From positions 448,001-512,000 of the forward strand of contig JBJBCN010000003.1 in NCBI GenBank assembly GCA_047285805.1: a DNA stretch of 64,000 nt. Reading direction: 5' to 3'. A program made the translations under genes and the position numbers. The notes under the pieces were generated by a model. The model did no database searches. It saw only the letters and a program-made list of their open reading frames with translations, and had not been told where the DNA came from. Each line of letters starts with the position of its first letter. Positions within the stretch are counted from its first letter, which is position 1. Of the stretch, positions 1 through 64,000 are shown one piece after another. Source of the DNA: Synechococcus sp. GTDB lineage: Bacteria; Cyanobacteriota; Cyanobacteriia; PCC-6307; Cyanobiaceae.

Positions 1-59
1 CTGCTGGGAGTGGTGAGCGCGGCGGCTGGCTTTCACCTCAGCCGCCGCGTCTTTGACAC

Positions 60-527
60 CTAGGCGAGGGCTGCCTCGATGGCGCCCTTGAGCTCAGCGG
101 AGTCGGGCTCCACATCGCTCTTGAAGCGCTTGAGAACGGTGCCGTCTTTGCCGATGAGGAACTTCTCGAAATTCCAGGCCACAGCACCAGCCGGCTCGGC
201 CTGGGTCAGGGTGCTAAAGGGGGCATCACCGATGGCGACCTTGGCGTAGACGGGGAAGGTCACGCCGTAGTTGGTTGAGCAGAATTGCTTGATCTCTTCG
301 AGGCTTCCGGGTTCCTGGGCGCCGAAGTCATTGCACGGGAAGGCGATCACGCTGAAACCCTTGCTGCCGTAGGCCTCTTGCAGAGCCTGCAGGCCGGCGT
401 ACTGGCGGGTGAAACCGCAACGGCTGGCCACGTTCACGGCCAGCACCACCTGACCGTTCAGGTCGCCGAGGAGCTGCTGTTGGCCACTGCCGTCGGTTAC
501 CACAACATCGTTGACGCTGATGGCCAT
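60..527 (-). CDS. gpx: Glutathione peroxidase family protein (Cys-type)
   Basis: Motifs VNVASRCGFTRQY, FPCNDFGAQEPG and WNFEKFLIGKDG. Start taken at the ATG at 527 (MAISVND); the longer ORF is a shadow of mgtE. Confidence 0.93.
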   Translation of the reverse strand: MAISVNDVVVTDGSGQQQLLGDLNGQVVLAVNVASRCGFTRQYAGLQALQEAYGSKGFSVIAFPCNDFGAQEPGSLEEIKQFCSTNYGVTFPVYAKVAIGDAPFSTLTQAEPAGAVAWNFEKFLIGKDGTVLKRFKSDVEPDSAELKGAIEAALA

Positions 528-599
528 GGAATTGGTATGGAGGAGGCGGGACCCTAGCGGCCCTTCCCCATAAGATCGGCGTGTCGCAGCTGAGGGGCC

Positions 600-1985
600 A
601 TGAGCGAGGCGTCTGCTGCGGCGACGAATCCTGAGGTGTTTGTCCAGGAGCTGCGCGGGCTGCTGGAGGCAGGTAACTACGACGCGGTGAAGTTGCTGCT
701 GCGGCCCTTCCAAGAGGTGGACATCGCCGAAGCGATTGGTGGTTTGCCGCGCACGCTGCAGGCCCTGGCCTTTCGCTTGCTTCCCAAGGACGAAGCGATC
801 GCGGTTTACGAGTACCTTCAGCCCACGGTTCAGCAAACCCTGCTGGAGCGCTTGCGCTCCAGCGAAGTGCTCGAGCTCGTGGAGGAGATGTCTCCTGATG
901 ACAGGGTCGACCTTTTTGACGAGCTGCCCGCCAAGGTTGTTCGTCGACTGTTGGCGGAACTGAGCCCGGCGGAACGCCGGGTGACGGCACAGTTGCTCGG
1001 CTACGAGCCCGAGACGGCGGGCCGGTTGATGACGACGGAGTTCATCGACCTCAAGGAGTTCCACAGCGTGGCCCAGGCTCTCTCGATCGTCCGGCGCCGC
1101 GCCCGGGACACCGAGACGATCTATGCGCTCTACGTGACGGACGCCTCACGCCATCTGACCGGGATCCTTTCGCTGAGGGACCTGGTGGTGGCTGATCCGG
1201 AGCAGCGAGTGGGAGACGTTATGACGAGGGAGGTTGTCAGCGTTGGCACGGACACCGACCAGGAAGAGGTGGCCCGGGTGATCCAGCGCTACGACTTTTT
1301 GGCGGTCCCCGTTGTGGATCGCGAGGAGCGACTTGTGGGGATCGTCACCGTGGATGACGTGATCGATGTGATCCAGCAGGAGGCCACTCGGGACCTCTAT
1401 GCGGCAGGTGCGGTGCAGGCCGGCGACGAGGACGACTACTTCCAGAGCAATCTCTTCAGCGTCGCCCGGCGCCGTGTGGTCTGGCTGTTGGTCCTCTTGA
1501 TTGCCAACAGCGGCACGGCAGCTGTGATTGCTTCGATGGACGGGGTGCTGCAGCAGGTGGTGGTCCTAGCGGCGTTTATTCCCCTGCTGATTGGCACCGG
1601 GGGCAACGTCGGCGCCCAGAGCTCCACGGTGGTGATTCGCGGTTTGAGCACCCAGCGCATCCAGAGCCTGGGGCCAGCCCTGGCCATCGGCCGGGAAGCG
1701 ATTGCTGGGGCCCTGCTGGGACTGTTGATGGTGCTGGTGGTGGTGCCTTGGACGGCTTATGTAAGCGGAGGCAACTGGTTGGTGGCTTCGGCTGCTGGGA
1801 TCAGTCTCGTGGCGATCACGACCTTGGCGGCGACCGCTGGAGCTGCATTGCCGCTGCTTTTCAACAGCCTGGGCTTGGATCCCGCTCTCATGTCGGCCCC
1901 ATTCATTGCCACGGCAACAGATGTGGCAGGGGTTTTCATCTACCTGCAGACCGCGAACTGGCTGCTGACTCGGGCTTCGGGCTAA
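600..1985 (+). CDS. mgtE: Magnesium transporter MgtE
   Basis: ETAGRLMT, tandem CBS domains, and a TM domain with PLLIGTGGNVGAQ and DPALMSAPFIAT. Confidence 0.96.
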   Translation: MSEASAAATNPEVFVQELRGLLEAGNYDAVKLLLRPFQEVDIAEAIGGLPRTLQALAFRLLPKDEAIAVYEYLQPTVQQTLLERLRSSEVLELVEEMSPDDRVDLFDELPAKVVRRLLAELSPAERRVTAQLLGYEPETAGRLMTTEFIDLKEFHSVAQALSIVRRRARDTETIYALYVTDASRHLTGILSLRDLVVADPEQRVGDVMTREVVSVGTDTDQEEVARVIQRYDFLAVPVVDREERLVGIVTVDDVIDVIQQEATRDLYAAGAVQAGDEDDYFQSNLFSVARRRVVWLLVLLIANSGTAAVIASMDGVLQQVVVLAAFIPLLIGTGGNVGAQSSTVVIRGLSTQRIQSLGPALAIGREAIAGALLGLLMVLVVVPWTAYVSGGNWLVASAAGISLVAITTLAATAGAALPLLFNSLGLDPALMSAPFIATATDVAGVFIYLQTANWLLTRASG

Positions 1986-2007
1986 GGGATTTGGCTTCCT
2001 GAGAGTC

Positions 2008-2049
2008 GCTTTACACTTCTTTAGGGTAAGCTTTACATCAGTTCACGTT
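2008..2049 (+). promoter_or_regulatory. HLR1-like (RpaB-box) direct repeats upstream of sigma factor
   Basis: TTTACACT-tc-TTTAGGGT and TTTACATC-ag-TTCACGTT. The 10-bp period resembles (G/T)TTACA(T/A)(T/A)-N2 repeats. Confidence 0.4.
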
Positions 2050-2056
2050 TCGAGCC

Positions 2057-3079
2057 GTGGTCGTCGCAATCGCTTCGAGCCGACCCGCTACCGCTAACCG
2101 CGACACCGCGCTGGCCGGCGGTACGGATTTGGTGCGCTCGTACCTGCGGGACATCGGTCGGGTTCCGCTGCTCACCCACGAGCAGGAGATCACGCTGGGC
2201 CGTCAGGTCCAAGAGCTGGTGGCGCTGGAAGTGCTGGAGCAGGAGCTGGCGAGCCGTGAAGGCGTGGAGAAGCCCTCTCCTGCGGTGCTGGCCAAGGAAG
2301 CAGGCCTGACGCAGGTTCAGCTCAAGAAGCGTCAGCGCAGCGGTCAGCGGGCCAAGGAGCGGATGGTGGCGGCCAACTTGCGGTTGGTGGTGAGCGTGGC
2401 CAAGAAGTACACCAAGCGAAACATGGAGCTCTTGGACCTGATCCAGGAGGGAACCATTGGCCTGGTGCGTGGCGTGGAGAAGTTCGACCCGACCCGGGGC
2501 TACAAGTTCAGTACCTATGCGTACTGGTGGATCCGCCAGGGGATCACGCGTGCGATTGCGGAGAAGAGCCGCACGATCCGCTTGCCGATCCACATCACGG
2601 AGACCCTGAACAAGCTCAAGAAGGGCCAGAGGGAACTGAGCCAAGACCTTGGCCGTACCCCGACCGTGACGGAGTTGGCTGAGTTTGTCGACCTGCCGGA
2701 GGAGGAGGTGAAGGACCTGCTTTGCCGGGCCCGTCAGCCTGTGAGCCTGGAGACGAAGGTGGGCGATGGGGATGACACGGAGCTGCTGGACCTGCTGGCG
2801 GCCGATGACACCCAACCGTCTGAGCTGGTGGATGGCGAGTGCCTGCGGATGGATATGCGGGGCCTGCTGGACCAACTGCCGGACCTGCAGGGGCGCGTCC
2901 TGAAGATGCGCTACGCGATCCCCTGCCGCGATGTTCCCGATCCGGACGAGCCGATGAGTCTCACTGGTATCGGTCGGGTGCTCGGTATCAGCCGTGATCG
3001 TGTCCGCAACCTTGAGCGTGACGGCTTGGCGGGTCTGCGCCGTTTGAGCCAAAACGTCCAGGCCTACGTGGCGGTTTAA
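2057..3079 (+). CDS. Group 2 sigma-70 factor (RpoD/SigA family)
   Basis: DLVRSYLRDIGRVPLLTHEQEI, ANLRLVVSVAKKY, DLIQEG, GYKFSTYAYWWIRQGITRAIA, and a region 4 HTH. Confidence 0.95.
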   Translation: MVVAIASSRPATANRDTALAGGTDLVRSYLRDIGRVPLLTHEQEITLGRQVQELVALEVLEQELASREGVEKPSPAVLAKEAGLTQVQLKKRQRSGQRAKERMVAANLRLVVSVAKKYTKRNMELLDLIQEGTIGLVRGVEKFDPTRGYKFSTYAYWWIRQGITRAIAEKSRTIRLPIHITETLNKLKKGQRELSQDLGRTPTVTELAEFVDLPEEEVKDLLCRARQPVSLETKVGDGDDTELLDLLAADDTQPSELVDGECLRMDMRGLLDQLPDLQGRVLKMRYAIPCRDVPDPDEPMSLTGIGRVLGISRDRVRNLERDGLAGLRRLSQNVQAYVAV

Positions 3080-3113
3080 GGCTTACCCTCGGCCAACGCA
3101 TTCGGGTTCGAGT

Positions 3114-4883
3114 TTGAGTTCGACCAGGGAGCTTCTCCTCGGGATCGCTGGTCACCTCAGTGCGAGGCGGAAGCGACAGCTTGTTCTGCTGAGCTTGGTC
3201 ACATTGGCTTCCGCCGTCGCCGAGCTTTTCTCTTTGGGATCTGTACTGCCTTTTTTGGCGGTGCTTACTGAGCCTGAGCAGATCTGGAATTCTCGCTGGA
3301 TTCAGCAGTTAGCCCCGAAGCTTGGTTGGAGTTCTGCTTCTGAGCTCCTTGTACCTGCTGCTGGGATTTTTGCCTTTGCTGCAGTTACAGCTGCCTTAAT
3401 TCGTTTGGCCAATCTTTGGTTGGGGGGGCAACTCGCTGCTGCCATTGGCTCTGATCTGAGCTGTGAAGCCTACCGAAAGACGCTTTATCAGCCTTATTCC
3501 GTCCATGTAAAGCGCAACAGCAGTGCGGTCATTAATTCAGTGACTGGTCAAGTTGGTACAACGGTTGCGGCGATTAATCTCGTTCTTAAGACCAGTACCT
3601 CAACACTGGTTGCGATCTCCTTGTTAGTTGGTTTGCTTTGGATTGACTGGGCAGTTGCGTTGAGTGCGGTTTGCTTGTTTGGGGGTTCGTACACCCTCAT
3701 CGGCTTTTTTAGTCGTCGAGCCCTCTTGATTAATGGACGCATTATTAACGATTCAAGAGCCGAAGTACTTAAGTCTCTTCAGGAGGGGCTTGGCGCTATT
3801 CGTGATGTGATTTTGGATGGCACACACGACCTTTATTTGGATGTCTATGGACGTTCCGATTGGCCTCAGCGTCAGCATAAGGCGAAAAATGAGTTTCTTT
3901 CTATCTTTCCCCGATTCTGTCTCGAGGCATTGGGTTTGATTGCGATTGCCATTTTGGCAACCGTCTTGACTGTTCAGAAAGGCGGAGGTGCAGCGGCTTT
4001 GCCAGTTCTTGGTGCTTTTGCTTTAGGCGCTCAAAGGCTCTTGCCTGTGATGCAGCAAGCATATTCAGGCTGGTCAAGCCTTAAGGGTTTCTCGACTGAT
4101 TTAGAAGGGGTTTTGAAAATACTCGACCAGCCATTGCCTCCAGCATTAAAGATTGCAGCCAAGTTTTCCTTTAGGGCTGGTGTTGTTTTTAGTGGTGTTG
4201 GTTTCTCGTATGGGGAGGAAACCGCACGAGTCTTGAAAGATGTGTCTATTGGGATCGATCTTGGTCAACGTGTTGGATTCATTGGCTCGACCGGCAGTGG
4301 TAAAAGCACTGTTGTCGATTTGCTGATGGGCTTGTTGTCTCCAACGCAAGGTCAAATTCTTGTAGACGGACTTGATCTTCATGACCCTGGTCATCCCGAG
4401 CGGCTTTTAGCCTGGCGCTCAGCGATAGCACATGTTCCACAAAGCATTTATCTGGCTGATAGCTCCATCGCAGAAAACATTGCCTTTGGGGTTTCGAAAG
4501 AGAAAATCGACTTTGACCGTGTCCGATTGGCTGCGCAGCAAGCTCAGATCGCATCGTTTATCGAAGCGAGCCCTGACGGGTACGCCACTTTTGTTGGTGA
4601 GCGAGGGATTCGTCTCAGCGGTGGCCAGCGGCAGCGACTTGGGATTGCTCGGGCTCTCTACAAACAGGCTCAAGTCTTGATACTGGATGAAGCGACGAGC
4701 GCCTTGGATAACGCCACCGAGCAGGCGGTGATGAATGCGATCAATCAACTGGATCGCAATCTCACCGTCGTGATGATTGCCCACCGGTTGAGCACTGTCG
4801 CGAAATGTGATCACGTCATCCGTTTGGACCATGGGCATGTTGTTGCTGACGGACCGCCATCAGAGGTTTTGCCCCAGGCTTGA
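3114..4883 (+). CDS. ABC exporter, fused TMD-NBD (PglK/HepA/MsbA-like)
   Basis: N-terminal hydrophobic helices, Walker A GSTGSGKS, signature LSGGQRQR, Walker B LILDEATSALD, and IAHRLST. Confidence 0.9.
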   Translation: MSSTRELLLGIAGHLSARRKRQLVLLSLVTLASAVAELFSLGSVLPFLAVLTEPEQIWNSRWIQQLAPKLGWSSASELLVPAAGIFAFAAVTAALIRLANLWLGGQLAAAIGSDLSCEAYRKTLYQPYSVHVKRNSSAVINSVTGQVGTTVAAINLVLKTSTSTLVAISLLVGLLWIDWAVALSAVCLFGGSYTLIGFFSRRALLINGRIINDSRAEVLKSLQEGLGAIRDVILDGTHDLYLDVYGRSDWPQRQHKAKNEFLSIFPRFCLEALGLIAIAILATVLTVQKGGGAAALPVLGAFALGAQRLLPVMQQAYSGWSSLKGFSTDLEGVLKILDQPLPPALKIAAKFSFRAGVVFSGVGFSYGEETARVLKDVSIGIDLGQRVGFIGSTGSGKSTVVDLLMGLLSPTQGQILVDGLDLHDPGHPERLLAWRSAIAHVPQSIYLADSSIAENIAFGVSKEKIDFDRVRLAAQQAQIASFIEASPDGYATFVGERGIRLSGGQRQRLGIARALYKQAQVLILDEATSALDNATEQAVMNAINQLDRNLTVVMIAHRLSTVAKCDHVIRLDHGHVVADGPPSEVLPQA

Positions 4884-6034
4884 GAGTTCCAACCTCTTTG
4901 AGTGCCGACGAGGCATCTGTTCTGCGCCACAAGCTTTTGAGTTGGTGGCACGCTCATGGCCGCCACGACATTCCTTGGAAGCGCTCCGCTCAGGGTGTCT
5001 TGCCCAAGCGTGGTGAGGAGCTGAATCTCTATCCGATCTGGGTCGCGGAGGTCATGCTTCAGCAGACCCAGCTGCAAGTCGTTCTGCCCTACTGGCGGCG
5101 CTGGATGGAGAGATTCCCAACGCTGCAATCCTTGGCCGCTGCGGATGAACAGGAGGTTCTTCTGCTTTGGCAGGGCCTTGGCTACTACTCCCGAGCCCGC
5201 CGGTTGCATCAAGGAGCGCAGCAGTGGGCGGCGCGTCCTGGTCTCGCTTGGCCACGAGACTTGGAGACCTGGTTGACCCTGCCGGGTATCGGTCTGAGTA
5301 CCGCCGGCAGCATTCTCTCCTCGGCGTTTGATCTGCCGTTCCCAATTCTGGACGGCAATGTCAAACGGGTTCTCTCCCGCCTGATCGCCAGTGCTCAGCC
5401 GCCCATGCGCAACAGCAAAGCGCTCTGGCAGTTGAGTGCTGTACTCCTAGATCCTAAGCAGCCCCGCTCCTTCAACCAAGCCCTGATGGATCTGGGGGCC
5501 ACGGTCTGCACTCCCAAGAGCCCCAGCTGCCCACAGTGCCCTTGGATCGAGCAGTGCGCTGCCTACGCTTCCGGCGATCCAGCCGCCTATCCCGTGAAGG
5601 AAGCCCCGCGAGAATTGCCCTTTCAGGTCATCGGCGTAGGCGTGGTGCTCAACGACGCCGGCGAGGTGTTGATTGATCAGCGCCTGAATGAGGGTCTGCT
5701 GGGCGGGCTCTGGGAGTTCCCGGGGGGGAAGCAGGAACCTGGCGAGGCCATTGAGGCCACAATTTGCCGCGAGTTGCAGGAGGAGCTAGCGATTGAGGTC
5801 GACGTCCGGGAAGAGTTGATCAGCCTGGATCACGCCTACAGCCACAAGCGACTGCGGTTTGTTGTGCACCTCTGCCAGTGGCGCGCAGGTGAGCCGCAGC
5901 CCTTGGCCTCATTGCAGGTGCGTTGGGTGAAGCCCCTCCAGCTCAGCGATTTTCCCTTCCCAGCAGCTAATGCACGGATCATTGCCGCATTACTGGAGCG
6001 TCTCCACCCTGAGGAGGGACCCGACGCGGCATGA
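4880..6034 (+). CDS. mutY: A/G-specific adenine glycosylase MutY with C-terminal Nudix domain
   Basis: WVAEVMLQQTQ, WQGLGYYSRAR, LPGIG HhH motif, ILDGNVKRV, Fe-S motif CTPKSPSCPQCP..C, and Nudix box GGKQEPGE..RELQEE. Confidence 0.95.
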   Translation: MRVPTSLSADEASVLRHKLLSWWHAHGRHDIPWKRSAQGVLPKRGEELNLYPIWVAEVMLQQTQLQVVLPYWRRWMERFPTLQSLAAADEQEVLLLWQGLGYYSRARRLHQGAQQWAARPGLAWPRDLETWLTLPGIGLSTAGSILSSAFDLPFPILDGNVKRVLSRLIASAQPPMRNSKALWQLSAVLLDPKQPRSFNQALMDLGATVCTPKSPSCPQCPWIEQCAAYASGDPAAYPVKEAPRELPFQVIGVGVVLNDAGEVLIDQRLNEGLLGGLWEFPGGKQEPGEAIEATICRELQEELAIEVDVREELISLDHAYSHKRLRFVVHLCQWRAGEPQPLASLQVRWVKPLQLSDFPFPAANARIIAALLERLHPEEGPDAA

Positions 6035-6037
6035 TCG

Positions 6038-7039
6038 ATGAATCCAGCCCCGAAGGTGATTTGTCTGGGCGAGGCCCTGGTGGATCGATTAGGGCCCCTG
6101 GGCGGAGATCCAGCGACGGCACCACTGGATCAGTGCGATGACCGATTGGGAGGGGCTCCGGCGAATGTTGCCTGTGCCTTGGCACGTTTAGGAACCCCCT
6201 CGGCGTTCGTGGGTCGGTTGGGATGGGATGCCATTGGGGAGGCCTTCGAACGGTTGATGGCGAGCCGGGGCGTGGGGCTCGTCGGGTTGCAACGGGATGC
6301 CACGCGCCCCAGTCGCGTTGTTTTGGTGCGGCGCTACGCCGACGGGGAAAGGGTCTTCCAGGGATTTGCTGGCGATCAAGGTCAGGGGTTTTCGGATCAG
6401 GCCCTGGATTGCTCAGCGCTGCAAGCGGCTTGGCCCGCCATAGCGGCTCAAGCCCAGTGGCTCCTGGTGGGTACGATTCCGCTAGCCACAGAGCCATCCG
6501 CTGAAAGCCTGCGCTGGGCCGTGGATCAGGCAAAGGGCGCAGGCGTGCGGATTGCCTTGGATGTCAATTGGCGCCCCACCTTCTGGGATGAACGCCGCGA
6601 TCCCTCTGCTGGTCCGGACGCGGCAGCCTTGAGCGCCATGCAATCTGTGGTGGCTGCGGCATCGCTCCTCAAGCTGGCTAAGGAAGAGGCTCTCTGGCTG
6701 TTTGGCAGTGCTGATCCGAGCGTGATCTCAGCGGGTCTTCCCCAAGCCCCCGATGTGGTGGTCACCGATGGCAGGAACCCAGTGCGTTGGCATTTAGGTC
6801 TCGAGTCCGGGGTGCTTGAAGCCTTGGCCCCCCCCCAGGTAGTGGACACCACGGGAGCGGGTGATGCCTTCAGTTCCGCTCTGCTGCACCAGCTAGTGCA
6901 GCAGAGCGGAGCGCAGCCTGTGCCCCCTGAGCAGATGCTGCGTTTTGCCGCCGCCTGTGGTGCCTTGGTCTGTGGGGGAGCAGGGGCGATCGATCCCCAG
7001 CCCGATGCGGCTGCGGTGCTGGAATTTCTGCAGCGCTAG
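6038..7039 (+). CDS. PfkB family carbohydrate kinase (fructokinase-like)
   Basis: GGAPANVACALARLG, DVNWRPTFW and VDTTGAGDAF. Confidence 0.92.
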   Translation: MNPAPKVICLGEALVDRLGPLGGDPATAPLDQCDDRLGGAPANVACALARLGTPSAFVGRLGWDAIGEAFERLMASRGVGLVGLQRDATRPSRVVLVRRYADGERVFQGFAGDQGQGFSDQALDCSALQAAWPAIAAQAQWLLVGTIPLATEPSAESLRWAVDQAKGAGVRIALDVNWRPTFWDERRDPSAGPDAAALSAMQSVVAAASLLKLAKEEALWLFGSADPSVISAGLPQAPDVVVTDGRNPVRWHLGLESGVLEALAPPQVVDTTGAGDAFSSALLHQLVQQSGAQPVPPEQMLRFAAACGALVCGGAGAIDPQPDAAAVLEFLQR

Positions 7040-7488
7040 CGTTGCAGCCGGGCCAGCCTTCCAGCATCGGGATCGTCAGGATCCAGCAGGTCCAAGTGCA
7101 GGGTCCAGGCGTCCTCGGGCTGAAAGCTCAGGCGTTCGGGCCACTCCACAGCCATCAAGGCGCCGAGCGCTTGGGCCTCCTCCTCTTCTTGGCAGAAGAG
7201 CTCATCAGCGGAGGCACTCTGCTCGAGGCGATAGAGGTCGAGATGGACCAAGGCGGCGGCCTGTCCTTGGTAGTGCTGCGCTAATGCAAAGGTCGGGCTG
7301 GTGATGGATTCATCGATCTCGAGAGCAAGGGCAATCCCTTGCACCAGAGAGGTTTTGCCGGCTCCCAAATCCCCCTCCAGCAAGAGGATGGGCCTGGGCT
7401 GCGGTAGCGCGAGCCAGTCCATGGCTAGTTGGCGGCCAAGGTTCTGGGTGGCCGTCGCATCCGCTAACTGCACGCCTTGTTGTTGCAT
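7036..7488 (-). CDS. tsaE: t6A biosynthesis ATPase TsaE
   Basis: [23 protein letters not shown] and AVEWPE. Start is approximate. Confidence 0.93.
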
Positions 7489-7604
7489 CGTCACTAGATT
7501 GGGACCAAGCGAGCCCGAAGCCTCGGCGTCTCTGCAGATATTCCACACCTCTTGCCAAGCCACGGTCTGGGCTGGCGAGGGCTTTCACCACAAGAACATC
7601 AACC

Positions 7605-9032
<1,428 letters not shown>

Positions 9033-9045
9033 GCCCGGGTACAAC

Positions 9046-9110
9046 AAAGCCCCTCATCAAGAGGGGCTTCCCATCCCGAAGCCTGGTCTGAAATGGACCG
9101 GGATTTTTTG
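9046..9110. terminator. Two intrinsic terminator hairpins between convergent ahcY and ssb
   Basis: aagcccctc-atcaa-gaggggctt has a U-tract on the minus strand. cctggtct-gaaat-ggaccggg is followed by attttttg on the plus strand. Confidence 0.7.
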
Positions 9111-9123
9111 CGCTTGAGGCTCC

Positions 9124-9513
9124 TTAGAACGGCACTTCGTCTTCGCTGGGGGCGCCGCCACCGAAGCTGCCACCGCCATAGCCATTGGACTCGGCGTCAC
9201 GCTTGGAGCCCAGCAGTTCGAGGCGATCGACGCGGACCACGGGCTTGCTGCGCTCCTCACCGCTGTTGCGGTCCGTCCAGCGGTCCAGCTTGAAGCTGCC
9301 GATGATGCCGAGGAGGGAGCCTTTGCGGACGTAGTCGGCGGCCACCTGGGCCTGCTTCCCCCAGATCTCCAGGTTGAACCAGTCGGGCTCGTCGTTGTTG
9401 CTGCGGCGATTCACCGCAATGGTCAGGTTGGCCACCATGCTGCCGGACTCGAAGTAGCGCACTTCGGGGTCACGGCCAGCTCGGCCGACCAGGGTGACGG
9501 AATTGACGCCCAT
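9124..9513 (-). CDS. ssb: Single-stranded DNA-binding protein
   Basis: MGVNSVTLVGRAGRDPEVRYFESG and acidic tail EDEVPF. Confidence 0.96.
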   Translation of the reverse strand: MGVNSVTLVGRAGRDPEVRYFESGSMVANLTIAVNRRSNNDEPDWFNLEIWGKQAQVAADYVRKGSLLGIIGSFKLDRWTDRNSGEERSKPVVRVDRLELLGSKRDAESNGYGGGSFGGGAPSEDEVPF

Positions 9514-9695
9514 GGCGTTCTCCTGCGTTTGCGTTGGATTAATGATGCAGGCCCCGGGAGGGGAGCATCGAGGTGAGAGTTCCACCCTTTGCCCCGGATG
9601 CGTCACCACTGCCGTACAACCCCAGTTGCGGCTTGGGTCTTGCAGGGTGTCAGATCGCAGGATCTACCTATGCTTTGACGGGGTTGGGGGCGTCT

Positions 9696-10742
9696 GTGTT
9701 CTTCAAACGTTTCCAGCTGTCCCGCGACATCGGCATTGATCTCGGGACGGCGAACACCCTGATGTACATCAGCGGTAAGGGGATCGTCCTGCAGGAACCC
9801 TCCGTCGTGGCGATTGACCTGGACCGGGGGGTGCTCCTGACGGTGGGTGACGAGGCCAAGCTGATGCTGGGCCGCACCCCTGGAAACATCCGCGCGGTGC
9901 GCCCTCTCCGTGATGGCGTTATCGCTGATTTCGACGCTGCCGAGCAGATGATCAAGACCTTCATTCAGAAAGGGAATCAGGGCCGTGGCGTCGTGGCGCC
10001 CCGTTTGGTCATCGGCATCCCCAGTGGTGTGACCGGTGTCGAGCGCCGCGCGGTGCGCGAAGCCGGCTTGGCGGGGGCCCGCAATGTTCATTTGATTGAG
10101 GAGCCCGTCGCGGCCGCGATAGGGGCGGGTCTACCGGTCACTGAGCCCGTGGGCACGATGATTGTCGATATCGGCGGCGGCACCACGGAGGTGGCCGTGC
10201 TGTCACTGAGTGGAACGGTGCTCAGTGAGTCTGTGCGGGTCGCCGGCGATGAGCTCAGCGATTCGATCAGCTCTTATCTCAAAAAGGTGCACAACCTGGT
10301 TGTTGGCGAGCGGACCGCTGAGGAGATCAAGATCCGGATTGGTTCGGCGTTCCCCGACGACGCTCACGACGAGTCGAAAATGGATGTCCGGGGTTTGCAC
10401 CTGCTCTCGGGCTTGCCCCGCACGATTCCCGTGTGCGCCGGAGATATCCGCGAGGCGATGGCGGAACCCCTCAACGTGATCGTCGAGGCCGTGAAGCGGA
10501 CCTTGGAGCGCACGCCTCCGGAGTTGGCGGCCGACATCGTCGACCGGGGCATCGTGCTAGCAGGCGGCGGCGCTTTGGTCCGCGGTATCACCGACCTGAT
10601 TAGCCACGAGACCGGGATCTTGGTGCACATCGCTGACGACCCCTTGCTTTGTGTGGTCAACGGTTGTGGCCGCGTGATCGAGGACTACCAGCGCCTTGAG
10701 CGGGTGCTCGATACTCCTGACTTCAGCAGGCTGAGCACGTGA
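9696..10742 (+). CDS. mreB: Rod shape-determining protein MreB
   Basis: DIGIDLGTANT, RPLRDGVIADFD and VDIGGGTTEVAV. GTG start inferred. Confidence 0.96.
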   Translation: MFFKRFQLSRDIGIDLGTANTLMYISGKGIVLQEPSVVAIDLDRGVLLTVGDEAKLMLGRTPGNIRAVRPLRDGVIADFDAAEQMIKTFIQKGNQGRGVVAPRLVIGIPSGVTGVERRAVREAGLAGARNVHLIEEPVAAAIGAGLPVTEPVGTMIVDIGGGTTEVAVLSLSGTVLSESVRVAGDELSDSISSYLKKVHNLVVGERTAEEIKIRIGSAFPDDAHDESKMDVRGLHLLSGLPRTIPVCAGDIREAMAEPLNVIVEAVKRTLERTPPELAADIVDRGIVLAGGGALVRGITDLISHETGILVHIADDPLLCVVNGCGRVIEDYQRLERVLDTPDFSRLST

Positions 10743-10747
10743 AACCG

Positions 10748-11485
10748 ATGGCTGGCCGCATTCTTCGTGTCCCCCTGCTGCAAAAGCTCCTGCAGGCCTG
10801 GCCCTGGTGGCTCCTGCTCGCGGCGTTGGCTGGGGTACGCCTGACTAAGGGGGCGGGCGTGCTGGATGCCTACGCCCTGCTGAGCCGTCCGTTTTGGCCG
10901 GGCCCAGCCCAGTCGGAATGGCTGCGCTCCGCCCAGCAGTTGGACCAGCAAACCCGGCTCCAACAGCTCGAGAGAGATAACGCTCGCTTGCGCGGGTTGA
11001 TTGCTCTGGATCAAGCCAAGGGTGCGCGCGTCTCGGCTCCGGTGATTTCCCGTCAGGCCTACGGGTGGTGGCAGCAGTTGGAGTTGGGTAAGGGCAGCCT
11101 GCAGGGGGTGCGTGTTGGCTCGGCTGTTCTGGCTCCAGGTGGGCTGATTGGTCGCGTGGCCAGCATCACCCCCACCACTGCCCGTGTCGCGCTGTTGACC
11201 AACAGCACCAGTCGCCTCGGCGTTTGGGTCCCGCGGGTCAAGCGCCACGGACTGTTGATTGGCGGCGATACGCCCCGGCCGCGGCTGGAGTTCCTCGATA
11301 AGGACACCGGGGTGCGCCCTGGGGATGTGGTGACCACGTCGCCGGCCAGCACCTTGCTGCCGCCCAACCTCACCGTCGGCGTTGTGCAGAGCGTCGATGA
11401 AGAGTTGGTCCCTGCCCCCGATGCCGTCGTTCAGCTGAGTGCACCGATCGACGCGGTCGATTGGGTCCAGTTGGTGTCCCGTTAG
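10748..11485 (+). CDS. mreC: Rod shape-determining protein MreC
   Basis: Follows mreB. TM helix, coiled coil (LERDNARLRGL), GGLIGRV and GDVVTTS. Confidence 0.9.
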   Translation: MAGRILRVPLLQKLLQAWPWWLLLAALAGVRLTKGAGVLDAYALLSRPFWPGPAQSEWLRSAQQLDQQTRLQQLERDNARLRGLIALDQAKGARVSAPVISRQAYGWWQQLELGKGSLQGVRVGSAVLAPGGLIGRVASITPTTARVALLTNSTSRLGVWVPRVKRHGLLIGGDTPRPRLEFLDKDTGVRPGDVVTTSPASTLLPPNLTVGVVQSVDEELVPAPDAVVQLSAPIDAVDWVQLVSR

Positions 11486-11487
11486 CC

Positions 11488-11982
11488 ATGGCTGGCTTGC
11501 ATCGCCATGGCCTCAGCGTGGCCTCTGCTTTGGCTGTCCCGGCGTTGACCTTGCTGTCCCCGGGCTGGTTAAACCTTGATGGTGTCTCTCCCAGCTGGGC
11601 CGTGCTTTGGCTGTTGCCCTGGGCCTTGGCGGATGGTCCGTTGTCCGGGGCGTTTGCGGGTTTGGCCTTGGGACTGTTGCTCGATGGTTTGCATGTCGGC
11701 CATGTCACCCAGCTGCCGGCCTTGGTGCTGTTGGGCTGGTGGTGGGGCCGTTTGGGCCGGCAGGGCAGTCCGATTGAGCGCAGCTTCAATTTGGGGCTAC
11801 TGGCGGCCCTCGGCAGCCTGCTCTTGGGGGGCAGTTTTCTGTTGCAGTGGCAGTTCCTTGGCGTTCTGTCGGAGGGTGGCTTGCAGCTGCTGGCTGCTCA
11901 GGCTTTGATCACGGCCTTGCTGGCACCCCTGATTTGTTCGCTGTTGCTGCTGCGTTGGCGAAAACAGCTCTCCGCCCGGTGA
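11488..11982 (+). CDS. mreD: Rod shape-determining protein MreD
   Basis: Hydrophobic membrane protein after mreC with GLALGLLLDGL. Confidence 0.85.
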   Translation: MAGLHRHGLSVASALAVPALTLLSPGWLNLDGVSPSWAVLWLLPWALADGPLSGAFAGLALGLLLDGLHVGHVTQLPALVLLGWWWGRLGRQGSPIERSFNLGLLAALGSLLLGGSFLLQWQFLGVLSEGGLQLLAAQALITALLAPLICSLLLLRWRKQLSAR

Positions 11983-13304
11983 TGAGGAGACCTCAACGTC
12001 TTGTCGCCGCGTTGTTGGCGGCCGCGGCCATTGCAGGTGTGCTATCGGCCTGTGCCCCGGCTCGACGCGAGGCCACAGAGCGCCAAGCGATCCAGTTTTG
12101 GACCTTGGATTTGTCCCCCAAATTCAATGACTACCTCAACGACGTCATTGCCCTATGGGAGCAGCAGAACCCTGGCTATGACGTGGTTTGGACTGATGTT
12201 CCCTGGGGCTCGGTCGAGAGAAAGCTGCTCGCGGCGGTGTTTGCACGTACAGCCCCCGATGTGGTGAACCTTAATCCGCTCTTCGCCGCCAATTTGGCCA
12301 GCAAAGGAGGTCTTCAGCCCCTTGAGCCGCTGCTGCCCCAGCGCTCTTCAACGACCTTTCTGCCGCAGATCTGGCAAGCCGGCCAAAGCGCCGCGCCCGA
12401 TGGGCAGTCGCAGCAGTTCGCCATTCCTTGGTATTTGACGGCTCGCATCACCCTGGCCAACACGCAGATCCTGAGTGAGGCCGGCTACGGCGCGCCCCCG
12501 CGCACCTGGGCCGAAGTGCCTTCCTACGCTGAAGCCGTAAAACGCCGTACGGGTCGCTACGCGCTCTTTGTCACGGTCGTTCCCGAGGACTCCGCCGAAC
12601 TGCTGGAGTCCCTGGTTCAGATGGGGGTGACGCTGCTGGATGAGCGTCAGCGGGCTGCGTTCAATACGCCGGCGGGGCGACGGGCGTTTGCCTTCTGGAG
12701 CGACCTGTATCGCCGTGGCTTGCTGCCCCGCGAGGTGGTCAGCCAGGGTTACCGGCGGGCGATTGAGCTCTACCAAAGCGGTGAACTGGCCCAGGTAGGT
12801 AGTGGAGCGGAGTTCCTGCGAAGCATCCAAACCAATGCGCCGCAGGTGGCCGCGGCCACCCGTCCCTATCCGCCCCTTACGGGGGCCAATGGTGCTGCCA
12901 ATGTCGCGGTGATGACCCTGGCGATTCCCCGCCAAAGCAAGGTGGCTGAGCCGGCGACTCGCTTCGCCCTGTTCCTGACCAACGCCAGCAACCAGGTTCG
13001 CTTTGCGGAGCAGGCTCGGGTGCTTCCCTCCTCCATCGGAGCGCTGCATCAGGTCGAGGTGGCGCTGGAGGCGGAGCAACCGGCATCGCAGCCGGAGCAA
13101 TTGGTGCGTCAGGCCCGTTTGCTCTCGGCTCAAACCTTGTCTTCGGCTCGGGTTCTCGTGCCGGCAAGTCCTGGCGTGAAGCGTCTTCAGGCCATCGTCT
13201 ACACCCAGCTCCAGCGGGCGATGTTGGGTCAGGTCGGCAGCGACGCGGCCTTGGCTGAGGCCGAGCGTCAGTGGAACGCCTATGCGGCGGGTCGTTGGCC
13301 CTAG
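11982..13304 (+). CDS. ABC transporter sugar-type substrate-binding lipoprotein
   Basis: Lipobox VLSAC, TAPDVVNLN and FAIPWYL. Confidence 0.85.
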   Translation: MRRPQRLVAALLAAAAIAGVLSACAPARREATERQAIQFWTLDLSPKFNDYLNDVIALWEQQNPGYDVVWTDVPWGSVERKLLAAVFARTAPDVVNLNPLFAANLASKGGLQPLEPLLPQRSSTTFLPQIWQAGQSAAPDGQSQQFAIPWYLTARITLANTQILSEAGYGAPPRTWAEVPSYAEAVKRRTGRYALFVTVVPEDSAELLESLVQMGVTLLDERQRAAFNTPAGRRAFAFWSDLYRRGLLPREVVSQGYRRAIELYQSGELAQVGSGAEFLRSIQTNAPQVAAATRPYPPLTGANGAANVAVMTLAIPRQSKVAEPATRFALFLTNASNQVRFAEQARVLPSSIGALHQVEVALEAEQPASQPEQLVRQARLLSAQTLSSARVLVPASPGVKRLQAIVYTQLQRAMLGQVGSDAALAEAERQWNAYAAGRWP

Positions 13305-13418
13305 TCCGGCCTTGAGAAATCCTTAAGACTCAGTCCGCTTAGCTCAGGTCGCCTGCACATGGCTATCGCCATGAGCGCTCTGAGAGCTAATGTTGCTCTT
13401 CTTCACGCTGTGTAGTGC

Positions 13419-14225
13419 ATGCCGCTCGACGAGCAGCAACGACAGAGTGATGCCTCATCTGTCGAGGCTTCGTCAGAGCTGTGCGCCACCGTGATGGTGG
13501 TTGATGACGAGCCGGCCGTGCGTCGCGTGCTGGTCATGCGTCTCCAGCTGGCCGGTTACAAGGTGGTCTGCGCCGAGGACGGCGAAGAAGCGCTCACCCT
13601 GTTCCACAAAGAGCAGCCCGACCTGGTGGTGCTCGATGTGATGCTCCCGAAGCTCGATGGCTTCGCGGTTTGCCGGCGTTTGCGGGCTGAGTCCTGCGTG
13701 CCGATCATTTTTCTCTCGGCCCTGGATGCGATTGCCGAGCGGGTGGCGGGGTTGGATCTGGGGGCTGACGACTATCTGCCCAAGCCCTTCAGTCCCAAGG
13801 AGCTGGAAGCGCGGATTGCCACGATTCTTCGGCGGTTGGGCCGCGGTTCGGCCATCAACGAGCCCCGTGATGTTTCCGCCGGGCAAGGAGTGCTTCGGGT
13901 TGGCGACCTGGTGGTCGACACCAACCGTCGTCAGGTCACCCGTGATGGTGAGCGCATTGGTCTGACCTATACAGAGTTCAGCCTGCTCGAGCTGCTGTTC
14001 CGGGAGCCTGGACGGGTGGTTCCTCGCGCCGAGATCCTTGAGCAGCTCTGGGGTTATCCGCCGCGCCGCGCTGCTGATCTGCGGGTTGTTGACGTCTATG
14101 TGGCCCGTCTGCGGGGCAAGCTCGAGCCCGATCCCCGCAACCCAGAGTTGATCCTGACCGTGCGCGGTACGGGCTACGCCTCCCAGCGCATTGGTGAGAA
14201 CGCCCCTATGGCGGCAGCCAGCTGA
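13419..14225 (+). CDS. srrA: OmpR-family response regulator, RpaB paralogue (SrrA-like)
   Basis: Receiver (VVDDE, LVVLDVMLP, KPFSPKELEARI) and wHTH (EFSLLELL, LRVVDVYVARLRGKLE, ILTVRGTGY). The paralogue assignment is from memory. Confidence 0.8.
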   Translation: MPLDEQQRQSDASSVEASSELCATVMVVDDEPAVRRVLVMRLQLAGYKVVCAEDGEEALTLFHKEQPDLVVLDVMLPKLDGFAVCRRLRAESCVPIIFLSALDAIAERVAGLDLGADDYLPKPFSPKELEARIATILRRLGRGSAINEPRDVSAGQGVLRVGDLVVDTNRRQVTRDGERIGLTYTEFSLLELLFREPGRVVPRAEILEQLWGYPPRRAADLRVVDVYVARLRGKLEPDPRNPELILTVRGTGYASQRIGENAPMAAAS

Positions 14226-14262
14226 TCCTGCAGGATGGCCCAACGCTGATTGATTCGGTCTT

Positions 14263-15762
14263 TTGTCTGAGCTGCGCGAGACCCGCCTCGAGAAAGGCAA
14301 GGCCCTAGCGGAGTTGGGCCAGGGCCCCTATGCCCTGCGCTTTGAGCCCAGTCACCGCACCGCTGAGCTGCAGCAGGCCCATGCGGACTTGCCCAACGGT
14401 GAAGAACGGGACGTGGCCGTCGCCGTGGCCGGCCGGGTGATGACCCGTCGCGTCATGGGCAAGCTCGCTTTTTTCACCCTGGCCGATGAGACCGGTCCGA
14501 TCCAACTCTTTATCGAGAAGGCGTCCCTCGGAGACGGATTTGGTCACCTCACCTCCTTGGTGGATGCCGGCGATCTGATTGGCGTCAGCGGCAGCTTGCG
14601 CCGCACTGATCGCGGCGAGCTCTCGGTGAAGGTGCAGAGCTGGCAGATGCTCAGCAAGAGCCTGCAGCCCCTCCCGGATAAGTGGCATGGCTTGGCCGAT
14701 GTCGAGAAGCGCTATCGCCAGCGTTATCTGGACCTGATCGTGTCGCCTGACACCAGGGAAACTTTCCGTCGCCGGGCCTTCGCGGTCAGTTCGATCCGCC
14801 GCTGGCTGGATGAACGGGGCTTCCTTGAGATTGAAACCCCGGTGCTGCAAAGCGTGCCGGGCGGTGCCGACGCCCGTCCCTTCGCGACCCATCACAACGC
14901 CCTGGACCTGCCGCTCACCCTGCGGATCGCCACCGAATTGCACCTCAAACGCCTTGTGGTGGGGGGATTTGAGCGGGTCTATGAGCTAGGTCGGATCTTC
15001 CGCAACGAAGGCATCAGCACCCGACACAACCCTGAGTTCACCTCGATTGAGGTGTATCAGGCCTATGTCGACTACAACGACATGATGGATCTCACGGAGC
15101 AACTGATTGCTCACGTGTGCCAGCAGGTCTGCGGTATGACCCGCATCAACTACCAGGGCACGGAGATCGACCTGACGCCCCCTTGGCGCCGGGCCACCAT
15201 GCACGAGCTGGTGCTCGACGCGACCGGCTTGGACTTCACTGGCTTCAGCAGCCGGGCTGAGGCGGCCGCGGCGATGCAGGCCCAGGGCTTGGCCGTGCCG
15301 GAACTGGCCGACTCGGTTGGACGTCTGCTGGTGGAAGCTTTTGATCAGAAGGTGGAGAGCACCCTGATCCAGCCCACCTTTGTGATCGACTACCCGGTCG
15401 AGAACTCCCCCTTGGCTCGGGCCCACCGCAGCAAGCCGGGTTTTGTGGAGCGCTTTGAGTTGTTCATTGTTGGCCGCGAAACCGCCAATGCCTTCAGCGA
15501 ATTAATCGATCCGGTTGATCAGCGTCAGCGGCTCGAAACGCAGATGGCCCGCAAAGCCGCTGGTGACGACGAGGCCCAGGAGGTGGATGAGGACTTCATT
15601 AATGCCTTGGAGGTGGGCATGCCCCCCACGGGCGGTTTAGGCATCGGCATTGACCGTCTCGTGATGCTGCTGACCGACAGCCCGTCCATCCGCGATGTGA
15701 TCGCCTTCCCCTTGCTGCGTCCTGAGGCGCGATTGGGCGCAGTGCCGCCTGCAATGGGATAA
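14263..15762 (+). CDS. lysS: Lysine--tRNA ligase (class II)
   Basis: [36 protein letters not shown] and [15 protein letters not shown]. Confidence 0.98.
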
Positions 15763-15806
15763 TCGACCTAGTAGGCAATCTCCCCCATTCGGGGGCTCGA
15801 GATTCG

Positions 15807-16070
15807 ATGAGTGGCGAACGCGTCGGCTTCCGCTTTAAGCACGCAGATGCTGTGGTGAAGCGCAATCCCCAGGGCCGCTCCCGCCGGGGCTGGGTGATGG
15901 AGCCGGTGGAGCAAACCACCAGCCGCGGAACCAAGATGCCCGCTTATCGGATTCGCTGGCGGGATAGCGAGCGCCCCGAGATCGTGCTGCAGCACATGCT
16001 GATCGCTGATCCCGATCCCACTCCGCCGCCCGAGGGCGTGAGCCTGGTTCCCCCCGAACCCAAGAAGTGA
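15807..16070 (+). CDS. Small conserved hypothetical protein
   Basis: Clean ORF with host-like codon usage, followed by a terminator. Confidence 0.75.
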   Translation: MSGERVGFRFKHADAVVKRNPQGRSRRGWVMEPVEQTTSRGTKMPAYRIRWRDSERPEIVLQHMLIADPDPTPPPEGVSLVPPEPKK

Positions 16071-16075
16071 TCTCT

Positions 16076-16100
16076 AAAGGCCTCGCTTAGGGGCCTTTTT
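16076..16100. terminator. Bidirectional intrinsic terminator
   Basis: aaaggcctc-gctta-ggggccttttt between convergent genes. Confidence 0.75.
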
Positions 16101-16894
16101 TATGCCCAGCCCTTGAGGCGATAGAGCGCTAGCCCCAGGTGTTCCTTGAGGGCCAGGCTGCTGAGGTAAAGCGCTCCTGCATCTGGCAGGAGGTCTTGAA
16201 CGATGGAGCCCGGTGTGGGGCGCCCAAAGCGTTGACGCTCTGGCAATAGGAAATCGCAGGCGACAGGAATCACCTCGAGGCCGCTGCGTTTTTCAAACGT
16301 GGCAATCGAGCGCGGCAGGTGAAACGCGCTCGTGACCAGCAGCACCGTCCTCCAGCCCCGCTCTTGTGCGAGTTGGCCGATATCGCGGGCTTCTTCGGCG
16401 GTGGTTTTCGAGAGGGGGTTGGGCAGGATCCGCTGGCTCGGCACCCCGAGTTCCTCGGCCAGGACCTTGGCAGAAAAGGCTTCGGCTGGGGCGGGATCAG
16501 CTGCGGTGAAGCTGATCTGGGCGCCGCTGGTCACCAGGGTGCCCGCCTTCCTCTGACGCATCAGCCGCATTCCTGTCAACAGGCGATCTCCGCCCTCTTT
16601 CACTTCGACGCTCTTCCTAGGTGGAATCGATGGCCACAGCCCCCCGCCCAACACGACCACGGCATCGGCGTTGGGGATCGCCTGTGGCGCGAGCGCCGTC
16701 GCCCGCTCCTCCAAGCCCCAGATCAACTGTCGGCTGGTGACTGGCATAGCAAACAGCCAGACCATGGCGATGCTCGAGGCTCCCAGGGCTCTGCTGAGTT
16801 TGCGGCCACTGCCCAGCCCAGCGAGTTGCAGCAGCAACCCCAGGCCGAGTGGATAGACCAGTAGCGGCAGCAGTTTGGAGAGCAGAAAGCCCAT
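16100..16894 (-). CDS. YdcF/DUF218 family membrane protein
   Basis: DAVVVLGGG, SKTTAEEA, LLVTSAFHLPRS and LKEHLG. Confidence 0.88.
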   Translation of the reverse strand: MGFLLSKLLPLLVYPLGLGLLLQLAGLGSGRKLSRALGASSIAMVWLFAMPVTSRQLIWGLEERATALAPQAIPNADAVVVLGGGLWPSIPPRKSVEVKEGGDRLLTGMRLMRQRKAGTLVTSGAQISFTAADPAPAEAFSAKVLAEELGVPSQRILPNPLSKTTAEEARDIGQLAQERGWRTVLLVTSAFHLPRSIATFEKRSGLEVIPVACDFLLPERQRFGRPTPGSIVQDLLPDAGALYLSSLALKEHLGLALYRLKGWA

Positions 16895-17295
16895 CAGAGC
16901 CCCTGCCGCTGGCGCAGCTCTTCAAGGGCCTGTTCCGTTTCAAAGCGGGCCCAGGCCGAATCCAAGTCCTCGCTGCGTGGGGCTGGCTGGTGCAGGTCTT
17001 GGCCGATGGCTTCCAGCTGTTGCCAGAGCTCGCGGCCCTGTTGCATCAGCTGCTCCAGGTGCTGCTGGGCCCGTTTGGCCAGGTCGTGGGCACCGGCGGC
17101 CTCGGCTTTTTGCGTCCGTTCTTGCCATTGCTTGATCTCCGCAGCGAGCTCGAGAAGCTGGCGCCGCAGCTGGGCGGCCGCATTAAGGTGATCTTGCCGG
17201 AGCCGCTCGCTCTGTTCGGGATGGGACTTGAGGAAGGCCTCGAGCTGTTGCTCCAGTTTTTGCTCCAGCTCATCCCACCAGGACCAAGAACTCAC
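16894..17295 (-). CDS. Hercynine metabolism protein (coiled coil, egt-associated)
   Basis: Coiled-coil ORF in an operon downstream of egtD, with C-terminal WARFETEQALEELR. Confidence 0.75.
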   Translation of the reverse strand: MSSWSWWDELEQKLEQQLEAFLKSHPEQSERLRQDHLNAAAQLRRQLLELAAEIKQWQERTQKAEAAGAHDLAKRAQQHLEQLMQQGRELWQQLEAIGQDLHQPAPRSEDLDSAWARFETEQALEELRQRQGL

Positions 17296-17519
17296 GCCGA
17301 GGGGGGCCGGGTAATCAGGGGCGCTTCGATCTCCTCCTGCAGGGGAGTGATCGCCGCCTCTCGCGAGCGAAGCAACAACTGGGTGAGCCGGGCGATGGCG
17401 CCCTCCCCGATGTTCTGCGTGGTCAGCTGTTCGAAGGCTTCTCCGTAGAGCTCCTCGAGACGTTCAATCAAGCCTTCCCGAATTTCCCGGGAGGCTCGCC
17501 GCTGATCTTCCCTCGCCAT
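17292..17519 (-). CDS. Hercynine metabolism small protein
   Basis: 75 aa with GEGAIARLTQLLLRSREAAITPLQEEIE, directly downstream of egtD. Confidence 0.78.
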   Translation of the reverse strand: MAREDQRRASREIREGLIERLEELYGEAFEQLTTQNIGEGAIARLTQLLLRSREAAITPLQEEIEAPLITRPPSA

Positions 17520-17538
17520 CGCACGTCCTTGAGGGCAT

Positions 17539-18516
17539 TCAGTCTGCCTGCTTCAGCAGGTGCAGCGATAGGTCATTGCGGGGATCACTCCAACGGGCCT
17601 CGCTGGCCCAGCCCGCCCGAGCGGCCAGGCTCACAAAGGCCTCGGGGCTGTACTTGTGGCTGGTTTCGGTGATAAAGGCCTCTCCTTCGGCGAAGTGCCA
17701 CCTGCGGCCACAGGCCTGCACTGTCTGATCACGCTGGCTGATCAGGGCCATTTCGATGTGGTTGGTTGCGGCGACCCAGCGGGCTTGGTAGCGGAATTGA
17801 TCGAGGTCGAAATCACCGCCGAGGTCGCGGTTTAAACGCTGCAGCAAGTTGAGGGCAAAGCGGGCGGAGACACCGGCTGCGTCGTCGTAGGCCGCCTCCA
17901 GCCGCTCCGTCGCCTTGGGCTGGTCAATCCCGATAAGCAGTGTTCCATCAGGACCAAGCAGATGCCGAAATTGCCGCAGCAGTGCCTCGGCGGCTGTGGT
18001 GGTGAAGTTCCCGAGGGAGCTGCCGGGGAAGAAACCTAGGCGCCGCTCCAGCAGCAAGGGGTGGGATGGGAGCTGCTCCAGTTGGCTGTAGTCGCAGCAG
18101 ATGCCCACCATCGGCACGCCTGGATGGTCCTTTTGGAGCCGCTCGCAGGCCTGGGCGAGATGGTCCGCGCTGATGTCGAGGGCGACGTAGGCCGGCTGCT
18201 GCAGCGCCTCGAGCAGCGGTCCAACCTTGCGGGCGCTGCCGGCACCGAATTCCACCAGGGTGCCGTCCCGAAGGGCCGCGGCCATGGCCATGGCCTGGTC
18301 TTCGAGCAGTGCGGTTTCGGTCTTAGTCAGGCTGTATTCGGGCTGCTGGCAAATCAGGTCGAAGAGGCGAGAGCCCTCCGCGTCGTAGAGAAACCACGCG
18401 GGCAATTGTTTGGGGGTTTGCCTCAGGCCCTCAATCACCAGCTGGCGCATGTCTGCGGCGGCGGGATGCAGATTGAGCAGTTCGGGGATGCCGCTGCCTT
18501 GCAGGGTGCTGGTCAT
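17539..18516 (-). CDS. egtD: L-histidine N-alpha-trimethyltransferase EgtD
   Basis: LYDAEGSRLFDLICQQPEY, VEFGAGS, FFPGSSLGNF, AYDDAAGVSARF and TETSHKY. Confidence 0.95.
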   Translation of the reverse strand: MTSTLQGSGIPELLNLHPAAADMRQLVIEGLRQTPKQLPAWFLYDAEGSRLFDLICQQPEYSLTKTETALLEDQAMAMAAALRDGTLVEFGAGSARKVGPLLEALQQPAYVALDISADHLAQACERLQKDHPGVPMVGICCDYSQLEQLPSHPLLLERRLGFFPGSSLGNFTTTAAEALLRQFRHLLGPDGTLLIGIDQPKATERLEAAYDDAAGVSARFALNLLQRLNRDLGGDFDLDQFRYQARWVAATNHIEMALISQRDQTVQACGRRWHFAEGEAFITETSHKYSPEAFVSLAARAGWASEARWSDPRNDLSLHLLKQAD

Positions 18517-19694
18517 GGTTGGCCCCCCATCGCCAGGCGAATCCCGCTAGCCATCCAACGGCTGTGGGGGGGGTAGAAGTTGCGGTAGGTCACGCGTTCG
18601 TGGCCGGCCGGGGTCAAGAAACAGCTGCCCCGCAGCACGAACTGCGAGCTCATGAATTTGCCGTTGTATTCACCAATGGCTCCTGCGGCGGGCGCAAAGC
18701 CCGGATAGGGCCGGTAGGGGCTGCCGGTCCATTGCCACAGGCAGCCAAACAGCTGCTCGAGCTGCCCGCTGCTTGCCGCCAGTTCCCATTCGGCTTCCTC
18801 GGGGAGGCGGGCCCCAGCCCAGCGGGCGTAGGCATCGGCCTCAAACCAACTGATGTGTCTGACGGGGGCGTCTGGATGGCGTGCCCTCCGGCCAGCGAGG
18901 CTGAACTCCCAGTCACCGCGCCAGTAGCGCGGGGCTTGCCATCCCCGTTCTTGCACCAGGGCCCAGCCCTCATTCATCCAGAGATCGGAGCGTTGATATC
19001 CCCCGTCGGCGATGAAGGCCGCGTACTCGCCATTGCTCACTAGCCCATGGCTGATGGCACAGGGTTCCAGCCAGATCCGATGCCGGGGCGCCTCGTTGTC
19101 GAAGTGGAAGACCTCGGAGTCAGGCTCTAGGCCAATCTCCACAAGGCCTCCCTTCAAGCTATGCCAGCCCCGGGGATTTGGGCTGCTCCAGCTGGCGTCG
19201 TAGGCCTTTTCGGGGAGGGGGTTGGCGGCGGGTTCGAGCGGGTTGCGGCTGAAGCCGTCCAGGAGATCCATCAGCAGCAGCTCTTGGTGCTGCTGTTCGT
19301 GCTGCAGCCCCAGTTCCACCAGCGCAGCGGGCAGCTCATCCAGTTCGGACATCAGGGCCTCACTGACCCGCTGGCGCCAGGCCAGCACTTCGGTGATCGA
19401 GGGCCGGCTCAACAGGCCCCGCTCCGGCCTGGGGTGCCGTTCGCCGACCGCCTCGTAATAGCTGTTGAAGAGGTAGCGCCAGCGGCTGTCGGCGCAGCTG
19501 TAACCCTCCCGCTGGCTCAGCAGAAACTCCTCGAAAAACCAGGTGGTGTGGGCCAGATGCCATTTCGCTGGACTGGCGTCCGGCATCCCCTGCAGGCAGA
19601 GGTCTTCGGCTTCCAGGCCCTCAATTAGGTCCTCCGTTGCACGGCGGATCTGCTGCAGCCGCGGCAAGACGGCGGCAGCTGAGGTCGACACCAT
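18513..19694 (-). CDS. egtB: Ergothioneine sulfoxide synthase EgtB
   Basis: SPAKWHLAHTTWFFE, FNSYYE, iron ligands HEQQHQE, and an FGE domain (FDNEAPRH, GEYNGKFM). Confidence 0.94.
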   Translation of the reverse strand: MVSTSAAAVLPRLQQIRRATEDLIEGLEAEDLCLQGMPDASPAKWHLAHTTWFFEEFLLSQREGYSCADSRWRYLFNSYYEAVGERHPRPERGLLSRPSITEVLAWRQRVSEALMSELDELPAALVELGLQHEQQHQELLLMDLLDGFSRNPLEPAANPLPEKAYDASWSSPNPRGWHSLKGGLVEIGLEPDSEVFHFDNEAPRHRIWLEPCAISHGLVSNGEYAAFIADGGYQRSDLWMNEGWALVQERGWQAPRYWRGDWEFSLAGRRARHPDAPVRHISWFEADAYARWAGARLPEEAEWELAASSGQLEQLFGCLWQWTGSPYRPYPGFAPAAGAIGEYNGKFMSSQFVLRGSCFLTPAGHERVTYRNFYPPHSRWMASGIRLAMGGQP

Positions 19695-19778
19695 CCCAAC
19701 TGCTCCTGCTGAGCGGACCCTAGAAGCCCAACCCTGTTGCATCAACGCTTCTACGATCACTGCAACGCAAGGAAGGGC

Positions 19779-20780
19779 ATGGGCGCCAGCACTCCGGGGA
19801 TTGCATCCGGCTTCGTCGGTGCGGTGGGCCAGACCCCGCTGATTCGTCTGAACGCCCTGAGCGCGCTGACCGGCTGCGAGATCCTCGGCAAGGCCGAGTT
19901 CATGAACCCAGGCGGGTCAGTTAAGGACCGGGCGGCGTTGGGAATTTTGTTGGAGGCCGAAGAGCAGGGCTTGCTCATGTCCGGCGGCACCGTGGTCGAG
20001 GGCACGGCGGGCAACACCGGGATCGGCCTGACACACCTCTGCAATGCCCGCGGTTACCGGGCGGTGATCGTGATCCCGGAGACCCAATCTGCTGAGAAGA
20101 TCGGACTGTTGCGCAGCCTGGGGGCTGAGGTCCGCACCGTTCCCGCCGTTCCCTACAAGGACCCCAACAATTACGTCCGCCTCTCAGGCCGCATTGCTGA
20201 AGAGATCCCAGGGGCGGTCTGGGCGAATCAGTTCGACAACCTCGCCAACCGTCGTGCCCATTACCGAACCACGGGTCCGGAGATCTGGGAACAAACCGGC
20301 GGCCAGGTGGATGCCTGGGTGGCTGCCACTGGCACCGGCGGCACCTACGCCGGTGTGGCGCTCTATTTGAAGGAGCAAAAGCCCCAGCTGCGCTGCGTTC
20401 TTGCTGATCCCCATGGCAGTGCCCTCTATAGCTGGGCTACTAGCGGCGAACTCAGCAGCGAGGGCAACTCGATCACGGAGGGCATTGGCAACAGCCGCGT
20501 GACCGCGAACCTGGAGGGGGCTCCGGTGGATGACGCAGTCCGGATCCATGATCAGGACGCGCTGCAGACGATTTACGACCTGCTTTGGCAGGAGGGCCTG
20601 TTCCTCGGCGGCTCAGTCGGCATCAATGTGGCCGCGGCCGTCAAGACAGCCCGTCGGATGGGGCCCGGCCACACCATCGTCACGGTCCTCTGCGATAGCG
20701 GAGATCGCTATCGGTCACGCCTTTATGACGGGGAGTGGCTGAAGGGCAAAGGTCTGGAGCAACCTGAGCGCGCGGCCTGA
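19779..20780 (+). CDS. cysK: Cysteine synthase A family (PLP)
   Basis: KAEFMNPGGSVKDRAA, EGTAGNTG, NQFDN, GTGGT and TEGIG. Confidence 0.9.
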   Translation: MGASTPGIASGFVGAVGQTPLIRLNALSALTGCEILGKAEFMNPGGSVKDRAALGILLEAEEQGLLMSGGTVVEGTAGNTGIGLTHLCNARGYRAVIVIPETQSAEKIGLLRSLGAEVRTVPAVPYKDPNNYVRLSGRIAEEIPGAVWANQFDNLANRRAHYRTTGPEIWEQTGGQVDAWVAATGTGGTYAGVALYLKEQKPQLRCVLADPHGSALYSWATSGELSSEGNSITEGIGNSRVTANLEGAPVDDAVRIHDQDALQTIYDLLWQEGLFLGGSVGINVAAAVKTARRMGPGHTIVTVLCDSGDRYRSRLYDGEWLKGKGLEQPERAA

Positions 20781-20786
20781 TCCACG

Positions 20787-22412
20787 TTGCTGGAAGACGA
20801 TCCGAGTTTGGAGCCGGGGGCGCTGATCGGCGGTCGCTACCGCTTAGAGCGCTCTCTGGGGGAGGACCGCTGGTTGGCTTTGGATCAGGCGGCTGCCGAT
20901 GCGCCGACCCATCTCACTGTCCTGGGCAATCTGACGGAGGAGCAACGGGAGGACCTGAGCAAGCGCTGGCTTCAGCTCCAGCGGGTCTTGCATCCCCAGC
21001 TGCCTCGCTTTGGTGATCTGATCAACACCGGCGATGCTCTGTTGCTGCCACGCGCCTGGCAGGAGGGGGAGACCCTGCAGGCCTTGCTGGATGCTGGCGA
21101 GACCTTCTCGCTGGAGGACGTCTTGGCTTTGCTGTGTCAGCTGTTGGCGCTGCTGGCCCATCTGCATAGCCAGCGGCTCTCCTGCGCGGATTGGTCACCG
21201 GCTTACATCCTGCGTCGATCGGCGGATGTTCGGCTGGTCCCTTTGGCGCTTGAGCAGCTTGCCCCTTGGGATCCCCAGCGCGACCTCCTCGCCATCGCAG
21301 ATTTGGCTCAAACCTTGCTGGCGGAGCAGGCCGCGGCCTCCTTGGCCTCGATTGGACCGCTCCAGGCCTTGAGTAGCGATCAGCAGGCGTTGCGTTTCCC
21401 ATCTGCCTCCGCGGCCCTCGCCGCTTTTCAACAGTTCACGCCCGCTGTCCCTTCACCCGCACTGCCAGAAGTGGTGCGCCATTCGACCCCTTCCCGAAGG
21501 CGGAAGCGGCAGCAGCAGATGGATGCCGAAGGACGCCTCTGGCCCGTGGTGGTTGCCCTTGTGGGGCTGTCGGTCGCGGGTACCGCTTTTGGATGGCTTC
21601 TGCTTCATAGTCGTGGCCGGGTCTCGGGATCAATCATTTGGCCGAGTTTTCAACTGCGCCGGAGCTTGCCGACGGCTGAGATCAATCAACGGGAGGACTT
21701 GTTGAATCGCCTCCGGGCTCTGCAAGTGGACCGGCGTTGGTTTCTCAAGCTGGTGGATGCCAGTTGGCTCCAGCAATTCCCCGAGCGAGGCGGCCGGCTG
21801 CCCTCCGATAGCCAAGCGGATGCTCCCCTGCGGAAGGTCTGGAGCGAACTGGCCGAAGACTGGCTGAGCCGTGTGGAGCAGCTGCCCCTGCAGCTGCGCC
21901 CCCGGTTGGGCAACTTGACTGCCACCGATTGGAACCGGCGCCAGCAAGGCCTCGTGGCCCAGGGGCTCAGTCCTGAGGTGGTGGAGAAGCTTGTCTCTGG
22001 CAGTGCCCTGAACCTGCTGAATGGACCTGAGGCCGCTCAGATCCCCGCGGAGCCCTATCGGCAGCTTTGGTATGCCGCCGCCGAGCAGGTCCTGGGCAAC
22101 CTGCAGATTGAGTTGATCAAGGGGCAGCGCAACAGCACCAAAGCTCTCTCCGCCAGGGTCCCGGCGGGTGGTGCCCGGGTCTTCCCCATTCAGGTGCCTT
22201 CGGGCAGTCGCCTGGTTCTGGGGGTCAAGGGCTCGCCGTTGATGCAGATGAGTGTGTTCGCGGCCGATGGGCAGCTGCTGGAAGCCCGTGGTCCGCTGCG
22301 GGTGTTGAGCCTGGGGGATGTCAAACGCTCCCCGGTTCAGGTCTTGATCAGCAATGACGGTTTGTCGTCGGCGAGCCTGACCTTCTCCTTGCATGTGGAT
22401 CCGACTCAATAG
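20787..22412 (+). CDS. Ser/Thr protein kinase-like membrane protein with degenerate catalytic motifs
   Basis: [22 protein letters not shown] and RFPSA resemble a Hanks kinase fold. A central TM helix is present. HRD and DFG are absent. Confidence 0.75.
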
Positions 22413-22903
22413 CGGGCGATGGCTTTTTTGGCGTCCTTGATGTCCTGCTTGCGCCGCTCCTCCTGACGTTTGTCATGGAGCTTGCGGCCCTTGCCGAGGC
22501 CAATAGTCGCTTTGATCCAGGACCCCTTCAGGTGGATGTTCAGGGGAATCAAGGTGAGGCCCTTCTGGTCCACGGCGATTCGCAACTTGTCGATCTCCTT
22601 GCGGTGGGCGAGCAGGCGACGGGTCCGGAGGGGTTCGTGGTTGAAGTAGGCGCCGGCGTGTGTGTGTGGGGAGATGTGGACGTTGTGCAGCTGCAGCTGC
22701 CCTTTGCGGATCAAGCAGAAGCCATCGCGAAGGTTCACTTGGCCAGCCCGGATGGACTTGACCTCGGTGCCCATCAGCTCCACGCCGCACTCCAGCGTTT
22801 CGAGAATCTCGTACTGATGCCGCGCGAAGCGGTTGTCCGCCAGCAATTTGTTGGCGGCATCCCGAAGGGCCTTGGCGTTCTTTTTGCCCCCGCCCTTGGC
22901 CAT
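22406..22903 (-). CDS. smpB: SsrA-binding protein SmpB
   Basis: [29 protein letters not shown] and [10 protein letters not shown]. Confidence 0.97.
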
Positions 22904-22981
22904 GGCGCTGTGATCCAGGTGTACCGACCCTAGGGATGGACCCGCTGGCCGGCGGCTGTCCGCTGCCGATACCCTCGAGCG

Positions 22982-24022
22982 ATGGCCATCGTCTCTTCGG
23001 GATCAACAGCGCCGCGCGAGCCGGCCCCGAGGTTGGTGGATCCCGCCGTGAGTGAGCAGGAGAAGCCGCTGCAGCGGGAGGACTCGCTCCGGCCCAAGCA
23101 GTTGGCGGACTACATCGGCCAGAGCGAGCTCAAACAGGTACTTGGCATTGCGATTGAGGCCACCCAAGCGCGGGATGAAGCCCTCGATCATGTGTTGCTC
23201 TACGGCCCCCCCGGGTTGGGGAAGACCACGATGGCGATGGTTTTGGCCGAAGAGTTGGGGGTGCGTTGCCGCATTACCAGTGCCCCGGCGTTGGAGCGCC
23301 CCCGCGACATCGTCGGCCTACTCGTGAACCTGCAGCCTCGGGAGCTGCTGTTCATCGATGAAATTCACCGCCTTACCCGGGTCTCCGAAGAGCTGCTCTA
23401 TCCGGCGATGGAGGACTTTCGCCTTGATCTCACGGTCGGTAAGGGCACGACGGCCCGGACCCGAACGATTCCATTGGCTCCCTTCACCTTGGTCGGGGCG
23501 ACGACGCGGGCGGGTTCGTTGAGTTCTCCGCTGCGGGATCGCTTTGGTCTGATCCAGCGGCTGGAGTTCTACGGACTGGAGGATCTCCAGGCGATCGTGC
23601 AGCGCGCAGCCGGTTTGCTTCAACTCGACTTGGCCGAAGAGGCTGCCCTAGAAGTGGCCCGCCGTTGTAGGGGCACCCCGCGGATCGCTAATCGCTTGCT
23701 GCGTCGTGTGCGGGATGTTGCCTCCGTCCGCCGCCATGCGCGGGTGAGCGCTGAGTTGGTGCAGCAGGCCTTGAGCCTGCATCGGGTGGATGGCCGCGGC
23801 TTGGATGCCAGCGACCGTCGCCTGTTGGATCTGCTCCACAGCGGCTACGGCGGCGGACCCGTGGGTCTTGACACCCTTGCGGCTGGCTTGGGGGAAGACC
23901 CCGTCACCCTGGAATCGGTGGTCGAGCCGTTCCTCTTGCAACAGGGCCTGTTGCAGCGCACCCCCCGGGGGCGTGTGATCACCCAGGCCGGCATTGATCA
24001 CCTGCAGGGTCAAGCGGCATGA
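22982..24022 (+). CDS. ruvB: Holliday junction branch migration helicase RuvB
   Basis: [29 protein letters not shown] and [16 protein letters not shown]. Confidence 0.98.
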
Positions 24023-24756
24023 CAGTCCTGTTTGCGCTCGTGCTGGCGGTGCAGCTGAGTCTGCCCCAACTGTTTGACCAGGCTCTGACGGCAAGTCGTG
24101 AGGGAGCCTTTCCACAGGCTCTGGACCTTTGGAATCAGGTGCTGGAGCTGGCTCCGGAGGACGCTGCTGCTTGGAGTAATCGCGGCAATATCCAGCTCGC
24201 CCTTGGGGATCCCGAGGCGGCCATTGCCGACCAGTCCAAGGCAATTGAGCTGGATCACAGCAACGCTGATCCCCATCTGAACCGCGGCACCGCCGAAGAA
24301 GCCCTGAAGCAGTGGGACGCTGCTGAAGCAGATTATCGCTGGATCCTCGAGCGGGGTCCCGATGCCTCGGCTCTCTACAACCTTGGCAATGTTCAGGTCT
24401 CCAAGGGCGATTGGCAGCAGGCCCGGGACAGTTTTGAGCAGGCATCCCAGGAACGTCCCGGCTTTGCGATGGCCCGCTCGAGTACTGCTCTAGCGGACTT
24501 TCAGCTTGGAGATCTGGACCGGGCTGAGAAGGAGTTGCGCAACATCATTCGCCGCTATCCCCTGTTTGCCGATGCCAGGGCGGCGTTGACGGCCTTGCTG
24601 TGGCGCAAGGGTGAATCCGGGGAAGCCGAAAGCCATTGGGCTTCGGCTGCGGGCCTGGATCCCCGTTATCGCCAGCCAGAATGGCTCTTAGAGATTCGGC
24701 GCTGGCCGCCGGTTCCGGCCCAAGCCCTGTCTGACTTTTTGGCCCTGAGCAGCTGA
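24019..24756 (+). CDS. TPR repeat protein
   Basis: Repeats AWSNRG, PHLNRG and ALYNLGN. Confidence 0.88.
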
Positions 24757-25946
24757 TGCCCGATCTGCTCTCCCGCGATCAGCTCAAGGCGGAGGTCAAG
24801 GCCGCCCAGCAGGAGCTTCTGGTGATACGGCGGCATTTGCATGCCCATCCGGAACTCAGTGGTAATGAGCATCAGACCGCCGCGTTGGTCGCCGGTGAGC
24901 TGCGCAAGCTGGGCTGGCGGGTCCAGGAAGGGGTTGGCCGCACCGGGGTAGTGGCCGAGCTCGGCCCACACGCAGGGCCGGTCGTGGCCCTGCGTGTGGA
25001 TATGGACGCGCTGCCTGTCGAGGAGCGCACCGGCCTGCCCTATGCCTCGTTGAATCAGGGCTTGATGCACGCCTGCGGCCACGACATCCACACGACTGTG
25101 GGGTTGGGTGTGGCTCGGATCCTTGGACCCTTGGCTGAGCGGCTAGGTGGCACGGTGCGATTGCTGTTTCAACCGGCCGAGGAGACTGCGCAAGGGGCCG
25201 CCTGGATGGTCGCCGATGGGGCGATGCAGGGGGTGGATGCCCTGTTTGGGGTGCATGTCTTCCCGTGCCTGCCGGTGGGCACGATTGGGGTGCGCAGCGG
25301 CAGCCTGACCGCGGCGGCGGGGGAGTTGGAGGTGGAGGTGTTGGGCCAGGGTGGCCATGGGGCCCGTCCCCACCAGAGCACCGATGCCATCTGGATTGCG
25401 GCACGGGTGGTGAGCGGCTTGCAAGAGGCGATCAGCCGCAGGCTGGATGCCCTGCATCCCGTGGTGGTCAGCTTTGGCCGGATTGAAGGGGGGAAGGCGT
25501 TCAACGTGATCGCCGATCACGTGCGCTTGCTGGGAACGGTCCGTTGCCTGGATTTGGACCTCCATGCCCAGTTGCCGGGTTGGATTGAGGAGACCGTGCA
25601 GGCCATCTGCAAGGGCTATGGCGGCGAGGCCCGGGTGCGCTACCGCTGCATCTCACCGCCTGTCCACAACGACGCTGAGCTGACCCAGCTGCTGGCCGAT
25701 GAGGCGGTAGCTCTGCTGGGACGCTCGCGGGTCGAATGGCTCGATCAGCCCTCGCTTGGGGCTGAGGACTTTGCGGAGTTGCAGCGGGAGACCCCGAGCA
25801 CGATGTTCCGTCTCGGGGTGGCGGGACCTGGTGGCTGCACACCGCTGCACAGCAACACCTTTGCCGCTGACGAGGACTCTTTGGCCGTGGGCGTTCAGGT
25901 GTTGAGCGCGAGTTTGCTGCGCTGGTTGGAGCGGGCCGCGGCATGA
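24756..25946 (+). CDS. M20 family amidohydrolase
   Basis: RRHLHAHPELS, RVDMDALP, MHACGHD, FQPAEE and GAEDF. Confidence 0.93.
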   Translation: MPDLLSRDQLKAEVKAAQQELLVIRRHLHAHPELSGNEHQTAALVAGELRKLGWRVQEGVGRTGVVAELGPHAGPVVALRVDMDALPVEERTGLPYASLNQGLMHACGHDIHTTVGLGVARILGPLAERLGGTVRLLFQPAEETAQGAAWMVADGAMQGVDALFGVHVFPCLPVGTIGVRSGSLTAAAGELEVEVLGQGGHGARPHQSTDAIWIAARVVSGLQEAISRRLDALHPVVVSFGRIEGGKAFNVIADHVRLLGTVRCLDLDLHAQLPGWIEETVQAICKGYGGEARVRYRCISPPVHNDAELTQLLADEAVALLGRSRVEWLDQPSLGAEDFAELQRETPSTMFRLGVAGPGGCTPLHSNTFAADEDSLAVGVQVLSASLLRWLERAAA

Positions 25947-26158
25947 CCCCGATGAGTCGACTGGGACGAGATCTGCTGGCTTGTTCCACGCTGCTTTTGG
26001 TTGTGCTAGGGCTGCTCGGCATACTGCTGCGTCAGGGGCCGGACCGCCTGCAAGCCCTACCGGCCCTTTTGATTGGATTGGCCCTCTTGCTCCAGAGCGC
26101 CTGGAGTTGGCGCCGTCGGCGCCGCTCCATCCTTGGCATCCTCAAAGACGAGCGGTAG
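25943..26158 (+). CDS. Small two-TM membrane protein (DUF3188-like)
   Basis: Two hydrophobic helices, DRLQALPA and a basic tail; overlaps the upstream stop. Confidence 0.65.
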   Translation: MTPMSRLGRDLLACSTLLLVVLGLLGILLRQGPDRLQALPALLIGLALLLQSAWSWRRRRRSILGILKDER

Positions 26159-26173
26159 AGGCAAAGTGGGCTG

Positions 26174-26746
26174 ATGAACGTTGATGACCTTCGCGAAGCG
26201 ATAGCCTCGGACAACCCTGGCCGGGCCCGTCCTGCTTTGGCCAGTCTGGTTAATGCCAGTCCCGATGAAGCTGAGCCGTTGTTGCTGTTGGGGCTTGAGC
26301 AAGACGACATGATCCTGCGTCAACTCAGTTGCTCGGGCCTGGGGCATAAGCCCACACCGGCCGGTTGGGAGCCCTTGGTGCAGACCTTGAAGAACGACTC
26401 GGAGGTGGCCGTGCGTGCTGAGGCAGCGAATGCTTTAGTCAGTCATGGCCTCAATCGGGCCTGGCCACTCCTGCTGGATGCGTTCGTCTCTGAAGATGAG
26501 TGGCTAATTCGCTGCAGCATCCTGTCGGCCGTTGCCGAGCACCCCGAGATTGCTCCTGAGCAATTGCTTCAGCTGGCGCGCTTGGCCGTCGCCCAGACCG
26601 ATGGCACGGTTCGGGTTGGAGGCACAGAAATCTTGGCTCGCTTGGTACGGGAAGGCATGGGCGAGGCGCGAGAGGTGCTGCAGGGCCTGCAGCAGGACAG
26701 CGATCATCGGGTAGTCGCGGCAGCCTTGAACGGTTTGCAGGGCTAA
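26174..26746 (+). CDS. HEAT-repeat protein (NblB/phycobilin lyase-like)
   Basis: VRAEAANAL, DEWLIRCSIL and DSDHRVVAAAL repeats. Confidence 0.85.
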   Translation: MNVDDLREAIASDNPGRARPALASLVNASPDEAEPLLLLGLEQDDMILRQLSCSGLGHKPTPAGWEPLVQTLKNDSEVAVRAEAANALVSHGLNRAWPLLLDAFVSEDEWLIRCSILSAVAEHPEIAPEQLLQLARLAVAQTDGTVRVGGTEILARLVREGMGEAREVLQGLQQDSDHRVVAAALNGLQG

Positions 26747-27744
26747 TGGCAGAAACCATGTCAGCCTTGACCCGGTGCCTACAGCAGGAGGCCGCTGCCA
26801 TCGCCGATACAGCGTCTCGCTTGAGCGTTGGACAAGTCGAGGCAGCGCTCAGGCTGCTGCAGCATTGCAGTGATCAGGGCCGCAAGTTAGTGATCAGCGG
26901 GGTCGGGAAGAGCGGCATCGTGGCCAGAAAAATTGCCGCGACCTTTTCATCGATTGGCTTAACTGCGATTTATCTCAATCCCTTGGATGCGCTCCATGGC
27001 GACTTGGGGGTTGTCGTCCAAGACGACGTTGTTTTGCTGCTCTCCAACAGCGGCGAAACCGAGGAATTGGTCCAACTGCTTCCTCACCTGAAACGCAGGG
27101 GTGTGCCGACGATTGCCTTGGTGGGCCGCCTTCAATCCAGCCTGGCTCGAGCCAGTGACGTCGTGCTGGATGGTTCCGTTGATCGCGAGGTTTGTCCGCT
27201 CAACCTGGCACCGACGGCTAGCACCGCTGTGGCCATGGCCATCGGTGATGCCTTGGCGGTGGTCTGGATGGAGCGCTCGGGGGTGTCGCCCCAGGATTTT
27301 GCCCTCAATCACCCGGCTGGCGCGTTGGGCAAGAAGCTCACGCTTACCGCGGCAGATTTGATGGTTCCCGTGGCCAGCCTCCGGGCATTGGCACCAGCGG
27401 CTCCTCTGCAAGAGGTCATTTCCGCTTTGACGGATGCCGGTGTTGGCGCCTCTTGGGTTGCCAGCCCGCAGGACGCCACGCAGCTGGTCGGTTTAATCAC
27501 GGACGGCGACTTGCGCAGGGCGCTGCAAGAGGCTGGATCTGGCGGTTGGGCCCAGTTGCAGGCGTTAGATTTAATGACCGCTGATCCGATCACTGTTCCA
27601 GGCGCCACTTTGGCGGTTGACGCGATGGAGCTGATGGAGCGCAATCGCCGCAAGGCGATTGCGGTGCTGCCGGTGGTGGCGCCATCGGGGGAGTTAGAGG
27701 GGTTGCTGCGACTGCACGATCTCGTTCAGGCCGGGTTGCGTTGA
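26746..27744 (+). CDS. kdsD: Arabinose-5-phosphate isomerase (KpsF/GutQ)
   Basis: GVGKSGIVARKIAATFSS, ALHGDLG, SNSGET, LAPTAST, HPAGALG and a CBS pair. Confidence 0.95.
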   Translation: MAETMSALTRCLQQEAAAIADTASRLSVGQVEAALRLLQHCSDQGRKLVISGVGKSGIVARKIAATFSSIGLTAIYLNPLDALHGDLGVVVQDDVVLLLSNSGETEELVQLLPHLKRRGVPTIALVGRLQSSLARASDVVLDGSVDREVCPLNLAPTASTAVAMAIGDALAVVWMERSGVSPQDFALNHPAGALGKKLTLTAADLMVPVASLRALAPAAPLQEVISALTDAGVGASWVASPQDATQLVGLITDGDLRRALQEAGSGGWAQLQALDLMTADPITVPGATLAVDAMELMERNRRKAIAVLPVVAPSGELEGLLRLHDLVQAGLR

Positions 27745-28298
27745 TGTGGGCTCGATGGCGCTGGAGAGGGCTTTCGAAGCGCCTAGCAAGGATCAAGCTC
27801 GTGCTGCTTGATGTGGATGGTGTGCTGACCGATGGCTCCCTCTTCTATGGGCCAGATGGGCAGCTGAGTAAACGCTTCAATGTGCGGGATGGACTAGGGA
27901 TTCGCCTGCTTCAAAACGAGGGCATCGAGGTGGCTTTTTTGAGCGGAGGCCGCGGCGGCGCCACAGAACTGAGGGCCCAACACTTAGGGATCCGCCACTG
28001 CCTGGTTGGTGCAACAGATAAGCCCCATGCTCTGACCGAGCTGTGTCAACGCGTGGGTGTAGGTCCAGAGCAGATCGTTTACGTCGGAGACGATCTCAAT
28101 GACTTGGCACTATCGGGCAGGGTCGGTTTGTTGATCGCCACGGCGGATGCTGTGGGACCTTTGCGGCGTCGCGCTGATGCGGTGCTGCGTCATCAGGGGG
28201 GCGATGGAGCGGTGCGAGAGCTCGCTGAACGCTTGTTGCAATCCCGGGGTGAGTGGGAACAGCTTTGTCGGCAGGGTTGGCGCGATCGCAACGACTAA
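27744..28298 (+). CDS. kdsC: Kdo-8-phosphate phosphatase
   Basis: HAD motif LDVDGVLTDG, FNVRDGLGI, YVGDDLND and GGDGAVRE. Confidence 0.93.
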   Translation: MWARWRWRGLSKRLARIKLVLLDVDGVLTDGSLFYGPDGQLSKRFNVRDGLGIRLLQNEGIEVAFLSGGRGGATELRAQHLGIRHCLVGATDKPHALTELCQRVGVGPEQIVYVGDDLNDLALSGRVGLLIATADAVGPLRRRADAVLRHQGGDGAVRELAERLLQSRGEWEQLCRQGWRDRND

Positions 28299-28304
28299 TC
28301 GCGA

Positions 28305-29075
28305 TTACAGCTCTGCAGCAGCGATCGTCCTGGCTTGTTCGAGTTGCTCAGCGGTATCAACAGACAGCGATTCCTCATCTACTTGAAAGGTGCCGATCTC
28401 AATGCCGGCTTCGATCAATCTGAGCTGCTCCAATTTCTCATGCTGCTCCAGAGGTGAAGGAGGTAGATCAGCCCATCGTTCAAGGACATCGGCCCGATAG
28501 CCGTAGATGCCAACGTGCCCCCAGTAGCTCGCATGGTCTGCCCAGTGCTCAGGATCGACGCCGCGTACATGCGGAATTGCCGAGCGCGAAAAATAAAGGG
28601 CCCGACCATCTGCTGCTAACAGGGTCTTCACCACATTGGGATTGTGGATGTTCTTGGCAGACATTCGATAGACCGGTGTCAATACCTCGGGTGTGGGATT
28701 CCGAGTGCTGAAGGCGTCAGCCATGGCATCGATCACGTGTGGATCGATGAACGGTTGATCACCCTGGACGTTGATGATCAAGCTGGATGCGGCGGATCCA
28801 CCCCATTGGCTGATCAATTGCCTGGTCACCGAGGCGATCCGCTCACTGCCGGAGGCGCATTTGGCGCTTGTGAGCAGCGCTTCAAAGCCCCAACGCTTGG
28901 CTTGTTCTAGGAGCTGGTCGCTGTCGGTACAGAGCACAACGGCTGCGGGGCTATTGGCTTGGGCGCAGCGCTCGAGCACCCGCTGCAGCATCGGTTTGCC
29001 GCCGACGTCAGCCAGCACCTTGTTGGGAAGACGGCTTGATTCCAGGCGAGCTGGAACGGCGACCAGACAATTCAT
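28305..29075 (-). CDS. kdsB: CMP-Kdo synthetase
   Basis: PARLESSRLPNK, SGSERI, NVQGDQP, ALYFSRSAIP and LEQHEKLEQLR. Confidence 0.96.
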   Translation of the reverse strand: MNCLVAVPARLESSRLPNKVLADVGGKPMLQRVLERCAQANSPAAVVLCTDSDQLLEQAKRWGFEALLTSAKCASGSERIASVTRQLISQWGGSAASSLIINVQGDQPFIDPHVIDAMADAFSTRNPTPEVLTPVYRMSAKNIHNPNVVKTLLAADGRALYFSRSAIPHVRGVDPEHWADHASYWGHVGIYGYRADVLERWADLPPSPLEQHEKLEQLRLIEAGIEIGTFQVDEESLSVDTAEQLEQARTIAAAEL

Positions 29076-29773
29076 CACTCAAACAAGCGGAAGGCTTCAT
29101 CACGGGCAACAAACCACTCAGCAGCCAGCGCCCCACCCATGGTCCGCTGGGCTTGAAACCAGGGACCTCCGAGGGTCCAGTGCAGGAGTGATGCTGATTT
29201 TGCCTTTTCTGGCTCCTGAACGGCCACAAGGTGATTCCAGCCATTGGGAAGTGCCCCGATTTCGTGATCCCCGGCCAGCCAGTGAAAGCGATGCAATTCG
29301 AGGCCGCTCGCGCTGTTGACGTATTCGGGTGTGAGAGCGGTGCAGCGGCTGCAGTTCAAAAGCATCAGCGAGCTCCAATTTTTTTTCGGGTAGGCGCTCT
29401 GAACTTCACCGAGAAACTTCGTGGTTTCGCCAGGCACATGCTCGTGCTGAACGCACTGCACGGCGAATCGCTCATCCCGCAGCGCCCAGAGTTCGGTGAT
29501 GTCGCCGCGGGCGAGCATGTCGCAGTCCATAAAGACGGCCCAGCCCTCGTAACCCATGAGGTGAGGCACAAGAAAGCGCGTGAAGGAGAAGGCGGTGCTT
29601 TGCTTGGGGTCACGGGGCCGCCAGTAGAGCTTCTGTGCCTCTAGTTGCGGTGTCACGAGCGGCGTGATCGCTAGGGGGACCCTGCTGTGCCGGCATAGGC
29701 TGTCGATCAAGACGTTGGTTGCGGCCCGCTCACGCGGGTCAACGCCAATGAAGATGGGGATCGGCCTGCTCAT
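29075..29773 (-). CDS. GT-A glycosyltransferase (plant CDI-like)
   Basis: IFIGVDPRE, STAFSFTRFLVP, DxD motif FMDCDML, YPKKNWSS and HWTLGGPWF. Confidence 0.8.
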   Translation of the reverse strand: MSRPIPIFIGVDPRERAATNVLIDSLCRHSRVPLAITPLVTPQLEAQKLYWRPRDPKQSTAFSFTRFLVPHLMGYEGWAVFMDCDMLARGDITELWALRDERFAVQCVQHEHVPGETTKFLGEVQSAYPKKNWSSLMLLNCSRCTALTPEYVNSASGLELHRFHWLAGDHEIGALPNGWNHLVAVQEPEKAKSASLLHWTLGGPWFQAQRTMGGALAAEWFVARDEAFRLFE

Positions 29774-29782
29774 GCCTGGAGG

Positions 29783-31089
<1,307 letters not shown>

Positions 31090-31126
31090 GGCACTCAGCT
31101 GACGGCCCTTGCTAGGTTTGCTGAGT

Positions 31127-33045
<1,919 letters not shown>

Positions 33046-33056
33046 GCCGGAAGAAT

Positions 33057-34184
33057 ATGCACGTCTCATTCTTTAAAAAGCCTCAAATTAACTCTCAATA
33101 TCGAAAAAAGTTCTATGAGTACCTAGATCAACTCATTACCGGTGATGATTCGCTAGTTTTGGGTCACTACTGTAAGGAGTTTGAAAAAGAGTTTGCTAGA
33201 ACTCTTGGTGCTTCTCATTGTAACTTTGTCTCTAATGGCTTAGATGCTCTTTCAATTGCACTGAGAGCCGTAGGTGTACAGGCTGATGATGTTGTTATTG
33301 TTCCCAACCACACTTACATTGCAACTTGGATCGCACCTCTCTCAATTGGCTGCAATTTGATAGTCGCACCTGTTTCTGAGATTGATCTATTACTTGAGCC
33401 CTCTACGATTGAGAAGTATATAACAAGCAAAGTTCGTTGTATTATTCCCGTTCACTTATATGGGAATGCGTGCCAAATGCAGAAAATCATGTGTTTGGGT
33501 GAAAAGCACTCCCTAGTTGTTGTTGAGGATGCAGCTCAGGCACATGGAGCTAGATCTGGTGACAAATATATAGGTAATTGGGGTGATGCAACATGCTTTA
33601 GTTTTTATCCAACTAAAAACTTAGGTGCTCTTGGAGAAGCGGGTGCTGTTACCACGAACGACCCTAGGATCGCATCATTTGTTCAAAGCTATAAGAACTA
33701 TGGACGCTCTTTGTCTGATCCGTCTCTTAATACTCTGCTAGGTTCAAATCATCGTGGCGATGAAATTCAGGCAGCATTCTTAACTATTAAGCTCATGGCT
33801 CTCGATAAAATCATTAAAAGGCGACACGAAATAATCCAAAGGTATGAGCAGCGTATTAATGGCTCTACACTACCTTTTAAGCTGCTTCCATATCATAATT
33901 GTCAGAGTTCTCCCCATCTAGCAGTTGTACGTACAGAGAACAAAGCAACCAGAGACTCTCTCGCCGCATATTTGCACGCTAAGCAGATAGATGCTCCAAT
34001 TCACTATAAAAGACCTTGCCACACACAGCCGTGTATTGACACACAAAGAATTTCGATCGACCAAGAGTGCAAAGAACAGGCTCTCAAGATTTCTGAGACT
34101 ATCCTCTCAATTCCAATGAGTGAAGTACATACTAATGAAGAAATCGACTATGTGATTGAGACTCTTTGCCAATATGAATCATAA
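33057..34184 (+). CDS. DegT/DnrJ/StrS aminotransferase (FdtB-like)
   Basis: SNGLDAL, PVHLYG, EDAAQAHGA and PLP-lysine motif FSFYPTKNLGALG. Confidence 0.93.
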   Translation: MHVSFFKKPQINSQYRKKFYEYLDQLITGDDSLVLGHYCKEFEKEFARTLGASHCNFVSNGLDALSIALRAVGVQADDVVIVPNHTYIATWIAPLSIGCNLIVAPVSEIDLLLEPSTIEKYITSKVRCIIPVHLYGNACQMQKIMCLGEKHSLVVVEDAAQAHGARSGDKYIGNWGDATCFSFYPTKNLGALGEAGAVTTNDPRIASFVQSYKNYGRSLSDPSLNTLLGSNHRGDEIQAAFLTIKLMALDKIIKRRHEIIQRYEQRINGSTLPFKLLPYHNCQSSPHLAVVRTENKATRDSLAAYLHAKQIDAPIHYKRPCHTQPCIDTQRISIDQECKEQALKISETILSIPMSEVHTNEEIDYVIETLCQYES

Positions 34185-34189
34185 CCCCC

Positions 34190-34646
34190 TTCAGCTGATA
34201 ATCGGATTCCTTTAGCTTGGTTCCCTGAAACAACTGTATGGCATGCTACTGACATTGTTGCAACGCTTAGTTGCTGAAACCATAGAGCCTTTGCTAATTC
34301 TGATACGTGGCAAGATCACAGCTGCAGCACTAATGCGGCACCCTTCTTCAACTAAGATTATCTCAGGCTGCTTGCAATATTAGCTCTTTGGTTTTAAGTC
34401 GTTGAAGAAAGGCACCCAAGGTCCTATTAAAATAGAATCAATAATGATTCCTCCTCGCCAAAGAGAGACTTTTTTGATAGCAACTAGGTCACCTGTAATA
34501 GCCACGCTCTCAACAAAACACCTGTCAGATATGCTGCGGTCAGCACCAATTATTGCGCCTGAAATCATACTAACATATGACAATAACCTTTGTCTTTCTC
34601 CTACAAGCAAAGTCTTGATCACAGGGTGACGACCTTTGAAATACCC
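34190..34646 (-). pseudogene. Decayed FdtC/WxcM-like hexapeptide N-acetyltransferase
   Basis: Reads GAIIGADRSISDRCFVES..VSLWRG..IGPWVPFFNDLKPKS*YCKQP..VEEGCRISAAAVILPRIRISKGSMV, then shifts frame to HTVVSGNQAK. In-frame TAA at 34380-34382. Confidence 0.75.
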
Positions 34647-34706
34647 TTAAGCTGCAACCGCAAACTTATGAACATGATACGATGAGAATTACAAATAGTA
34701 ATCTTA

Positions 34707-36032
34707 ATGGATCAAGTCAAGGCAATAAAACTGCTTTCAGAAGGCGGAATTGAGAGGCTCTGCTTAGCTTTGATGGACTATGACTACGATCTTTATGCGC
34801 AGGCTAAAGAGAACGAAGGGCAGTTAAACTATCTTAGATATCAAGGCAAGATAGAGTGGGCCGTTCAAAACTATCTATACACTAATCTTTATGGCTCAGC
34901 GGAATCTGTAGCCACTTCGTTAGCGAAAAAAAATAGCCTGAACAAACAAACCTCCGTTGAATCTAAGTTTCTTGAAAAAACAATTCTTCTTCTTCATAAT
35001 CCAAGTTTGGCTGCACATATCTCTGTTCTCACATCTATGCAGGAGGCTTTCTTAGACTCATTCAGATCGGACGGTCTATACATAGCCGTTCTGTTTAAAG
35101 ATGTTGAATATGCTTGGTGGAAGGACGAGATTCAATCTAGAGGATTTACTTGCATTCCTCAACGTGACTGCTCTCCATTCCAAACACTGATGGAACTACG
35201 TGACGTATACCGACCTAAGCAATATATATGGTGGGGTCCTCCCGTCTACCAGTGGCTTAGTCCTCTAATTGATCCAGGTGCTATTCATCGAAGCGTCAGC
35301 TTTAAATACGATGTTCCTCAGTCGCCGCGCTTCAATTCACATCATATTGGCTATGGAAAAAACTATGCAAGCAAAATCAGTTCGGTGGTTCCAGTTTATG
35401 GCTTTCACCAACCAATCACTCTTTCATCGATGCCAGGTGTATTACCTTCTCAGCTTCAAGAAGCTGCATCTAAGTCTCAAATGTCGTTGAGAACTAACGC
35501 TATGTCAACTCGATCAAGAATAAATATAGGCGTACTTGCACGAGCCGAAAAAGTCGCACAGCCAAGCTATCTAGATGCGATTTTACAAATACTTCATCAA
35601 GACAATAGGCTTGTTTTTCATTGGACAGGACAGCACGAACGTGGCGATATATCTGCCGCTTTTGAAAAGTATGGCCTGGCAACCAGACACCATTTTCATG
35701 GTTGGGTGAATCCCTACGACTTTCTTTGCGAACTCGATCTCTACCTGGATACTTTTCCCTTTGGCACTGGTCAAAGCCTTGTGATGGCCGGATATATGGG
35801 ACTCCCAATCATTTCCTTAGTCTCACCTTATGAAGCTAGCTTCACTAACCTCTTCAATAACTTTCTGTTGGAAACTCTTACAGTGCAGTCAGCAAAGGAC
35901 TATGTAGCTCGCGTTCTTGACATATGTGCCGAAAGGCATGAAGTCCCTATTGGTAGTGAATTGCACGATCAATTCAGGCTATGCTTCGATCGTCAATCCC
36001 TAATTGACCTGCCGGCTCAACTTGCTCTGTAA
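34707..36032 (+). CDS. Putative glycosyltransferase with GT41/HMW1C-like C-terminal domain
   Basis: ARAEKV..YLDAILQIL, HFHGWV and LDLYLDTFPFGTGQSLVMAGYMGLPIISL resemble the GT41 C-terminal motif. Confidence 0.6.
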   Translation: MDQVKAIKLLSEGGIERLCLALMDYDYDLYAQAKENEGQLNYLRYQGKIEWAVQNYLYTNLYGSAESVATSLAKKNSLNKQTSVESKFLEKTILLLHNPSLAAHISVLTSMQEAFLDSFRSDGLYIAVLFKDVEYAWWKDEIQSRGFTCIPQRDCSPFQTLMELRDVYRPKQYIWWGPPVYQWLSPLIDPGAIHRSVSFKYDVPQSPRFNSHHIGYGKNYASKISSVVPVYGFHQPITLSSMPGVLPSQLQEAASKSQMSLRTNAMSTRSRINIGVLARAEKVAQPSYLDAILQILHQDNRLVFHWTGQHERGDISAAFEKYGLATRHHFHGWVNPYDFLCELDLYLDTFPFGTGQSLVMAGYMGLPIISLVSPYEASFTNLFNNFLLETLTVQSAKDYVARVLDICAERHEVPIGSELHDQFRLCFDRQSLIDLPAQLAL

Positions 36033-36802
36033 TGGCCTTTAACGGACACTTCCTGGCGATCGTTAAAGCATATATCGACCTGATCAACAATAGAAATGAA
36101 CCAATGCATCCAACGCGTACTCTTTTTAGTGTAGGCTTTCCTGATATCGTTTCTAAGCAAGGCTCCCTCGATCCTCACATTGATCAGCACTTAAAACCCT
36201 TTGAGATACATAGCCCAGAAACGCTGAGCTGGCATAATCTTCCCAACGATAATACATATACTACTTATAGCATGTCAAAATTTTGTGCTAGTGAAGGATG
36301 GGACTGTAAATACCTAGACATTGCGCCGGGCACCGGTGGCAATTCTTCATCATTTCACCATGTAGATCTTAACAACGACCTGGATCAGTCATTGTACTCA
36401 TCTTGTGACATACTTATTGACAGCGGCACTGCCGAGCACTGCTTTAATATAGGCAAGGTATTCGAAAACTACTTTCATATATTGCGACCCGGAGGTTTTG
36501 TATTGCAATATATTCCCTTCTTGTCGCCAAACCATGGATTCTGGAGCGCCAATCCAACTGTTTTTTATGATTTGGCAAGCTGTAATCCAATCAAGGTATT
36601 CTTGTGTGAAATGCAGTCATTTGCCAGCTACCGAGACTATTTCGTCGGCGACTATCAAAGCATTCCCTTTTCCCCGGTTTCTCGGTTTAAATTGCCTGCC
36701 GAGCTAAGCCTTGATATGACAGTGCTCATGTTCGCTGTATACAAAAAGTACAAGAAAAGTACTTTCAAGTATCCCATTCAGGCCAAATATCGCCCACTGT
36801 AG
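36032..36802 (+). CDS. Class I SAM methyltransferase-like protein
   Basis: VDLNNDL and DILIDSGTAEHCFN..HILRPGG..NHGFWS. TAATG coupling to the upstream gene. Confidence 0.6.
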   Translation: MAFNGHFLAIVKAYIDLINNRNEPMHPTRTLFSVGFPDIVSKQGSLDPHIDQHLKPFEIHSPETLSWHNLPNDNTYTTYSMSKFCASEGWDCKYLDIAPGTGGNSSSFHHVDLNNDLDQSLYSSCDILIDSGTAEHCFNIGKVFENYFHILRPGGFVLQYIPFLSPNHGFWSANPTVFYDLASCNPIKVFLCEMQSFASYRDYFVGDYQSIPFSPVSRFKLPAELSLDMTVLMFAVYKKYKKSTFKYPIQAKYRPL

Positions 36803-37132
36803 AGTTCACTTATTGCGTCGACCATGTAGAATATGCTTCATCTCACCTTCTGAGGTTACATTACGTTAATAGTATATCTTTCTTGGGCCTTAGACAAGCC
36901 GCATCCCTATTCCTGACTTCCACTCGATATGGGAACTAGTTGTTTCCCTAATTAATGGAACCCTGACCCGTTGTTTGCTCCTTATTTGCGTGGGGTGGGG
37001 TGCTGGCGTTCTTGCTTTCCTGTTGGTCTCACGGTCTTCGCCGTATGAAAGCAATGCTCCCAGTAGTATGGTCGCTTATTAGCGACCATACTCGTTCCTG
37101 CTATGATTCGTCTACGTTATTGATGTGTCAGT

Positions 37133-37714
37133 GTGAGTGTCATTACAGATGCATACCTCAAAGAGCAGCAAGAACTACACAAGAATCCTAAGTATGGTAT
37201 TGCCTCCACAATATATGCTCCAGTTGTAACTGAGGTAATTAAACAGCTAAAAATATCTACACTAACCGATTATGGTGCCGGGAAGCAAAGACTTTATCAA
37301 GCCTTGGTTGATAACGGCATACACCTAGAAAAATATAATCCTTATGATCCAGCTTTTCCTGAGTATGGAAATCCAAAGCCTGCGCAGCTAGTTTGCTGCA
37401 TAGATGTGCTTGAGCATGTTGAATTAGATTGCCTGGATGACGTGCTATCTGAAATTCATAGAAATATGCAAGGCTATTGTTTTCTGACTGTTCACATTGG
37501 GCCAGCAGCGAAGCATCTCTCTGATGGTCGCAATGCTCATATCACTCAGGCTCCATCATCATGGTGGCTAAAAAAGTTGACAGACTACTTTGAAGTCCTA
37601 CAGCTTCAAACAACTACTGCGCTTGGTCGAGGTTTCTGGATCATAGGTAGCAAGAAAAAAGGTGAGTTGAAGATAAACTCACATGAACGGCTTAAGAATT
37701 CTCCTCCTTCGTAA
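37133..37714 (+). CDS. Class I SAM methyltransferase-like protein
   Basis: Motif I LTDYGAGK, YDPA, LVCCIDVLEHV and LSDGRNAH..SWW. Confidence 0.7.
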   Translation: MSVITDAYLKEQQELHKNPKYGIASTIYAPVVTEVIKQLKISTLTDYGAGKQRLYQALVDNGIHLEKYNPYDPAFPEYGNPKPAQLVCCIDVLEHVELDCLDDVLSEIHRNMQGYCFLTVHIGPAAKHLSDGRNAHITQAPSSWWLKKLTDYFEVLQLQTTTALGRGFWIIGSKKKGELKINSHERLKNSPPS

Positions 37715-38130
37715 ACCCGTTGCTCGTTATTAACTAAATTGACTTTCTGCTGTCAGTGAGTTGATTCTCTGTTTCCTGCCTAGTCTTTTTTGGTTATTGC
37801 TTTGAATACACTTCGTTCAGCTGTTCGTCGAGTGGGGAGCTGGCGAGCCTTATATGTTTCTGACTAATGTCCCAGATGCTTTCGACTGACTGGGCGGTTT
37901 CAAACCTTTTTGCGATCCTCGCGGAATGCTTTCTTCTGACATAGACAAACATGCTGAACTCATTCATCTACACATAGTACCTTCGTTTTCTATATGAAGC
38001 TTGCAAAAGGCCAGTCTTTGCTCCCCATTCAATGGAAATATCGAAAGAACCGACTATGAAAAGTACAGCTACTATATCTACGGGAGGCCAGATCAACTTA
38101 CCCGCTTGCTTCATGGAGGGTATACACTTC

Positions 38131-39282
38131 CTAGGCTGAAACATTAGCCATCGCAGCGAGGGCATCCTGAATCCATTTCTGCTCTCTTAATCTAAGCTGT
38201 TCAGACTTGCGGCTTAATAGCATCTCATCATCACGAAAGCGTTCTGTTAGCCTAGTTGCAATATAACGTGTAAGATCTAGCTGATAAATAGAATCAGCTT
38301 TCAGATGTTCAATTAGCATCTTTTCAACTCTTGCATAACCAATGGCCATATCACTTAAGCCATGAACTGCAGCACCTAATCCAAATAGCTTGAGATAAGG
38401 CTGGCAAAGCTCTCCCATTACAGCGGCATCATGATCAGTAAGTCTGTAGCCCTTCTTAGCCTTTGCTGAGGCAAAGCCCTGAATACCTACACTTCGTGTT
38501 GTCAAAGGAGTCGTAAAACTAGATCCACAGAATGTAGACTGATGCAATGATGAATGATAGCTAATACCAAGGTATGAACATATTCTGTTCAGTGAACTGA
38601 GTGTATCTGTCTTCAACTCTTCAAGCGTAATCGTCATAGCATTGTGGTGAGCCTTAAAGGCTATTGCGTCACTCATGGAAAACATCCAAAAGAACGAGAA
38701 AATCTTCGCCGGATCAGCCGAAAGGTCGGCAACCCATGTTGTAAGAGACTCAATATTATCCTTAAGCCCCCTTCCCTGCATAATCACTTTAAAACTAGAA
38801 TCTACCGAATACCCCACTGCCTCTTTAACGCTACCAATTGGGTCAATTACATCAGCATTGAGCAGTAGGTTGCCGTTACTTGTTTTTATATCTAGGCAAA
38901 GGTTGTGCACAAGTGCCAGGGATCTTAATATAGTCTCCTGAGAATCACCCGCTCCAAGGCTCTTATGTAAATATCCTTGCTCTTCTGCACATCTTGTTAA
39001 TCGTGACAACGTTAGATTATATGGAAGCCTCGAAGGGCCGGCTTTTATCGCGTCTAAGCCACCCATTCGAACATGCACCGGTGAAAATTGTTCTGAGTGA
39101 AATACTTTTAAAACTTCTTCAAATGTAATGCTGCTACGCTCTTCATATACTGTCTGGTTAAGCCACTGCCAAGTCCGAAATAGTCCCGAGCCGGGCACCG
39201 TAATGATGTCTGGATGGTCGCTCAAAAGGCTTTGATGAAAGTAACAACCGCATCGTCCTTGAGGCAAGATAATATAAATCAT
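38131..39282 (-). CDS. Sulfotransferase-fold protein (candidate phosphoramidate transferase)
   Basis: 5'-PSB-like loop GRCGCYFHQSLLSDHPDI, RGLKDNIES (RDPRD..S-like) and LEELKTD..LNRICSYLGISY. ATGA-coupled to the cytidylyltransferase. Confidence 0.62.
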   Translation of the reverse strand: MIYIILPQGRCGCYFHQSLLSDHPDIITVPGSGLFRTWQWLNQTVYEERSSITFEEVLKVFHSEQFSPVHVRMGGLDAIKAGPSRLPYNLTLSRLTRCAEEQGYLHKSLGAGDSQETILRSLALVHNLCLDIKTSNGNLLLNADVIDPIGSVKEAVGYSVDSSFKVIMQGRGLKDNIESLTTWVADLSADPAKIFSFFWMFSMSDAIAFKAHHNAMTITLEELKTDTLSSLNRICSYLGISYHSSLHQSTFCGSSFTTPLTTRSVGIQGFASAKAKKGYRLTDHDAAVMGELCQPYLKLFGLGAAVHGLSDMAIGYARVEKMLIEHLKADSIYQLDLTRYIATRLTERFRDDEMLLSRKSEQLRLREQKWIQDALAAMANVSA

Positions 39283-40043
39283 CTTTCTAGTGAAGAGGAA
39301 GTCTTAAAGGCACCGGCAATCATCTCCATTGAATTGTAAAGAAGCAAGTCTGCTTCTTCGTCTACTTCACCCCATCCGTCTGAGTAAGGAACTCCGTAAA
39401 TAGTGCCTGAATCAGACTTCGCTATGCAATTTAAGATGTCGGTCATAAACATCTTATCAACTTTCTTGTTGGACGTCCTTGAAAGCTCGTCCTTGATAAT
39501 GCCCCAACCTTCAGCCGTAAACTTCATCAATCCCATATACTGACCCATAATCCTGTCAAGAGAAACACCCTTTTCGCCCAGCTCGACTACGCGCCTATCT
39601 CTATCGATAATAAAAGACTCTGCATCACTGAGAGGATTCTTAAAGCGTCTCGACCATAGATCGAGCCAGTTCTCATCATACAAGATGGCTATATCATGAA
39701 GAGATCCGATGAGGCTCTCGATAGCAGATGCCTGATAAAATATATCAGAATAACTGACAACTGTAGCGCTCGTAGAAAGCCATTCTGAAGCCGCAAGCAA
39801 CGATCTAACCATATTACTATGCTCCCAACATCTATTTTCGAATGTCACTAATCCTTTATCGGTAAGCATGTCAGCTCTATAGCCAGTAACAATCGCTATC
39901 TCCCGAATGCCAGCCTGATTCAGCGAATTAATCTGTCTATCCAAAAGAGATACTCCTTTAACTTCTACCAAGCACTTTGGCCGATTAAGTGTATGCTTTC
40001 CCATCCTCGAGCCGCGTCCTGCTGCTAAAATCAATCCCTTCAT
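39279..40043 (-). CDS. LicC-family cytidylyltransferase (Cj1416-like CTP:phosphoglutamine cytidylyltransferase)
   Basis: ILAAGRGSRM..RPKCL, SNMVRSL, VSYSDIFY, PLSDAESF, GQYMGLMKF and WGEVD. Confidence 0.88.
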   Translation of the reverse strand: MKGLILAAGRGSRMGKHTLNRPKCLVEVKGVSLLDRQINSLNQAGIREIAIVTGYRADMLTDKGLVTFENRCWEHSNMVRSLLAASEWLSTSATVVSYSDIFYQASAIESLIGSLHDIAILYDENWLDLWSRRFKNPLSDAESFIIDRDRRVVELGEKGVSLDRIMGQYMGLMKFTAEGWGIIKDELSRTSNKKVDKMFMTDILNCIAKSDSGTIYGVPYSDGWGEVDEEADLLLYNSMEMIAGAFKTSSSLER

Positions 40044-40624
40044 AAAAATAGGCTCTGAATACGGTCAAGCACAAAAGAGTCTAGTTGAGGTTCTCTCTCT
40101 GGATGCCACATCCAACCTTCCCATGGCAAAGCCATATGCCTGATTGCTTCGATCTCCATATCTTCAGATCGCGCAATAACTTTAAAACCTATCGGGCACG
40201 ACTCAAGAGCATATTCGTGGAAACTATTGACGTTCCAACAGATATCCCCCGATAGTACATGCCTAACTTTGACGTGTGCGGCGACCCTATGCAGCGCAAC
40301 ACCTCCCCATTTACCCATGAGCTGCATTCCTCGACAAATGCCAAGAACGGGAAGCCTTTCTTCACTTGCTATATCTAGTATAGAGATCTCTGTATCGTCG
40401 CGCGATTGAGACTCTCCAAGATTATTTCCACCGGTCAACAAGAAACCACACGGCTTTACATGCCTAATCCACTCCTTGGTGTAAGGCCCCAACACATTGG
40501 GTATTGGCACTGGTAAAAAGCCGAGCCTTAAAACCATTTTACTAATCTTCTGGTCAATCGCGTCACGAGTCTCTTCTCGTGACGCGATTGTATCAACACG
40601 CTGAGTGACTCCTATAACTCTCAT
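40040..40624 (-). CDS. Class I glutamine amidotransferase/peptidase C26 (Cj1417-like gamma-glutamyl-CDP-amidate hydrolase)
   Basis: IGVTQR, LTGGN, catalytic GICRG, NSFH and MWHPERE triad. Confidence 0.88.
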   Translation of the reverse strand: MRVIGVTQRVDTIASREETRDAIDQKISKMVLRLGFLPVPIPNVLGPYTKEWIRHVKPCGFLLTGGNNLGESQSRDDTEISILDIASEERLPVLGICRGMQLMGKWGGVALHRVAAHVKVRHVLSGDICWNVNSFHEYALESCPIGFKVIARSEDMEIEAIRHMALPWEGWMWHPEREPQLDSFVLDRIQSLFL

Positions 40625-42936
40625 GGAAGAATCGTCACCTTCTTCTTGGCGCAATCGAGGTGAACTCGATCAGCCATCGAAATCTTTCTGTAGAGAACTT
40701 CTCCAGTACCTATAACAGCCGGAAGCCCCAGCTCACCCGCACGAATAGCCATATGTGAATTAACCCCGCCCCAAGCTGTTACTAATCCCCCAATCCCGTA
40801 AGCAAAAAGCCAGTCATAACCCGGGTCTGCATGTGAAATGCATACAATCTTTCCTTCTAAAGCATTTGAATTATCTGCAAAGCACACTGATGAGACTATT
40901 TCTTTTTGACTTATAAAGTTTGGAATCGTTTCAGGCCACTCAAACTGCCATACATCTGAATGATCGACTATTAGGGGTGGAAGAGTCGTTCTGAGCGCTG
41001 CCTCATACTGGACACGCCCTTGTTCAATCGAAGTATTCAAAAGCTTGACGGGATCTGTCGCTGAAACTGCTAGTTCCTGGAAGGCCCTTATCTCACAGAA
41101 TGCAAGATCTTCACGACTGAAACCGTAGCTTTCTCCTACCTGCGAGACTAACTCAAGCGCATCTGAAAGATTCTTTGAAAATTCAAACTTTGCCAGTTCC
41201 CGCATCTCAATACCTGTTTGCATAAAGTCAAATAGACTCACTGCATCGATATCTAATTCATGAGTTGATAAAAGATGATTTAACTCTTTCATCTGATCTA
41301 AACGCAGAGAAAACGATTCTTCCTGATGGTTCTTGCCTATGTCAGCGTCCCAGTTAAAATAACGGTCCGGAGCTTGGTCGTATCGTGGCGACGTTATGTC
41401 ATAAGTCCCAGGTCTTAAATGACCATAACGACGCAGAAAATTGGATCGATCCAGAGTTGTCCGATCGCGAGTCAACTTCTTGCTAACAGTTGACAGAGAC
41501 TCCATGAACCTATCAGCATCTGATCTGGACAATATTCCCGTTGTCACTAGGGATTGCAACATCTGAACAGCTATAAAGCCAGCCCGAGCTAGTCCTGCGA
41601 ATGGTAATGTCCCATAACGTTTGCCGTCTTCAAGTAGCCAATATATTTTTTCTATGGGATGAGCATCGCCGTGCAAAATTTGATCCCGTCTTTCCTTAAG
41701 TCTCCCAATCTTCTTAGAATCATTTAGCCATAGCCCCTTTTTGGGGTGAACAATGGCATTAGTCAGATCCTTGAGACTTTCAGAAATCCGCAGACAATCG
41801 TCTTTCGAAAAACCGCTTTCGCTGAGAACATCTAATCGAGAATCAAGGTCAAAAGTATAGCACGAAAAAACTATCTCAAACTCGATCTTGTCGTGCAGTG
41901 CCGGTTGCTCAAGAAGCTTCCCGAGGTAGTAGTCAGCCAACCTTGTTGCAATATGCTCTTCTAGCGACGCAGGTATGAACGAGTTAAAAGATAGTCTTAC
42001 ATCTATGTACGGAAGTCCATAGAAATTAGGCATCAGGGGGAAGCTACGAAGGTTCCTATACCCATAGTTATGACGTTGGTAAGCCCATATTGAATCCGTT
42101 ACCATATCTCTATATAGGGACAAAGCTAAAGGCTGAGGACGCAGGCCAACTATTTCAGCCGGATTCCAGTCAGGCATTACTCCATAAACAGTTCTACTTC
42201 CTAGCAAGAAGGAATGCTTTTTCATTCCATCTCTTACCTTATCTTCAATAGACTTTAATCGCTTCTCCTGGCTCTCTTCAGATTCGGGGGTTCTAGCTAA
42301 GACCAGTGGTCGAACCTGAAGTAGCCAAGTCTCAGATTCCTCACGCTCTTGTGTAACTGCAAACTCGCAATCAATAGGCGAATCGTTGAATAGGTGAAGT
42401 AGCTCTTTGAGTAGACTTATTATTGGTGCTAAGGCCGGTAATGGCGCCAATTGGCTCTTAGAAGCCTGTTGCCATATACGACCTCCTTGCCCGCTAGTGA
42501 CAAACTCAGTATCATCTGAATCTGACCAGTTAACTACTCTATATGCTGATCCGTTCGCTGGATCGTGAGAAAAAGCAACACCGGAGCGTATTACATTCTT
42601 TAGCATCGGCTGTATTAGTACCTGATCAGCGTCATTCTCTCGACCATATGAGCTGAAAACATTATCTACCGACTCTTCTAGGTCCTTTCTCTCCACATTG
42701 GGCACTGACAGAAACGCACCAGCGTTAGAGGCGATGCGTGTGTCTTCAAGTCTGCAGCTAGACCGGACAATAAAGCTATTTGATCCATTCAAGGCCTTCA
42801 CTGCCTCATTGATCACGCTTTTCTTATTCTCTTTCCAGCTCTTTAGCGTCAATATATATGATTCCGGGACTCTCGCCGACATTAGTCGTGATCTGACGAG
42901 CTCCAGGTTGTCAGCTTTCGTAGAAAAGCTCACCAT
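40621..42936 (-). CDS. PEP-synthase/PPDK-like L-glutamine kinase (Cj1418-like)
   Basis: FSTKADNL, IVRSS..ED..SNAGAFLSV, LQVRPL, GVMPDWNPAEIVG, YGHLRPGTYDITSPRYD, and phospho-His domain ADPGYDWLF..GGVNSHMAIRAGELG (His728). Confidence 0.9.
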   Translation of the reverse strand: MVSFSTKADNLELVRSRLMSARVPESYILTLKSWKENKKSVINEAVKALNGSNSFIVRSSCRLEDTRIASNAGAFLSVPNVERKDLEESVDNVFSSYGRENDADQVLIQPMLKNVIRSGVAFSHDPANGSAYRVVNWSDSDDTEFVTSGQGGRIWQQASKSQLAPLPALAPIISLLKELLHLFNDSPIDCEFAVTQEREESETWLLQVRPLVLARTPESEESQEKRLKSIEDKVRDGMKKHSFLLGSRTVYGVMPDWNPAEIVGLRPQPLALSLYRDMVTDSIWAYQRHNYGYRNLRSFPLMPNFYGLPYIDVRLSFNSFIPASLEEHIATRLADYYLGKLLEQPALHDKIEFEIVFSCYTFDLDSRLDVLSESGFSKDDCLRISESLKDLTNAIVHPKKGLWLNDSKKIGRLKERRDQILHGDAHPIEKIYWLLEDGKRYGTLPFAGLARAGFIAVQMLQSLVTTGILSRSDADRFMESLSTVSKKLTRDRTTLDRSNFLRRYGHLRPGTYDITSPRYDQAPDRYFNWDADIGKNHQEESFSLRLDQMKELNHLLSTHELDIDAVSLFDFMQTGIEMRELAKFEFSKNLSDALELVSQVGESYGFSREDLAFCEIRAFQELAVSATDPVKLLNTSIEQGRVQYEAALRTTLPPLIVDHSDVWQFEWPETIPNFISQKEIVSSVCFADNSNALEGKIVCISHADPGYDWLFAYGIGGLVTAWGGVNSHMAIRAGELGLPAVIGTGEVLYRKISMADRVHLDCAKKKVTILP

Positions 42937-42940
42937 GTTT

Positions 42941-43714
42941 CTACTTCTTAACTCTTGCTGACCAGGCTCGAGTTAGGTATGTAGCATTTATGCATTCTAA
43001 GCTACTAACCTTTTCCTCTACATACTGCATGAATTCCTCGAATGAGTTGGGCCCTAGCTGAACTCTTAGGTCATTAACAGATCTCCACGCTGTCAAATAT
43101 CTTTCAGTGCTCATCGCAATCTCATGAGTGGCTTCCATGTAGATAACATCCTCAAAGAGTCGAGACTCCCTAAGTCTTTGCGTCAATGACTCGGTCATGC
43201 CTGATCTGCCAGATGAAACGCGTCTCACAGAAGGCTTGATGACTTTGATCTGTGCTTCAATTTCGACTAAAAGTGGGTTGGCTTCAATGAGTCGTGGGTT
43301 CCAAACAGCTGTGAAAACACCTTCTGGTTTTAAAACCCTATAAAATTCTTGTGTTGCAGTTTCAAAATCTGCCCAGTGAAAGCTTGACGCCATACTCACC
43401 CAATCACTACTTGATGACGGCAGCCCTGTATGCTCGGCAGAGCCTTTAAGCCACTGAATCTGCTTACCTGCGCTATCTAAGATCCCTGCATCTCTCATAT
43501 CATCATTTGGCTCGACAGCCGTGGAGGAATAAACACCCTTAGAGGCAACCATCCGTGTCCATATTCCAGTCCCTGCACCAATATCAGTAAAAGCAATATC
43601 TGACACCTGCTTACCTGTATATCCAATTATGGAACTGATTACCGAATCGCTGTAGTTGGGGCGGCTAGATGAGTAACTGGAGGCAAGCCCAGTGAAATCA
43701 GCATGCTTTAGCAT
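42941..43714 (-). CDS. SAM-dependent methyltransferase (Cj1419/Cj1420-like)
   Basis: DFT..Y..RPNYS, DIGAGTG, AVEPNDDMR, MASSFHW, WNPR, RVSSG, AWRSVND and RAWSAR. Confidence 0.88.
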   Translation of the reverse strand: MLKHADFTGLASSYSSSRPNYSDSVISSIIGYTGKQVSDIAFTDIGAGTGIWTRMVASKGVYSSTAVEPNDDMRDAGILDSAGKQIQWLKGSAEHTGLPSSSSDWVSMASSFHWADFETATQEFYRVLKPEGVFTAVWNPRLIEANPLLVEIEAQIKVIKPSVRRVSSGRSGMTESLTQRLRESRLFEDVIYMEATHEIAMSTERYLTAWRSVNDLRVQLGPNSFEEFMQYVEEKVSSLECINATYLTRAWSARVKK

Positions 43715-44297
43715 TGTGCGATTTAACCCAACGTTCAATTGACTTTATCATTGATTCTGCGACCTTTACTGCGTTGCTCTCTGCATTGAACTCAAGCTCC
43801 CAGTTTGGATGCTTGGGTTCATCTACAGGCAGGTCCAATCCTGCAACATTGGATAATTCACCAGATCGGAAGCGTTTGTATATGTCTTTGGGATCCCTCT
43901 CTTCTAGTTTCTGGAGCGGGACCTTTAGGTACGCCTCGAAATAATTTGCAATATTCTCCCTGTTCCATGAATATACTTCTTCGAACATAGATATAGTCGC
44001 TATTATCACAACGACTCCTTGGGAGGCTAGGAGCCTGCACAGCCGCGAATAGCTTCTCGCTAGCGACAATCTCTCTGATCGCATGTGTGCATCGCCTGTG
44101 TCTGTTGATCCAAAGACCTCTCTGAGCTCGTCGCCATCGAGGCGCACCACGCATTTCCCTAGTCCAATGTAGTGATCGGCTACTAGCTTTGCCGTTGTTG
44201 ACTTTCCAGCACCTGATAATCCTGTTATCCAAATCACGAGGCCTTCCTCCTTCTCTGAACTCGGACTTGTTTCCTTCTTTGTTTTTAGTGCTTTCAT
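43698..44297 (-). CDS. APS-kinase-like protein (Cj1415-like cytidine diphosphoramidate kinase)
   Basis: IWITGLSGAGKST, LDGDELR, ATISMF, RDPKDIY and VAGLD. Confidence 0.85.
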   Translation of the reverse strand: MKALKTKKETSPSSEKEEGLVIWITGLSGAGKSTTAKLVADHYIGLGKCVVRLDGDELREVFGSTDTGDAHMRSERLSLARSYSRLCRLLASQGVVVIIATISMFEEVYSWNRENIANYFEAYLKVPLQKLEERDPKDIYKRFRSGELSNVAGLDLPVDEPKHPNWELEFNAESNAVKVAESMIKSIERWVKSHNAKAC

Positions 44298-45364
44298 GCT
44301 GTGGTTTGCCCAGGTTTTCCTGCTGTCGAATAGCTGATTGGCGCATACTAACGTCTAGCGGTGTCAAGTTAACTTTCAATCTTGGTTTGTCGCCATCTTT
44401 ATTCTTCTCTGACCCAGTGGGTGTGTTGCATAGTTGCTGTGCTTGTCGTTACTAGCATTCAAGGTTATGAGTATGTTTTACTTGGGCTTTCTCATTGATC
44501 GTGATATTAGCGTGTCTATGTGCTTAAGCCCTTTTGAGCTTTGCCTCTACGCCTTTATCCGTATTGACGCTCTTTGAACATATGACTTTCGCTTTCGAGC
44601 AAAGTATGTCGTCAAGAGTTCTTGTGTTTATCTCCGTCTGTCTCCATGAGCATGCAAATAGTTCCTGATGTTTTTACCTCAACTTCCAGGCTGAGCAGAC
44701 TTTGTCACTGATTGAGCGACTTGCCTTGACTCCTTGGTTGATTTAGTGCCTTGTTGTGTGATCTGTGTTTGTTGTCGCAAGTGTCTAGGCTAAAAGCATC
44801 GGAACTTCTGTTTCTTGACCAACAGCATTGTATAGACACGGAGAGCTTTGGCTTGAGCGATGTTGGTGCTTAGTCAGTGTGTGACTATCCCCTGCGCCGC
44901 ATTAGTTGCTTTGCTGCCTCAATCTCTTCATTCCCAGTCGCAAGGTGGAGCTGATGTATTATTTATGCAATCGCCCTTGTTAGAAGTCTTCCCTAGTATT
45001 TCTGCGGCCATCCGTTCAGCATTTGCATCCTGCGAGATCGCTTCTCACTCTTTGCTTAAGCAAGCAGTTTGAACTTACACTAATCCTGGTTGGGCTTGTG
45101 GGCGTCACCACAAAGCACTTCCTGCTGATATCTACAAGTAGTCCGAGTCACTATGTGTGGCCGCAAGTACTGATGCATGCAGATCAAGATCACGGTGCGG
45201 GATCTTGAAGGATTCTAGTAAGTTCTGGCTGAGCAGCAGCGCAACAGACCATTGCAGCCGCTTAAGCTCAAACACCTCTTTCAGCTAAACATTCTGGGCA
45301 TTAGGCCGGCTCTTTTAGTGCCGGCCTACCAATGTTGTCTGACACAGGAGCGGTTGAATTGCTC

Positions 45365-45391
45365 AAAAAAAGCCCCGCCATTGGCGGGGCT
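45365..45391 (-). terminator. Intrinsic terminator of tkt
   Basis: Hairpin agccccgcca-t-tggcggggct with an A7 run on the plus strand (U-tract on minus). Confidence 0.85.
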
Positions 45392-45420
45392 AGAGGATAC
45401 CAACGCTTTGATCTAGTAGA

Positions 45421-47424
45421 TCAGTCCAGAGCTTTCGCTTTGGCAACCACGTTCTCGACGGTGAATCCGAACTTCTCCATGAGGAGAGGACCAGGAGCGG
45501 AAGCTCCGAAGCGATCGATGGAGACGGTGTCGCCTTCGAATCCGGTGAACTTGTGCCAGCCGAAGCTGCTGGAGGCTTCGACCACCAGGCGTTTGCGGCA
45601 GGAGGTTGGCAGCACGCTCTCGCGGTAGGCGGTGTCCTGCTCTTCGAACAGATCCACGCAGGGCATAGAAACGACGCGGACGTTCTTGCCTTCGGCGCGC
45701 AGCTGGGCAGCAGCCTTAACGCAGAGGTCGAGCTCGGTACCGGTGCCGATCAGGATCAGTTCAGGGGTGCCGTTGCTGTCCTCAAGGATGTAACCACCCT
45801 TGGCGACGTGGTCAGCGTTTGAGTTGGCCTGGTTGGCCATCGCCTGACGGCTAAGGAACATCACGGTCGGGCGGTTACGGTTTGCCACGGCAACCTTGTA
45901 GGCACCGCTGGTTTCGTTGCCGTCACCAGGGCGGATCACCAGCATGTTCGGGATCGAACGCAGGCTGGCAAGGGTCTCGATCGGCTGGTGGGTGGGGCCG
46001 TCTTCACCCAGACCGATCGAGTCGTGGGTCAGGACATAGATCACGCCCAGTTCACTCAGGGCGGACAGGCGCATCGCGCCCATCATGTAGCCAGCAAAGA
46101 CGCAGAAGGTGCCTCCGTAGGGGACTAGGCCGCTGCCGTGATAGGCGAGGCCGTTCAGGATGGCTCCCATGGCGTGCTCTCGCACACCGAAGTGCAGGTA
46201 GCGGTTGCTCTCGGCACCCTTCTGGAAGCCAGACTCACCCTTGATGTCGGTGAGGTTGGAGTGGGTCAGGTCTGCGGAGCCACCGATCAGCTCGGGCAGG
46301 TTGGGGCCGATTGCATTCAGGCAGTTGTAGGAATGCATGCGGGTCGCCACACCCTTGTCGTCAGGGGTGTAGCTGGGCAGATTGGAGTCCCATCCCTGGG
46401 GCAGCTCACCACGCAGCTGACGCTCGAACTGAGCGGCTTCAGTGGGGTACTTGCTGCGGTAGTCAGCCAGGGTGGCGTTCCATTCGGCTTCAGCGGTTGC
46501 ACCACGCTCGATGGCCTTACGCCACTGCTCGTAGGACTCCTGGGGAACTTCGAATTCGCCGTAGTTCCAACCCAGGTTCTGGCGGGTCGCGACGGCTTCC
46601 TCAGCACCGAGAGCGGCACCGTGTACACCAGCGGTGTTGGCCTTGTTGGGGGAGCCGTAGCCGATGGTGGTGGTTACCTTAATCATCGAGGGACGATCGG
46701 TGACGGCCTTGGCTTCTTCAATGGCCTTGGCAATCGCACCCAGGTCGGTGTTGCCGTCGGTGACGTGGATGGTGTGCCAGCCGTAGGCCTCGTAGCGCTT
46801 CAGCACATCCTCGGTGAAGGAAACGTTGGTGTTTCCGTCGATGGTGATGTGGTTGTCGTCGTATAGGGCGATCAGCTTGCCCAGGCCCAGGTGACCGGCC
46901 AGCGAAGCGGCTTCACCGCTGACACCTTCCTGGTGGCAACCGTCGCCCATGATCACGTAGGTGGTGTGATCAACCAGCGTGCAATCGGGCTTGTTGAACT
47001 TGGCCGCCAGGTGTGCCTCGGCCATGGCCAGGCCGACAGCGTTGGCGATGCCCTGACCTAGAGGACCGGTGGTCACTTCGACGCCGGCGGTCTCGAAGGT
47101 TTCGGGGTGACCCGGGGTCTTGGAGCCCCACTGGCGGAATTGCTTGATGTCCTCGATCGTGACCGAGTCGTACCCGCTCAGGTGCAGCAGCGCGTACAGC
47201 AGCATGCAGCCGTGGCCGGCGGACAGCACGAAGCGGTCACGATTGAACCACTTGGGGTTCTTCGGATTGTGCTTGAGGAACTTGTCCCACAGGGTGTAGG
47301 CCATGGGAGCGCAACCCATGGGCAGGCCGGGGTGACCGGAGTTGCTCTTGTTGATCGCGTCGACGGCCAGGAAGCGAATGCTGTTGACGCAAAGCGTGTC
47401 GACGGAAGCGGGAGCGACGACCAT
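45421..47424 (-). CDS. tkt: Transketolase
   Basis: [36 protein letters not shown] and [16 protein letters not shown]. Confidence 0.98.
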
Positions 47425-47468
47425 GGGTTACGGGTAAGGGAATGGTGTACGGGCGGGCAGACCGCGGG

Positions 47469-48716
47469 TTAGTGGAACCGGCGGAATGCCAGGCAAACGT
47501 TGTGTCCGCCGAACCCAAAGGAATTCGAGAGCACCACGTTCAGTTTGTGTTCCCGAGCCTGATTGGGAACGACATCCAGATCACAGGCAGGATCCGGATT
47601 TTGGTAATTGATCGTAGGCGGGACCAGATTGTGGCCAATCGCCAGGACCCCAGCAACGGCTTCAATGCCTCCGCTGCCGCCCAACAGATGTCCTGTCATC
47701 GACTTGGTCGAGCTCACAGGAATCTGTTTGGCCCGCTCCCCAAGGGAGGACTTGATGGCGGAGGACTCGTTGGAGTCGTTCGCCGGGGTGCTGGTGCCGT
47801 GGGCGTTGACGTAATCGACCGCTTCCGCCTCGATGCGCGCGTCCTGCAGGGCAAGGCGCATTGCATCAGCGCCGCCCACGCCGCCTGGGGTGGGGGAGGT
47901 GATGTGGTGGGCGTCGCAGGTCATGCCATAGCCCACAACCTCCGCGAGGATCGCGGCGCCGCGGGCCTTGGCGTGGTCCAGGCTTTCGAGGACGAGCACA
48001 CCGGCACCCTCGCCGATGACAAAGCCATCCCGTTCCGCGTCGAAGGGGCGACTCGCTGTCGTCGGATCATCGTTGCGGAAGGACAGTGCCTTGGCGCTGG
48101 CGAAGCCGGCGACGCCTAGTGGGGTGATGGCTGATTCGGCGCCACCGCAAACCATGGCGTCGGCTTGACCCAGCTGGATCAGGCGAAAGGCATCACCGAT
48201 GGCGTTGGAGCCTGCGGCACAGGCCGTTGCCACGGTGCTGCTCGGGCCCTTCGCGCCGATGGCGATCGCCGTCAGGCCGGTGGCCATGTTCGGAATCATC
48301 ATCGGCACCGTGAAAGGGCTGACCCGTGAAGGGCCCTTGCCTTCGAGCACGTGGGCCTGGGTCTCCATCATCAGCAGGCCGCCCACGCCCGAACCGATGG
48401 CGGTTCCAATGCGGTGTGCGTTGCTGTCATCAATGGTCAAACCGGCTTGGGCAATGGCCTGCTTGGCGGCAACGACGCCGAACTGACAGAACCGATCCCA
48501 GCGCTTGCTTTCTTTGGGCTCGATGTAGGCGGAGGGATCGAAATCCTTCACCTCAGCCGCAAAACGGCAGGCATGGGCAGATGCATCGAACAGGGTGATC
48601 GGTGCCACCCCGTTGCGACCACTGCTTAGTCCTTCCCAATAGGAAGTGACGTCATTCCCAATCGGTGTGACCGCGCCAAGGCCGGTGACGACGACGCGGC
48701 AGAGACCCTCCACCAT
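47469..48716 (-). CDS. fabF: Beta-ketoacyl-ACP synthase II
   Basis: RVVVTGLG, TACAAG, NAHGTST, KSMTGHLLG and NSFGFGGHN. Confidence 0.97.
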   Translation of the reverse strand: MVEGLCRVVVTGLGAVTPIGNDVTSYWEGLSSGRNGVAPITLFDASAHACRFAAEVKDFDPSAYIEPKESKRWDRFCQFGVVAAKQAIAQAGLTIDDSNAHRIGTAIGSGVGGLLMMETQAHVLEGKGPSRVSPFTVPMMIPNMATGLTAIAIGAKGPSSTVATACAAGSNAIGDAFRLIQLGQADAMVCGGAESAITPLGVAGFASAKALSFRNDDPTTASRPFDAERDGFVIGEGAGVLVLESLDHAKARGAAILAEVVGYGMTCDAHHITSPTPGGVGGADAMRLALQDARIEAEAVDYVNAHGTSTPANDSNESSAIKSSLGERAKQIPVSSTKSMTGHLLGGSGGIEAVAGVLAIGHNLVPPTINYQNPDPACDLDVVPNQAREHKLNVVLSNSFGFGGHNVCLAFRRFH

Positions 48717-48727
48717 CAATTCCTTCC

Positions 48728-48970
48728 TCAGGCCTGCTTGTCCTGGATGTACTTGACGGCGTCGCCCACGGTGGCGATGCCTTCAGCGGCCTCGTCAGGG
48801 ATCTCGATATCGAAGGCCTCTTCCAGGGCCATAACGAGTTCAACGGTGTCGAGGGAGTCAGCGCCCAGATCGTTCTGGAAGTTGGATTCAGGCTTGACCT
48901 CGCCGGCATCAACGCTCAGCTGCTCAACAACGATCGAGCGGACTTTCTCGAAGATCGCTTCCTGGGACAT
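48728..48970 (-). CDS. acpP: Acyl carrier protein
   Basis: [20 protein letters not shown]. Confidence 0.98.
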
Positions 48971-49037
48971 GGCCGGAGTGACGGACGCCGCATCCTACGG
49001 GTATGTGTGCCAGGCGGCCCCGTATGAACAAGGGTGA

Positions 49038-49352
<315 letters not shown>

Positions 49353-49372
49353 GCCCGCCTCCCATAAGCTCG

Positions 49373-49397
49373 AGCCCGGCCCAGCCGGGCTTTTTTA
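49373..49397 (+). terminator. Intrinsic terminator after psaC
   Basis: agcccggc-cca-gccgggc followed by T6. Confidence 0.85.
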
Positions 49398-49412
49398 TTG
49401 GTTCCAGACGCT

Positions 49413-51305
49413 ATGTGCGGCATCGTTGCGGTGATTGGTTCGCGCGAAGCGGCACCGCTCCTGTTGGAGGGTCTGCGTCAGCTCGAATACCGGGGCTACG
49501 ACTCCGCCGGCATTGCCACAGTCACTTCGGAGTCTGGGTTGACTTGTCTGCGTGCTGAGGGCAAGCTCGCGAACCTCACCGCCCGTTTTGATGGCCAAGG
49601 GGCCCAAGGGCAATGCGGCATCGGTCACACCCGCTGGGCGACCCACGGCAAGCCGGAGGAGCGCAACGCCCACCCGCATCTCGACGGTCCAGGCCGCCTT
49701 GCGGTGGTGCAGAACGGGATAATCGAGAACTACCGAAGCTTGCGTGAAGAGCTCAATGCCAATGGGGTTGTCTTCCGCTCGGACACCGACACTGAGGTCA
49801 TTCCCCATCTGTTGAGCCAGGAGCTCGATGGCCTGGAGGCATCTGGCCAGACCCCTTCTCCGCAGCTCTTGCTTGCGGCAGTGCAAGCCGTGTTGCCTCG
49901 CCTTCATGGGGCCTATGCCCTCGCTGTGGTTTGGGCGGCCCTTCCTGGGGCGCTGGTGGTGGCTCGCAAGGCGGCGCCCCTACTGATTGGCCTTGGGGAA
50001 GGGGAATTCCTATGTGCCAGCGACACCCCCGCCCTGGCCGGCTTCACCCGCACCATCTTGCCGATGGAAGACGGGGAAGTGGCCCTCCTGACCCCCTTGG
50101 GGATTGAGCTCTATGACGAAGCCAGAGAGCGGGTTCAGCGGGCGCCGACGCTTCTGAGTGGGAGTGACCATGTGGCGGACAAGCGCAGCTTCCGTCACTT
50201 CATGCTCAAGGAAATCCATGAGCAGCCCGAGACCGCCGCGCTGTGGGTCGCGCGCCATCTGCCGGAGGCTTCAGCGCGGGTGGCTCTGCCCCTGGATGAG
50301 AGCGTCTTCGAAGGAATCGAACGCATCCAAGTCCTCGCCTGTGGCACCAGCCGCCACGCCGCCCTGGTGGGGGCCTATCTCCTGGAGCAGCTGGCCGGAA
50401 TCCCCACCAGCGTCTTCTATGCCAGCGAATTCCGCTACGCCCCGCCCCCGCTCGCGCCGAACACTCTCACCATCGGTGTGACTCAGTCGGGCGAAACCGC
50501 CGACACCCTGGCGGCCCTGGCGATGGAGCAGGAAAGGCGCCGTGCCGTCGTCGATCCGGCATATGCACCTCGCCTGCTCGGAATCACCAACCGCCCGGAA
50601 AGCTCCCTGGGCCGGATGGTCGATCAAATTCTCGACATCGGCGCCGGCATTGAGGTGGGTGTGGCGGCCACCAAGACTTTTCTCGGTCAGCTCTTGGCCT
50701 TCTACGGAGTGGCCATTGCTTTTGCCGAGCGCCGCTCAGGCCGGCCTGGAGTGCTGGGCGCGGATGCCGCGCAAAAGCTGATCGCTGGTCTGCGGGAGCT
50801 ACCCCAGCAGCTGCGCAGCTTGGTCGATGACCACGACAGCCGCTGCGAGCAGATGGCCCATCTGTTCGCGGACACCCAGGACATGATTTTCCTGGGACGG
50901 GGAATCAACTACCCGATCGCCCTCGAGGGAGCCCTGAAGCTCAAGGAAATCAGCTACATCCATGCCGAGGGTTATCCCGCCGGTGAGATGAAGCACGGCC
51001 CGATTGCCCTTTTGGATGCTCGGGTGCCAGTCGTCTCGATCGCCGTGCCGGGGACTGTCTTCGAAAAGGTGCTCAGCAATGCCCAGGAGGCCAAGGCCAG
51101 GGATGCCCAGTTGGTGGGGGTTGCCCCGAACTGTCCCGATGCTGAGCTCTTCGACACCCTGCTGCCCGTGCCGGAGGTCGACGAGCTGCTGAGCCCGCTG
51201 CTGACAGTCCTGCCGATGCAACTGCTCAGCTATCACATCGCAGCCCACCGTGGGCTGGATGTCGATCAGCCCCGCAACCTCGCCAAGAGCGTGACGGTGG
51301 AGTAG
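49413..51305 (+). CDS. glmS: Glutamine--fructose-6-phosphate transaminase
   Basis: MCGIV, LEYRGYDSAG, GHTRWATHG, SQ/TQSGETADT and DQPRNLAKSVTVE. Confidence 0.98.
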   Translation: MCGIVAVIGSREAAPLLLEGLRQLEYRGYDSAGIATVTSESGLTCLRAEGKLANLTARFDGQGAQGQCGIGHTRWATHGKPEERNAHPHLDGPGRLAVVQNGIIENYRSLREELNANGVVFRSDTDTEVIPHLLSQELDGLEASGQTPSPQLLLAAVQAVLPRLHGAYALAVVWAALPGALVVARKAAPLLIGLGEGEFLCASDTPALAGFTRTILPMEDGEVALLTPLGIELYDEARERVQRAPTLLSGSDHVADKRSFRHFMLKEIHEQPETAALWVARHLPEASARVALPLDESVFEGIERIQVLACGTSRHAALVGAYLLEQLAGIPTSVFYASEFRYAPPPLAPNTLTIGVTQSGETADTLAALAMEQERRRAVVDPAYAPRLLGITNRPESSLGRMVDQILDIGAGIEVGVAATKTFLGQLLAFYGVAIAFAERRSGRPGVLGADAAQKLIAGLRELPQQLRSLVDDHDSRCEQMAHLFADTQDMIFLGRGINYPIALEGALKLKEISYIHAEGYPAGEMKHGPIALLDARVPVVSIAVPGTVFEKVLSNAQEAKARDAQLVGVAPNCPDAELFDTLLPVPEVDELLSPLLTVLPMQLLSYHIAAHRGLDVDQPRNLAKSVTVE

Positions 51306-51310
51306 CGCCC

Positions 51311-52741
51311 TTAGGCGCTTCGTCCGTAGAGGTCCTCGAAGCGGACGATGTCGTCCTCGCCGAGGTAGGGGCCGCTTTGGACCTCAATCATTTCGACGGG
51401 GATCTTCCCGGGGTTCGAGAGACGGTGCTTGCAGCCTAGGGGGATGTAGGTGCTCTGGTTCTCGCCCACCAACTCCTCGATGCCGTCTTTCTCGACGACG
51501 GCGGTGCCTTGGACCACGATCCAGTGCTCCGCCCGGTGGTGGTGCATCTGCAACGACAGTGACGCACCGGGGTTCACGCTGATCCGCTTCACCTGCCAGC
51601 GGTCGCCTTCCGTGATGCCGTCGTAGGCGCCCCAGGGCCGGTAGATCTTGCGGTGGGCCTTGCTCTCAGGAGCGCCGTTTTGCTCGAGCAGCCCGACAAT
51701 GCTTTTGACGTTTTGGGCCTGATCCCGCTTTGCGACGAGCACCACGTCATTGGTTTCCACCACCACGAGGTCCTCGACGCCCAGGCCCACCACCAAGCGG
51801 TGCTCGCTGCGCAGGTAGCAGTTGCGGCTGTTCTCGCTGATGACCCGGCCCCGCAGTACGTTGCCCTGGTCGTTGTGATCAGCGGTTTCCCAGAGGGCGC
51901 TCCAGCTGCCCACATCGCTCCAACCGGCTTGCAGCGGTAGCACGGCGCCTCGGTCAGTTCGCTCCATCACGGCCACGTCGATGGCGATGTTGGGGCACTG
52001 GGCAAAGGCGTCCTTCTCGAGGCGTTGGAAGTTCAGGTCTGAGCCGCCTTTCGCGAGGGCACTGCGGCAGGCCTGGACCACCTCGGGAGCGAGTCGTTCT
52101 AGTTCCGCCAGGATCACGCTGGCCTTGAACAGGAACATCCCGCTGTTCCAGGTGAAGCGGCCGGTGGCCAGGAAGCCTTCGGCGGTGGCGCGGTCGGGCT
52201 TCTCCACGAATCGGGCGATCGGCGCCGGGGTGTCCGCATCCCCCAGCGGTTGGGCGGCTTCGATGTAGCCGTAGCCGGTCTCGGGCGCGGTAGGGACGAT
52301 CCCGAAGGTCACCAGTTGGCCCGCGTCCGCGGCCTGGACTCCGGCTTGAACCATTCGTCGGAAGTCAGCGCCGTCGCGGATCACGTGGTCGGCAGCGAGG
52401 ATCAGCAGCAGTGGGTCATCTCCCTCGGCCATGGCCTGGAGGGCGGCAATGGCCACTGCCGGCGCGGTGTTGCGGCCCACAGGCTCCAGCAGGATGGCTG
52501 AGGGATCCACGCCGATCTGGCGCATCTGCTCGGCCACAATGAAGCGGTGGTCTTCGTTGCAGATCAGTAGCGGCGGCTGGAGATCAGCAATTCCCTCCAG
52601 ACGTTGCTGGGTTTGCTGCAGCAGAGTCTCTTCGCCTTGGCCCGCGAGGGCCCAGTACTGCTTGGGGTAACTCGCCCTGGATAGGGGCCAGAGGCGGGTT
52701 CCAGTCCCACCGCAAAGAATGACTGGAACCAGGGCCGCCAT
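51311..52741 (-). CDS. manC: Mannose-1-phosphate guanylyltransferase/mannose-6-phosphate isomerase
   Basis: GGTGTRLWPLSR, EPVGRNTAPA, FVEKP, WSDVGSW and LSLQMHHHRAEHW. Confidence 0.96.
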   Translation of the reverse strand: MAALVPVILCGGTGTRLWPLSRASYPKQYWALAGQGEETLLQQTQQRLEGIADLQPPLLICNEDHRFIVAEQMRQIGVDPSAILLEPVGRNTAPAVAIAALQAMAEGDDPLLLILAADHVIRDGADFRRMVQAGVQAADAGQLVTFGIVPTAPETGYGYIEAAQPLGDADTPAPIARFVEKPDRATAEGFLATGRFTWNSGMFLFKASVILAELERLAPEVVQACRSALAKGGSDLNFQRLEKDAFAQCPNIAIDVAVMERTDRGAVLPLQAGWSDVGSWSALWETADHNDQGNVLRGRVISENSRNCYLRSEHRLVVGLGVEDLVVVETNDVVLVAKRDQAQNVKSIVGLLEQNGAPESKAHRKIYRPWGAYDGITEGDRWQVKRISVNPGASLSLQMHHHRAEHWIVVQGTAVVEKDGIEELVGENQSTYIPLGCKHRLSNPGKIPVEMIEVQSGPYLGEDDIVRFEDLYGRSA

Positions 52742-52810
52742 GGAGTGCACTCCTCTTGCGTACCATTTCAAACCAAGCCCGGTCGCTTTGCCTTCGGTCG
52801 TGGTGCTGGT

Positions 52811-53392
52811 TTAGCTCTGTCCTTGCTCGACCTTGGTTTCGGCGAGCTCCAGCAAGCCCGGCGGCGGGGTGATGCCGATCCAGCCCTCCTGGAGCTCCAC
52901 CCTCGGAACAATCGATTCGACAAAGGGGATCCAGAGGGTCTGCTTTTTGCCGTCGAGTTGCACTTCCAGTAGGTCGTTGCCGGCATGGAGCAGGTCTTGC
53001 ACGTGGCCGATGGGGGTGCCGCTCTCAAGCAGCCTGACCTCCAGGCCCACCAGATCCAGGAGATGGAACTCGCCCTTCGCCAGTTGTGGCCGTTCATCGC
53101 TGGGGACCAACAGCTCATGGCCGACGCAGGCTTCAGCACGGCTGCGGTCGTTGATGCCCTCGAGCCGAATCGCAAACAGCTCTTTCCCGGGCAGTCGCCT
53201 GCCGGAGACCAGCTGAATGACTTTGGGCTCTGCTGCGGGCCCGCTCTTTTGGGCTGGAGGGCGCAGCCAGCGGGGACCGGCCTTGGTGAAACGTTCGGGG
53301 AAATCGCTGAGGGGATTTACGCGGAGTTCGCCGCGCAGGCCTTGGGCGGCAACGATCTTTCCGACCACCAGCAGCTCGGGTTGTTGCTCCAT
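52811..53392 (-). CDS. rimM: Ribosome maturation factor RimM
   Basis: [29 protein letters not shown] and IPFV. Confidence 0.95.
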
Positions 53393-53446
53393 TAGCCCAA
53401 GGGCCACACCTCAGCCTCGATAATGATCGGACGACTGGGCCTTCCT

Positions 53447-53629
53447 ATGGCTGATTCCCTGCCGATACTGCCTGGCTCCACCGTGGTCGTACGCGATGGC
53501 CGCTCCATCTACAACGGCTACCAGGGCTTCGTGCAGCGCATCAGCGGCAGTAACGCGGCCGTGCTGTTTGAAGGCGGCAACTGGGACAAGCTCGTCACCA
53601 TGCCCCTCAAGATCCTCGAGCAGGCCTGA
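53447..53629 (+). CDS. ndhS: NDH-1 subunit NdhS
   Basis: ILPGSTVVV..SIYNGYQGFVQRIS..AAVLFEGGNWDKLVT. Confidence 0.95.
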   Translation: MADSLPILPGSTVVVRDGRSIYNGYQGFVQRISGSNAAVLFEGGNWDKLVTMPLKILEQA

Positions 53630-54317
53630 TCTGCTTCATGGCGGAGCGGGCGGCCTCCTGTTCGGCCTGCCGGCGGGACCTGCCCCAGCCTTCGCCAAGG
53701 ACCTTCTCCCCCAGATTCACTCGGCAGTGGAAGCGCCGGGGATCGGCGTGGATCTGATTGATCTCCTGGCAGCGGTAATCGGGCAGTCCGCGTTTTTGGC
53801 CCTGGCTCCACTCCTGCAGGGCTGATTTCCAGTTGTGCAGATGGGGGTCGGCTTCAAAAGCCTTGGCGGTGGTTTGCCAGTGGGGGGTCAGCCAGCGAAG
53901 CACGGGCGTCAGGTCCCCCCAGAGCCGGTAGAGCGCCCCAATGCAGGCTTCACAGGCTTCCGCTCTGAGAGTGCCCCGGGCGCTGGAATCTCCTGCGGCC
54001 ATTGGCCCAATGCGCAAGAAGGCCTCGATGCCGATCGTTTGGCCGAGTTCGCCGAGCCAGCGGTCACTGACCAGTTGGGCCCGCAGTGCGGAGCTCTGCC
54101 CCACGCTCAAGTTGGGGTAGTGCTGCTCCAAAAATTCCGAGGCCGCCAGCCGCAGGACGGCATCCCCCAGAAATTCCAGTTTTTCGTGGTTAGTGCTGAG
54201 TCCCGCTGAGGTGTGGGTCAGGGCCTCATCCAGCAGCTGGAGGTCCATCCCGGCTAGGGGGGGCAGCCCCAGGCTTTCCAGGAACTGAAGCAGTTGGGCG
54301 TGGCGCTCAGCGTTCAT
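53607..54317 (-). CDS. rnc: Ribonuclease III
   Basis: ALTHTS, EKLEFLGDAVL, and dsRBD (WKSALQEWSQ..AEQEAA). Confidence 0.95.
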   Translation of the reverse strand: MNAERHAQLLQFLESLGLPPLAGMDLQLLDEALTHTSAGLSTNHEKLEFLGDAVLRLAASEFLEQHYPNLSVGQSSALRAQLVSDRWLGELGQTIGIEAFLRIGPMAAGDSSARGTLRAEACEACIGALYRLWGDLTPVLRWLTPHWQTTAKAFEADPHLHNWKSALQEWSQGQKRGLPDYRCQEINQIHADPRRFHCRVNLGEKVLGEGWGRSRRQAEQEAARSAMKQIRPARGS

Positions 54318-54323
54318 TGGGGT

Positions 54324-54717
54324 GAAAGCAGGACGTAAGCCGGGTTCTGTTCTCCTCTCCGAAGAAAGGGGGCGATCATCTGTCTGGGACCACCGTTACC
54401 GGTGGCCTCAAGCGGCGCAAGAAAAGCGGAACGGGTGTCATGGCCAACCGTTGTTCCTAGGCCTTGCTCCCAGCCGGGGTTTACCGAGCCAGCACCTCTC
54501 GATGCTGCTGGTGCGCTCTTACCGCACCTTTGCACCCTTACCTGATCCCCGAGGGGCCATCGGCGGTGTGTTTCTGTGGCACTCTCCTCACGGTCACCCG
54601 CACTGGGCGTTACCCAGCAAGCCTGGCCATTGGGGAGCCCGGACTTTCCTCAACCGGTCCGTTCCACCAGCCCGAGGGCTTGGGCGTCTCCCGGTCGCGA
54701 TCACCTCGCCTGCTTTC
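54324..54717 (-). ncRNA. rnpB: RNase P RNA (type A)
   Basis: Minus strand has GAGGAAAGTCCGGGC, AGTGCCACAGAAA, GGTAAACCCC and AGAACCCGGCTTA; P1 pairs GAAAGCAGG with CCTGCTTTC. Confidence 0.97.
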
Positions 54718-54739
54718 AAACCCCATAATGGCGACTTGG

Positions 54740-54813
<74 letters not shown>

Positions 54814-54899
54814 TTCTCGATTCCCACAGGGGTATCCACCGCTACCAGTAGTGGCGTGCTGGACGTTGCCACTGCCGCTAGCGTGTATTCAATCGCCAC

Positions 54900-55220
54900 A
54901 TGGCCATGGCACAGCTGCATGATCTCAGGCTGCGGCTACTGGTGCAACAAGAGAGTGAGCGCATCGTCGACAGCCTTCCTGACGGCCTCGACCTTTCGGT
55001 GATCCAGGCTCGCTGCCTCTGCTGGCTGGCCCTCTTGGCCGAGGCCCATGAGGACAGCGCCAACGAAGCCGTCCGCGAAGGGGATACCGATCAGGCCATG
55101 GCCTGGTTTGCCGATTCGATGCGTCTGCGTGACGTCATTCAGGTGGTCAGCTCGATCGAGATCCCCATCCCGGGAGCGATCGACGACGCCAGTGACTCCG
55201 GCGACTCCTTGGCCGCTTGA
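54900..55220 (+). CDS. Conserved hypothetical protein
   Basis: Host-like codon usage; helical 106-aa ORF. Confidence 0.75.
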   Translation: MAMAQLHDLRLRLLVQQESERIVDSLPDGLDLSVIQARCLCWLALLAEAHEDSANEAVREGDTDQAMAWFADSMRLRDVIQVVSSIEIPIPGAIDDASDSGDSLAA

Positions 55221-55297
55221 GCCAACACATTCAGAATCTCTTTATTTCTGAGTCGTCCTGGTGTCATGATGGGATTTGACCCACGAAGGGGACTGCG

Positions 55298-55756
55298 GTG
55301 CCGGAAGAGCCCTGCCAATGCCCTGACTGTCAGCGGTTCTATCGAGAGCACGACCGACTGATTCGGGAAAATCCCACGCTGCGTCAGCAACAGGAGCTCA
55401 GCTGGGCTGCCCTGCAGTCATTCCGGACCTTGGCCGGAAGGGTTCTCGAAGATCTGCAAAAATCCACGCCAGAGCCTGCCGCTCAGCCTCCGGCTGCCGC
55501 CGCCGCTGGTGTGGCTCCCCAGGAAGACTCGGCTCACGAGGCTTTGCAGCAGGCCGTCAGCGACCTCGAGAACATCAACGCTCATCTCTTCTCGATCGAG
55601 GCACTCATGGAGCGCATCTTTGATGTGCGTGTTCCCGAGCCCGTGGAGCACAAGTTCCGTGAGATTGCCGGTGAGCTCGCCCCCGATCCGCTTAATGCGG
55701 ATCGCCTGCGCCTCAACCGCCTGCTGCACCAGACTCCCGATCTCCCTGATCGCTGA
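55298..55756 (+). CDS. Conserved hypothetical protein (N-terminal CxCxxC)
   Basis: PCQCPDCQRFYREHDRLIRE; host-like codon usage. Confidence 0.75.
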   Translation: MPEEPCQCPDCQRFYREHDRLIRENPTLRQQQELSWAALQSFRTLAGRVLEDLQKSTPEPAAQPPAAAAAGVAPQEDSAHEALQQAVSDLENINAHLFSIEALMERIFDVRVPEPVEHKFREIAGELAPDPLNADRLRLNRLLHQTPDLPDR

Positions 55757-55791
55757 TCATGTGATTAGCTCCCCGATTTCTTGGAGGGGGG

Positions 55792-58317
<2,526 letters not shown>

Positions 58318-58895
58318 CAGGCCAGCTCGGGTGGGACTGCAGCGCTCTACTGCTGGTTGTCGATCGTCAGGGCGTCCATCTCGTGCTCCTGTGAGGAGAA
58401 ACGGCTGCCAGGAATCCCATCGAGAAAGTCCTGGCTTGGGAGGTCAGAACAGCTGTTCCTTTCTCACTTCACCAAGACGTTGATGGAGCTTGTGTTCGTT
58501 GCTTCAGGAGATGCAGAACGCAGCGTGACAGCAGAGCCGTTAAGGCAATCAGGGGTAACCGTTTCTTTGTAGAGAGTTCAGCGATTTCTGGTGAAGAGTG
58601 TGTCGAAATCCCGATCGCCTGAAACAACGGAACACCCTGTGGTGGCAAGGCCCGTGGACTCAATCTCCATCAGTTCCGTTGGTGAATTCGGCTGAATGGT
58701 CGGCTGCGGTGGCTTGATGGATCTTCGAAGCGGGGTGGATTGCTCAGTACAACGGTTCACATCCCTTGCCTGCCAAAGGATTGGCGGAATCTTTCGCCGT
58801 GGCTTCCGCCGATTTTGCCCCGGTGAAACGTAGCCGTTGTCACAAGGGATGACCCCGTCGGGCGAGACTCTCGTCTGGAATCACTCACGACTGCT

Positions 58896-60233
58896 ATGCC
58901 GGAGATCGGCGCCCACCAGCTCGAAGTGGTCGAAACCCTGATTGGGGTCGGTCGCTTCCTGGTGATTTTTGTGGCGGCTCGCCTGTTGGCGGAACTGCTG
59001 GTGCGCTGGCAGTTGCCCACCATCCTCGGTGAGCTGATCGCCGGCGTGATCATCGGCGCCTCGGGCCTGCACCTGATCGTGCCGCCGGAGACCCAGGCGG
59101 CAGTTGCGAACTGGGCCCTCCAGCTGATGGGTTCCCTTGCGGATGTCCCGCCCCAGCTGGTGGGCCAGGTCTACAACGAGAGTTTCCCCAGCCTGCAGGC
59201 TGTGGCCACCTTGGGTCTCTTTGCCCTGCTCTTCCTCACGGGCTTGGAAAGCGACCTCGATGAGCTGGTCGCCGTGGGTGCCCAAGCGATCACCGTCGCC
59301 GTGGCCGGCGTCGCGGTGCCCTTCGCCCTCGGCACCGCCGGCTTGATGGCGATCTTCCACGTGGAGGTGATCCCCGCCGTCTTTGCTGGAGCGGCGATGA
59401 CGGCTACGAGCATCGGTATCACGGCCAGCGTCTTTGGCGAGCTCAAGATGCTGCGCTCCCGGGAGGGGCAGATCGTGATTGGCGCCGCTGTTCTGGACGA
59501 CATCCTGGGCATCGTCATCCTTGCGGTGGTGGTGAGCATTGCCGGAGGCGGCAGCCTCGAGTTGGGACCGATCCTGAAGCTGTTGGCTGCCGCCGTGGTC
59601 TTCGTGATCGCCGCCATTGGCCTGAGTCGAACTGCCGCTCCTGGATTCGACTGGTTGATTGACCGCCTCAAAGCCCCCGGTGATGTGGTGGTTGCCTCGT
59701 TTGTCGTGTTGACACTCTGCTGCTTCGCGGCCACGGCCATCGGCCTGGAGGCGGCCCTGGGAGCCTTCGCCGCCGGTCTGATTCTGAGCAAGTCGGACCA
59801 CACCCATGCCATCGAGGCGGCGGTGAAGCCGGTGGTGGCACTCTTCGCCACGATCTTTTTTGTGCTGATTGGCACTGGCATGGATCTGTCGGTGCTCAAT
59901 CCCCTGGACCCCGACAACCGTGCGGGTCTGGTGATCGCCGCCTTCCTGCTCGTGGTGGCGATCCTGGGCAAGGTGGTCTCCGGCTGGACCTTCGTCTCCA
60001 AGGAACCCACGAACCGTCTGGTGGTGGGCCTCGGGATGATGCCCCGCGGTGAAGTGGGCCTGATCTTCCTGGGGCTGGGGACCCAGGCAAAGCTGCTCAG
60101 CCCGGCCTTGGAAGCGGCAATCCTGTTGATGGTGATCGGTACCACCTTCTTGGCCCCGATCCTCCTCAGACTGGTCTTGGCTGGAAAGAGTGATGGACCC
60201 GACCTCGACCCCCTCGCCGAAATCCCCACTTAA
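58896..60233 (+). CDS. CPA2 Na+/H+ antiporter (NhaS3-like)
   Basis: LFLTGLE, TATSIGIT, AAVLDDILG, LGAFAAG and GMMPRGEVGLIF. Confidence 0.92.
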   Translation: MPEIGAHQLEVVETLIGVGRFLVIFVAARLLAELLVRWQLPTILGELIAGVIIGASGLHLIVPPETQAAVANWALQLMGSLADVPPQLVGQVYNESFPSLQAVATLGLFALLFLTGLESDLDELVAVGAQAITVAVAGVAVPFALGTAGLMAIFHVEVIPAVFAGAAMTATSIGITASVFGELKMLRSREGQIVIGAAVLDDILGIVILAVVVSIAGGGSLELGPILKLLAAAVVFVIAAIGLSRTAAPGFDWLIDRLKAPGDVVVASFVVLTLCCFAATAIGLEAALGAFAAGLILSKSDHTHAIEAAVKPVVALFATIFFVLIGTGMDLSVLNPLDPDNRAGLVIAAFLLVVAILGKVVSGWTFVSKEPTNRLVVGLGMMPRGEVGLIFLGLGTQAKLLSPALEAAILLMVIGTTFLAPILLRLVLAGKSDGPDLDPLAEIPT

Positions 60234-60744
60234 GGGCTGGCAGTTCTGTTGGGGCGGTTGGCTCGACAACCGCCACGGCGAGTGGTGGCTGCTGGCGCAG
60301 CTGCTGCTGATCGCGGCCACCCTATTTCCCACTTGGCCAGTCCCCGGCAGCTGGGGCTATGCCTGGCCCCTCCCCCTCGCCCTGTCCGGTGCGTTGCTCT
60401 TACTGGTGGGCTTGCTCTTGGCTGCCCAAGCCTTCTGGCGTTTGGGTCCCAGCTTGACGCCCTTGCCCGATCCCAAGCCCGGTGCGGCCTTGGTCACGAG
60501 CGGGGCCTATGGGCGCTGCCGCCATCCGCTCTATCAGTCCGTTTTGCTCTGTGAGCTCGGGGTGGCTATCGCCCTCGGCAGCCTGTTCCACCTTGGGCTC
60601 TTCCTGGCCTTGGCCGCGGTGTTGGGAGGCAAGGCACGGCGAGAAGAGCGCTTACTTGTCCCGCTTCATCCGCAGTACGTCAACTATCGCCGGACGACTC
60701 CGGCGATCTTGCCAGGTCTGCCTTGGTTGGATTGGCGGAGCTGA
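60193..60744 (+). CDS. Isoprenylcysteine/phospholipid methyltransferase family membrane protein
   Basis: LTPLPDP, LVTSGAYGRCRHPLY and KARREERLL..Y..Y. Start uncertain. Confidence 0.85.
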   Translation: MDPTSTPSPKSPLKGWQFCWGGWLDNRHGEWWLLAQLLLIAATLFPTWPVPGSWGYAWPLPLALSGALLLLVGLLLAAQAFWRLGPSLTPLPDPKPGAALVTSGAYGRCRHPLYQSVLLCELGVAIALGSLFHLGLFLALAAVLGGKARREERLLVPLHPQYVNYRRTTPAILPGLPWLDWRS

Positions 60745-60745
60745 G

Positions 60746-61744
60746 TTAAAGCCCGCGCTCTTCCAATTGCTGGGCGGCCCGCTCGAGGACCTCCGGCCCG
60801 GCGTCCCGTTGGCCAGCGGCTTGGCCCAGATTCCGGCGCCAATGGCGGGCGCCGCTGACCCCTTCCACCACCTGCACCAGGTGTCGGGCGATCGACCACA
60901 GTCGCCCACCGCTGCTGCACCAGCCTTCGGCATAGGGAATTAAGCCCCGTACCACCGTGGATGCCTTCGCCACCGCCTGGCTGTCGTCCCCGAAGAGATC
61001 GCGGTCCACCCTGGCCCAGCGCAGCGGGTGGTCGTAGGCGGCACGGCCCACCATCACCCCGTCCACCGCCTCCAGTTGTTCGAGGCAGCTGCTCAGCTCC
61101 AGGAGGCCGCCGTTGAGTTCGATGGTCAACTGGGGGCGGTCGGCCTTGAGCTGATGCACCAGCTCGTAGCGGAGGGGTGGGATGGTGCGGTTTTGCTTGG
61201 GGTCCAAGCCTTCGAGCCAGGCCTTCCGGGCATGGACGCTGAAGCGCTGCGCACCGGCCGCGGCCACTGTGTCGACAAAGGCCAGCAGCTCCTCATAGGA
61301 ATCCCGCTCATCAATGCCGATGCGGTGCTTCACCGTGACCGGTAGCGCCGAGGCCGCGGCCATGGCGCTGATGCAACGCGCCACCTGCTCGGGCTCGGCC
61401 ATCAGGCAGGCCCCAAAGCGCCCCTTCTGGACCTTCTCACTGGGACAGCCGACGTTGAGGTTGATCTCGTTGTAGCCGCGGTCGGCGGCGATGCGTGCGG
61501 CTTCAGCCAGCAAAACGGGGTCGTCTCCCCCCACCTGCAGGGCAATGGGGTGCTCCATCGGGTCGAAGTCGATCAGCCGGTCTCGTCGTTCGCTGTGGTG
61601 GAGGGCCTGGGCCACCACCATTTCGGTGTAGAGCAAGCTGCGACGGCTGATCTGCCGCATCAGCACCCGGAAGTGCCGATCGGTGTAGTCCATCATCGGA
61701 GCCACACTGAAGCGGTAGGCCCCGTTCAGCAGCGAATCGGGCAT
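60746..61744 (-). CDS. dusA: tRNA dihydrouridine synthase DusA
   Basis: SVAPMMDYTDRHFR, LYTEM, NLNVGCPS, VHARKAWL..NRTIPPL and VMVGRAAY. Confidence 0.95.
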   Translation of the reverse strand: MPDSLLNGAYRFSVAPMMDYTDRHFRVLMRQISRRSLLYTEMVVAQALHHSERRDRLIDFDPMEHPIALQVGGDDPVLLAEAARIAADRGYNEINLNVGCPSEKVQKGRFGACLMAEPEQVARCISAMAAASALPVTVKHRIGIDERDSYEELLAFVDTVAAAGAQRFSVHARKAWLEGLDPKQNRTIPPLRYELVHQLKADRPQLTIELNGGLLELSSCLEQLEAVDGVMVGRAAYDHPLRWARVDRDLFGDDSQAVAKASTVVRGLIPYAEGWCSSGGRLWSIARHLVQVVEGVSGARHWRRNLGQAAGQRDAGPEVLERAAQQLEERGL

Positions 61745-61769
61745 CACCCCATGCTCGCCTTTCACGCTG

Positions 61770-63020
61770 ATGCCCCCCCGTTCTGAGCACTGGTCCTTGG
61801 TGGTGGCGGGCGGCGGTCCCGCCGGCTTTATGGCGGCCATCGCCGCAGCCGAGGCGGGTCAGCGGCGCGTGTTGGTCCTGGAGAGCACCCCCGAGCCCCT
61901 GGGCAAGGTCTTGATCAGCGGCGGCGGCCGCTGCAATGTCACCCATGCCTGCTGGGATCCGCGTGAACTGGTGGGCTTCTATCCCCGGGGGGGCAAGGCC
62001 CTGAGGGGACCCTTCAGCCGCTTTGCTGCCGGTGATGCCATCGCTTGGTTTGACGACCACGGCCTGACCCTGGTGGAGGAGGCCGATGGCCGCATGTTTC
62101 CCCAGGCCAACCGCTCCACCGCTGTCATCCAGTGCCTGCGGCAGGCCGCGGAACAGGCGGGGGTGACCCTGCGCAGCAGTGAGGCGCTGCAGCAGGCAGG
62201 CCAGCGGCCCACGGGTGGTTTTGAGCTGACGCTCCGCAGTGGCACCCAGCTCAGCGCCGATTGCCTGGTGCTCGCAACTGGCAGCCACCCCAGCGGCCGT
62301 CGTTTGGCCTCAGGTTTGGGCCATGGCTTGGTGGCGCCGGTGCCCTCGCTGTTCACCCTCGCTTTGAAGCCCAATCCCCTGGTGGGCTTGGCCGGTGTGG
62401 TGATGGATCCGGTGGACCTGGAGTTGGAGGCGGGGGGCCAGCGCTTCCGCCAGAGCGGCCCGGTTCTGATCACCCATTGGGGCCTGAGCGGTCCGGTGAC
62501 CCTGCGGCTGACCGCCTTTGCCGCCCGGACCCTCCATGGCGCGGGGTACAGGGGCAGCTTGCAGGTGGATTGGAGCGGCGGCCGTTCCCTGCAGCAGCTG
62601 GAAGAGCTCTTTGCGGACTGCCGCAGGGATCAGGCCAAGCGTCAACTCAGCAACGCCCGCCCGTGGCCGGGTCTCAGTCGCCGCCTCTGGCAGTTCCTGC
62701 TGAGCCAGGAGGGGGTCGAGCCCGACCGCCGTTGGGCGGATTTGGCGAAGCGTCAGCAGCTCGGCTTGCTTGAGTCCCTGCGTCGTAGTCGTTTCCTGGT
62801 GGCTGGCCGCGGCCCTTTCGGCGAAGAGTTTGTGACCGCCGGTGGCGTGCCGCTGGGGGAGGTCAACCTGGCCACGATGGAGAGTCGGAAGGTAGCGGAG
62901 CTTTACTTGGTGGGTGAGCTCCTGGATGTGGACGGCGTCACTGGCGGCTTCAACTTCCAGCACTGCTGGAGTTCCGGCTGGCTGGCTGGTCAGGCGATTG
63001 CGGCGGCCGGAGCTAGTTGA
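61770..63020 (+). CDS. HI0933/BaiN family flavoprotein
   Basis: GGGPAG, KVLISGGGRCNVT, ITHWGLSGP, VTAGGV and DVDGVTGGFNFQ. Confidence 0.93.
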   Translation: MPPRSEHWSLVVAGGGPAGFMAAIAAAEAGQRRVLVLESTPEPLGKVLISGGGRCNVTHACWDPRELVGFYPRGGKALRGPFSRFAAGDAIAWFDDHGLTLVEEADGRMFPQANRSTAVIQCLRQAAEQAGVTLRSSEALQQAGQRPTGGFELTLRSGTQLSADCLVLATGSHPSGRRLASGLGHGLVAPVPSLFTLALKPNPLVGLAGVVMDPVDLELEAGGQRFRQSGPVLITHWGLSGPVTLRLTAFAARTLHGAGYRGSLQVDWSGGRSLQQLEELFADCRRDQAKRQLSNARPWPGLSRRLWQFLLSQEGVEPDRRWADLAKRQQLGLLESLRRSRFLVAGRGPFGEEFVTAGGVPLGEVNLATMESRKVAELYLVGELLDVDGVTGGFNFQHCWSSGWLAGQAIAAAGAS

Positions 63021-64000
63021 TCTGGTCGAAGATCGAAAACATCGGTAGGTACATCGCCAGCAGGATCGAGCCGACGATGCCGCCCACAATCCCGATCATG
63101 GCGGGCTCCAGCATTGGGGTCAGGGCCTTGACGGCGGCCTCCACCTCGTCTTCATAGAAGTTGGCCACCTTCGAGAGCATGGCGTCCATCTGGCCGGTTT
63201 CTTCGCCGATGGCGAGCATGCTCAAGCCCACCTCCGGAAACACCCTTTGGCGGTCCAGGGCGACGCTCAAGGGGATTCCCTCCTGCACGTCCTGAAGTGA
63301 GCCGACGATGGCCTCGGCAATGACGGCGTTGCCGGCTGTTTCCTGCACGATCTCGAGGGACAGCAGGATCGGCACCCCCGCACGGGTCAGGAAGCTGAAG
63401 GTGCGGCAGAACTTGGCTGTGGCGGTTTTCTGAATCAGATCACCAAAGAGCGGCAGTTTGACCAGCAGCCCATCCACGCGTCTGCGGCCGCTGGCCGTGG
63501 CGTAGACGCGGCCGAACATCCAGACCCCCACGGCCATGGCCAGGCCCAGAAACAGTGAAAACGAAGACCGCAGCAACTGGCTGAGGTCGACCATCGTTTG
63601 CGTGAATAGCGGGAGTTCAGCCCCCAGGTCTTCGAAGATTCCGGCGAAGGTGGGGATCAGAAAGATCGTTATCCCCAAGAAGACCAGGAACGCGATGGCC
63701 AGCACGGCCACGGGGTAGCCCATGGCGCTTTTGATCTGGTTCTGCAGCCGGGCATTGCCCTCAAGCAACTTGGCCAGCCGGCGCAGGCTCTCGTCCAGGA
63801 CGCCCCCCGCTTCGCAGGCCTCCACCATGGCGATGGTGAGCTTGTCGAAGACCCGCTGCCAAAGGCGCAGTGCCGCCCCCAGGCTTCCCGCCTGGTTCAC
63901 TTCCGTGCTCACCGGCTGTCAGGGCCGTTTGAGCAGCCGCATGCGCTGCTGGCGGGTCATCACATCGAGGCTGCGCACGATCGGGCCCCCCGCATCTACG
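63013..64000 (-). pseudogene. pilC: PilC/GspF type IV pilus platform protein, interrupted by an in-frame stop (5' part outside the window)
   Basis: VDAGGPIVRSLD..LKRP*QPVSTEVNQ..AMGYP..GEETGQMDAML..LEPAMI..AMYLPMF, with TGA at 63919-63921. Confidence 0.75.

Follow-up and report, generated by a model that had tools for sequence, protein, structure and literature searches.

A sulfotransferase-fold protein of a horizontally acquired Synechococcus operon as a candidate phosphoramidate transferase

In Synechococcus sp., the gene that ends a six-gene operon is predicted to encode an enzyme that takes phosphoramidate or methyl phosphoramidate from 3'-phospho-cytidine-5'-diphosphoramidate and places it on a hydroxyl group of a glycan at the cell surface, a reading that, judged from sequence, we consider probable. 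Because genes of this kind travel with the operon in many bacteria, the protein likely attaches phosphoramidate, a rare phosphorus-nitrogen group, and not sulfate. The initial annotation had proposed a sulfotransferase scaffold repurposed for phosphoramidate transfer; gene neighbourhoods read from both sides, co-occurrence across 401 cyanobacterial genomes, the mutual exclusion with a second family, f6, and the link to a 3'-kinase argue for this proposal. The window referred to below is the whole stretch of DNA analysed, 64,000 nucleotides long.

The operon and its predicted donor pathway

Six co-oriented genes, which overlap or are separated by a few bases, run on the minus strand from position 44297 down to 38131 (Table 1). 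At the junction gaaagATGAtttat the ATG of the candidate gene overlaps the TGA of the NTP-transferase gene upstream of it, forming ATGA; co-orientation, tight packing and this overlap bear out the earlier description of the candidate as the last, ATGA-coupled gene of the operon. The operon has been acquired horizontally, in a small cyanobacterial genome, and the GC content of the island is 0.42-0.46 versus 0.62-0.65 in the flanks. An RNA search with the six-gene operon listed no holder. The candidate is the sole member of its family in the complete host genome. It is predicted to be a soluble enzyme, and its maximal hydropathy over 19 residues is 1.14.

Table 1. Features of the island within the window
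Feature	Position	Strand	Basis
Plus-strand half of low-GC island	32524..37714	+	FdtA-type ketoisomerase, DegT aminotransferase, weak GT-B glycosyltransferase (441 aa), family-less 256-aa protein, methyltransferase-like 193-aa protein; by Pfam
Candidate phosphoramidate transferase, sulfotransferase fold	38131..39282	-	383 aa, ATG start
3'-phosphate-binding-type motif R171-G-L-K-D-N-I-E-S179	38746..38772	-	R171 invariant, S179 nearly invariant; aligns to CurM LVRHP...IES
5'-phosphosulfate-binding-type loop G9-R10-C11-G12-C13	39244..39258	-	G12 invariant, R10 nearly invariant (alignments A1, A2); aligns to CurM PRSGS
Cj1416-like nucleotidyltransferase (predicted CTP:phosphoglutamine cytidylyltransferase)	39279..40043	-	Pfam NTP_transf_3 2e-19; stop overlaps start of candidate gene
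Cj1417-like glutamine-amidotransferase/C26-type hydrolase	40040..40654	-	NCBIfam NF045546 best; Pfam Peptidase_C26
PEP-utilising enzyme, Cj1418 (L-glutamine kinase) family	40621..42936	-	NF004508 973 bits vs cut-off 501; Pfam PPDK_N + PEP-utilizers
Class I SAM methyltransferase (predicted phosphoramidate O-methylation)	42941..43738	-	Pfam Methyltransf_11 3.8e-15; conserved directly upstream of kinase-family gene
Cj1415-like APS-kinase-like kinase (predicted cytidine diphosphoramidate 3'-kinase)	43698..44297	-	Pfam APS_kinase 3.6e-29; PRK05541 186.7 bits vs cut-off 127

The pathway and its donor, the Cj1415 product 3'-phospho-cytidine-5'-diphosphoramidate, are set out in PMC6429109. All four enzyme types, Cj1415 to Cj1418, are encoded together in the operon, their labels resting on NCBIfam names, architecture and synteny. 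NF004508 is presumably the Cj1418 family itself, and the hydrolase matches NF045546, 'gamma-glutamyl-CDP-amidate hydrolase', with an E value of 8.4e-28 and 97.8 bits, below the cut-off of 250. PDB sequence searches with the four module proteins gave generic relatives only, none for the kinase-family protein, and no Campylobacter entry. About 70 loci keep the five donor genes together as a unit; homologues of the Cj1416-like protein lie beside the Cj1418-family gene in nine of ten cyanobacterial loci, and those of the methyltransferase were found in nine of the ten as well and in 62 loci in the clustering. A separate, canonical APS kinase, distinct from the Cj1415-like kinase, is encoded elsewhere in the host (232 bits, G000:C3:750500-750952), so that PAPS is probably available in the cell. 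The plus-strand half of the island likely supplies the acceptor glycan.

Fold and conserved residues of the candidate

A Pfam scan of the candidate returned no family at E<=0.01: Sulfotransfer_1 scores below its cut-off (E 0.011, 15.6 bits versus 22) and the Sulfotransfer_3 profile gives no match. Sulfotransfer_3 or Sulfotransfer_1 is present in 21 of 29 relatives scanned, and a profile of the family matches the CurM sulfotransferase in the PDB at 4e-19 and TPST at about 1e-14; the relatives' domains and the CurM match establish homology to sulfotransferases by transitivity. In the AF2 model (pLDDT 79.6, pTM 0.81) the protein has the sulfotransferase alpha/beta fold, spanning residues 1 to about 310; the remaining 75 or so residues form a helical C-terminal extension. 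The best Foldseek matches of this model are sulfotransferases, and among the 44 matches listed 43 belong to sulfotransferases or to their relative retinol dehydratase, the lone exception being a viral RNA polymerase (E 0.029, probability 0.63). The sulfotransferase fold assigned from the sequence thus holds in the AlphaFold and Foldseek comparison with sulfotransferases that had been proposed as a check. The candidate itself is a long branch, with at most 33% identity to any relative found; its clade in a FastTree tree consists of P0002 and eight proteins, and the module linkage of relatives described below is read from other branches of the family. Word-indexed protein searches returned nothing beyond the candidate itself when it was the query, and five proteins, none of a new kind, with the family profile. 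Exact look-ups of four relatives, P0001, P0002, P0003 and P0007, returned neither names nor neighbouring genes.

The motifs GRCGC (residues 9-13) and RGLKD (171-175) are present literally as annotated. Their departure from the usual PAPS motifs, stressed in the initial annotation, is not diagnostic: such variants are the norm of the whole subfamily, GR[S/C/A/T]G[S/A] and R...ES in the hmmalign alignment, and R171 and S179 are kept. The loop of the candidate retains the basic R10 and G12 and has Cys instead of hydroxyl residues; the family as a whole conserves R10, G12, H23, R171, S179 and E221. By alignment, a 3'-phosphate would be held by R171 and S179, which fit PAPS and the cytidine donor equally. 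Within the subfamily alignment we see no motif signature that splits module-linked from unlinked members, and none of the features computed for the candidate separates a preference for adenine from one for cytosine. The nearly invariant P30-G31 of the family stands opposite P-E of CurM PPELH in the profile alignment, placing Gly where CurM has the Glu that we take to be the catalytic base. Two canonical outliers, P0022 and P0055, retain Glu at this position.

Linkage to the donor module and competing explanations

The kinase-side sample comprised the best 80 genome-contig loci, 10 cyanobacterial loci and the present window, minus seven without a full ORF, which left 84 loci where the Cj1418-family gene is full-length. 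An ORF of the candidate's family lies in 27 of these 84 loci, always within 3.2 kb of that gene, and Pfam sulfotransferase ORFs occur in two further loci (L014, L045). According to the record titles the loci come from Pseudomonadota, Leptospira, Opitutia, Bryobacteraceae, Actinomycetota and Prochlorococcus; they are interdependent, several being Pseudomonas and six being genomes of one cyanobacterial genus. On an Azospirillum lipoferum plasmid, AZO_p6, RefSeq itself lists a 'sulfotransferase domain-containing protein' two genes past the cytidylyltransferase. From the sulfotransferase side, 47 metagenome loci were fetched by the N-terminal motif of the family: 18 carry the module (14 in full, 4 in part at a contig edge) and seven lack it although 5 kb or more are available on each side. 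Across the 401 cyanobacterial genomes, 9 of the 12 with NF004508 and 2 of the 389 without it have a full-length family match at E<=1e-20, a threshold that was picked after the list had been seen; relaxed to E<=1e-8, it gives 11 of 12 versus 60 of 389. The two module-free exceptions differ in the loop, one (of G258 and G128) having a canonical KSGT-type loop and the other lacking the basic residue. The association of this family with Cj1418 homologues, which had been proposed as a check, is thereby borne out, by neighbourhood from both sides and by the 401-genome split.

The link is not exclusive. In several genomes the sulfotransferase-like gene lies on a different contig from the module, and a ten-row clade of family members of about 730 aa is module-free. 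In five genomes that carry both module and kinase no family match reaches E<=1e-5, so the sulfotransferase fold is not a universal partner of the module. Family f6, of about 393 aa, takes the transferase slot in 21 of the 84 loci, and never among the 84 do f6 and a sulfotransferase-like gene share a locus. f6 was rejected as a hidden sulfotransferase (hhalign probability 0.8%, no PDB sequence match), and the 441-aa protein of the island was likewise rejected as f6-like (hhalign probability 0.1%). The fold is linked to the 3'-kinase as well: of 97 loci with a Cj1418-family gene, 33 have both the 3'-kinase and a sulfotransferase-like gene, 53 the kinase only and 11 neither, and a sulfotransferase-like gene was found in none of the 11 loci where the 3'-kinase is missing. 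Plasmid modules free of the 3'-kinase, in Vibrio alfacsensis and Agrobacterium vitis, carry genes for a CDP-glycerol glycerophosphotransferase or a CDP-alcohol phosphatidyltransferase; as no 3'-kinase is present, these enzymes would use non-phosphorylated CDP-amidate. The Vibrio plasmid module adjoins cysDN.

The strongest competitor, which we nevertheless hold to be unlikely, is that the candidate is a common PAPS-dependent sulfotransferase whose acceptor is the same glycan, with another, unrecognised enzyme attaching the phosphoramidate. PAPS enzymes share its fold and every residue that it has kept, the host encodes the canonical APS kinase, family members stand beside DegT genes in module-free genomes, and cysDN lies next to the Vibrio plasmid module. 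Such a sulfotransferase would however leave the operon without a phosphoramidate transferase, given that no gene of the Cj1421/Cj1422 type and no f6 gene was found, and it would leave unexplained why the family tracks the glutamine kinase gene through the cyanobacterial genomes, why such genes are absent where the 3'-kinase is missing, and why they and f6 exclude one another. With less probability still, indeed a slim one, another protein of the island, the weak GT-B protein of 441 aa or the 256-aa protein, transfers the phosphoramidate, and the candidate binds or recycles the 3'-phosphonucleotide or is a non-catalytic partner. Gly31 in the place of the CurM Glu, the two Cys of the loop where Ser or Thr is usual, and the use of CDP-type phosphotransferases by kinase-free variants are consistent with a side role of this kind; yet blastp and clustering gave no relatives of the 441-aa and 256-aa proteins in 90 other module loci, where the sulfotransferase-like gene recurs, and the six residues conserved across the family are as expected for an active enzyme. 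That the Campylobacter labels are wrong, the operon making no phosphoramidate donor and the candidate acting on some other group activated by a 3'-phosphonucleotide, is very improbable: the labels come from NCBIfam names, architecture and synteny, the NF045546 score is under its cut-off and the PDB relatives are generic, but the NF004508 match exceeds its cut-off, the hydrolase has gamma-glutamyl-CDP-amidate hydrolase as its sole named best family, and the five genes are kept together as a unit.

Proposed mechanism and comparison with known transferases

The five upstream genes are predicted to synthesize the donor, through glutamine kinase, cytidylyltransferase, hydrolase and 3'-kinase in turn, and the methyltransferase would add the O-methyl group. 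The 3'-phosphate added by the kinase would serve as the handle gripped by the sulfotransferase fold, as it does with PAPS, and 3',5'-CDP would be the leaving group, like PAP in sulfation. A glycan with a 3-amino-3,6-dideoxyhexose, which the other half of the island is predicted to make, is the probable acceptor. More tentatively, and with slightly less than even confidence, we suggest that sulfotransferase-fold enzymes are widespread phosphoramidate transferases for which 3'-phosphorylated CDP-amidate is a cytidine mimic of PAPS, that Cj1421 and Cj1422 belong to this fold as distant relatives, and that a marine-type picocyanobacterium acquired this kit by gene transfer and puts methyl phosphoramidate on an amino-sugar surface glycan.

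Transfer appears to be the sole step of the O-methyl phosphoramidate pathway without a reconstitution, and PMC13276843 calls it unclear. Open-access literature on phosphoramidate or glutamine kinase together with sulfotransferase yielded no proposal of a sulfotransferase-fold phosphoramidate transferase, and that from 2024 onwards on phosphoramidate transferase no reconstitution. A small, soluble, single-domain candidate provides a direct assay, donor in and 3',5'-CDP out. Were the prediction true, it would explain the ATP that the pathway spends on a 3'-phosphate, many 'sulfotransferase' labels beside such modules would be wrong, and glycan decorations with a P-N bond would reach well beyond Campylobacter, into marine picocyanobacteria. 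In these organisms surface glycans decide phage susceptibility.

In Campylobacter, genetic evidence shows the role of Cj1421 and Cj1422 as MeOPN transferases (PMC9561416, PMC3907429), and in June 2026 the group behind the elucidation of the donor pathway was still calling their enzymology unclear (PMC13276843). Our candidate is proposed to do the job that they do, attaching to a sugar the (methyl)phosphoramidate that the Cj1415-Cj1418 pathway supplies, and both are genetically linked to donor genes of the Cj1415-Cj1418 type. Unlike the candidate, with its single domain and 383 aa, the Campylobacter proteins are described as about 600 aa long and conserved at the N-terminus, with a membrane segment predicted and DUF2972 at the C-terminal end (PMC5808241); nor does the candidate gene contain a poly-G tract as theirs do. 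The candidate has no PF11186 (DUF2972) match at E<=10 and no NF058596 match at E<=1, and searches of the complete host genome with these two families, which hardly matched the control genomes either, found no gene of the Cj1421/Cj1422 type, in agreement with what had been noted for the window. PF11186 is also absent from five other module-bearing genomes, and Campylobacter is not represented among the best 80 loci with a Cj1418-family gene. In a protein-language-model search that skipped sulfotransferase families, the nearest named clusters were those of DUF8374 (0.83) and DUF2972 (0.82, 0.82) from Campylobacterota, values below the 0.9 level that serve as a lead only.

The TagF-like CDP-glycerol glycerophosphotransferases and the CDP-alcohol phosphatidyltransferases of the plasmid modules resemble the candidate in occupying the slot beside Cj1418, Cj1417 and Cj1416 homologues, and differ in having, by annotation, unrelated folds. 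Compared with the sulfotransferase domains of CurM and OLS (4gbm, 4gox) and with TPST1/2, the candidate falls below the Pfam cut-offs, has Cys for Ser/Thr in the loop and lacks the Pro of RDP, and its family has Gly against the Glu of CurM PPELH. The C-terminal extension is additional to what Sulfotransfer_3-type enzymes possess, and whereas those PAPS enzymes stand in a sulfation context, the gene described here stands in a cytidine-phosphoramidate operon.

The predicted donor operon and its island

The six genes transcribed from 44297 to 38131 share one orientation, neighbours overlapping or lying a few bases apart, and their predicted products, judged by family, correspond to the enzymes with which Campylobacter makes its O-methyl phosphoramidate donor. 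That pathway N-phosphorylates glutamine and ends in 3'-phospho-5'-cytidine diphosphoramidate, according to PMC6429109; the order of steps can be found in a bioRxiv preprint on Borg elements. None of the four module proteins searched against the PDB returned a Campylobacter entry, and the Cj numbers used here are therefore labels taken from family name, architecture and synteny; NF004508, for one, we take to be the Cj1418 family.

Genes of the donor operon in order of transcription, the surrounding island and the second APS kinase (positions in the window unless a contig is named)
Feature	Position	Strand	Assignment
Gene 1		minus	APS-kinase-like; PRK05541, 186.7 bits (cut-off 127)
Gene 2	42941-43738	minus	class I methyltransferase; Pfam/NCBIfam
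Gene 3		minus	PPDK_N + PEP-utilizers; NF004508, 973 bits (cut-off 501)
Gene 4	40040-40654	minus	glutamine-amidotransferase/C26 hydrolase; best family by far NF045546, 'gamma-glutamyl-CDP-amidate hydrolase', 97.8 bits, below cut-off 250
Gene 5	39279-40043	minus	nucleotidyltransferase; NTP_transf_3
Gene 6 (target)	38131..39282	minus	383 aa, ATG start; end of operon
Low-GC island	~32.5 to 45 kb (32500-45000)		GC 0.42-0.46 vs 0.62-0.65 around
Canonical APS kinase, own genome outside the window	G000:C3:750500-750952		232 bits to PF01583

The initial annotation had the target as the last operon gene, ATGA-coupled. The minus-strand junction reads ctagaaagATGAtttatatt, hence the start codon of the target indeed overlaps the stop of gene 5. 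The TTG starts listed for the methyltransferase and the hydrolase are probably too far upstream, given that homologue alignments start at residues 10-14; later starts would abolish the apparent 34-41-base overlaps.

The operon occupies the minus strand of the island; on the plus strand lie FdtA, DegT, a weak GT-B protein and two methyltransferase-like genes, and thiC/kdsA-like and transketolase/fabF-like genes flank the whole. Since NF004508 is absent from the 29 other same-family genomes searched (one of the same genus and 28 further), the island looks horizontally acquired. The host genome, grouped with the cyanobacteria in the phylum-level searches, is 2.37 Mb in three contigs and 100% complete; same-family genomes of 1.6-1.7 Mb also exist. 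The island kinase scores 102.6 bits against the 232 bits of the canonical APS kinase encoded elsewhere in the genome, and is therefore a second, divergent copy.

Linkage with the predicted phosphoramidate module

The initial annotation proposed that a sulfotransferase scaffold transfers phosphoramidate. Comparative genomics supports this reading, and we regard the target as probably being such a transferase and as a good, cheap candidate for bench work. Our literature search returned no paper proposing a sulfotransferase-fold phosphoramidate transferase; the enzymatic details of decoration were called 'currently unclear' in June 2026 in a passage of PMC13276843.

Co-occurrence with Cj1418 homologues had been suggested as a check, and linkage is found in both directions. 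On the kinase side, the best 80 of about 1000 estimated Cj1418-family stretches, one genome per species, were joined by 10 cyanobacterial loci and the window, and the count was taken over the 84 loci in which the kinase-family ORF is full length. The target-family profile matches (E<=1e-3) in 27 of the 84, 18 of these at E<=1e-20, and all 27 sulfotransferase-like ORFs lie at most 3.2 kb from the kinase-family gene, the commonest order being [sulfotransferase-like]-kinase-methyltransferase-Cj1418-Cj1417-Cj1416. When eight of the nine weaker matches were checked against Pfam (L040 was left out), six exceeded the curated sulfotransferase cut-off (L028, L049, L060, L070, L091, L095) and two matched only below it (L043, 24.9 bits; L081, 23.4 bits). 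Two more loci, L014 and L045, carry Pfam sulfotransferase ORFs unseen by the profile. Record titles name Pseudomonadota, Leptospira, Opitutia, Bryobacteraceae, an actinomycete MAG and Prochlorococcus. On the sulfotransferase side, 47 metagenome loci were retrieved by the family N-terminal motif: the module is complete in 14 and partial at a contig edge in 4 more, seven lack it although each flank spans at least 5 kb, and the remainder are too short to judge.

Several observations count against the phosphoramidate reading. A well-supported clade of ~730-aa members, mostly on marine metagenome contigs (L108, L113, L114, L122, L132, L134, L136, L143, L145, L151), has no module nearby; each flank reaches at least 5 kb in four of the ten loci, and the other six are short. 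The target itself forms a long branch in the family tree, and its own clade contributes no genomic context. Separately, in metagenome loci L110 and L139 the sulfotransferase-like gene adjoins an APS-kinase-like gene 23-27% identical to the island kinase, with no Cj1418 homologue on either contig, so that both may represent genuine PAPS pairs.

Among 401 cyanobacterial genomes, 12 carry NF004508 above cut-off. Full-length family matches at E<=1e-20, a threshold picked after inspection of the list, occur in 9 of the 12 and in 2 of the 389 others; at E<=1e-8 the counts are 11/12 and 60/389, the weak matches mostly covering no more than the domain core, as in some very long ORFs. The two exceptions adjoin DegT genes without a module, and their loops depart from the family pattern, one being of the canonical KSGT type and one lacking the basic residue. 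The latter, L164:9596-10768 from a module-free 1.7-Mb same-family genome (G258), has SCTGS in place of GRxGS. Several positive genomes hold sulfotransferase-like genes and module on separate contigs, and an unlinked copy is therefore no counter-example. Tandem pairs of ~600-aa sulfotransferase-like genes stand beside a DegT gene, off the module contig, in five module-positive genomes (L166, G040:C33:254000-257700; similarly G004, G013, G031, G034).

Also counting against the reading, five genomes carry both module and kinase but show no family match at E<=1e-5 and no DUF2972, so that transferases of other, unrecognised kinds must exist. A second candidate transferase is f6, a family of about 393 aa whose gene fills the slot of the sulfotransferase-like gene in 21 of the 84 loci (L023-L058 etc., e.g. 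L026:7475-8656), immediately upstream of the kinase, with hosts including Pseudomonas, Ensifer and Janthinobacterium. The two genes occur together in 0 of 84 loci. No Pfam family or PDB sequence matches f6, and hhalign shows no relation to the target family (probability 0.8%).

Across 97 loci with a kinase-family match, 7 plasmid loci among them, the APS-kinase-like 3'-kinase is accompanied by a sulfotransferase-like gene in 33 and stands without one in 53; the sulfotransferase-like gene without the 3'-kinase occurs in 0, and 11 have neither (6 short contigs and 5 plasmid loci with 7-kb flanks). This pattern, from small numbers of non-independent loci, is as expected if the sulfotransferase fold needs the 3'-phosphate. 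In two of the kinase-free plasmid loci the module is followed by an annotated CDP-glycerol glycerophosphotransferase (in Vibrio alfacsensis) or CDP-alcohol phosphatidyltransferase (in Agrobacterium vitis); on the kinase-bearing Azospirillum lipoferum plasmid AZO_p6, RefSeq sulfotransferase-domain proteins closely follow the cytidylyltransferase.

The AZO_p6 kinase (L169:3638-6178) carries a long N-terminal fusion, as in L080 and L084 (ORFs of 846, 654 and 594 aa); the fused region of the 846-aa protein gave no match to the sulfotransferase-like profile. The kinase-free module of V. alfacsensis plasmid pVa1 (L170) encodes a PEP-utilising protein with a cytidylyltransferase-like N-terminal extension, divergent from cysD/cysN and an SLC13 permease.

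Fold, motifs and known enzymes

Mutagenesis and NMR led to the assignment of the known TRANSFERASES Cj1421 and Cj1422, as PMC9561416 and PMC3907429 describe. Both have a conserved N-terminal region and DUF2972 at the C-terminus, together with a predicted membrane segment (PMC5808241). PF11186 and NF058596 both fail to match the target, and searches with them found no such gene in its genome, extending to genome scale what had been noted for the window. A language-model search without sulfotransferase families gave DUF8374 (0.83) and two DUF2972 clusters (0.82), mostly from Campylobacterota, as nearest named clusters; these are precisely the two domains of Cj1421/22, at scores under the tool's level for more than a lead.

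Pfam assigns the target no family at E<=0.01; Sulfotransfer_1 appears at E 0.011 under a relaxed threshold. When 1.84 billion representatives were searched exhaustively, 65 proteins came up at E<=1e-3, one of them close (P0002, 33% identity, E 1.8e-33), and 21 of 29 scanned relatives carry Sulfotransfer_3 or _1, often C-terminal of TPR repeats. The 29-member family profile picks up the CurM sulfotransferase domain (4e-19) and, less strongly, tyrosylprotein sulfotransferases (about 1e-14).

Both altered PAPS motifs reported earlier are present, GRCGC at residues 9-13 and RGLKD at 171-175, yet they are not special to the target, a similar pattern running through the subfamily: GR[S/C/A/T]G[S/A]...HP..(L/I)PG, then R.P...(E)S, LED(L/V)(K/H) and ..GF. 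R10, G12, H23, R171, S179 and E221 vary little or not at all in family alignments. In the profile alignment R171 and S179 lie opposite the Arg and Ser of the CurM 3'-phosphate motif and the family GRxG opposite CurM PRSG; thus the candidate parts for holding a 3'-phosphonucleotide are retained. These residues would fit PAPS and the cytidine donor alike, and they suit equally well an ordinary PAPS sulfotransferase. None of the computations told an adenine pocket from a cytosine one, which also weighs against the phosphoramidate reading. The canonical APS kinase, from which we conclude that the host probably makes PAPS, also favours that alternative, which we nevertheless consider unlikely beside a phosphoramidate transferase. 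At one position the target family shows a genuine difference from canonical members: CurM reads PPELH, its Glu presumably the catalytic base, whereas the family has (I/L)PG; canonical outliers in the alignment retain Glu there.
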